Below, piece after piece: positions 1 to 32,000 of a DNA stretch of 32,000 nt. Each line of letters begins with the position of its first letter. Positions within the stretch are counted from its first letter, which is position 1. The notes beneath the pieces were generated by a model, which searched no databases, was not told the origin of the DNA, and saw nothing but the letters and a program-made list of their open reading frames with translations. The translations under genes and the position numbers were made by a program. Source of the stretch: Methylorubrum extorquens (lineage in GTDB: Bacteria > Pseudomonadota > Alphaproteobacteria > Rhizobiales > Beijerinckiaceae); the NCBI GenBank assembly GCA_900234795.1, contig LT962688.1, positions 2,430,001 to 2,462,000 of the forward strand. Reading direction: 5' to 3'.

Positions 1-2
1 AC

Positions 3-899
3 GTCGTCTATCTCGGCGACGACGAGCGCTTCCAGCATGTCTACTGCTTCGTCAGCGAGGGCCGGGTGCAGGCCGAGCGCGCGGACAACGCTGACCTCCT
101 CGATTCCGGCACGCTCAGCGTCGCGCGGTTCGAGCCCGACGGCACCGGCCGCTGGCTGCCGCTGGTGCACGGCGCGAACGGGCTCGATGCGGGCAACGGT
201 TTCGCCTCCCAGGCCGATGTGCTGATCGAGGCCCGCCGCGCCGCCAAGAGCCTCGGCGCCACGGCGATGGACCGGCCCGAGGACATCGAGGCGAACCCGC
301 GCACCGGCCGCGTCTACGTGATGCTGACCAACAACGGGAAGCGCAGCGCCGATCAAGAGGAGCCCGCCAACCCGCGCGGCCCCAACGCCTTCGGCCACGT
401 CATCGAGATCGCCCCCGACGGCACCGACCACGCCGCCGAGACCTTCCGCTGGGAGGTGCTGGTGCGCTGCGGCGACCCGGCCAAGCCCGAGGTGAAGGCG
501 AGCTTTTCCGCGCTCACCACGGAGAACGGGTGGTTCGGCATGCCCGACAACTGCACAATCGACGGGCGCGGCCGCCTCTGGATCGCCACCGACGGCAACA
601 ACCGCCGCGCCACCGGCCGGGCCGACGGTATCTGGGCGGTGGAAACGGAAGGCCCGCGCCGGGGCACCGCGCGCCACTTCCTGCGGGTGCCGGTGGGCGC
701 CGAGATGTGCGGCCCCTGCTTCACCCCCGACGACGAGACCTTCTTCGTCGCCGTCCAGCATCCCGGTGAGCCCGACGAGGAGGGCGCCCTCGGCTCCTAC
801 GAGAAGCCCTCGACCCGTTGGCCGGATTTTTCGCCCGACCTGCCGCCGCGGCCCTCCGTCGTGGCGGTGCGGCGGACGGGGGGCGGACGGATCGGCTGA
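3..899 (+). CDS. phoX: PhoX-family (DUF839, beta-propeller) alkaline phosphatase, C-terminal part; 5' end lies outside the window
   Basis: Frame 3 is open from base 3 (VVYLGDDERFQHVYCFVSEGRV...) to TGA 897-899. Motifs MDRPEDIEANP, YVMLTNN, GRLWIATDGN and FFVAVQHPGE match my recollection of PhoX/DUF839 phosphatases. Third codon positions are G/C-rich. Confidence 0.75.
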   Translation, partial: VVYLGDDERFQHVYCFVSEGRVQAERADNADLLDSGTLSVARFEPDGTGRWLPLVHGANGLDAGNGFASQADVLIEARRAAKSLGATAMDRPEDIEANPRTGRVYVMLTNNGKRSADQEEPANPRGPNAFGHVIEIAPDGTDHAAETFRWEVLVRCGDPAKPEVKASFSALTTENGWFGMPDNCTIDGRGRLWIATDGNNRRATGRADGIWAVETEGPRRGTARHFLRVPVGAEMCGPCFTPDDETFFVAVQHPGEPDEEGALGSYEKPSTRWPDFSPDLPPRPSVVAVRRTGGGRIG

Positions 900-1054
900 C
901 GGGACCGTCATCCCGAGGAGACGCCGAATCGATCCCGAGAAACCGCGTCCCTGGCCTGCTTCGCGGACGCGCGCGATGACGATGGGGCGGCGGTGACAGA
1001 TGGGGGCCATCTCCCGTCTCGACGCGGCCCGAGCGGGCGGCTATTCCCGCGCGC

Positions 1055-3147
1055 ATGCCTGACCTTCTGCTCGAACTCCGCTCCGAAGAGATCCCCGCGC
1101 GCATGCAGCGGCGTGCGGCCGAGGATCTGAAGAAGCTCGTCACCGACGCGCTGGTCGAGCGCGGTTTCCTCTACGAGGGCGCCAAGGCGTTCGCGACGCC
1201 GCGGCGGCTGGCGCTGCACGTCGCCGGGCTGCCCGCCCGCGGCGAGGCGGTGCGCGAGGAGCGGCGCGGCCCCCGCGTCGGCGCGCCGGAAGCCGCCGTA
1301 CAGGGCTTCCTGAAGAGCGCGGGGCTCGCGAGCATCGATCAGGCCACCACCGTCACCGATCCGAAAAAGGGCGAGTTCTACCTCGCGGTGATCGAGCGGC
1401 CCGGCCGCGAGACGCTGGACGTGCTGGCCGAGATCCTGCCGGGCATCATCAAGAGCTTCCCCTGGCCGAAATCGATGCGCTGGGGTGCGGCTTCGGCCCA
1501 GCCCGGCTCCCTGCGCTGGGTGCGCCCGCTGCAATCGATCGTCGCCACCTTCGGCCCCGAGACTGAGACGCCGGAGGTCGTGCCGTTCTCGGTCGATGGC
1601 ATCACCGCCGGCCTGGTCACGAGTGGCCACCGCTTCCTCGCGTCCGAACCCTTCGAGGTGCGCCGCTTCGACGATTACGTGCAGGCGCTGGAGCGCGCCG
1701 ACGTGATCCTCGATGCCGACCGGCGCAAGGACATCATCCTGCACGACGCGAAGGATCTCGCCTTCGCCCGCGGCCTCGACCTCGTGGAGGACGAGGGCCT
1801 GCTGGAGGAGGTGGCCGGGCTGGTGGAGCGGCCCGTGGTGCTGATGGGCTCGTTCGAGGAGCGCTTCCTGGAGATCCCGGCCGAGGCGATCCGGGCGACC
1901 ATTCGCGCCAATCAGAAGTGCTTCGTGCTGCGCAAATCCGGCTCGGACGAGCTGGCGCCGGCCTTCGTGCTGGTCTCGAACCTCATCGCCTCCGATGGTG
2001 GCGTGGCGATCACCGCCGGCAACGAGCGCGTGGTGCGGGCCCGCCTCTCGGACGCACGCTTCTTCTGGGAGACCGATAAGGCGACGAAGCTGGAGGACCG
2101 TCTCCCCCAAGCTCGATTCGATCGTCTTCCACGAAAAACTCGGCACGCAAGGCGAGCGCGTGGCCCGCATCGCCGCGCTCGCAAAGGAAATCGCGCCGCT
2201 GGTGGGGGGCCGACCCGGCGCTCGCCGAGCGCGCGGCCCGGCTCGCCAAGGCCGATCTCGTCACCGAGATGGTCGGCGAGTTTCCGGAATTGCAGGGCCT
2301 GATGGGCCGCAAGTATGCGGCGCTGCAGGGCGAGCACGACAGCGTCGCCGCGGCGATCGAGGAGCACTACAAGCCGGTGGGCCCGAGCGACCGCGTGCCG
2401 ACCGATCCGGTCTCCATCGCCGTGGCGCTCGCCGACAAGCTCGATACGCTCGCGGGCTTCTGGTCGATCGACGAGAAGCCGACCGGCAGCAAGGATCCGT
2501 TCGCTCTGCGGCGGGCGGCTTTGGGCGTGATCCGTGCCGTGATCGAACGGTCGCTGCGGCTGTCGCTGGCCTCCCTGCTGAAAGGCCGCTTCGTGAGCGG
2601 AAGCGATGAGCGCACCGCGGATCTCCTTGCCTTCTTCGCCGATCGCCTCAAGGTCTATCTCCGTGATCAGGGCGCCCGTCACGACCTGATCGATGCCGTG
2701 TTCGCCCTTCCCGGCCAGGACGATCTTTTGATGGTCGTCCGGCGGGTCGAGGCGCTGGGCGCGTTCCTTGCCACCGACGACGGAAAAAACCTGCTCGCCG
2801 GCTACAAGCGCGCGGCCAACATCCTGCGCATCGAGGAGAAAAAGGACGGCCGCGCCTACGACGAGGCTCCCGATGCGGCACTGGCCGCTTCCGGACAGCC
2901 GGAGGAGCGGGCGCTCGGCGAGGCGCTGGCCGCGGCCCGCCAGGAGGCCTCCGCCGCGGTGGCGGCCGAGGATTTCGCCGGGGCGATGCGGGCGCTCTCG
3001 CGGCTGCGGGCGCCGGTGGACGCCTTCTTCGAAAAGGTCACCGTCAACGCCGACGACCCGGCCCTGCGCAAGAACCGGCTGCTGCTCCTCAACGCGCTTC
3101 GCGCGGCCACCCGCGAGGTCGCCGACTTCTCCCGCATCGAGGGCTGA
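1055..3147 (+). pseudogene. glyS: Glycine--tRNA ligase beta subunit (GlyS), interrupted as sequenced by two +1 frameshifts that are probably sequencing artefacts
   Basis: The N-terminus [18 protein letters not shown] and body ([45 protein letters not shown]) are typical of GlyS. The frame moves from ORF 1055..2302 to the frame of ORF 1995..2609 at the C5 run 2104-2108, then to ORF 2269..3147 at the G6 run 2204-2209. Removing one base from each run gives continuous ...[64 protein letters not shown].... Length check: 2093 nt minus 2 = 697 codons. Confidence 0.9.
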
Positions 3148-3447
3148 CGGGGCGGCCCGGCCTCCCTGGCTCGGCGGGGCGATCCGGGCTTCGCGGCGGC
3201 GTTCGCGCGTGAGCGTAACATTTCCGCCGCAAGTCGTGGGGCAATCCGGGAAAGACCTCTCAAGATCGAGAGCTGTGGCGCATCGGCAATCGTCGGTTGC
3301 CCTGGAACATGCTTCAGATTGGGGTTCGTTCCACCCGGAGCGCCTTCCGTCGAAGTGGTTGCCGGTTCGGCGAAGGAAGGCGCATCACAATGAGGGTCCG
3401 GAGGCGCCGACCTGACGGAATCAGGTCGACATCTCTCATGTCGGTCG

Positions 3448-4575
3448 ATGCCCGGTTTCGATCCTCTCGCCTTGATCGACGCGTGCTACGCGGCGGCCGT
3501 CGAACCCGAGACGTGGTCTGACGCGCTCGACGGGATCGCCGATGCGGTCGGGGCCCGCGGTGCGGTGATCGTCTCGCACGATCCTGCGCGCACGGCGCAG
3601 ACGCTGGCCTCCGAGCGGATCGCCGACGTGAATCTCGATTACGGCGTCGGCGGCTGGTGGCAGCACGACACGCGCATCCGCCTCGGCCGGGAACGCGGCA
3701 TCATGCGGCCGGGCATGGTCACGGTCGATGAGATGTACCTGACGGCGGAGGAGAAGCGCGCCGATCCGTTCTTCCAGCACTTCATCGACCGGCACCGCCT
3801 CGCCAATCTCTGCGCCTATGTCGGGGCCGATCCGATGGACCGCCACACCCTGTCGTTCAGCGCCTCGCGCGATGTGCGCAACGGGCCGTTCGAGGGCGCC
3901 GAGATCGAGCGGATGGGGCTCGTCGGCCCGCACGTCATCCGCGCCTTCCGGCTGACGGCACTCGTCGGCGAGATGCGGCGCGAGGCGGAGGGTCTGACCT
4001 CCGCCCTGGAGCGGATGCGCGCCGGCATCGTCGTCCTCGATGGCCGCGGCCGGGTCCGTCTCGTCAGCCCCGTGGCGGAAAGGTTGGCAGCAGGCTACCT
4101 GGCCCTGCGCACCGGCGCCGAGCCGGAGGCGGCGGAGCCCATCGACAGCGCGCGGTTCGGCCGCTTCCTGGCGGATGTTCTGCCCGAGCGCAGCTGGCCG
4201 CGACAGGAGACGATCCTCCTGCGCCGCCGGGGCGGCGGGCGCCCGCTCTATGTCGAGGCGCTTCCCTTGCGTGGCGCCGATCCGTTTCCGGTGCCCGGCG
4301 CCGGGCTCGGCGGCGGCGTGGTCCTGCTCCTGCGCGACCTGCTCGCGCCGAGCACGCGCCCGATCGAGCCGCTGCTGGAACAGCTCGGCCTCACCCGGGC
4401 CGAGGCGCGGGTCGCGGCACTGGTCGGCCGGGGCGCGCCGCCGCGGGAGGTGGCCGAGCAACTCGCCGTCGGCGAGAGCACGGTCCGCAGCCAGCTCAAG
4501 GCGGTCTACGGCAAGCTGGCGATCCGTCGGCAGAGCGAGCTGGCGGTCTTCATCACCCGTCTCGACAGCCTCTGA
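3448..4575 (+). CDS. LuxR-family transcriptional regulator (C-terminal GerE/LuxR helix-turn-helix; N-terminal domain not recognised)
   Basis: 375-aa ORF. The C-terminus LTRAEARVAALVGRGAPPREVAEQLAVGESTVRSQLKAVYGKLAIRRQSELAVFITRL is a classic LuxR/FixJ-type HTH. No receiver domain or autoinducer-binding motifs are recognisable by eye. Confidence 0.8.
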   Translation: MPGFDPLALIDACYAAAVEPETWSDALDGIADAVGARGAVIVSHDPARTAQTLASERIADVNLDYGVGGWWQHDTRIRLGRERGIMRPGMVTVDEMYLTAEEKRADPFFQHFIDRHRLANLCAYVGADPMDRHTLSFSASRDVRNGPFEGAEIERMGLVGPHVIRAFRLTALVGEMRREAEGLTSALERMRAGIVVLDGRGRVRLVSPVAERLAAGYLALRTGAEPEAAEPIDSARFGRFLADVLPERSWPRQETILLRRRGGGRPLYVEALPLRGADPFPVPGAGLGGGVVLLLRDLLAPSTRPIEPLLEQLGLTRAEARVAALVGRGAPPREVAEQLAVGESTVRSQLKAVYGKLAIRRQSELAVFITRLDSL

Positions 4576-4587
4576 CCACCGGATCTC

Positions 4588-6405
4588 TTATTCCGGCTCG
4601 TCCCGGCGCAGGCGCAGTTCGGGGGCGGGCAGCTCCGGTTCGGCGACCGGCGTGCCCTGGCTCTCCGAGCGGCTCGAATCCACGAACAGCCGCGCCTCGC
4701 CCTCGCGCACGCCGAGGCTGCGCAGGGCATAGTTCATCATGCCGAGCGCCAGTTCCCGCTCGGCCATGAGGACGAGGCCGACGCCGTCCTCCTCCAGCCG
4801 GCGGCGCTCGCTGTCGCTATGGGTCCGCACCACGCTGTCGATGCCGGGATTGGTCGCCCGTGCCTTGGTCAGCAGCCGACGCGCCTGATGCGGGTCGGGC
4901 GTCGCGACGACGACGAGGCGGGCGGAGCCGATATCGGCGGCCTCCAAGATGCCGGGTGCGGTGGCGTCTCCGAACACCGCTGGAACGCCCTGAGCGCGCA
5001 ACTCCTCGACCCGGCGCCGGTCGCGCTCCACCACCACGAAGGGCAGGTTCCAATCCTCCAACGCCTTGCCGATGGCGCTGCCGACACGGCCGTAGCCGAT
5101 GATCACCGCGTGGCCGCTCATGCCGGGCGCGGATGCGTTGACCGGCAGCGGAGCGGCGGCGCGGCGCTCCAGGCGGCGGCGCAGCTCCGGCCGCTCGCCG
5201 AGCCAGCGCGACACCCGGCCGGCCAGTGCGAAGAACAGCGGGTTGAGGGTGATCGACAGCAGCGCGCCGCCGAGGATCAGGTCGCGCCCCTCCTCCGGCA
5301 GCAGCTTCAGCGAGATGCCGAGACCGGCCAGGATGAAGGAGAACTCGCCGATCTGCGCGAGGCTCGCGGCGATGGTGAGCGCCGTGCCGACGGGGTGACC
5401 GAAGGCGAGCACGATGGCGATGGCTGCCAGCGACTTGCCGAGCACGATGACGCCGACCACGCCGAGGATCGAGAGCGGCTCTCGCAGGACGATGCCCGGA
5501 TCGAACAGCATGCCGACCGAGACGAAGAACAGCACCGCGAAGGCGTCCTGCAACGGCAGGGAATCGGCCGCCGCCTGATGGCTGAGGTCCGATTCGGCGA
5601 GCACCATCCCGGCGAAGAACGCGCCGAGGGCGAAGGACACGCCGAACAGCTCAGAGGAGGCGAAGGCGATGCCGACGGCGCTCGCCAGCACGGCCAGGGT
5701 GAACAGCTCGCGCGAGCCGGTGCGGGCGGCCAAACCCAGCAGGTAGGGAATGAGGCGCCGCCCGCCCACGAGCATCACGGCGACGAACACGCCGACCTTG
5801 GCGAGCGTCAGCCCGAGCGTCACCCACAGGCCGTGCTCCGGTGGGCCGTGGTGGCCGGCGGCCTGCATCGCCTCGCCGCCGAGCGAGGGCGCCAGCGCCG
5901 GCAGCAGCACCAGGGCCACCACCATGGCGAGATCCTCGACGATCAGCCAGCCGACGGCGATACGGCCCTTGTCCGAGTCGAGAAGCCCCTGTCCTTCGAG
6001 CGCCCGCAGCAGCACGACGGTGCTCGCCACCGAGAGCGCCAACCCGAAGACGAGGCCCGCCCCGGCCCCCCAGCCGAAGCCCCAGGCGAGACCCGCGCCC
6101 ATGGCGGTCGCCACGGTGATCTGCACGATCGCGCCGGGCAGGGCGATGGTGCGGACCGCGAGCAGGTCACCGATGGAGAAGTGAAGCCCGACGCCGAACA
6201 TCAGCAGGATGACGCCGAGTTCGGCGAGCTGGCTCGCCAAAGCCGGATCGCCGACGAAGCCCGGCGTGAATGGGCCGATGGCGATGCCGGCGACGAGGTA
6301 GCCGACGAGCGGGGGAAGCCGCATTCGCTGGGCCAGCATGCCGCCGATGAACGCGCAGACCAGCCCCAGCGCGATGATCGAAATGAGATCGGTGGCGTGT
6401 TGCAA
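4588..6405 (-). CDS. ybaL: YbaL/KefB-type monovalent cation:proton antiporter (CPA2) with C-terminal TrkA-N (NAD-binding) domain
   Basis: 605-aa ORF with a TTG start. The N-terminus MQHATDLISIIALGLVCAFIGGMLAQRMRLPPLVGYLVAGIAIGPFTPGFV closely resembles my memory of E. coli YbaL. It has about 12 hydrophobic segments followed by HAVIIGYGRVGSAIGKAL (a Rossmann GxGxxG). Confidence 0.85.
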   Translation of the reverse strand: MQHATDLISIIALGLVCAFIGGMLAQRMRLPPLVGYLVAGIAIGPFTPGFVGDPALASQLAELGVILLMFGVGLHFSIGDLLAVRTIALPGAIVQITVATAMGAGLAWGFGWGAGAGLVFGLALSVASTVVLLRALEGQGLLDSDKGRIAVGWLIVEDLAMVVALVLLPALAPSLGGEAMQAAGHHGPPEHGLWVTLGLTLAKVGVFVAVMLVGGRRLIPYLLGLAARTGSRELFTLAVLASAVGIAFASSELFGVSFALGAFFAGMVLAESDLSHQAAADSLPLQDAFAVLFFVSVGMLFDPGIVLREPLSILGVVGVIVLGKSLAAIAIVLAFGHPVGTALTIAASLAQIGEFSFILAGLGISLKLLPEEGRDLILGGALLSITLNPLFFALAGRVSRWLGERPELRRRLERRAAAPLPVNASAPGMSGHAVIIGYGRVGSAIGKALEDWNLPFVVVERDRRRVEELRAQGVPAVFGDATAPGILEAADIGSARLVVVATPDPHQARRLLTKARATNPGIDSVVRTHSDSERRRLEEDGVGLVLMAERELALGMMNYALRSLGVREGEARLFVDSSRSESQGTPVAEPELPAPELRLRRDEPE

Positions 6406-6418
6406 CGCGCTTCTATCC

Positions 6419-6444
6419 TCCTGGGGCAGGAGCCGGCCCCAGGA
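6419..6444 (-). promoter_or_regulatory. 9-bp perfect stem hairpin immediately upstream of ybaL, overlapping its Shine-Dalgarno sequence
   Basis: The plus strand reads tcctggggc (6419-6427), an 8-nt loop, then gccccagga (6436-6444). On the ybaL mRNA strand the 3' arm GCCCCAGGA runs into AGGAGGA, which lies about 10 nt before the TTG start. There is no U-tract, so it is not a canonical intrinsic terminator for phaC. Confidence 0.3.
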
Positions 6445-6530
6445 TCAGATAAGGCAAATCACGGTCCCGTGTCCGCAACAGCGATGCAGTGCGTGCACGG
6501 TTCCTGTCGATCCCTCCCACCTTCATGCCC

Positions 6531-8350
6531 TCACGCCTTCATGCGGACATAGGTGCCCGGTGCCGGCGCCAGGGAAGGCAGCGCCCCCGTTCCGGGAATG
6601 CGGGCGGGCACGCGCTCGGGCGCCTGCTCTTCGAGCCACTTGTACCAGTAGGGCCACCACGAGCCTTGATGCTCCGTCGCCGTCGCGACCCAATCCTCGA
6701 ACCGGCCTCGGGCCGGGCCGCCGGTGCGAAAGCCGTATTTGGCCTTGGGGCCCGGCGGGGCGACGACGCCGGCGATGTGGCCCGAGCCCGCCAGCACGTA
6801 ATCGACCTTGCCGCCGAACTTGGCCGACCCTTCGAAGACCGAGAGCGCCGGGGCGATGTGGTCCTCGCGGGTGGCGAGGTTGAAGACCGGCACCTTCACC
6901 TTCTTGAGGTCGAGGCGCACGTTGCCGAGCACCATCTGCCCCTTGGCGAGCGTGTTGTTGAGGTAGCAGTTGCGCAGGTAGAACGAGTGGTTGGCCGCGG
7001 GCATCCGCGTGGCGTCCGCGTTCCAGTAGAGCAGGTCGAAGGCGGCCGGCGCTTTGCCGCGCACGTAGTTGTTGACGACGTAGGACCAGATCAGGTCGTT
7101 GGGCCTGAGCATGTTGAAGGCGTTGGCCATGCGCGCGCCCTCCAAGTAGCCGTGCTCGGCCATCCGCTCCTCGATCGCCTTGATCTGCCCCTCGTCGGCG
7201 AAGACCTTGAGATCACCCGCATGGGTGAAATCGACTTGCGTGGTGAGGAAGGTCGCGCTCTTGATGCGCCGGTTGCCGGTCGCCGCCTGGTAGGCCAGTG
7301 TGACGGCGAGCAGCGTGCCGCCGACGCAGTAGCCCGCCGCCGCGACATCGGTCTCGCCGGTCGCCACGCCGATCATGTCGATGGCGGTCTCGATGCCTTC
7401 CCGCATGTAGGACTCGAAGTCCTTGTCGCGGTGGCGCTCATCTGGGTTCACCCAGGAGATCACGAACACCGTGATCCCCCTGAGACACCATCCAGCCGAT
7501 GAGGCTCTTCTGCGGGTTGAGATCGAGGATGTAGAACTTGTTGATCCAGGGCGGCACGATCAGCAGCGGACGCTTCAGCACCGTCTCGGTCGTGGGCGCG
7601 TACTGGATCAACTCCATTAGATCGTTGCGGAAGATGACCTCGCCGGGCGTCACCGCCACGTCCTTGCCGAAGGTGAAGGCGGACAGGTCCGTCTGCCGCA
7701 CCCGGAGCTGACCGCCGCCGGCTTCCAGATCCTCCTGCAGCATCTTCATGCCGCGCATCAGGTTGGCGCCCCCCTCCTCAAGTGTCTGGCGCAGGAGCTC
7801 GGGGTTCGTCATCACGAAGTTCGAGGGCGAGTAGGCCGAGAGGAGCTGGCGCAGGTAGAACTCCGCCTTGTGGCGGGTGTGCTCATCGATGCCTTCGGCC
7901 GTCTCGACCATCTCCTCGGCCCAGCGGCCAAGGAGCAGGTAGCTCTGCTTGATCAGGTCGAAGACCGGGTTCGCGCTCCAATCGGCATGGGCGAAGCGCT
8001 TGTCCGTGGGCGGGGGCTGGACGACCGGCTCGGTGACGGCCCCCCTGCATCCGGGTCAGGGTCGAGGCCCAGAGCGCGGCGAAGGACTGGCCGAGCTTGG
8101 TTTGGGCCTGAAGCGCCTTCTCGGGATCCTTCAGCCATGTCTCCGCGACCCGCGTGAGGGTGCGGGTCATCTCGTCGATCTCGCTGGCGCCCTGGAGGTT
8201 CGCGCCTGGGAGCAGGGCTCCCTGACCCGCCGGCTCGAACGGCTTCAGCGAGGCGGCGGCCGATTGCCGGAACACCTCCGCGAGCTGATTCGCGTTGCGC
8301 GCGATGGTCTCGAAATCCGGCGCTCCCGGGTTCGTCCGCTCGGTGCCCAC
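6531..8350 (-). pseudogene. phaC: Class I poly(3-hydroxyalkanoate) synthase PhaC, interrupted as sequenced by two +1 frameshifts that are probably sequencing artefacts
   Basis: Three consecutive minus-strand ORFs (7883..8419, 7438..7911, 6531..7469) together give a PhaC. It has the lipase-box [18 protein letters not shown], and the C-terminus SGHIAGVV...WWPYWYKWL. The frame changes at the plus-strand C6 run 8040-8045 (repaired: ...[32 protein letters not shown]...) and at the C5 run 7476-7480 (repaired: ...[22 protein letters not shown]...). The likely start is GTG 8350..8348, preceded by GGGAGGA. Length check: 1820 nt minus 2 = 606 codons. Confidence 0.9.
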
Positions 8351-8477
8351 GCGACACGTCCTCCCAAAGGTCCGCCCGCATCCCGCCCCGTGGGGCGGCC
8401 CGAGCCTCGTTTCCGACAAATTAACGCTCCACCCAGCAGAAGTCGCCCTTCCCAGACTCCATTTTCAGACCGTTGTC

Positions 8478-8843
8478 ATGAACGTGCGCCGCACCGTCCG
8501 CGCCATCGCCATCGCCTTGCCGGTTTTCGCCGCCGCGGCGTCGACCGGCGGCTGCTCCGGCGACGTGAATCCGCTGAAGGCGGCGATGGTCGGTGCGGGC
8601 TCCGGCATCAAGCCGGTGGAGGCGCCCGATTTCGTGGCGCAATCCCGCAAGAGCGATGCGAGCTACATGCCGGTGGGCGAATCAGCGCCTCGGCGGGCCG
8701 TCCGCGCCCGCAATTCGGCCGGACAGAGCGCCCTGCAGGCCGAGTTGGAAGGCGCGCGCAACCGCAACGAGTCCAAAGGGCGCGCAGCGGAAGGGGCGGC
8801 CAAGAATGCCGCGCAGGGGCTCGCCCCCAACCCGGTGGAGTGA
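8478..8843 (+). CDS. Probable lipoprotein, function unknown
   Basis: ATG 8478 gives MNVRRTVRAIAIALPVFAAAASTGGCSGD..., a signal peptide ending in a lipobox-like TGGC. The rest is Ala/Gly/Arg-rich (121 aa). The upstream part of ORF 8295..8843 looks non-coding. Confidence 0.55.
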   Translation: MNVRRTVRAIAIALPVFAAAASTGGCSGDVNPLKAAMVGAGSGIKPVEAPDFVAQSRKSDASYMPVGESAPRRAVRARNSAGQSALQAELEGARNRNESKGRAAEGAAKNAAQGLAPNPVE

Positions 8844-8988
8844 TCGTTCCACCCCGATCGCGGCGGGGCCTCGCGATGTTGATTTTTAAGTCGGCGCGCG
8901 AACGCGTCGATGGTAAACAGGCAGGCTCCTCACCGCCGACGCATCCTCGCGGGAGGATCAGTTCCGCGACACCGGACAGACCAACGCC

Positions 8989-10210
8989 ATGACCGATTTC
9001 CACCGCATCAAGCGCCTTCCGCCTTACGTCTTCGAGCAGGTGAACCGGATCAAGGCCGCCGCCCGAGCCCGCGGCGCCGACATCATCGATCTCGGCATGG
9101 GCAATCCCGATCTCGACGCGCCGCGCCACGTCATCGAGAAGCTCGTCGAGACGGCCGGCAAGCCGCGCACCGACCGCTACTCCGCCTCCAAGGGCATTGC
9201 CGGCCTGCGCCGCGCCCAGGCCGGTTACTACCAGCGCCGCTTCGGGGTGAGCCTCAACCCTGACACGCAGGTGGTGGCGACGCTCGGCTCGAAGGAGGGC
9301 TTCGCCAACATGGCCCAGGCGATCACGGCGCCCGGCGACGTGGTGCTGGTGCCGAACCCGAGCTACCCGATCCACGCCTTCGGCTTCCTGATGGCGGGCG
9401 GCGTGATCCGCTCCGTGCCGGCCGAGCCGACCCCGGCGATGTTCCCGGCCCTGGAAAAGGCGGTCGTCCACTCGATCCCGAAGCCGGTGGCGCTGGTCGT
9501 CTGCTACCCCTCGAACCCGACGGCCTACGTCGCGAGCCTCGACTTCTACCGGGATCTCGTCGCCTTCGCGAAGAAGCACGAACTGATCCTGCTCTCGGAT
9601 CTCGCCTATGCCGAGGTCTATTTCGACGACAACAACCCGCCGCCCTCCGTGCTGCAGGTGCCGGGCGCGATCGACTGCACCGTGGAGTTCACCTCGCTGT
9701 CGAAGACCTTCTCGATGGCGGGCTGGCGCATGGGTTTCGCTGTTGGCAACGAGCGCCTGCTCGCGGCGCTGACGCGGGTGAAGTCCTACCTCGATTACGG
9801 TGCCTTCACGCCGATCCAAGTGGCGGCCACCGCTGCGCTCAACGGACCGGACGACTGCATCAAGGAGATGCGCGCGACCTACAAGAAGCGCCGCGACGCC
9901 CTGGTCGAGTCCTTCGGCAAGGCCGGCTGGAAGCTGCCGACGCCCGAAGCCTCGATGTTCGCCTGGGGTGCCGATCCCGGAAAAATTCCGGGAGCTCGGC
10001 AGCCTGGAATTCTCCAAGCTGCTTCTGGAAAAATCGGATGTCGCCGTGGCGCCGGGGATCGGCTTCGGTGAGCACGGCGACGATTACGTCCGCATCGCGC
10101 TCGTCGAGAATGAGCAGCGCATCCGGCAGGCGGCCCGTAACGTCCGCCGCTTCTTCGACAACGCCGACCGCACGCTCCACAACGTCGTGCCGTTGCAGAA
10201 GGCGGTCTAG
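8989..10210 (+). pseudogene. Pyridoxal-phosphate-dependent class I/II aminotransferase (AlaC/YfdZ-like), interrupted as sequenced by one +1 frameshift that is probably an artefact
   Basis: The sequence begins MTDFHRIKRLPPYVFEQVNRIKAAARARGADIIDLGMGNPD and contains SYPIH, NPT, and SLSKTFSMAGWRMGF (the PLP lysine). The frame switches from ORF 8989..10071 to ORF 9800..10210 at the G4 run 9965-9968. The repaired sequence reads ...[62 protein letters not shown].... Length check: 1222 nt minus 1 = 407 codons. Confidence 0.85.
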
Positions 10211-10220
10211 CATCCTGTGA

Positions 10221-10250
10221 CGCCGATCCCGACTGATGGCGGGATCGGCG
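10221..10250 (+). terminator. GC-rich hairpin 11 nt after the aminotransferase stop codon (possible terminator, no U-tract)
   Basis: cgccgatcccg (10221-10231), an 8-nt loop, then cgggatcggcg (10240-10250): a perfect 11-bp stem. A second 9-bp stem (gacagggcc / ggccctgtc) lies at 10290-10316. Confidence 0.4.
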
Positions 10251-10427
10251 CGGCTGGATGAACCGCGCCGGACGTTGTTGCGGCGGGGCGACAGGGCCCG
10301 CGCAATCGGCCCTGTCCGGGCGGGCATCGGACCGGGGAAGCTTGTCAGCGGGCATCCGTATCCGCAGGGTCATGTCCGGTTTTGCCGCCGGGTCGTCCCG
10401 GCGGACGGACGCGTTTCGAGGTTCCGC

Positions 10428-10718
10428 ATGCGCCGCCTGAAGCTCTTCGCCGCCCTGGCGCTCGCCGGCGCTGCCGCCGGAGCCTGCGCGCCCCACCCGA
10501 TCGTGGCGCGCGATCCCGTGCCCACCCCCTCGCCCGAGGAGGCCTATTCCTGCAGCTCGACGCCGCTCCCGCTGAACGCCTACAAGTCCGATTGCAGCCC
10601 CCGTGGTGCGCGAACCGCGCACCGTCCTGCAATCGAAGGGGTGAGGCGACGATTGCGGAGGGCCGAGAACGCCGGACTTCCGCACGTCAACGTTTCCTTG
10701 TCACGTTCCGGGGTCTGA
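10428..10718 (+). CDS. Small secreted or lipoprotein-like protein; the C-terminus may be out of frame
   Basis: ATG 10428 gives MRRLKLFAALALAGAAAGACAPHP..., a signal peptide with AGA|C. After the C5 run 10598-10602 the frame becomes Arg-rich and unprotein-like. Removing one C would give ...YKSDCSPVVREPRTVLQSKG with a stop at 10642-10644. Confidence 0.45.
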   Translation: MRRLKLFAALALAGAAAGACAPHPIVARDPVPTPSPEEAYSCSSTPLPLNAYKSDCSPRGARTAHRPAIEGVRRRLRRAENAGLPHVNVSLSRSGV

Positions 10719-10859
10719 TCGCAGCCTCGAGACGTCAGCCCGAGCTGATCCCGATTGCCCTGCGATCCCGATCGGCTCATGTCCTATCTTGATGCGTTCT
10801 CACCGGGTCGGAGCGGCCATCGCTTCGGTCGGAAGAGTGCGCCGACGACGGAGCAACCC

Positions 10860-11207
10860 GTGGCCCGTGCCCGCCTCCTCCTTGCCGCCTCCCTCTTCGG
10901 GCTCGCCGCCCAGGGGGCTTCTGCCCAGAACTTGCAGGATCGCCCCTACGGCGATGCGCGCGGGCCAACGGTGTACGAGGTCGATCCCGAGAGCGGCCGC
11001 TTCCGTGGCCCGCCGATCAGCACCGACGGTCAGGATCTGCGCGCCATCGGTGCCGTGCCGGTGCCGACCGTGATGAATGGCGGCGGCTTCGGCCCCACCG
11101 GCAACGACTATTACGGCAATGTGCTCCTCGCGACGCCGCAGGGCCCGCGCCATGCCTCGGACGGCTACGTCTTGGCTCCCGCCTACCGGGCTCCGCCGCT
11201 GCGCTGA
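10860..11207 (+). CDS. Secreted hypothetical protein
   Basis: This lies within ORF 10755..11207. GTG 10860 is preceded by GGAG (10850-10853) and gives (M)ARARLLLAASLFGLAAQGASA|QNL, a clean Sec signal peptide. The mature part is Gly/Pro-rich and matches no family I recognise. A start as far upstream as 10755 cannot be excluded. Confidence 0.5.
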   Translation: MARARLLLAASLFGLAAQGASAQNLQDRPYGDARGPTVYEVDPESGRFRGPPISTDGQDLRAIGAVPVPTVMNGGGFGPTGNDYYGNVLLATPQGPRHASDGYVLAPAYRAPPLR

Positions 11208-12069
11208 GATGCCGGCCTCCGGGTCTTTGACTGGCGATCCGGTAGGCATGCTGGGCGCGCGGTTCTCAGCTCGAGAGCAACCGGCGCGCTGGGTCCCTGA
11301 TTGGGGTTTCATCTTCCAAGCCGCCTGCCGCGCGGAAATCAGCGCTCGTGCAGCTTGAATGCCCCCAGCCTCACGATTCGGACAGGGCCGTTGCGGCTCT
11401 CATTCGGGGTGGGTGCCCTTAGAGCGATCCGCTCTCAACCCTATTGCGTCAAGTGCGATACCGTTTCGGCCCATGATGGGGCTGGACATCCAATGGCGAT
11501 CTCAAAGCTCCTCTCAATCGCCCCCTGAACGCATCAAATCGAATTTGCCGCATCGCTGCGGTGATCCGAATATTGGTGTGTGCCAGCAAGGGCGTTGCTC
11601 GTTGCGGCGCGCGTTCACCGGCGGCGATTGCTCGTCTGCCTCCTGCCGCTCAGCACACGAAGTAATGGCCGGCATCCAGAAGGCACGTTGCGTCTCCGTC
11701 CTATCTGGAAGCAATCAGTTCAGGAGAAATCTCTGATAATGCGCCGATCGTAATAACAGCGTTAAAATCAAGTATTTATCGGTAAAATAGTTATTAAAAT
11801 AGGGCTTTCGCAGTCTCAGCGACGAGGGTCGTATCGTCGGATTTGTTCCAAGCTGTGTGCCTCCACCGAGGATGACGCTTTCGATATGTTTTCATATTAA
11901 CCTGCGGAACTTGAGGTGCCCGTACGACTCCGCTATCTCCCGATTGTGATCGCCGCAGGCCGGGCCGGGACCGTCCCGGTGGCGTTGAAGCGTTCTCCGA
12001 CATCCTCCGATCGGGTCATGCGCCTCGTACTTGCCTTTCGAACCAGCGCGGGCCTCGCTCGGGGCAGTC

Positions 12070-12591
12070 ATGTCGATCAGGCAAAGCCGCGCATCCAATC
12101 CGCCGTCGGCGCTTGGGGGGCGGCAATGCAGCCAGCGTGTTGTAAGCTTTGCGAGGTGCGTCTTGTACACGTTGCGTGACGACCTCGACGGCCTGCGCTT
12201 GGCGGCTCCCGACAGTCCGGATGTCTGGCTGGTTTTCGGAGGCCGGCGGCACCGGGTCGCGAGCCCGACCGTCTATCAAGCCCTATTCGCGGGGCCGGAC
12301 GATCTCATCTTCAGAGAGGATATCCCCTCGATCACGATGGGACCGGAACTGAACGAAGGCACCTGCCTCGTCCGTCCCATCGGCTCCCACGCCATCTTTC
12401 TCGTCACCGGCCGCGCCCCGCCGCGCAGGTACCACATTCCGACCTATGAGAGCTTCACCGATTTCGGCTTCAACGAGCGGGCCGTGATCGACGTGCCGGC
12501 CTTGATCCTTGAGGCGGTCGAGCTCGGGGGTGAACTGACCAGCGCCTTCGATCGGGCGCGCCGGGCGCCGGCCTCGACGGAAGAGGGATAG
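12070..12591 (+). CDS. Hypothetical protein, first gene of the atypical three-gene block; start uncertain
   Basis: The ORF is open from TTG 12031. The first ATG is at 12070. TTG 12163, preceded by GAGGTG, would give (M)YTLRDDLDGLRLAAPDSPDVWLVFGGRRHRVASPTVYQALF.... The stop TAG 12589-12591 lies 2 nt before the TTG start of the next gene, with GAAGAGGGA acting as an internal SD. This indicates an operon. Confidence 0.5.
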   Translation: MSIRQSRASNPPSALGGRQCSQRVVSFARCVLYTLRDDLDGLRLAAPDSPDVWLVFGGRRHRVASPTVYQALFAGPDDLIFREDIPSITMGPELNEGTCLVRPIGSHAIFLVTGRAPPRRYHIPTYESFTDFGFNERAVIDVPALILEAVELGGELTSAFDRARRAPASTEEG

Positions 12592-12593
12592 GT

Positions 12594-14150
12594 TTGGGCG
12601 AGCGCAGCGTCACCATCGCAATTCCCGTCCACAACGGCGCGAACTATCTCGGCGAGGCGATCGAGAGCGCACTGTGCCAGAGCCACCCGGAGACGGAGGT
12701 CATCGTCGTCGATGACGGCTCTGACGACGATGGGCAGACCTTGGCCGTCGTGCGCGCCTTCGGAAGCCATATCCGCACCCTGCGCCAATCCAATAGCGGG
12801 GTGGCAGCAGCGCTCAATACCGCTCTCACCTGCGCCTCCGGTCGCCTGTTCTCCTGGCTGTCGCACGACGATCTGTTCGAGCCTGGAAAGACCGAGCGTC
12901 AGGTACAGATTCTGGACACGCTCGACCGTGACGACATCTGCCTGTTCTCCGATCTGTCATGGATCGATTCGACGGGCCGCGTTACCGGCGAGCAGCGGCT
13001 CGACCCCGCTGCGCTGGCGCGCAACCCGCGCCTCGCTTTCTACGAAGGCCTGATCAACGGCTGCACCATCCTGACTGCCCGCGACCTGCTTCTGCGCGTC
13101 GGCGGCTTCGACACGCGCTATCCCTACACCCAGGACTATCGCATGTGGTGGAGGCTGACCCGCGAGGCCCACTTCGTCCACGTTCCGCACTGCCTCCTGC
13201 GTTCGCGGCTCCATCCGGATCAGGGTTCTCACCGCCGCGATGCGCTGTCCGAGAACAGTGCCTTCTGGAGCGACGTGCTCGGCGAGACGAGCGAGGTCGA
13301 GGCCGCGATGGTGGACGGAAGCCGGGAGCGCTTCCTGAAGCGGACCGGCGGTTTCCTGCGCTATCGGAGCCCGAACCGACGGGTTGCCGATCATGCCGAC
13401 CGGATGGCCCAGGCGAGTGCCGCGGAGGCCTCGGTCTCGGTGGTCATCGATGTCGGGAGTGATCTAGCGGCCGCGCGTCGCGCGATCGACAGCGTAGAAT
13501 CCCAGACCCGGCTGCCGGACGAGATGGTTCTCATCGGAGATGACTCAATCCTGATGGCGCTCGACCGAGACGGTGCCTGTGACCGGGTGTTGCGGCCGAC
13601 GCCGGAGCAACGGACTCCTTCGCGCCTTCGCCTTGGGCTCATGGCGGCCCGCGGCGCCTACGTCGCATTGTTGATGAGCCCGGACGTCTTCGCTCCCGAC
13701 AAGATCGCGCGTCAGGTCGCACGAATGTCCGCTCTGGGGTGCCTCGCCTCGCACAGTTCCTATCGCAGTGGCGGCGAGACGGTCGCAACCGGCAGCTTCG
13801 GCGGGCGCGTCTATCCGGAGATCGTCGGCGACTGTCATGTCGAGATTTCCACCGTGATGATACAGCGAGTGCTGTTCCTGGCCGGCCTGTTGTTCATGGA
13901 TGATGACGCCCCCCTCGCGTCGAACTGGATCGATATCGCGGCCCGCCACGAATGGCTTGGTCTAGAGGAGGCCCTGTCCGTCGTCGAAACGCCACGCGCG
14001 CCCGGGGAGAGGGCGCTGCTTCTGACATGGCTGCGCGCGTCGGCGGAGTATCGCCACCATACCGTGCAGATCGGTCGTCTCGAGAGGCGGCTCGCCGACG
14101 CAACGCTGCCGATCCGTGCGTCGCTGGGAGGCTCCGATGCCGCTGCGTGA
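12594..14150 (+). CDS. Family 2 glycosyltransferase with an intact N-terminal GT2 domain and a degenerate second GT2-like domain
   Basis: The sequence has VTIAIPVHNGANYLGEAIESALCQSHPETEVIVVDDGSDDDG and SHDDL (DxD), hallmarks of GT-A/GT2. A second copy-like segment, ASVSVVIDVGSDLAAARRAIDSVESQTRLPDEMVLIGDDS, starts near residue 285. There are many A/T-ending codons, unlike neighbouring core genes. Confidence 0.75.
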   Translation: MGERSVTIAIPVHNGANYLGEAIESALCQSHPETEVIVVDDGSDDDGQTLAVVRAFGSHIRTLRQSNSGVAAALNTALTCASGRLFSWLSHDDLFEPGKTERQVQILDTLDRDDICLFSDLSWIDSTGRVTGEQRLDPAALARNPRLAFYEGLINGCTILTARDLLLRVGGFDTRYPYTQDYRMWWRLTREAHFVHVPHCLLRSRLHPDQGSHRRDALSENSAFWSDVLGETSEVEAAMVDGSRERFLKRTGGFLRYRSPNRRVADHADRMAQASAAEASVSVVIDVGSDLAAARRAIDSVESQTRLPDEMVLIGDDSILMALDRDGACDRVLRPTPEQRTPSRLRLGLMAARGAYVALLMSPDVFAPDKIARQVARMSALGCLASHSSYRSGGETVATGSFGGRVYPEIVGDCHVEISTVMIQRVLFLAGLLFMDDDAPLASNWIDIAARHEWLGLEEALSVVETPRAPGERALLLTWLRASAEYRHHTVQIGRLERRLADATLPIRASLGGSDAAA

Positions 14151-14589
14151 CCTGTTCCAGCGAGGGCGTGCCCTCCTCACAGCGACGCCGACGGCGGACG
14201 AGGCGGCGGGAACCGCCGTGACATCCGCTGCCGATTGCGACGCGATCCAGGCGCTGTTGCACGAAACACAGCGCCGGCTCTCGGTGGCCGATCAGCGATT
14301 CGCGATCCTTGAGAGCAGCAACCGGACGGCAGTGCGGGCCGTGCGCCGATTCCTGCAAGACCGTGACCGTCTCGTTGCTGAGCGGGAGGCCGCCGTCATT
14401 CAGGTTTCGATCGCCGTCGGGGATCGGCAGCGCACGATGATGCTCAACGACCATCTCCTGTCGGCGCTGCGCGACAGCGAAGAGGCCCGCGCACGGCTCG
14501 AAAGCGACAACCGGGATCTGCGTCGGCAACTGGCTGAAAGTGGCCCATCGACCGCACGGACCATCGAGGCCGACGGCTTTACGGGCTGA
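14137..14589 (+). CDS. Hypothetical coiled-coil protein
   Basis: ATG 14137 is preceded by GGAGG and overlaps the glycosyltransferase stop (14148-14150). The protein MPLRDLFQRGRALL...QRRLSVADQRFAILESSNR...EEARARLESDNRDLRRQLAE has heptad-like, charged helical character. I recognise no family. Confidence 0.5.
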   Translation: MPLRDLFQRGRALLTATPTADEAAGTAVTSAADCDAIQALLHETQRRLSVADQRFAILESSNRTAVRAVRRFLQDRDRLVAEREAAVIQVSIAVGDRQRTMMLNDHLLSALRDSEEARARLESDNRDLRRQLAESGPSTARTIEADGFTG

Positions 14590-14936
14590 GCCGAGGCGGC
14601 GCGCGATCCGAGGTGCTCCCGGCCCTCCGATCTTCTGCGCCGACGCCAAAAATGGGCTGCCTCGAGATTGTCCGGACGGGGCGTGAAGGCAGCTTCTCCG
14701 AATGTCTGGCGCCGCAGCGATTGCACTGCAATAACACGAAACTTGTCAGTATTCTGCGTATTGGCCGTTTCGGAAGGTTCTCAACGGCACGAGGCATTTG
14801 CGCTGGACGCCGAAGTTTGGCAATTAAGTTCAGCTTCTCGAGGGAGGGCGCCTGAAGCCGAGCAACGTCGCAGCAACGTTCGACGGCCATTCCGGCCGGG
14901 CTCGGCACACCACAATCAAAAATCAAGGACGCACGC

Positions 14937-17069
<2,133 letters not shown>

Positions 17070-17082
17070 GCCCGGACAGCGC

Positions 17083-17127
17083 AAAAAAAGAACCCGCCGC
17101 GGTCATCCGCGGCGGGTTCTTCTTTTT
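17083..17127. terminator. Bidirectional rho-independent terminator shared by hppA (+) and the small minus-strand gene
   Basis: aaaaaaagaacccgccgcgg / tcat / ccgcggcgggttcttcttttt. This is a perfect 14-bp GC-rich stem (17089-17102 / 17107-17120) with a 4-nt loop, an A-run on the 5' side and a T-run on the 3' side. Confidence 0.85.
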
Positions 17128-17149
17128 CAGGACTGAAATTCCAAGAAAA

Positions 17150-17392
17150 TCAGTCGCAGTTCTCCTTGGTGACCGTCTTGCGGTCGCCCACATCGTTTTC
17201 CTTCGTCACCGTCTTGCTGGAGCAGCCGTCCGAATGCTCGCGCCGCTCGACGGTGGTCGAGGAACTGCTCGGCGAGCGATCCACCACGACCCGATCCGGC
17301 GCGTCGCGCTCGATCACGGTGGTCTGGGCCATGGCGCCCGAGGCCCCGGCGAGCGTCAGAACCGCGGCGGCGGCGAGAAGGGATTTGCGCAT
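17150..17392 (-). CDS. Small secreted protein with an internal KTVTKEN duplication
   Basis: Only the last 80 codons of ORF 17150..18178 are credible. ATG 17392..17390 is preceded by GGAGGA. The sequence is MRKSLLAAAAVLTLAGASGAMA|QTTVIERD...CSSKTVTKENDVGDRKTVTKENCD. Confidence 0.6.
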   Translation of the reverse strand: MRKSLLAAAAVLTLAGASGAMAQTTVIERDAPDRVVVDRSPSSSSTTVERREHSDGCSSKTVTKENDVGDRKTVTKENCD

Positions 17393-17593
17393 GACAATCC
17401 TCCGATTGGGATAAATCTGCGCCTGTAACGGCGAGCGAACCTGAACCGTTCCAGCGAACTTCAGGTCGGAATTCGGGTCGCCGCCCGGCTCATCAAAGAT
17501 ACGCGATGAGAAGTTGTAGGCCGGGGCGCGGCCCGAACTTTCACGCGTTCTCCCGGTTCGCTCCCTCAGATTTGCTGAGACGCGAGACTTTTT

Positions 17594-18688
17594 ATGACTG
17601 CCGCACCGATTCGCTACCACGACGGTATCGAGACGCTGAGCCCCGACGAGAACGAGACCACCGATCGGATCATCGCCGCGATGACCCACGAGAGCGAGAT
17701 CACCGCGAAGCGCTACGGGCATGCGGTGCGGGCCTCGCATGCCAAGATCAGCGGCGTTGCCGTCGGTACGTTGGAAATCCTCCCGAACCTTCCGCCCGAA
17801 CTGGCGCAGGGCCTGTTCGCGACGCCGGGCACGCATTCGGTCATCGTGCGCTTCGCGCAGGGGCCCGGCGAACTCCTGAAGGACCGCGTCTCGACCCATC
17901 GCGGCATGGCGATCAAGGTGCTCGGCGTCGAGGGCGACAAGCTGCCCGGCCACGAGGCGCCGACCCAGGACTTCGTCTTCGCCACCGGGCCGGTCTTCCC
18001 CAATCCCGACGCCAAGGGTTTCCTGGGCAGCATGAAGCAACTGGAGGCGGGCACCTCCGCACCGGAAGGCGTGAAGGCCGCCGTCTCCCGGAGCGCGCGG
18101 GCGCTCGACGGGGTGGTGAAATCGATGACGGGTGAGAGTTCGCCGCTCCTCGACTTCTTCGGCCATGTGCCGCACCACCCGCTGGCCGAACCGTACTACT
18201 CACAGGCCGCGCTCCGCTACGGCGACCACGTCGCCAAGCTTGGCGCCTTTCCCGCCTCACCGGCGCAGGCGGCGCTCGCAGACGCGCCGCTCGACACCGG
18301 ACGCGAGGACGGGAACGTCTTCCGCCACGCAGTGCTGAGCTATCTCGCGGGAAGCGAGGCGGTGTTCGACATTCGCGTCCAGCTCTGCCTGAACCTCGAC
18401 GAGATGCCGGTCGAGGATGCCTCGAAGCGCTGGGACGAGGCGCAGAGCCCCTATCGCACCGTCGCCCGCCTCGTTCTGCCGGCGCAGGATGCGTTCAGCG
18501 AGGCCCGGCGGAACTACGCCGACGACGTGCTCTCCTTCCGTCCCGCTCACAGCCTGGCGGCGCACCGGCCGCTGGGTTCGCTGATGCGGGCGCGGCTGAA
18601 GACCTATCAGGCGCTCTCTCGCTTTCGCCACGCGCGCAACCGCGTGCCGGAGGTGGAACCGGCCTCGATCGACGACGTGCCGGCCTGA
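17594..18688 (+). CDS. Catalase-related (small, catalase-core-like) haem protein
   Basis: 364 aa. VRASHAKISG resembles the catalase distal RxxHAKG motif. THRGMAIKVLGV and a C-terminal R...LKTYQALSRFRH (candidate proximal Tyr) fit the short 'catalase family protein' group. The protein is too short for a canonical monofunctional catalase. Confidence 0.6.
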   Translation: MTAAPIRYHDGIETLSPDENETTDRIIAAMTHESEITAKRYGHAVRASHAKISGVAVGTLEILPNLPPELAQGLFATPGTHSVIVRFAQGPGELLKDRVSTHRGMAIKVLGVEGDKLPGHEAPTQDFVFATGPVFPNPDAKGFLGSMKQLEAGTSAPEGVKAAVSRSARALDGVVKSMTGESSPLLDFFGHVPHHPLAEPYYSQAALRYGDHVAKLGAFPASPAQAALADAPLDTGREDGNVFRHAVLSYLAGSEAVFDIRVQLCLNLDEMPVEDASKRWDEAQSPYRTVARLVLPAQDAFSEARRNYADDVLSFRPAHSLAAHRPLGSLMRARLKTYQALSRFRHARNRVPEVEPASIDDVPA

Positions 18689-18778
18689 CGGGGACAACGC
18701 TTTCGTGAAGGACCCCGGCCGCGTGCACCGGGGTTGCGCTGGCAATCCCGCCCATCATCGGCCCGAGGTTGTCCGACC

Positions 18779-19966
18779 ATGACCAGATCCCTGACCGCCC
18801 TCGCCGTGGCACTCCTCACGGGTACGATGGCGAGCGCCCTCCCCGCCCGCGCGCAGGAGGGAAAAGCCGCGCTCACCAAGGTCGCCAGCTTCGAGCATCA
18901 GGTGACCGGCATCACGGTGGCCCGCGACGGGCGCATCTTCGTCAACTTCCCGCGCTGGAGCGAGGACGCGCCGGTCTCGGTGGCCGAACTGAAGGACGGC
19001 AAGCCCGTGCCCTTCCCCGACGACCAGTGGAACGCGTGGCGTAACGCGCGGGCCGACGAGCTCTCGCCGAAGGACCATTTCGTCTGCGTGCAGAGCGTCG
19101 TCGCCGACGGGCAGGACCGGCTCTGGGTGGTGGATGCCGCCGCCCCCGCGATGGCGCATGTGATCAAGGACGGGCCGAAGCTCGTCGGGATCGACCTCAA
19201 GACCAACAAGGTCATCAAGACGATTCCCTTCGACACCACCACGGTGCTCCAAGCCTCCTACCTCAACGACGTGCGGATCTCGCCGGACGGCAAGACCGCC
19301 TATCTCACCGATTCCGGTGCCGAGGGCGCGCTGATCGTCGTCGATCTCGACAGCGGATCGGCCAAGCGCATTCTGTCGGGCGATCCCTCGACCATGCCCG
19401 ACAAGTCGGTGACCGTGAGTTACGACGGCAAGCCGCTGCGCCGCCCCGACGGGCGCGGCGTAGAATTCGCCGCCGACGGCATCGCGCTCTCGAACGACGG
19501 CAAGACGCTCTACTGGCAGGCGATCAAGGGCAAGACGCTCTACAGCCTGCCGACCGATGCGCTCACCGGCTGGGCCGCTGCCTCGGTCGTGCCCGACACG
19601 CTCACCGACAAGAGCCTTTCAAGCAAGGTCGTGAAGGTCGGCGAGAACGGCGTCGCCGACGGCCTGCTGATCGCCCGCCGCGACGGGCGGATGTACGTGA
19701 CCTCGCCGCAGGACAACGCGGTGAAGGTGCGCGACCTCGCCGGCGGCAAGGACGGGCTCGCCACGTTGGTGCAGGACCCAAGCTTGCGCTGGCCGGACAC
19801 GTTCGGCGAGGGGCCGGACGGGACGATCTACGTCACCACCTCGCACATCCAGGATTCGGTCGACTACAAGCCCGGCGCGCCGCTCAGCCTGCCGACGGAG
19901 CTGTGGGCGATCAAGCCGCCCGCCTCCGATGCCACCGGCTCGACCACAAGCGCTCCGGCCCGCTGA
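18779..19966 (+). CDS. Secreted major-royal-jelly-protein / yellow family (MRJP, beta-propeller) protein
   Basis: ATG 18779 gives MTRSLTALAVALLTGTMASALPARA|QEG, a signal peptide. The segments SFEHQVTGITVARDGRIFVNFPRWSEDAP, DRLWVVDAAAP, YLNDVRISPDGKTAYLTDSGAEGALIVVDLDSG and DGTIYVTTSHIQ resemble bacterial MRJP/yellow homologues as I remember them. Confidence 0.6.
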   Translation: MTRSLTALAVALLTGTMASALPARAQEGKAALTKVASFEHQVTGITVARDGRIFVNFPRWSEDAPVSVAELKDGKPVPFPDDQWNAWRNARADELSPKDHFVCVQSVVADGQDRLWVVDAAAPAMAHVIKDGPKLVGIDLKTNKVIKTIPFDTTTVLQASYLNDVRISPDGKTAYLTDSGAEGALIVVDLDSGSAKRILSGDPSTMPDKSVTVSYDGKPLRRPDGRGVEFAADGIALSNDGKTLYWQAIKGKTLYSLPTDALTGWAAASVVPDTLTDKSLSSKVVKVGENGVADGLLIARRDGRMYVTSPQDNAVKVRDLAGGKDGLATLVQDPSLRWPDTFGEGPDGTIYVTTSHIQDSVDYKPGAPLSLPTELWAIKPPASDATGSTTSAPAR

Positions 19967-19996
19967 GCCGGCCCTCTGCGACCCGATGGACTCATG

Positions 19997-20018
19997 GGGG
20001 CGCGCATCGGCGCGCCCC
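19997..20018 (+). other. Intercistronic GC hairpin between the MRJP-family gene and the hydrolase gene
   Basis: ggggcgcgc (19997-20005), loop atcg, gcgcgcccc (20010-20018): a perfect 9-bp stem, followed 4 nt later by the AAGGAG ribosome-binding site of the next gene. There is no U-tract. Confidence 0.35.
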
Positions 20019-20034
20019 GTTCAAGGAGCCTGGC

Positions 20035-20856
20035 ATGCCCTTCATCGAGACCAGGGACGCGACGCGCCTCTTCTACAAGGATTGGGGGAGCGGCCCTCCG
20101 GTCGTGCTGATTCATGGTTGGCCGCTCGATGCCGACATGTGGGAGTATCAGCAGCCGGCTCTGACAGGTGCGGGCTTTCGCACCATCGCCTATGACCGGC
20201 GTGGGTTCGGGCGCTCGGACCAGCCCTGGAGCGGCTACGATTACGATACCTTCGCCGACGACCTGAAGGCCGTGCTCGACAGCCTCGACCTTCAGGACGT
20301 GACCCTCGTCGGCTTCTCCATGGGCGGCGGCGAGATCGCCCGCTACCTCTCGTGCCATGGCGGCGCACGGGTGGCGCGCGCGGTGCTCGTCTCCGCGGTG
20401 ACGCCGATGCTCGCCAAGACGCCCGATCACCCCGAGGGCGTCGATGCCAGCGTGTTCGAGGGGACGATCGAGGGGATCGAAAGGGACCGGCCGCATTTCT
20501 GGTCGAACTTCGTCAAAAGCTTCTTCGGCGCCGGCCTGCTTTCCTCGCCGGCTTCATCGGAGCTGATGGCCTGGACCGGGATGATGGCGATGCGGGCCTC
20601 GCCCAAGGCGACGGTCGATTGCGTGCGCGCCTTCGGCGGGACGGATTTTCGGGCCGACATGGCCGCGTTCCGGGTGCCGACCTTGGTGATCCACGGCGAC
20701 GCCGACCAGACCGTGCCCTTCGACATCAGCGGCAAGGCCGCGGCGCAGGCCATTCCCGGCGCCCGCCTCGAAGTCTACGAGGGCGCGCCGCACGCCATCC
20801 CCTTCACCCACAAGGACCGGCTGACCGCGGATCTCCTGGCCTTCCTGCGCGTGTAG
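20035..20856 (+). CDS. Alpha/beta hydrolase of the non-haem chloroperoxidase / arylesterase type
   Basis: ATG 20035 is preceded by AAGGAG. The sequence is MPFIETRDATRLFYKDWGSGPPVVLIHGWPL...RGFGRSDQPWSGYDYDTFADD...LVGFSMGGGE (GxSxG nucleophile elbow) ...IHGDADQTVP...GAPHA. It looks very similar to bacterial cofactor-free haloperoxidases/perhydrolases. Confidence 0.8.
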   Translation: MPFIETRDATRLFYKDWGSGPPVVLIHGWPLDADMWEYQQPALTGAGFRTIAYDRRGFGRSDQPWSGYDYDTFADDLKAVLDSLDLQDVTLVGFSMGGGEIARYLSCHGGARVARAVLVSAVTPMLAKTPDHPEGVDASVFEGTIEGIERDRPHFWSNFVKSFFGAGLLSSPASSELMAWTGMMAMRASPKATVDCVRAFGGTDFRADMAAFRVPTLVIHGDADQTVPFDISGKAAAQAIPGARLEVYEGAPHAIPFTHKDRLTADLLAFLRV

Positions 20857-20864
20857 GGGGCCGA

Positions 20865-22592
20865 TCAGCCGTCCTGAAGTGCTGCCGACGCGTCGGCACC
20901 GATCAGGCGCGCCCGGAGCGGCTGGGCGCGCCCCGTCAGCGTCAGCTCCTGAAGCGCGCCGGGGGAGATGCCGGCGGCCTCGTAGACGGCCTCCGAGACG
21001 ATCGCGACCTGCCGCATCGGCCCGGTCAGCCCCTCGAGCCGGGCGGCGACGTTGACGGTGTCGCCGAGCACCGTGAAGCGGGATTCGGTCTCGTCGCCGA
21101 ACTCGCCGACGATGGCCATGCCCGCATGCAGGCCGACGCCGTAGCGCAGGCGCTCGCCGAGATCGGCGGCGAGCATGCGGTTGAGCTGCTCCACATGGCG
21201 CGCGATGCCATCGACCGCCTTGAGGGCGTCGCGGGCCGCGTGCTTGGGATCGCGATCAAGGCCGAAGATCGCCATCAGCCCGTCGCCGAGATGCTGGTTC
21301 ACGGTTCCGCCCGACTCGCGCACCGCCCGGCCGACCGCGCCGAGGAAGCGGCCGATGACGAAGACGGTGTCGTAGGGCAGGTGTTCCTCCGCGAACCGGG
21401 TCGAGCCGCGCAAGTCGGCGAACAGCACGACGACGAACCGCTCCTCGCCGGTCGCGGCCCGCTCCGGATCGCGCATGGAGGCGGCGCGGGCCTGCGGCGT
21501 GAACAGCGGCGCGACGGTGAGGTCGCCGTCGGGCCGGAGCTGGCAGGCGAGCCTTATGCCGGGGCTCGCGCCGATGCGGTCGAGGACGAGACGCTCGGCC
21601 CGTTCCGGCTCCGGCAGGAGGCGGCTGCGTTCCGTATCGACGACCCGGATGCGGCAGGTCGAGCAGCGCCCGCGCCCGCCGCACACGCTCGCATGCGGGA
21701 TGCGGCCGCGCCGGCTCGCTTCCAGCACGCTGCTCCCCCGCGGCATGCGGACGGTGCGCCCGTCGGGATAGCCGATGCGCACGAAGCCGCCCCGCGTCTC
21801 GGCAAGGGTGCGGGCGCCGCGCGCGAGCAGGACGAGGGAGAGCAACGCCATGTATGCCAGGAACAGCCCGCGCCGGATCGCGCCCAGCCGTTCGGTCTGC
21901 TCGGCCAGTCCGAGATGGTTCGGCCCGAGCTCCTGTGTCCGCCACGCCGGATCGGCGGCGAGCGCCGCGACGCTGCGCCCGCCCTGCACCACGCCGAGGA
22001 GGGCCAGCACCGGCACCAGCACCGCGCCCGCGAGCAGCCAGGGCGCGGCGCGGGCAAAGCCGCGCTTGAGCCGGAGCCAAAAATAGAGGCCGAAGCAGCC
22101 GTGCAGCCACGCGACGACCAGACCCGCCGCCAGCATCAGGCCGTGGCCCGGCGCGGCGACCCAGGCGGCGTAGAGAACCTGGGCATAGCCCCGGTCGAGT
22201 TCTTCGACGCTCCAGGCCAGACGCGTGCCGACGACGTGACTGAGAAGGAGCAGGGGGACGAAGAGGCCGAGCAGGAGCTGCGCGGTCTCGGCGGGCCGCA
22301 CCCGGTAGAAGCGCCGCTCGTAAAAAGCCTGGAGCCCGAGGGCGAGGTGAACGAGAAGCGCGCCGTAGAGGACCACGAGTGCCGGCGGCGTGCGCCAGAG
22401 CGCGACCTTCACCGCAAGCCCGGTCTCCAGCGCATCGAGCGAGATGTTGCCCAGCGCGTGGCAGAGCAGGTGCGTGAGCACGTAGGCGAACAGCACGAGG
22501 CCGCTGCCGAGACGAAGCTGACGTAAGGTGGGCCGGGCGGGCCAGCGCAAGCCGAGGGTGCGGCCGAAGCCCGGACGCGCCGCCTGCCCCAC
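20865..22592 (-). CDS. Multi-domain class III adenylate/guanylate cyclase: about six N-terminal TM helices rich in His, a 2Fe-2S ferredoxin-like domain and a cyclase catalytic domain
   Basis: The cyclase core has FVVVLFADLRGSTRF, HLGDGLMAIFG and LGDTVNVAARLE. The ferredoxin-like Cys cluster is SVCGGRGRCSTCRIRV...LACQL. The N-terminal hydrophobic helices carry His (LTHLLCHALG, LLVHLALG, LLLSHVVG, AWLHGCFG). My preferred start is GTG 22592..22590, which follows GAAGGAG by 8 nt. The ORF is open up to ATG 22763, but that extension is low-complexity and would overlap the divergent promoter. Confidence 0.8.
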   Translation of the reverse strand: MGQAARPGFGRTLGLRWPARPTLRQLRLGSGLVLFAYVLTHLLCHALGNISLDALETGLAVKVALWRTPPALVVLYGALLVHLALGLQAFYERRFYRVRPAETAQLLLGLFVPLLLLSHVVGTRLAWSVEELDRGYAQVLYAAWVAAPGHGLMLAAGLVVAWLHGCFGLYFWLRLKRGFARAAPWLLAGAVLVPVLALLGVVQGGRSVAALAADPAWRTQELGPNHLGLAEQTERLGAIRRGLFLAYMALLSLVLLARGARTLAETRGGFVRIGYPDGRTVRMPRGSSVLEASRRGRIPHASVCGGRGRCSTCRIRVVDTERSRLLPEPERAERLVLDRIGASPGIRLACQLRPDGDLTVAPLFTPQARAASMRDPERAATGEERFVVVLFADLRGSTRFAEEHLPYDTVFVIGRFLGAVGRAVRESGGTVNQHLGDGLMAIFGLDRDPKHAARDALKAVDGIARHVEQLNRMLAADLGERLRYGVGLHAGMAIVGEFGDETESRFTVLGDTVNVAARLEGLTGPMRQVAIVSEAVYEAAGISPGALQELTLTGRAQPLRARLIGADASAALQDG

Positions 22593-22691
22593 CGCCCCCG
22601 CTCCTTCTTCGAAAACCGCTTCAGTCTTCCATAGCGCGCGGCGGCGCTCCGACGAAACCGTCCGCCGCGCGGGAAAAATTCGTGCGTCCCA

Positions 22692-22718
22692 TGTCACGGC
22701 GCCGCCTTCCGCCTCGTC
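22692..22718 (+). promoter_or_regulatory. Candidate ECF41-dependent promoter upstream of the cupin-CMD-sigma operon
   Basis: TGTCACG (22692-22698), an exactly 16-nt spacer, then CGTC (22715-22718). The element lies 68 nt upstream of the cupin ATG. As I recall, the target motif reported for group ECF41 sigma factors is TGTCACA-N16-CGTC, so 10 of 11 specified positions match. Confidence 0.55.
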
Positions 22719-22786
22719 ATGGGGGCAGGACGATGGAACGGGCCGGCTTGCCGCCCTCCCCATCGCCGCTTCGATGGAGAGGGACG

Positions 22787-23221
22787 ATGATCCGATCGTG
22801 TCTGCGTGTCGCCGCGTTCGCGGCGCTGCTGACGAGCGCTGCCGCCCACGAGATGAAGGGGAGAGAGGCCGCCGGGACAGGCGGGGACGCCACGGCCGCC
22901 CTCGTCTTCGACCATGCCCTGCCCAACGTGCCGGGCAAGAGCCTGCGCGCCGTGCTCGTCACCTACGGGCCGGGCGGTGCCTCGACCGCGCATACGCATG
23001 CCAGGAGCGCCTTCATCACCGCGACGGTTCTGGAAGGGGCGATCCGCAGCCGGGTGAACGACGGGCCCGAGCGGGTCTACCGGGCCGGTGAGAGCTTCAC
23101 GGAGATGCCCGGCGATCGCCACCCTGTCAGCGCCAACGCGAGCGCCACCGAGCCGGCCCGCCTGCTCGCCGTCTTCGTCCTCGACAGCGACGAGACCCGC
23201 CTGACCACGCCGATCCGCTGA
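22787..23221 (+). CDS. Cupin-domain protein with N-terminal signal peptide
   Basis: ATG 22787 is preceded by GGAGAGGGA. The signal-like start is MIRSCLRVAAFAALLTSAAAHE. The cupin core is GPGGASTAHTHARSAFITATVLEGAI...GESFTEMPGDRHPVSANAS. Confidence 0.7.
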   Translation: MIRSCLRVAAFAALLTSAAAHEMKGREAAGTGGDATAALVFDHALPNVPGKSLRAVLVTYGPGGASTAHTHARSAFITATVLEGAIRSRVNDGPERVYRAGESFTEMPGDRHPVSANASATEPARLLAVFVLDSDETRLTTPIR

Positions 23222-23254
23222 ATCTCACTCTCTGCAACGAAAAGGACGAAGCCC

Positions 23255-23719
23255 ATGACACCGCGTGTCGAAAACCCCTACGATCACGCACCCGCCGCCA
23301 TCAAGGCGATGCTCGCGGTGGAGACGAGCTTGCGGACCGGTGGCCTCGAGCGGAGCCTGATCGATCTCGTGAAGCTGCGCGCCTCGCAGATCAACGGCTG
23401 CGCCTACTGCATCGGCCTGCACACCACCGAGGCCCGCCGGCATGGCGAGAGCGAGATGCGGATCGTTCTGCTCAACGCGTGGCGAGAGGCCGCCCTCTAC
23501 AGCCCGCGCGAGCGCGCCGCTTTGGCCTGGACCGAGGCGCTGACCCGCCTATCCGAGGCGGGTGCGCCCGACGCGCTCTATGCCGACCTGCGGACGTCCT
23601 TCACGGAGGCCGAACAGGTGCAGCTCACGCTCCAGATCGGCGCGATCAACCTGTGGAACCGGTTGCAGGTCGGCCTGCGCGGCGTCCACCATCCCGACCC
23701 GTCCCGTGATGCGGCCTGA
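23255..23719 (+). CDS. Carboxymuconolactone decarboxylase family / AhpD-like alkylhydroperoxidase-core protein
   Basis: 154 aa with LRASQINGCAYCIGLH (the CxxC of the AhpD-like core) and the WNR motif region. This is the typical partner gene of ECF41 sigma factors. Confidence 0.8.
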   Translation: MTPRVENPYDHAPAAIKAMLAVETSLRTGGLERSLIDLVKLRASQINGCAYCIGLHTTEARRHGESEMRIVLLNAWREAALYSPRERAALAWTEALTRLSEAGAPDALYADLRTSFTEAEQVQLTLQIGAINLWNRLQVGLRGVHHPDPSRDAA

Positions 23720-24590
23720 GGCGTTCGATCCGTTCGAGGCAGAGCGGGCGCGGCTGACCCGCCTCGCCTACCGGATGCTCGGTTCCTTCGCCGAAGCGGA
23801 GGATGTGGTTCAGAGCGCGTGGCTGCGCTGGCAGGCGGCGGACCGCGCCGCCGTCGCGGTGCCGGGTGCTTTCCTGTCGCGCATTGTCACCCGGCTCTGC
23901 CTCGACACGATGAAATCGGCCCGCGCCCGCCGGGAGGTCTATGTCGGGCCTTGGCTGCCGGAACCCTCCCTCGACACGGAAGAGACGATCGACGGCGACG
24001 ACCTCACCCTCACGCTGATGATGGCGCTGGAGCGTCTCTCGGCCCTGGAACGGGCGGCTTTCCTCCTGCACGACGTGTTCGGCGTGCCCCTCGACGAGGT
24101 GGCGGCGACGCTGGGGCGGGCGGCTCCGGCGGTGCGCCAGCTCGCCGTGCGGGCCCGCCAGCATGTCCGCGCCGAGCGCCCGCGCTACCCCCTGCCGCCC
24201 GAGGAGGGCGAGCGGATCGCGCGCGCCTTCTTCGACGCCTCGCGCAGCGGCGACGTCGCCGCCCTGCGCGGCCTGCTCTCGCAGACCGTGACGATGCGGG
24301 CGGATGGTGGTGGCAAGGTCGTCGCCTTCCTCAACCCGATTCGCGGAATCGATCGCGTCCTGCGGCTGTTCTCGGGGCTCGCCCGCAAACATTCCGGGTC
24401 GCCTGCTACCCTCCTCCGCGCCGTGCGGGTGGATGGCCTGCCGGGCTTCGTCAGCCTGGAACGCGGCGGCGTTCTCCAAGTGACGGCATTGGAAATCCGC
24501 GACGGGCGGATCGCAGGCATCTACATCACCCGCAACCCGGACAAGCTGCGCCGGGTGGCAGAGGCCGTGGCGATGCCGGCCGCGCGCTGA
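23709..24590 (+). CDS. sigJ: ECF sigma factor, group ECF41 (SigJ-like) with fused C-terminal SnoaL-like regulatory domain
   Basis: ATG 23709 (or GTG 23706) overlaps the CMD gene stop at 23717-23719. Region 2 reads LTRLAYRMLGSFAEAEDVVQSAWLRW, the signature YVGPWLPEP is present, region 4 reads ALERAAFLLHDVFGVPLDEVAATLGRAAPAVRQLAVRARQHV, and an extension of about 100 aa follows (FVSLERGGVLQVTALEIRDGRIAGIYITRNPDKL). No anti-sigma gene is adjacent. Confidence 0.85.
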   Translation: MRPEAFDPFEAERARLTRLAYRMLGSFAEAEDVVQSAWLRWQAADRAAVAVPGAFLSRIVTRLCLDTMKSARARREVYVGPWLPEPSLDTEETIDGDDLTLTLMMALERLSALERAAFLLHDVFGVPLDEVAATLGRAAPAVRQLAVRARQHVRAERPRYPLPPEEGERIARAFFDASRSGDVAALRGLLSQTVTMRADGGGKVVAFLNPIRGIDRVLRLFSGLARKHSGSPATLLRAVRVDGLPGFVSLERGGVLQVTALEIRDGRIAGIYITRNPDKLRRVAEAVAMPAAR

Positions 24591-24599
24591 GCGCAGCCC

Positions 24600-25106
24600 T
24601 TACAGCGGAGCGGCCAGCACCTCTTCCAGGGTGACGAGGCGCCCGGCTTCCTCGAAGCGGCGCAGCAGCGCCGATTGGCGAAAGCGCGGATCTCCGGTTA
24701 CCTCGAGGCCGAGCCAGGCCGGGCGCTCGAAGGCCTGGGCCTCGTGCTCCAGCTCCACCTCGGCCAGGATCATCCCGGCCAGCGTCCCACCGTAGACATC
24801 GATCTCCCAGACGAGCCCGGCATGCGGCACGCAGTGGCGGGTCTTCTCGATGAAACAGGTGTCGCAGACGAGGCGCATCATCGCTTCCGCGTCCGCCCGC
24901 GGAATCTCGTACTCGAATTCCGGCCGGCCGAGGCCGATGCGCGCGCCCTTGATGGTGAGCCAGGCCCGGTCCTCGTCGAGCCGAACCCGCACCTTGCCGG
25001 TGTCGAACTGCCCGATCAGCCCGTCGGTGAGCCGGTGCCGGCGGACGACGCCCGCCTTCCAGCCGTCATCGGCCACGAGAAATTTCCGCTCGACCTCGAA
25101 ACGCAT
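24600..25106 (-). CDS. Stand-alone CYTH-domain protein (triphosphate tunnel metalloenzyme; CyaB/ThTPase superfamily)
   Basis: MRFEVERKFLV carries the ExExK signature. The sequence then runs ...VRVRLDEDRAWLTIKG...EFEYEIP...WEIDVYGG...LAEVEL. GTG 25112 is an alternative start. Confidence 0.8.
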   Translation of the reverse strand: MRFEVERKFLVADDGWKAGVVRRHRLTDGLIGQFDTGKVRVRLDEDRAWLTIKGARIGLGRPEFEYEIPRADAEAMMRLVCDTCFIEKTRHCVPHAGLVWEIDVYGGTLAGMILAEVELEHEAQAFERPAWLGLEVTGDPRFRQSALLRRFEEAGRLVTLEEVLAAPL

Positions 25107-25228
25107 CGGCACAAAAGGACCCTGGCGGCGGGATTATTCCCGCCCCCTTCAGCCGCTCCGCCTTACGGTACTCACAGGTTGCGCGCCATCGTCTCCCGCG
25201 CAACGCCCTCTCGCGGGTCGGGATAACC

Positions 25229-26767
25229 TCAACGCCAGAACGGCTTGGTGTCGACGAGATCCTCGTGCGCCTCGGCCGCCGCCTCCAGAAGCTTGCGGCT
25301 GCGCGCCTCGATATCGGCTGCCGTCATCCCGGCGGCGAACAGGGTCGTCGCGCCGGCCGGCTCGACCGTCAGGTCCCGCATCAGTTCGTGGCCGGTGGCG
25401 ATGTCGTTGAGCGCGCCGAGATGGTCCTGCAGGTCCGAGAGGGCCTTGCCGAAGGCGCCGTGGCGCTTGCCCGCCTTCTTGCCGGGGAACAGGGGCGCGA
25501 AGAATTCCGCGCCGTAGCGCAGCTTCTTGGCGGCGATGCGCACCCGGTGGCGCTCCTCGGGGTCGAGGTCGTCGAGATGGCGCCCGCGCCGCTTCACCTG
25601 CCGCCGCCGCCGGTCGAGTTCGCGGGCGGCGAAGACGCGGGCCGGCTCCTCGCGCAGGGAGACGCGGCCGGGGCTGTCGTCCCGCAGCCAGGGGCCGGCA
25701 TTGATCCAGCCGATGAGGTCGAGCAGCAGCATCCGCCACGCATCGGAGCGCAGCAGCGCGGCGAGGTCGCGATAGGCCTTCGCGCGCTCGTCTTCGAGCT
25801 GCCGCTCGAGGCCGAGCAGGCCGACCTCGTCGGGATGCCGCTCGCGCTCGGCCGGCAGGATGGTGGCGAGGAAGACATCGAGGTTGCGCGCCCGGCCCAG
25901 CGGCTCGGTCGCCGCCTTCAGCTCCGCGCGGATGCGAACGCCGAGCGGATCGTCCACGAGGTCGCCGAACAGCGAGAAGGCCGAGCGCAGGCGCCGGATC
26001 GCGACGCGCATCTGGTGCAGCGCATCGGCGTCGCGGCTCTTGAGCAGGATGTCCTCGTTGATGCGCATGTGGCGCAGGCAGGCATGGGCGACGGCGCGGA
26101 ACGCCTCCGCCGCGCTCATGTCGTCGTGCAGCGGCACCGGCTCCGACTTGCGCACCCGGTCGATCTTGCCGGCGGCCAGGGCGTAGCCGCGCTCGGCCTT
26201 GCTGCGCACGCCGAGCCGCACGGGCACGAGGGCGGCGATGGCGTAGGCGAGCGCGAACACGTCGCTCGCGGTCCCCTCCTTCAGTTCGAGCTCGATCTCG
26301 CAGATCGACAGGATGTCGTCGCCGGCGGCCGGCGCCTCGATCCGGCCGAGATCGAGGGCGACCTCGATGCGGGACTCGCCCTGCTCGACGAGGTAGGTCC
26401 GCCGGGTGACCCGGGTGGTGAAGAGCGGCTCCAGCGCGGCATCGTCCGCGACGCGGCGCGCGAAGGGCGTGTCGGCGAGCGCGGCCCGGTCCGGCTCGGC
26501 GCCCTCGACCGGCTGCTCCCATTCCGGCCGATCGAACAGGCCATCGCCCTCGGCCTTGAGGGTCTGGACGAAGCGCCCTTCGCTCTCGCGCACCCGCAGG
26601 CCGAGCCCGGCCGCGTGCAGCTGCCGGTCCGGCGTGTCGAAATAGACGGAGGCGAGCTCGGCTTCCCCCTGTACCGCCGCCTCCCGCAGGAGCGGATGAT
26701 CCTGCAGGACGGCGAGGTCGGAGGGCTCGCATTCCAGCTTCAGCTCGATCTCGCGCGGGTCGCTCAT
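25229..26767 (-). CDS. CYTH + CHAD two-domain protein (YgiF-like inorganic triphosphatase architecture)
   Basis: ATG 26767 gives MSDPREIELKLEC (ExExK) ...LRVRESEGRFVQTLKAEG...ICEIELELKEG, the CYTH part. The CHAD part follows with conserved His/Arg helices: ALHQMRVAIRRLRSAFSLF, RHRVRIAAKKLRYGAEFF, LQDHLGALND. The 26 codons upstream in ORF 25229..26845 look non-coding. Confidence 0.8.
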   Translation of the reverse strand: MSDPREIELKLECEPSDLAVLQDHPLLREAAVQGEAELASVYFDTPDRQLHAAGLGLRVRESEGRFVQTLKAEGDGLFDRPEWEQPVEGAEPDRAALADTPFARRVADDAALEPLFTTRVTRRTYLVEQGESRIEVALDLGRIEAPAAGDDILSICEIELELKEGTASDVFALAYAIAALVPVRLGVRSKAERGYALAAGKIDRVRKSEPVPLHDDMSAAEAFRAVAHACLRHMRINEDILLKSRDADALHQMRVAIRRLRSAFSLFGDLVDDPLGVRIRAELKAATEPLGRARNLDVFLATILPAERERHPDEVGLLGLERQLEDERAKAYRDLAALLRSDAWRMLLLDLIGWINAGPWLRDDSPGRVSLREEPARVFAARELDRRRRQVKRRGRHLDDLDPEERHRVRIAAKKLRYGAEFFAPLFPGKKAGKRHGAFGKALSDLQDHLGALNDIATGHELMRDLTVEPAGATTLFAAGMTAADIEARSRKLLEAAAEAHEDLVDTKPFWR

Positions 26768-26866
26768 GCGGTTTCGTCCTGCTCCTCGTGAGGGTTGTGG
26801 CGGATGTGAGCCTACATCCTGCCGCATCGTCCGGGACAGGCACAACGCGGCTGAACCCGTGATGGA

Positions 26867-28201
26867 TCACGCATCCGCGTGACGATCCAGCGACAGAAGC
26901 GGGGATATGGTCCGAACAACCTCCGCCATCGACGGCCGCGCCCGCGGATCGGCCCCCCGGCAGGCCTGCTCCAGCGCGCGCCAATCGGCGATGCCGGCGG
27001 GTTCGGTCGCGCAATGGTCGAGCAACTCGCCGAGCAGGATACCCCAGGCGCGGGTCTCGATGCGCTGCCAGGCCGCGCCGGCCTCGCCGGGCGGCAGCAC
27101 GGAGGCGGCCCCGAAATCGCTCAGCACCGCCTCGCCCATGCCCCCATCCCACAAGGTATTGTGGCCGTAGAGGTCGCCGTGGAGCACGCCGCAGCCGTGA
27201 AGATGGGCAGTTGCCCGCGCCACGCCGGCCGCGATGCGCAGAGCCGTCTCCGGCGCCAGGGCGAAGTCCGGCGCGTAGACGTCGCGGCTGCAGCTTTCCA
27301 GGCTCGGCGATCCGGCCAGAACCCGCCAGCCCTCCGGGATCAGCGGCATCAGCAGCCCCTGCACCCCGTCCGGATGCCCCTCGATCCGCCCGAGCGCGCC
27401 GGTGAGGTGGGGATGCCGGCCGGCGGCGAGGCAGGCCGCCATCTCCTGTTCGGGCAGCCCGTCGCTGGTCATGCGGCCCTTGAACAGTTTCACCGCGACC
27501 GTCGCCTCCCCGTCCGGCCGACGCCACAAAGCCCGGTGGATCCGCCCCGAGGCGCCCTCGCCGAGACACGGGCCGAGCGCGAGCGCGTCCCAGGGCACCT
27601 GCGGCACGCGGGCCGGCGCCGGCTCGCCGTCGAGGGGATTGCCGGCCCAGGCGATCCAGGCGAGCCGCGGCAAAGCCGTCAGCCAAGCGGGCAGCGCGTC
27701 GAAGCGGTTGGCGGAGAGGCGCAGCAATTCGAGGCTTGGCGCGCCTTCGAGCGACGCGGGCAGCGCCTCCAGCCGGTTTCCCGCCAGCATCAGCTTCTGC
27801 AGGTGCGGGCGCCGGCCGAGGGCGTCCGGCAGGTGCGCGATCCGGTTGTCGGTCAGCGTGAGCCAACGCAGGGCCGGCGGCAGCGCCTCGCCCGGCACCT
27901 CCCGCAAGCCGGTGGCGCGAAACCCGACCTGACTCAGCGCCGGGCAATCCCCGAGGGCGGGCGGCAGACGCTCGAATCGGTTCCCCGAGCAGAACAAGAC
28001 GCGCAGCCGCTTGAGCCGGCCGATGTCATCCGGGAGTGCGGTGAGGCCGCAATCGCTGAGATCCAGCAGTTCCAGGGTATCGGCGAGGCCAAAAATTTCG
28101 GGCGGGAATTTTTTTAGGGTTCCGCTCAGGCGCAACTCCCGCGCTCCGGCGAGGTCGCCGCGGCGGAGGGCATGCAGCGTGGGGGGCGGTGGGGTGTTCA
28201 T
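26867..28201 (-). CDS. Leucine-rich-repeat / protein-kinase-like fusion protein (cytoplasmic)
   Basis: 444 aa with no signal peptide or TM segment. There are at least 7 tandem LRRs of about 23 aa (LELLDLSDCGLTALPDDIGRLKR, LRWLTLTDNRIAHLPDALGRRPH, LQKLMLAGNRLEALPASLEGAPS...). The kinase motifs are LGEGASGRI, VAVK, HGDLYGHN and SDFG. Confidence 0.8.
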   Translation of the reverse strand: MNTPPPPTLHALRRGDLAGARELRLSGTLKKFPPEIFGLADTLELLDLSDCGLTALPDDIGRLKRLRVLFCSGNRFERLPPALGDCPALSQVGFRATGLREVPGEALPPALRWLTLTDNRIAHLPDALGRRPHLQKLMLAGNRLEALPASLEGAPSLELLRLSANRFDALPAWLTALPRLAWIAWAGNPLDGEPAPARVPQVPWDALALGPCLGEGASGRIHRALWRRPDGEATVAVKLFKGRMTSDGLPEQEMAACLAAGRHPHLTGALGRIEGHPDGVQGLLMPLIPEGWRVLAGSPSLESCSRDVYAPDFALAPETALRIAAGVARATAHLHGCGVLHGDLYGHNTLWDGGMGEAVLSDFGAASVLPPGEAGAAWQRIETRAWGILLGELLDHCATEPAGIADWRALEQACRGADPRARPSMAEVVRTISPLLSLDRHADA

Positions 28202-28466
28202 GGGGGTCTCGCGGGGGCGCTCCCGCGGGGATGACCGCCGCGCGACCGAGGATCAACCCTCTGCGCGTGGGAGTGAGCGGCGAGCGGTCCGCCTGTTCGT
28301 CACCGGGCAACACCCGGGCTTGCGATTCGATGCCGAGAAAGACTTGTGCGCCTCGCACGCTCGCAATGCCCGCTTCAGCAACAAGGCGCGCAGCGAACAA
28401 CTGTCTTCGGGTGTGTTTCAGCTTGATTGAGGGGCGACTTGGCCGAACTCGAAAAAGCGAAATCTG

Positions 28467-28542
<76 letters not shown>

Positions 28543-28676
28543 GCACCCGGTTCGCGCGGGGCCGCCGTGGGGCGGGCCGGTTGCGCTCGGGGCGTGGGGC
28601 TCGCAATAGGGGGTCGGGCCGGGAGGGTCAACACGGCTTCCGCATGGTGCCAACCGCTGAGTCGATACGAAACCCG

Positions 28677-29744
28677 ATGACGAGAGCGAACCCGGCGGGG
28701 GCGCCGCCCGAATGGCGGCGCTTCGTCCTGCTGTTCCTGGCTGTGGCGGCGGTTCTCGGCGCCGTCTGCATCGGCTTCGTGGCCGCCCTCGACCCCTACG
28801 GGCTGCGGGCCGGGCCGGGCCGGGCGCAGGGGCCGCTCATGGATGGCAACCAGCGCTTCATGTACCCGCAGATCGCGCGCAGCGGCGCCTACGATGCGGC
28901 GGTGTTCGGCACCTCGACCCTGCGCCTGCTCGATCCGGCGGATCTCGGCCGCGCCTTCGGGGGGCGCTTCGCCAATTTGTCGATGAATGCGGCGACCCCC
29001 TACGAGCAGAGCGAATTAGCCCGGCTCTACCTGCGCCACGAGCGACCGAAAACGCTGCTGTTCGGCATCGACCCGACATGGTGCGAGCCGGATGCGGCCG
29101 AGCGCCGCCTGACCTTCCGCGCCTTTCCGGCGTGGCTCTACGGACGCATCACCCTGTGGGACGCGCTGCGGCAGGTGAACTGGCAGAGCCTCGGCACCGC
29201 TTTCGAGGGCGCGCTGCACCGGCTCGGGCTCGTGCGCGCGCGGCTTTCCGAGAACGGCTACGCGGTCTTCACCCCGCCCGAGGCGCTTTACGACGCGGCC
29301 CGCGCGCAGGCGCATATCCGTAGCGCAGCGGCGATCCAGGCCGCCGCCGAGGCCGCGCCGGGCTACCGGCCGACGCCCGCCGAGGCGCCGATGCCGGCGC
29401 TCGGCTGGCTCGACGCGCTCCTGGCGAAGGCCCCGCCCGAGACTCAGACGCTTCTGGTCTTCCCGCCCGTCCACGTCTCGCAACAGGCGGCGCCCGGCTC
29501 GCCCGCCGCGGCGCGGGAGGCCGCCTGCAAGGCGCAGGTGACGCGGATTGGTGCGGCCCATGGGGCGACCGTGGTCGATTTCCGCATCCCATCGCCGATC
29601 ACGACGCAGGACACGAATTACTGGGATCCGCTGCATTACCGGCTGCCGATCGCCGGCCGGATCGTGGCCGGTTTGAAGGCGGCGCAGGCGAGCGGGCGCG
29701 ACGATGCTGAGGGCACCTACCGGGTTCTGGCGCACGCGCCGTAG
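28677..29744 (+). CDS. Membrane-anchored hypothetical protein, possibly SGNH/DltD-like esterase or acyltransferase
   Basis: ATG 28677 (alternative 28644) gives an N-terminal TM anchor, WRRFVLLFLAVAAVLGAVCIGFVAAL. AVFGTSTLRLL could be an SGNH block I (G-x-S) and NYWDPLHY a block V (DxxH). Both assignments are by eye only. Confidence 0.5.
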   Translation: MTRANPAGAPPEWRRFVLLFLAVAAVLGAVCIGFVAALDPYGLRAGPGRAQGPLMDGNQRFMYPQIARSGAYDAAVFGTSTLRLLDPADLGRAFGGRFANLSMNAATPYEQSELARLYLRHERPKTLLFGIDPTWCEPDAAERRLTFRAFPAWLYGRITLWDALRQVNWQSLGTAFEGALHRLGLVRARLSENGYAVFTPPEALYDAARAQAHIRSAAAIQAAAEAAPGYRPTPAEAPMPALGWLDALLAKAPPETQTLLVFPPVHVSQQAAPGSPAAAREAACKAQVTRIGAAHGATVVDFRIPSPITTQDTNYWDPLHYRLPIAGRIVAGLKAAQASGRDDAEGTYRVLAHAP

Positions 29745-29797
29745 GCCGAAAATTCGATGAACCGCGCCGCGGAACGGGGGTTCTCCGTGGCGCATGA

Positions 29798-29834
29798 GTG
29801 GCTTGGTCCGTGTGGCTTGGTCCGTGTGGCTTGG
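29798..29834. repeat. 14-bp direct tandem repeat, 2.6 copies (GTGGCTTGGTCCGT)
   Basis: Copies at 29798-29811 and 29812-25 are identical, and 29826-29834 is a partial third copy. The repeat is intergenic, about 125 nt upstream of the small Cys-rich gene. Confidence 0.9.
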
Positions 29835-29959
29835 ACTGCCACGAGCCGGCCGTACTCTCGCCCGATCGGCAGGCTCTACACCCCGCGGCCCCTTCCGCTG
29901 CGCCTGCCTCGAAGGCAGGAGCGGACGGGGGCCGTCATATCGGAGTTGCAGAGAGTCCC

Positions 29960-30217
29960 ATGATCGCACGCACAGCCATCGCCCTGATGATCACCACGAG
30001 CGCGGCTCTGGCCGGCCCGGCGGCGACACCGGCGGGGGACCGCGACGCCCTGCGGCAGTACTGCACCGGGGATTACCTGAGCTATTGCGGCGAGTTCGCG
30101 CCGGACAGCACCGAGGTGCGCGCCTGCTTCAAGCAGAACAAGGCCAAGCTCTCGCCGGGCTGCCAGGCGGCCATCACCAGTTACAACAAGGCCCAGAAGC
30201 GCGCCGACCTGCGCTGA
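29960..30217 (+). CDS. Small secreted cysteine-rich protein
   Basis: ATG 29960 gives [18 protein letters not shown]|GPA, a signal peptide. The mature part of about 65 aa has four Cys in two Cx6-7C-like pairs (CTGDYLSYC and [13 protein letters not shown]). This resembles the short 'cysteine-rich repeat' periplasmic proteins of Rhizobiales. Confidence 0.55.
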
Positions 30218-30229
30218 GACGAATGGCCG

Positions 30230-31383
30230 TCACGCCTTCGCGGCGGCCTCGGCCCGCGCCCAGCCGTCCTTGGTCTCGGCCACGAAATCCGCGAGCCGCC
30301 CGGCCGCGATCGCCGCGCGCATGCCGGCCATCAGCGCCTGATAATAGGCGAGGTTGTTCCAGGTCAGCAGCATCATCCCCAGGATCTCGTCGGACCGGAC
30401 GAGGTGGTGGAGATAGGCGCGTGAATAGTCCCGCGCCGCCGGGCAGTCCGAGGCCTCGTCCAGCGGCCGCGTGTCCTCGGCGTGGCGGGCGTTGCGCAGG
30501 TTGATCCGGCCGTGCCTCGTATAGGCGAGGCCGTGGCGGCCGGCGCGGGTCGGCATCACGCAATCGAACATGTCGATGCCGCGCATCACCGACTGCATCA
30601 GGTCGTCGGGGGGTGCCGACGCCCATGAGGTAGCGCGGCTTGCCGGCCGGCAGATGCGGCTCCACCGTCTCGATCATCGCCAGCATCACCGCCTGCGGCT
30701 CGCCGACGGCAAGCCCGCCGATGGCGTAGCCCTTGAGCCCGAGATCGGTCAGCGCCCGCGCGCTCTCGACGCGTAGTTCGGGCACGTCGCCGCCCTGGAC
30801 GATGCCGAACAGTGCCTTGCCGGGCTGCTCGCCGAAGGCGACGCGGCAGCGCTCGGCCCAGCGCAGGGGAGAGGTGCATCGCCTTCTCGATCTCCGGCCG
30901 CTCGGCCGGCAGGCGCACGCATTCGTCGAGCTGCATCTGGATGTCGGAGCCGAGCAGGCCCTGGATCTCGATCGAGCGCTCCGGGCTCATCCGGTGGGCG
31001 GTGCCGTCGATATGCGAACGGAAGGTCACGCCCTCTTCGTCGATCTTTCGCAGGGCCGACAGCGACATCACCTGGAAGCCGCCGGAATCGGTAAGGATCG
31101 GCCCGTCCCAGCGCATGAAGCGGTGGAGGCCGCCGAGCCGCGCCATCCGCTCGGCGCCGGGGCGCAGCATCAAGTGGTAGGTGTTGCCGAGCACCACGTC
31201 GGCGCCCAGATCGCGCACCTGCTCCGGATACATCGCCTTCACGGTCGCGGCGGTGCCCACCGGCATGAAGGCCGGCGTGCGGATTTTTCCGCGCGGCATG
31301 GCGATGTGGCCGGTGCGGGCCTGGCCGTCGGTGGCGGAGACCGTGAAGGAGAAGTCGGTCGGGGGATCGAGCGGTTCGGTCAT
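30230..31383 (-). pseudogene. tgt: Queuine tRNA-ribosyltransferase (Tgt), interrupted as sequenced by two +1 frameshifts that are probably sequencing artefacts
   Basis: The sequence has [61 protein letters not shown] and the Zn-site region. The frame changes at the plus-strand G4 run 30866-30869 (repaired: ...[33 protein letters not shown]...) and at the G6 run 30608-30613 (repaired: ...[24 protein letters not shown]...). Length check: 1154 nt minus 2 = 384 codons. Confidence 0.9.
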
Positions 31384-32000
31384 CGGTCCGGGGATGTGGG
31401 AGGCTCGGGGCGGGCGTGATAGCCCGGCGCGGCGTCGATCAGGAAACGCATCGCATCGAGGCCGGCCCGCATCGTCGCCTGCGACACCGCCTCCAAGTCA
31501 CCGAAACGGGCCGCGAGGGCGTCCTCGACCGCTTCGTGATAGGCCTTCGGGAGCAGGACCGTTAGGCGGCGTCCGGCCTCGGTCTTCGAGACGATCCGGC
31601 CGCTGGCGAGGGTCTCGATGATGCGGCCCACCCCCAGCACGCCCCATTCCAGGGCTCCCGCGTCGCAGGCGTCGTCGGGCGCCTTTCCGGCCAGCGCCGT
31701 CTCGTGATGCACGAGCCAGGGGCGCCAATGGGCTTCGAGGTGGGCGAGGCCGTAGGCGTGCAGCGTTGCATCATCATCGGCGATGTTCAGTGCGGCCGGC
31801 GTCGCCCCGAGGATCGGACGGCTGGACCGGGTAAGGCACCGCCAAGTGGCCGGATTCACCCCATGGCAGGGCTCGCCGCTGCGAAGCTGCCCGTCCACGC
31901 TGAAGGGCACGACGGCGCCGGGCTCCGGCGGGTGCCGCAGGGCCTCGATCGGTAGGTAGAAGCCGTCGAAATGCGGCCCGCCGGCCCGTGCCAGGGCGGC
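31380..32000 (-). CDS. Nucleotidyltransferase with AadA-like C-terminal (DUF4111-type) domain, C-terminal part; 5' end outside the window
   Basis: The frame is open from base 32000 ([24 protein letters not shown]...) to TGA 31382..31380. [47 protein letters not shown] parallels the ANT(3'')/AadA C-terminal helix bundle as I remember it. The stop overlaps the tgt start (ATGA). Confidence 0.55.

Follow-up and report, generated by a model that had tools for sequence, protein, structure and literature searches.

The question raised by this locus, a minus-strand gene in a 32,000-nucleotide stretch of Methylorubrum extorquens DNA (the window), is whether a single polypeptide that joins a histidine-rich membrane domain, a ferredoxin and a nucleotide cyclase couples electron-transfer cofactors to the synthesis of a second messenger, and if so, whether such an enzyme is new and which nucleotide it makes. 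We propose that the gene encodes a redox-regulated nucleotide cyclase of the CyaC type, and from the sequence, a structural model of the membrane domain and analogy with a characterized relative we put the probability of this reading at about 0.8. It is a known kind of system, in which only the altered nucleotide-binding pocket is new and modestly interesting.

[quoted passage not shown] That start was rejected, as the close homologues have 575 residues (81–97% identity, 100% coverage), the extension would run across the ECF41 promoter of the neighboring operon, and a GTG codon at 22590..22592 has a good Shine-Dalgarno sequence (AAGGAG) 8 nt upstream. The length of the homologues and the Shine-Dalgarno sequence therefore support the GTG codon as the start. 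Orthologues of the protein are vertically conserved across Methylobacterium and Bradyrhizobium. The layout proposed in a first-pass annotation of this DNA, in which about six transmembrane helices are followed by a ferredoxin-type cysteine cluster and a cyclase core, is borne out at 20865–22592, as all of the motifs quoted there were found and their codon positions verified.

Table 1. Coordinates of the cyclase gene, its domains and the divergent neighboring operon, as positions in the window.
Feature	Position	Strand	Basis or remarks
Cyclase gene, complete, 575 aa	20865..22592	-	Start codon GTG, stop codon TGA; haem-type 6TM anchor followed by 2Fe-2S ferredoxin and class IIIb cyclase domains
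Six-helix transmembrane anchor, residues 23-267	21792..22526	-	Hydropathy and AlphaFold model
Adrenodoxin-type [2Fe-2S] ferredoxin domain, residues ~270-360	21513..21785	-	Pfam Fer2 (E 6.6e-8), NCBIfam and PDB matches
Class III (IIIb) cyclase homology domain, residues ~385-540	20973..21440	-	Pfam Guanylate_cyc (E 3e-13); 1wc1 alignment (E 3e-20)
CAG codon of Gln433, at the substrate-defining Lys position of adenylate cyclases	21294..21296	-	Alignment with Spirulina CyaC
Divergent intergenic region, 194 bp, between the cyclase gene and the cupin-CMD-ECF41 operon	22593..22786	.	Gene starts
ECF41-type promoter motif TGTCAC-N17-CGTC	22692..22718	+	Reads toward the cupin gene and not toward the cyclase gene
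Divergent neighbor operon	22787..24590	+	Pfam matches; genomic context
Cupin, signal-peptide-like N-terminus	22787..23221	+	
Carboxymuconolactone-decarboxylase-family protein (CMD)	23255..23719	+	
ECF sigma factor with SnoaL-like C-terminal extension	~23706..24590	+	

The N-terminal anchor contains six helices by hydropathy, the limits of which were taken from the AlphaFold model (residues 23-49, 69-92, 100-130, 149-173, 179-212, and 230-267; pLDDT 89), and the positive-inside rule suggests that both termini are cytoplasmic (N-in/C-in). Its histidine motifs are THLLCH (H41, H45), LLVHL (H82), LLSHV (H119), and AWLHG (H164). Four of these histidines, His41, His82, His119, and His164, lie on TM1 to TM4, with His41 and His119 located in the periplasmic half of the anchor and the other two in its cytoplasmic half. 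To assess conservation, 150 family representatives (clustered at 50% identity) were aligned together with the window protein, and each of the four is kept in 146-150 of the resulting 151 sequences and is among the 15 most conserved transmembrane positions, while His45 is less conserved (130/151).

When the anchor model was compared with the PDB using Foldseek, the best match, and the one convincing match, was FrdC, the di-haem cytochrome b subunit of the quinol:fumarate reductase of Wolinella succinogenes (2bs4_C; probability 0.98, TM 0.51/0.57 over 237 columns, with a weak E-value of 0.81). The only other matches with TM values above 0.25 were 1qlb_C, which is the same FrdC protein, and a chain of the membrane subunit of Mycobacterium smegmatis Sdh2, and all remaining matches had values of 0.25 or less. 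By sequence, an hmmsearch of the PDB with a profile of the anchor gave only chance matches and no link to fumarate reductase/succinate dehydrogenase (FRD/SDH) cytochrome b, and hhalign detected no similarity between the anchor and an FrdC sequence in which the numbering of H44, E66, H93, H143, E180, and H182 agreed with the literature. The kinship of the anchor with these cytochromes is accordingly seen by fold only, at a weak E-value, and the model points to it rather than establishing it. In quinol:fumarate reductase, helices 1 to 4 of FrdC carry the haem-ligating histidines, a pair close to either membrane face, and an iron-sulfur center lies next to the proximal haem toward the cytoplasm. 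We take the ligand pairs of FrdC to be H44 with H143 and H93 with H182, that is, helices 1 and 3 and helices 2 and 4, the same arrangement as that of the four histidines of the window protein when its helix limits are taken from AlphaFold. FrdC has five helices, however, and stands as its own subunit in a respiratory enzyme whose catalytic head is FrdA/FrdB, whereas the window anchor has six and continues in the same chain into a 2Fe-2S domain and a signaling output.

The ferredoxin domain is placed between the anchor and the catalytic domain and has four cysteine ligand positions, C304, C310, C313, and C350, in the motif CGGRGRCSTC...LAC with the spacing C-x5-C-x2-C-x36-C. These cysteines are retained in 144-148 of the 151 aligned sequences, which puts them, with the four histidines, among the best-conserved positions of the family. 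Adrenodoxin-type ferredoxins were the matches to this domain in a PDB sequence search (E ∼1e-7, range 1e-7 to 1e-5), in which the cyclase domain matched the CyaC protein of Spirulina (1wc1), and there are also partial matches to the NCBIfam families NqrF and fdx_isc.

The cyclase domain contains the motifs FADLRGST (D393), GDGLMAIFG (D437), and GDTVNVAARLE (N514, R518). Among 120 close homologues the metal-binding residues Asp393 and Asp437 are invariant, as are Asn514 and Arg518 of the transition-state N-x-x-x-R motif, and Thr507, the second substrate position, which aligns with the Thr of DFTAIG in Spirulina CyaC, is a Thr in 119. In the alignment the catalytic residues D393, D437, T507, N514, and R518 are canonical, and Gln433 takes the place of the Lys. 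The idea put forward in the first-pass annotation, that the cyclase of this protein is under the control of redox cofactors in the membrane and the cytoplasm, is well supported, as it agrees with the conserved sets of four His and four Cys, with the likeness of the modeled anchor to FrdC in its fold and with the intact catalytic core.

The same annotation knew of no biochemical characterization of a fusion of this type, and in this it was wrong. As described by Beltz et al. (2016, eLife; PMC4821796), ferredoxin-containing class IIIb cyclases with six transmembrane helices form cluster 1 of the membrane-anchored enzymes that they compared, which is found in alpha- and beta-proteobacteria and is represented by Q132R4 of Rhodopseudomonas palustris. 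In cluster 1 the ferredoxin lies between an FRD/SDH-cytochrome-b-like anchor and the catalytic domain, and four precisely spaced intramembrane histidines led to the prediction of two haems (PMC4821796). The window protein displays every feature by which the cluster is described, although the cluster 1 anchors are similar to FRD/SDH cytochrome b at the level of BLAST (PMC4821796) and the window anchor by fold only. Moreover, CyaC of Sinorhizobium meliloti (SMc01818) contains di-haem-B and a [2Fe-2S] cluster and is activated on oxidation by quinones, as reported by Wissig et al. (2019, Mol Microbiol 112:16) and cited by Klein et al. (2023; PMC10463352) and in three further papers (PMC9552081, PMC13259868, and PMC13596540). 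Because the architecture is already characterized, a finding that the first-pass annotation had itself named as fatal to its claim, the claim of novelty fails.

The window protein and S. meliloti CyaC are both from Alphaproteobacteria of the Hyphomicrobiales/Rhizobiales and both run from a six-helix anchor through a [2Fe-2S] domain to a class III cyclase, and the modeled fold of the window anchor suggests a relation to the di-haem-B cytochromes of SQR/QFR, to which the anchor of CyaC is related. The published active-site residues of CyaC, K410, T484, N491, and R495, have the same spacing (74/7/4) as Q433, T507, N514, and R518 of the window protein, the comparison being made through the published residue numbers. 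A Rhizobiaceae member of the family is numbered exactly K410/T484/N491/R495, and a Lys-type homologue from Sinorhizobium sp. RAC02 is 44% identical to the window protein over 548 residues that include all of the domains. Homology to the characterized CyaC is therefore indicated indirectly, by way of these homologues and the published numbers. The two differ in that Lys410 of CyaC corresponds to Gln433 of the window protein, whose Gln-type subfamily has lost the Asp just before this position and, in most members, the GFT-motif Phe as well, and they differ also in context, as cyaC adjoins the TetR-type gene cycR and a LysR gene (PMC10463352; bioRxiv 2024.01.22.576614) while the window gene is next to a divergent ECF41 operon. 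In homologue searches seeded with one protein from a plasmid of 'Sinorhizobium sp. B11' and one from a Rhizobiaceae MAG the matches were Rhizobium or MAG proteins, the best 80 loci listed in a scan of genome contigs included none of S. meliloti, and plasmid searches for a CyaC-type cyclase returned only paralogues.

From these comparisons a mechanism can be proposed. The N-in/C-in anchor would bind two b-type haems, in the manner of the di-haem cytochrome b in quinol:fumarate reductase, with His41 (TM1) and His119 (TM3) as the predicted ligands of the distal haem and His82 (TM2) and His164 (TM4) as those of the proximal haem. The haems would equilibrate with the membrane pool of quinone and quinol, and the adrenodoxin-type [2Fe-2S] domain, which follows TM6 directly and would sit under the proximal haem, could extend the redox chain into the cytoplasm. 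The redox state of this chain would then pass through a short linker to the class IIIb catalytic domain, presumably a homodimer. If the enzyme behaves like S. meliloti CyaC, an oxidized quinone pool would activate it and a reduced one would silence it. Its most likely product is cAMP, but the Gln433/Thr507 pocket, in place of Lys/Thr, may relax the selectivity. The architecture itself adds nothing new, as this is one more member of a very large family, the sensor module of which alone falls into 560 clusters at 50% identity, and the prototype, S. meliloti CyaC, already ties the redox state of respiratory quinones to cAMP. If cAMP is the product, the window protein would be an ordinary CyaC orthologue in a methylotroph.

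The most serious alternative concerns that product. The canonical Lys, four residues before the second metal-binding Asp, is absent from the window protein and a Gln takes its place. In the HMMER alignment vnQhlGD of the window protein is opposite vdKfvGD of Spirulina CyaC, and Q433 therefore occupies the position of the substrate-defining Lys, as the first-pass annotation had read by eye from the sequence Q-H-L-G-D; the Lys/Asp pair that was looked for at the two specificity positions is not there, the alignment giving Gln433/Thr507. The replacement of this adenine-selecting Lys is conserved in the clade, with Gln present in 116 of the 120 close homologues, and Gln is found in about a third of the family representatives; the tally among the 151 aligned sequences is K 53 versus Q 34. 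The Gln state falls into stable clades, requiring 13 changes on the tree compared with 35.6 when the states are shuffled. It also co-varies perfectly with the loss of the neighboring Asp (D432 to N, A, or V) and mostly with F397S, S517A, and Y416F, so that N/A-Q replaces D-K and a Ser replaces the Phe of GFT in the remodeled pocket of the subfamily. Such co-variation suggests a pocket remodeled by selection rather than by drift, and with Gln433 in place of Lys and the pocket partly remodeled, the activity and product cannot be assumed to be identical to those of CyaC.

One may therefore ask if the same sensor controls a domain with a different or mixed product, either cGMP or a promiscuous set of purine and pyrimidine cyclic nucleotides, and so lets the redox state of the quinone pool act through some cyclic nucleotide that is not cAMP. 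There is a precedent of sorts in Rv0386 of Mycobacterium tuberculosis, which is also a class III cyclase with Gln for the substrate-defining Lys and which, with Gln and Asn at the two specificity positions, is reportedly active with ATP and turns over some GTP. However, Rv0386 is still said to be predominantly an adenylate cyclase with guanylate cyclase as a side activity, and it belongs to a different subclass, has Asn rather than Thr at the second position, and is a soluble AAA-ATPase/HTH fusion without a redox sensor. Furthermore, guanylate cyclases normally have Glu at this position and not Gln, Thr507 is the residue of class IIIb adenylate cyclases, and no cGMP-specific receptor was found in the neighborhood. 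On balance we regard a non-cAMP product as unlikely for the window protein, and quite unlikely as the selected property of the Gln-type subfamily as a whole, which includes proteins of Methylobacterium, Bradyrhizobium, Tardiphaga, and Variovorax and for which the pocket would have been shaped to make cGMP, a mixture or another non-cAMP nucleotide. No characterized member of this subfamily was found in the literature searchable here. Were the product not cAMP, the subfamily would represent a natural switch of specificity within one family of sensors and a simple test bed for the rules by which class III cyclases select their substrates, and it would define a dedicated pathway from the redox state of the quinone pool to a non-cAMP messenger, distinct from that of S. 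meliloti CyaC.

With cAMP retained as the most likely product of a CyaC-type enzyme, a second question is whether the gene works together with its divergent neighbors. The first-pass annotation described a control region of 194 bp shared with the ECF41 operon, and the distance is correct, the cupin gene starting with the ATG at 22787, but shared control does not follow, as the sole ECF41-type motif in the region faces the cupin gene. We take TGTCAC-N16/17-CGTC to be the consensus of ECF41 promoters, and there are two matches to such a motif in the window where 0.08 would be expected. The intergenic motif has the same position and orientation in two relatives (L004 and L007) and there too faces the cupin gene. 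The presence of such a motif in the 194-bp region, and the divergent gene order shared by Methylobacterium relatives with proteins of 81% and 71% identity, might suggest that the cyclase gene is a functional partner of the cupin-CMD-ECF41 operon or a member of its regulon. In M. durans, moreover, another ECF sigma/anti-sigma pair lies immediately upstream of the orthologue. Yet the arrangement is absent from M. durans itself, from Bradyrhizobium lablabi and from the Rhizobium/Sinorhizobium plasmid homologue that was inspected, and conservation inside one genus can be plain synteny. With no correctly oriented motif and with synteny not conserved, control of the cyclase gene by ECF41 was rejected, and a functional partnership of any kind seems improbable. 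A scan of the locus for sigma-70 promoters and terminators gave no usable signal, and the intergenic region showed no sigma-70-like promoter.

The cyclase domain might instead be weak or dead, the protein being a pseudo-cyclase that serves mainly in membrane electron transfer or as a scaffold, since both the canonical Lys and the phosphate-binding Phe of GFT are missing (S397) and some representatives of the family do have degenerate cyclase domains, in which both metal-binding Asp residues are replaced while the four-His/four-Cys sensor is kept. Across the whole clade, the window protein included, there is however little or no variation at the two metal-binding Asp residues or at Thr507, Asn514, and Arg518, which is the pattern expected from purifying selection on catalysis, and this makes a loss of activity highly improbable. 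Finally, there is next to no chance that the gene is a pyrimidine cyclase of a Pycsar-type antiphage system, as the hits of PADLOC PycC profiles on the cyclase domain (best E 8e-24) are generic, PycC proteins being class III cyclase homologues, while the sensor is of a conserved, housekeeping type, the gene is inherited vertically across the two genera named above, and the context rules the system out, with no adjacent cNMP-binding effector and, as neighbors, an alpha/beta hydrolase, an MRJP-family gene and the cupin operon.

The membrane-anchored cyclase encoded at 20865..22592 very probably belongs to the family of CyaC, the quinone-responsive cyclase of Sinorhizobium meliloti, as judged by residue spacing and rhizobial homologues rather than by direct alignment with CyaC. 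The residues mutated in CyaC, K410/T484 and N491/R495, follow one another at intervals of 74, 7 and 4, as do Q433/T507/N514/R518 in the window protein, and one Rhizobiaceae family member has exactly the CyaC numbering. The protein aligns end to end with rhizobial homologues that have Lys at the position of Q433 (44% identity over 548 aa to that of Sinorhizobium sp. RAC02), and Rhizobium plasmid copies are about 42% identical to it. According to four papers citing Wissig et al. 2019 (PMC10463352, PMC9552081, PMC13259868, PMC13596540), S. meliloti CyaC contains two haem B in its hexahelical domain and a [2Fe-2S] cluster, ubiquinone both oxidises and reduces the haems, and oxidation by quinone activates the cyclase. 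Beltz, Bassler and Schultz (2016; PMC4821796) clustered the 6TM anchors of cyclases and described a cluster 1 similar to the cytochrome b of FRD/SDH. The first-pass annotation knew of no biochemical characterisation of such a fusion, which, going by these citing papers and by cluster 1, was wrong, and its claim of novelty falls to a refuting condition that it had itself set, namely an architecture characterised before. Its mechanistic reading, in which redox cofactors are coupled to a class III cyclase, is supported, but a system of this kind has already been published and studied biochemically.

The longest form of the minus-strand ORF ending at 20865 starts at 22763 and encodes 632 aa. The GTG at 22592, chosen in the first-pass annotation and giving 575 aa, is favoured because the nearest homologues are 575-576 aa long with 100% coverage (Methylobacterium sp. 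RAS18, 97% identity; Methylorubrum populi BJ001, 90%), an AAGGAG box precedes it by 8 nt, and the additional N-terminus of the longer form would overlap the neighbour's promoter. These homologues also place the window in a Methylobacterium/Methylorubrum genome. The motifs it quoted are all present, with codons verified. Pfam identifies Fer2 (E 6.6e-8) and Guanylate_cyc (E 3e-13) domains and has no match in the first ~270 residues, while sequence searches of the PDB returned adrenodoxin-type ferredoxins (about 1e-7) and, on the cyclase side, class IIIb enzymes as the best matches (Spirulina CyaC, a separate protein, 1wc1, 3e-20; also P. aeruginosa CyaB). Hydropathy and an AlphaFold2 model (residues 1-285, 55 homologues as input, mean pLDDT 89, pTM 0.82) concur on six TM helices (23-49, 69-92, 100-130, 149-173, 179-212 and 230-267), and the Arg/Lys-rich loops (N-terminus, 93-99, 174-178 and the segment after 258) would, by the positive-inside rule, place both termini in the cytoplasm. 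The gene is convergent with an alpha/beta-hydrolase gene; 8 bp separate the two stop codons, between which a terminator scan detected no intrinsic terminator.

Features of the window and of related loci
Feature	Position	Strand	Remarks
Cyclase gene	20865..22592	-	575 aa
Intramembrane His	H41/H45, H82, H119, H164		codons verified
Ferredoxin Cys	C304, C310, C313, C350		C-x5-C-x2-C-x36-C, adrenodoxin-type spacing; codons verified
Cyclase residues	D393, D437, T507, N514, R518		codons verified
Alpha/beta-hydrolase gene	19903..20856	+
ECF41-type motif TGTCAC-N17-CGTC	22692..22718	+	faces cupin gene
Same motif, relative L004	4875..4901	-
Same motif, relative L007	4848..4874	-
Second exact motif match	14197..14223	-	just past 3' end of glycosyltransferase-like ORF
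Two-domain glycosyltransferase-like ORF	12594..14150	+
CYTH/kinase trio	24600..25112, 25229..26845, 26867..28201	-	adjoins sigma gene
M. durans locus L003	2840..6671

None of the four His (H41, H82, H119 and H164) or of the four Cys varies among 120 close homologues. When residues 1-375, the sensor half by itself, were searched exhaustively with HMMER against 1.84 billion cluster representatives, 560 clusters scored at E <= 1e-30, and relaxing the threshold to E <= 1e-3 raised the number to 3521. The 150 best representatives were aligned with the window protein; each of the four His is kept in 146-150 of these 151 sequences, and each of the four Cys in 144-148. Only 15 TM positions of this alignment are at least 90% conserved, the four His among them, and H45 (130/151) and H150 fall outside the signature. 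By their depth in the model, the periplasmic half of the membrane would contain H41 (TM1) and H119 (TM3), and the cytoplasmic half H82 (TM2) and H164 (TM4). In FrdC, the cytochrome b subunit of Wolinella succinogenes quinol:fumarate reductase, H44 and H143 ligate the distal haem and H93 and H182 the proximal one, an arrangement equivalent to this depth pattern. FrdC was also the top match when the TM-domain model was compared with the PDB by Foldseek (2bs4_C, probability 0.98, with a weak E-value of 0.81; TM-score 0.51/0.57, rmsd 4.6 Å, 237 columns). Its entry 1qlb_C was among the matches, and the sole other one with a TM-score above 0.25 was 6lum_M (0.25/0.45 over 126 columns), a membrane-subunit chain of M. 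smegmatis succinate dehydrogenase 2, the remainder being unrelated (TM-score <=0.25). Since the E-value is weak and neither a profile search of the PDB nor hhalign against an FrdC sequence found a sequence-level relation to FRD/SDH cytochrome b, the model argues for kinship with FrdC at the level of the fold only.

The Gln that the first-pass annotation had read by eye at the substrate-defining Lys position was borne out by HMMER alignment, in which VNQHLGD of the window protein is matched with VDKFVGD of Spirulina CyaC, thus placing Q433 at that position; T507 occupies the class IIIb partner position. Q433 is neither an error nor a one-off, as Gln is found in 116 of the 120 close homologues (Methylobacterium and Bradyrhizobium). 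Of 86 representatives whose catalytic signature is complete, 45 have the specificity pair K/T, 19 Q/T, 8 Q/S, 5 S/Q and 2 T/Q, and on a neighbour-joining tree the state of the Lys position changes 13 times versus 35.6 when shuffled, and therefore defines stable clades. Members of the Gln type include Tardiphaga and the betaproteobacterium Variovorax. Residue 432 is Asp in 45/45 Lys-type and 0/27 Gln-type sequences (N, A or V instead), position 397 in the G-F-T motif is invariantly Phe in the Lys type and mostly Ser in the Gln type, including the window protein, and S517A and Y416F also follow the split. The Gln clade retains both metal-binding Asp as well as Asn514 and Arg518 and so looks catalytically active, its base-binding pocket being remodelled; it is this clade-wide pocket that remains of interest. 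The closest precedent known to us, M. tuberculosis Rv0386, pairs Gln with Asn and reportedly acts as an adenylate cyclase, with guanylate cyclase as a side activity. By this analogy cAMP would be expected as the main product; a different or mixed product may also be formed, though a non-cAMP product of the Gln subfamily seems unlikely. A third specificity-pair type in the same sensor family is the small S/Q or T/Q clade (7/86; e.g., P0274, P0292 and P0323), in which Ser or Thr replaces the Lys, and Gln the Thr.

Five representatives (P0254, P0268, P0277, P0299 and P0314) keep the 4-His/4-Cys sensor and have C-terminal domains that Pfam does not recognise as cyclases, that are homologous to the window cyclase domain (phmmer 1e-14 to 1e-26) and in which the metal Asp and N/R are replaced; in these proteins the same redox sensor appears to carry a pseudo-cyclase output. 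Other representatives of ~360-400 aa (e.g., P0326, P0319 and P0338) comprise the 6TM and Fer2 sensor without an output domain. Many are encoded on short contigs and could be truncated; genuine ones would be membrane di-haem/2Fe-2S proteins that stand alone.

The first-pass annotation also had the cyclase sharing a 194-bp control region with a divergent ECF41 operon. The divergent genes and the 194 bp stand, and the operon encodes a cupin with a signal-peptide-like N-terminus, a CMD-family protein and an ECF sigma factor whose SnoaL-like C-terminal extension is the hallmark of ECF41. The ECF41-type promoter motif in this region has two matches in the window versus 0.08 expected, and it is found ahead of the operon's first gene with its position and orientation repeated in two relatives, consistent with autoregulation of the operon; in one of these (L007) an additional NAD_binding_10 gene heads the operon. 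Methylobacterium relatives at 81% and 71% protein identity retain the divergent layout; M. durans (64%), Bradyrhizobium lablabi and the one rhizobial plasmid locus inspected do not. Since the motif faces the cupin gene and the layout is absent from these three, nothing points to control of the cyclase by the sigma factor, and the region is shared physically only. The M. durans orthologue has the same orientation as, and directly follows, genes for a cupredoxin, another ECF sigma factor and a zf-HC2 anti-sigma factor; this is the second time, independently, that the cyclase is found beside an ECF sigma system.

The trio adjoining the sigma gene encodes a stand-alone CYTH protein, a CYTH-CHAD protein and an LRR-plus-protein-kinase protein, and also flanks the operon in the relative at 81% identity; two unrelated signalling gene sets of the nucleotide/polyphosphate type thus lie within 6 kb of the cyclase. 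The second motif match has no obvious minus-strand gene downstream and may be a chance match, or mark an unannotated small gene or antisense target. The GC content of the window is ~70%, falling to 0.60-0.66 at ~11000..15000, a segment that includes the glycosyltransferase-like ORF and could have been acquired horizontally.

Follow-up and report, generated by a model that had tools for sequence, protein, structure and literature searches.

The gene at 26867..28201 on the minus strand of the window, by which the whole 32,000-nt stretch of Methylorubrum extorquens DNA analysed here is meant, encodes a cytoplasmic fusion of leucine-rich repeats (LRRs) to a protein kinase domain, and belongs, with nothing unusual about it, to BLRK, a widespread family that is already known but functionally uncharacterised. 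A model that we rate at slightly better than even proposes that the protein acts as a soluble, stand-alone cytoplasmic kinase devoid of a peptide-docking platform, its target being supplied by the LRRs.

The interval is filled exactly by a complete ATG-to-stop ORF of 444 aa plus stop, and the plus-strand frame over the same positions is not a gene. Chance can be set aside as the origin of the ORF, as hundreds of full-length homologues exist at 31-94% identity; the upper value is that to an annotated Methylorubrum protein (94%), and NCBI has already assigned a standard name to the window protein. Neither a transmembrane segment nor a signal peptide was found: the top 19-residue Kyte-Doolittle window reaches 1.0 and falls inside an LRR, and the N-terminus is polar and proline-rich (mean KD -0.56). 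Both the ORF and the lack of membrane-targeting segments had been claimed in the earlier note and are confirmed, the former on the minus strand. With no membrane involved, the LRRs and the kinase share the same compartment. In the 265 nt upstream, a promoter search found neither a sigma-70-like site nor a convincing EcfG-type GGAAC-N16-CGTT motif. The features of the gene are collected in Table 1.

Table 1. Features of the LRR-kinase gene, in window coordinates
Feature	Coordinates	Strand	Basis
BLRK-family LRR-kinase, complete ORF	26867..28201	-	444 aa + stop
N-terminal cap, aa 1-19, predicted helix aa 7-13, conserved LxALRRGDLAGA	28145..28201	-	model and alignment
LRR solenoid, eight repeats, aa 20-194	27620..28144	-	Pfam and repeat count
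K136, invariant, concave face (LQKLMLAGN)	27794..27796	-	alignment
R161, invariant, concave face (LELLRLSAN)	27719..27721	-	alignment
Protein kinase domain, aa ~205-437, predicted eukaryotic TK/TKL-like fold	26891..27589	-	Pfam, profile, fold match
Glycine-rich loop LGEGASGRI, aa 213-221	27539..27565	-	sequence, alignment
Beta-3 VAVK, aa 235-238; invariant A236, K238	27488..27499	-	alignment
TSDG after beta-3, aa 245-248, family-specific; invariant D247, G248	27458..27469	-	alignment
E253, predicted helix-C glutamate; family-wide E or D	27443..27445	-	alignment
SC[ST]RD, aa 303-307, family-specific, extended segment in place of helix D	27281..27295	-	alignment, model
Catalytic loop HGDLYGHN, aa 341-348	27158..27181	-	alignment, profile
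DFG, aa 362-364, S361 directly before	27110..27118	-	sequence, alignment
Long helix aa 372-395, read as helix F, E382-x-R-A-W-G387	27017..27088	-	DSSP of model
R422-P423, subdomain XI (PKA R280 equivalent), ePK/pknB/BLRK hallmark	26933..26938	-	alignment

The window protein almost certainly belongs to BLRK. By BLASTP it matches the Burkholderia cepacia member ZP_00213921 at 53% identity over 433 aa (E 1e-138) and the Shewanella oneidensis member SO4016 at 45% identity over 443 aa (E 8e-121), the reference sequences being those of the FASTA published with Kannan et al. (2007, PLoS Biol 5:e17). In that survey, BLRK is one of 20 protein-kinase-like families, its HMMER2 model of 279 positions bears the title "Bacterial Leucine Rich Repeat Kinase", and its set holds fewer than 100 members from few proteobacteria, no function being assigned in the text consulted. 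The window protein has the layout of the listed members, N-terminal LRRs directly before an ePK-cluster kinase, at a length within the ~420-470 aa expected; almost every representative keeps an LRR-kinase unit of 420-460 aa. The window protein also shares with the listed members the motifs LRWLILTDN, LQKLMLAGN, HGDLYAHN, EVRAFG and RP, as well as the placement beside ePK and pknB, and nothing essential differs between the 2007 family and the window protein.

Compared with 2007, the family proves much larger here, has eukaryotic and CPR members and, on the models considered below, is without activation segment and helix G. The catalytic-loop pattern of the family yielded at least 600 matching stretches in species-representative genomes, with 599 confirmed relatives. 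Among the matches listed, the LRR-kinase architecture occurs in Alpha-, Beta- and Gammaproteobacteria, Verrucomicrobia and CPR bacteria, and the eukaryotic carriers comprise fungi of three phyla, amoebozoans and a diatom. An association with plants or soil is seen for many carriers (Pseudomonas, Methylobacterium, Variovorax, Paraburkholderia), and free-living chemolithotrophs (Gallionella, Sideroxydans) carry the gene as well. The view that such a fusion is uncommon in bacteria therefore cannot be upheld, given the number of pattern matches, the NCBI standard name and the naming of the family in 2007; further, a Pseudomonas aeruginosa LRR-kinase was already listed in 2005, and an M. extorquens orthologue was discussed a decade later (Koskimaki et al., 2015). 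The companion claim, that no such protein has been functionally characterised in bacteria, is borne out by full-text literature searches, which returned catalogue-level mentions only and no functional characterisation of any member. Thus, the homologues do not belong to an already characterised family, as the earlier note had allowed that they might, but to a catalogued one. A neighbour-joining tree of bacterial and eukaryotic members is star-like, such that the direction of transfer is not inferable from it.

In the N-terminal half, Pfam matches were obtained for LRR_8 (E 1.2e-18), LRR_14, LRR_4 and LRR_1. Eight repeats of 22-23 aa were counted, the last being a partial C-terminal cap, in agreement with an earlier count of at least seven tandem repeats at about residues 25-190. 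The repeats are preceded by a cap predicted to be folded from about aa 7, with a pLDDT of 95 from aa 11. By sequence, the closest solved LRR structures are SHOC2, LRRD1 and the Leptospira LIC proteins, and plant LRR ectodomains also score well against this half. Computed across bacterial and eukaryotic members, the entropy of the concave face is 1.42 bits (1.0-1.2 in repeats 5-7), as opposed to 2.45 bits at convex and loop positions. In addition to the two invariant residues in Table 1, T117 and F70 are near-invariant on the concave face. This pattern of conservation points to the concave face as the probable functional surface. The linker from the LRRs to the kinase measures only ~10 residues.

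The C-terminal half passes the Pfam thresholds for PK_Tyr_Ser-Thr (37.1 bits, cut-off 23.1) and Pkinase (32.2 bits, cut-off 31.7), and each of the 23 diverse members of the family that were compared passes both models, with best E-values of 3e-19 and 1.3e-18, respectively. Profile comparison against the PDB retrieved TK/TKL domains at E 4e-22 to 6e-18, with TYK2 and FGFR1 at ~1e-22, and HGDLYAHN was aligned on the tyrosine-kinase HRDLAARN. AlphaFold2 models (pLDDT 92.9-93.1, pTM 0.89-0.90) were matched by Foldseek to FGFR, MerTK, EGFR, RIPK2 and Abl2 (TMq 0.63-0.70, E 8e-14 to 1.6e-11). By profile and by predicted fold, the domain is thus a kinase of the eukaryotic type, closest to TK/TKL domains, and the kinase fold that had been proposed from the motifs alone is substantiated, in bilobal form, by the models. 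Assignment to a RIO/Bud32/Kdo/APH-type kinase was considered and rejected: the Kdo model gave 18.8-20.3 bits for the window protein, under its cut-off of 21.3, the Bud32 NCBIfam model gave 19.7 against a cut-off of 125, and the protein-kinase models score far better. The earlier comparison of the HGDL..N loop with RIO, Kdo and APH kinases accordingly holds for the loop string, which is alike and comes with weak matches, but not for the domain as a whole, which is TK/TKL-like; for the same reason the substrate class is less open than had been supposed.

Each of the motifs named in the earlier note (LGEGASGRI, VAVK, HGDLYGHN, SDFG) is present and mapped, and the complete catalytic residue set that they implied is confirmed by alignment of the family. 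The glycine-loop residues G214, G216 and G219 are present together with K238, E253, D343, N348 and D362, most of them invariant across 44 diverse sequences, and even sequences as distant as 31% identity show no substitution at G214, A236, K238, G342, D343, N348, D362 or G364. Within the catalytic loop, G342, D343, Y345, H347 and N348 do not vary. The pattern HGD[LVIF]Y[AG]HN is found in 40 of the 44 sequences, or 42 when the sixth position may also be S or P; the loop lacks the HRD arginine, the lysine of Ser/Thr kinases and the arginine of Tyr kinases, and is neither a canonical HRDLKxxN (Ser/Thr) nor an HRDLAARN/HRDLRAAN (Tyr) loop. R306 and D307 of the SC[ST]RD motif are invariant, and these two, along with D247, G248, Y345 and H347, make up the invariant family-specific residues that lie outside the standard catalytic set.

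A departure from canonical kinases follows the DFG motif. The distance from DFG to the helix-F acid has a median of 21 residues in the family versus 36 in PKA, and that from the helix-F glycine to the subdomain-XI arginine is 37 residues versus 55. In the window protein, E382-x-R-A-W-G387 is the equivalent of D220-x-W-x-x-G, and the helix that contains it begins only ~7 residues past DFG, so that the activation segment, the P+1 loop and APE would be missing. DSSP assignment of the models shows no helix between DFG and this helix, with only two to three helices afterwards, and the HMM alignment to FGFR1 leaves a gap from the end of DFG up to helix H. The canonical ePK (Hanks) activation segment with APE was not found, and helices EF and G are both lacking from the model. 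Spacing and models together indicate that the activation segment with APE, and helix G, are deleted across the whole family.

The favoured model proposes that this soluble, cytoplasmic, stand-alone enzyme binds ATP and transfers phosphate normally through its C-terminal kinase core, as the conserved K238, E253, D343, N348 and D362 would predict, and that its peptide-docking platform, comprising the activation segment with P+1 loop and APE as well as helix G, was lost in evolution. As the activation segment and the HRD arginine are absent, phosphorylation of an activation loop would not serve to switch the kinase on, and its active site probably stays open constitutively. Target choice would be supplied instead by the N-terminal eight-repeat solenoid, the concave face of which, with K136, R161, T117 and F70, may bind a conserved intracellular partner or may pack on the kinase and thereby complete the substrate site. 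If the LRRs supply target choice, the substrate is most likely a protein that they hold. The two-domain model, with a pTM of 0.90, suggests that LRRs and kinase are held in a fixed orientation to each other.

It has to be considered whether the substrate is instead a small molecule or a lipid, with the LRRs serving regulation or localisation, a scenario that we find improbable. The HGDLYxHN loop resembles the HGDLxxxN of APH, choline-kinase, Kdo and RIO-type enzymes, and weak Kdo matches occur in 23 of 23 members (best 5e-10), while APH is matched in 8 and RIO1 in 4, in these cases at 1e-4; the loop and the Kdo matches were counted against the mechanism proposed above. Families of the APH, choline-kinase, Kdo and RIO type likewise lack activation segment and helix G, and the invariant polar residues D247, R306, D307, Y345 and H347 near the cleft could form a defined pocket. 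A non-protein substrate is thus possible, in view of the loop and of the missing peptide platform. However, the similarity to protein kinases is much stronger, both in Pfam and against TK/TKL domains in the PDB, the subdomain-XI Arg-Pro that marks the ePK/pknB cluster is retained, and LRRs are overwhelmingly protein-binding modules, here with a conserved concave face. In addition, no metabolic operon context exists around the family loci.

A further scenario, likewise improbable in our estimate, makes the protein a translocated effector, in which the LRRs would bind a protein of a host or predator, such as a plant or an amoeba, and the minimal kinase would phosphorylate that protein. A TK/TKL-like kinase without activation loop would suit such a role, as the minimal effector kinases OspG, NleH and HopBF1 likewise lack the activation loop. 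The top NCBIfam matches for the LRRs are the type III effectors XopAC, XopAE, XopL, SlrP and SspH2, and many carriers live with plants or in soil. Further, the orthologue of M. extorquens DSM13060 has been placed among eukaryote-like putative effectors ("host defence suppression"; Koskimaki et al., 2015). However, the NCBIfam scores are far under cut-off (82.6 versus 450 for XopAC, and 60.5 versus 600 and 45.3 versus 500 bits) and the matches are confined to the LRRs, so membership in those effector families is not indicated. The N-terminus is a conserved LRR cap whose predicted folding would leave no room for a disordered secretion signal, and the C-terminal tail is short and variable. The occurrence of the family in free-living chemolithotrophs, CPR bacteria and eukaryotes themselves also speaks against an effector.

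Genomic context bears on the same question. All-against-all ORF clustering of 80 loci gave no conserved neighbour shared across genera, in keeping with a stand-alone enzyme, and no secretion-system gene is conserved near these loci across genera. The one cluster spanning six genera is a short-chain dehydrogenase, the proximity of which is coincidental, as its positions and orientations vary. In most Pseudomonas loci a VgrG-like gene (Phage_GPD) lies two genes downstream, which could be taken to favour secretion, but it is specific to that genus and separated by an opposite-strand gene, which is not the usual vgrG-effector arrangement. In the window, CYTH-CHAD and CYTH genes follow directly downstream on the same strand; they were rejected as operon partners, this arrangement being restricted to Methylorubrum; in Roseomonas and Methylobacterium sp. 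WSM2598, unrelated genes flank the homologue. Each genus keeps its own, stable gene order, and within Methylobacteriaceae identity is 94% inside the genus but drops to about 65-75% between related genera, a pattern more like that of a resident than of a mobile gene.

Still less probable, to the point of being a marginal option, is an anti-phage or innate-immune-like sensor, in which the kinase would set off growth arrest once the LRRs detect a phage protein. The LRR sensors of eukaryotic immunity offer an analogy, and PADLOC defence-kinase models are weakly matched (mad6 at 6e-12, PD-T4-6 at 3e-7). However, these matches are limited to the generic kinase core (43 bits for mad6) and the neighbours have no defence matches; they are housekeeping genes, namely tgt, tRNA-Lys and CYTH/CHAD in the window and AFG1 ATPase and YebC in Pseudomonas. 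The tgt region of the window (30233..31383) may hold a pseudogene or an assembly error. GC content is flat at the locus, with no island signature, gene order is stable within genera, and the single conserved architecture carries an LRR face that is highly conserved rather than diversifying. Identity with the known defence kinases MADS6 and PD-T4-6 was rejected, the similarity being to the core only and a defence-island context being absent. Finally, a pseudokinase or scaffold that binds nucleotide or protein without phosphotransfer is very hard to credit: the HRD arginine, a Lys or Arg at the substrate-phosphate position and the activation segment are indeed lacking, but pseudokinases typically lose at least one catalytic residue, whereas K238, E/D253, D343, N348, D362 and the glycine loop are invariant or nearly so down to 31% identity to the window protein.

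The observation itself adds little, as BLRK was catalogued nearly twenty years ago in kinome surveys and is annotated routinely by NCBI. However, BLRK is among the few ePK-cluster kinase families without a tested member, and it occurs in tractable model organisms (Pseudomonas, Burkholderia, Shewanella MR-1, Methylorubrum, Caulobacter). The predicted loss of the activation segment and helix G, the invariant concave face and the presence in both bacteria and eukaryotes would together offer a route into substrate recruitment without the canonical platform. It is conceivable, albeit unlikely, that BLRK represents a distinct and ancient build, in which the LRR concave face replaces the activation segment and helix G, which serve every well-studied ePK as substrate platform, and completes the substrate site, the unit having been kept with hardly any change from bacteria to eukaryotes. 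Were this so, the target that BLRK phosphorylates would be one that bacteria and eukaryotes share, and the family may be no recent eukaryotic import but a prokaryotic relative of the TKL-type LRR kinases (LRRK/Roco, RLK/Pelle/IRAK).

Among known systems, the earlier note had invoked the sensor logic of plant receptor-like kinases and IRAK. The combination of LRRs and kinase is indeed that of plant LRR receptor kinases, Pelle and IRAK, the HRD arginine is absent as in non-RD kinases of the Pelle/IRAK group, and the subdomain-XI DPxxRPSMxEVV resembles that of RLK/TKL kinases. However, the analogy is loose, since both halves lie in a single compartment and the signal peptide and transmembrane helix of a plant receptor kinase are lacking. 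Further, the repeats are ~23 aa long and best match SHOC2/LRRD1-type LRRs, and the activation loop, which plant RLKs use for regulation, is absent. The minimal kinases OspG, NleH and HopBF1 consist of a kinase core without activation loop and without part of the C-lobe substrate platform. They are absent from the best 50-60 PDB matches, and BLRK differs from them in retaining helices H and I with the ePK arginine, in having its own LRRs and in being closest to TK/TKL kinases, not to RIO/Bud32-like ones. In LRRK/Roco proteins (LRRK2, Dictyostelium Roco proteins), as in the window protein, cytoplasmic LRRs and a TKL-type kinase are joined in one polypeptide, and the Roco LRRs are of the SHOC2/LRRD1/Leptospira LIC sequence class. 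LRRK2 does not appear among the best matches by sequence or by fold, and the window protein has no Roc GTPase or COR between LRRs and kinase (no Pfam matches), is far smaller and would have the activation segment and helix G deleted. The LRR-enzyme effectors (XopAC LRR-Fic, XopL, IpaH/SspH/SlrP LRR-NEL) follow the same logic of N-terminal LRR recognition and C-terminal catalysis; here, however, the catalytic domain is a kinase, no secretion leader or secretion-system linkage is found, and BLRK also occurs in bacteria that are not host-associated and in eukaryotes. As analogies, LRRK/Roco proteins and LRR-enzyme effectors are nevertheless closer to the window protein than plant RLKs or IRAK.

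The gene for the LRR-kinase lies on the minus strand, and over this interval the plus strand encodes no gene; with the strand so specified, the open reading frame and all of the motifs quoted in the earlier note are confirmed (see table). The protein belongs, as an unremarkable orthologue, to the Bacterial Leucine Rich Repeat Kinase (BLRK) family, named since 2007. Its alignment with Burkholderia and Shewanella BLRK members runs end to end: a B. cepacia member shares 53% identity with it over 433 residues (E 1e-138), and Shewanella SO4016 shares 45% over 443 residues (E 8e-121). Eight leucine-rich repeats of 22-23 residues each occupy aa 20-194, matched in Pfam by LRR_8 (E 1.2e-18) and three further LRR models, and the C-terminal half exceeds the curated cut-offs of both Pfam protein-kinase models (PK_Tyr_Ser-Thr, 37.1 bits against 23.1; Pkinase, 32.2 bits against 31.7), such that the tandem repeats and kinase domain proposed earlier both stand. 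As the highest 19-residue Kyte-Doolittle window reaches just 1.0 and the N-terminus is polar, the protein has by these measures neither a transmembrane helix nor a signal peptide, in agreement with the earlier note.

Features of the LRR-kinase protein and of its surroundings (nucleotide positions are window-relative)
Feature	Position	Strand	Remark
LRR-kinase gene	26867..28201	-	ATG-to-stop, 444 codons
LGEGASGRI	aa 213-221		mapped to window coordinates
VAVK	aa 235-238		mapped to window coordinates
HGDLYGHN	aa 341-348		mapped to window coordinates
S-DFG	aa 361-364		mapped to window coordinates
tRNA-Lys(UUU), anticodon TTT	28467..28542	-	265 nt upstream of kinase start, same strand
CYTH-CHAD gene	25229..26845	-	downstream of kinase, same strand; true start probably ~26 codons downstream of listed TTG
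Stand-alone CYTH gene	24600..25112	-	downstream of kinase, same strand
tgt (queuine tRNA-ribosyltransferase)	30233..31383	-	split over three frames; frameshifts near 30867, 30609
Segment of ~2 kb	22605..24596		no counterpart in L001
ECF sigma factor gene	23562..24590	+	SnoaL-like C-terminal domain; within ~2 kb segment
Ferredoxin-cyclase ORF	20865..22763	-	2Fe-2S ferredoxin domain joined to adenylate/guanylate cyclase catalytic domain

Taken as a whole, the kinase domain is of the eukaryotic type. Of 23 diverse kinase halves, every one passes both of the Pfam protein-kinase models, with E values as low as 3e-19 and 1.3e-18, and a profile built from them reaches E 4e-22 to 6e-18 against solved TK/TKL domains (TYK2, FGFR1-4, CSF1R, KIT, EGFR and B-Raf), setting HGDLYAHN against the HRDLAARN of the tyrosine kinases. 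Of the two confident AF2 models (full-length, pLDDT 92.9, pTM 0.90; kinase-only, pLDDT 93.1, pTM 0.89), the latter fits onto FGFR, MerTK, EGFR, RIPK2 and Abl2 at query-normalised TM scores of 0.63-0.70, so that a kinase fold is present by both predicted structure and HMM. The RIO/Kdo/APH-type assignment, prompted by the HGDL..N loop, fails on the much stronger protein-kinase similarity seen in Pfam, in the PDB-domain profile and in the fold; the Kdo model gives the window protein 18.8-20.3 bits, below its cut-off, and APH and RIO1 are matched by some family members at ~1e-4.

In 44 sequences that share 31-65% identity with the window protein, three departures from the canonical eukaryotic kinase are family-wide, affecting the catalytic loop, the substrate platform and the stretch before the catalytic Asp. 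The loop reads HGD[LVIF]Y[AG]HN in 40 of the 44 (42 when position six may also be S or P), with Y345 and H347 invariant, and carries neither the HRD arginine nor the Ser/Thr-type lysine nor the Tyr-type arginine. From the DFG Asp to the acid opening helix F the median distance is 21 residues, against a textbook 36 in PKA, and from the helix-F Gly to the subdomain-XI Arg it is 37, against a textbook 55 in PKA. About 7 residues past DFG, the full-length and kinase-only AF2 models alike begin a 24-residue helix (aa 372-395) that bears E-x-R-A-W-G, the counterpart of D-x-W-x-x-G, and has only two or three helices after it. The short spacings, this early helix and the few later ones together mean that the activation segment with its P+1 loop and APE, as well as helix G, are missing family-wide. 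Between the beta-3 Lys and the catalytic Asp lie ~11 extra residues, including an extended non-helical segment at the helix D position that bears SC[ST]RD (R306-D307 invariant); a second family-specific motif, TSDG, follows beta-3, with D247 and G248 invariant. Two of these departures, the HGDLxxxN-like loop and the lack of a peptide platform, would suit a small-molecule kinase. However, the resemblance to protein kinases is much the stronger and an LRR is present, and such an activity is unlikely.

By sequence, the LRRs are nearest to those of LRRD1, Leptospira LIC proteins and SHOC2, while the nearest NCBIfam models are LRR parts of type III effectors, far under their cut-offs. In a diverse alignment, mean entropy is 1.42 bits on the concave face (1.0-1.2 in repeats 5-7) and 2.45 bits at convex and loop positions; two residues, K136 and R161, never vary, and T117 and F70 hardly do. 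Since this face is constant from proteobacteria to fungi, whatever it contacts must be equally constant, either its own kinase domain or a partner conserved universally. Given the high pTM of the two-domain model, LRR and kinase may be held in a fixed mutual orientation.

Methylobacterium, Methylorubrum and Roseomonas supply all of the best 120 database matches, each a full-length homologue of 427-455 aa. A search of 1.84 billion cluster representatives with only the kinase half as query retrieved 172 at E <= 1e-30 and 713 at E <= 1e-10; almost every one is 420-460 aa long and has its kinase near residues 195-440, and the LRR-kinase unit is therefore conserved as a whole. The family's catalytic-loop pattern, scanned across genomes at one per species, matched at least 600 stretches, 599 of them confirmed relatives. 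The best 80 of these at least 599 relatives (51-74% full-length identity) come from Alphaproteobacteria (Methylobacteriaceae, Acetobacteraceae, Caulobacter), Betaproteobacteria (Variovorax, Paraburkholderia, Burkholderia, Janthinobacterium, Zoogloea, Gallionella, Sideroxydans), Gammaproteobacteria (Pseudomonas, Aeromonadaceae) and Verrucomicrobia. When more divergent representatives were looked up by exact sequence, eukaryotic members emerged in an ascomycete, a basidiomycete yeast, a chytrid, two amoebozoans and a diatom, and one member in a CPR bacterium. The sole clear architectural variant among the aligned representatives, P0129 from a Verrucomicrobiales MAG (590 aa), carries ~150 extra residues (~1-150) N-terminal to its LRR. 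The eukaryote-like look of BLRK and its presence in plant-associated hosts could indicate a translocated effector. However, its N-terminus is folded, it has no secretion-system linkage and the family occurs in chemolithotrophs, CPR bacteria and eukaryotes, and we consider translocation quite unlikely.

Gene order around the kinase is identical in a collinear Methylorubrum genome and different in Roseomonas and another Methylobacterium; in this comparison the CYTH genes are paired with the kinase only in Methylorubrum. Clustering of all ORFs from 80 loci revealed no neighbour common across genera, and order is stable inside each genus. In Pseudomonas it runs AFG1-like ATPase, BLRK, YebC (other strand) and a short Phage_GPD/VgrG-like gene. 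The last of these (~491 aa; 7272..8747 (+) in Pseudomonas locus L069, and found in 15 other Pseudomonas loci) lies two genes downstream of BLRK in most Pseudomonas loci, with opposite-strand yebC between, and is possibly an orphan T6SS spike, its link to the kinase being unproven. GC content is flat across the window locus, and no sigma-70-like or EcfG-like promoter is evident upstream of the kinase. In PADLOC the kinase shows generic kinase similarity only and its neighbours gave no defence matches; an anti-phage sensor is highly improbable.

Elsewhere in the window, the three tgt pieces are 96-98% identical to the unbroken 383-aa orthologue that a related Methylorubrum genome carries, and reflect either assembly or sequencing indels or a very recent pseudogene. 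The ~2 kb segment is a strain-specific insertion or deletion; in L001, the otherwise collinear Methylorubrum locus, the Fer2-cyclase gene directly follows the CYTH gene. The ferredoxin-cyclase pairing is kept beside the CYTH genes in that related locus.

The Lys, Asp, Asn and DFG residues that the earlier note had read in the kinase core are all present: the Gly loop, A236-x-K238, G342-D343, N348 and D362-x-G364 do not vary among the 44 sequences, position 253 is E or D (E253 in the window protein) and R422-P423 is nearly invariant. Since its catalytic residues are kept, the BLRK enzyme looks catalytically competent, and a pseudokinase is scarcely credible. With slightly better than even confidence, we favour a stand-alone protein kinase that would act in the cytoplasm, whose active site would not be gated through activation-loop phosphorylation and whose target would be selected by the LRR solenoid. 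The analysis shows the fold, the retained catalytic residues, the deletions, the conserved LRR face and the want of partners or export signals; kinase activity, a protein substrate and a docking role for the LRR are what we infer for BLRK.

The BLRK family, its name and its routine annotation are already known. In Kannan et al. (2007; PMC1821047), the protein-kinase-like superfamily is split into 20 families, with BLRK placed alongside ePK and pknB in the alignment annotation; its HMM, labelled 'Bacterial Leucine Rich Repeat Kinase', has 36 seed sequences and 279 positions, and the supplementary FASTA holds Burkholderia proteins, Shewanella oneidensis SO4016 and ocean-metagenome reads. For the PKA-R280 equivalent and the next proline, R422-P423 in the window protein, that alignment annotation gives 98% conservation. 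A P. aeruginosa LRR-STYK was catalogued in 2005, and the M. extorquens DSM13060 orthologue was catalogued in 2015 as a 'eukaryote-like' putative effector; full-text literature searching found SO_4016 in a computational ranking table only, and no experiment on any BLRK member. A Methylorubrum protein 94% identical to the window protein bears the NCBI name 'leucine-rich repeat-containing protein kinase family protein'. The rarity in bacteria claimed earlier thus does not hold for a family named in 2007, routinely annotated and with at least 599 relatives across species. Four points were not found in the available parts of earlier papers, namely the family-wide loss of activation segment and helix G, the invariant LRR concave face, the far wider bacterial spread and the eukaryotic members; these points commend the BLRK family as a reasonable experimental target, yet the locus itself is unsurprising.
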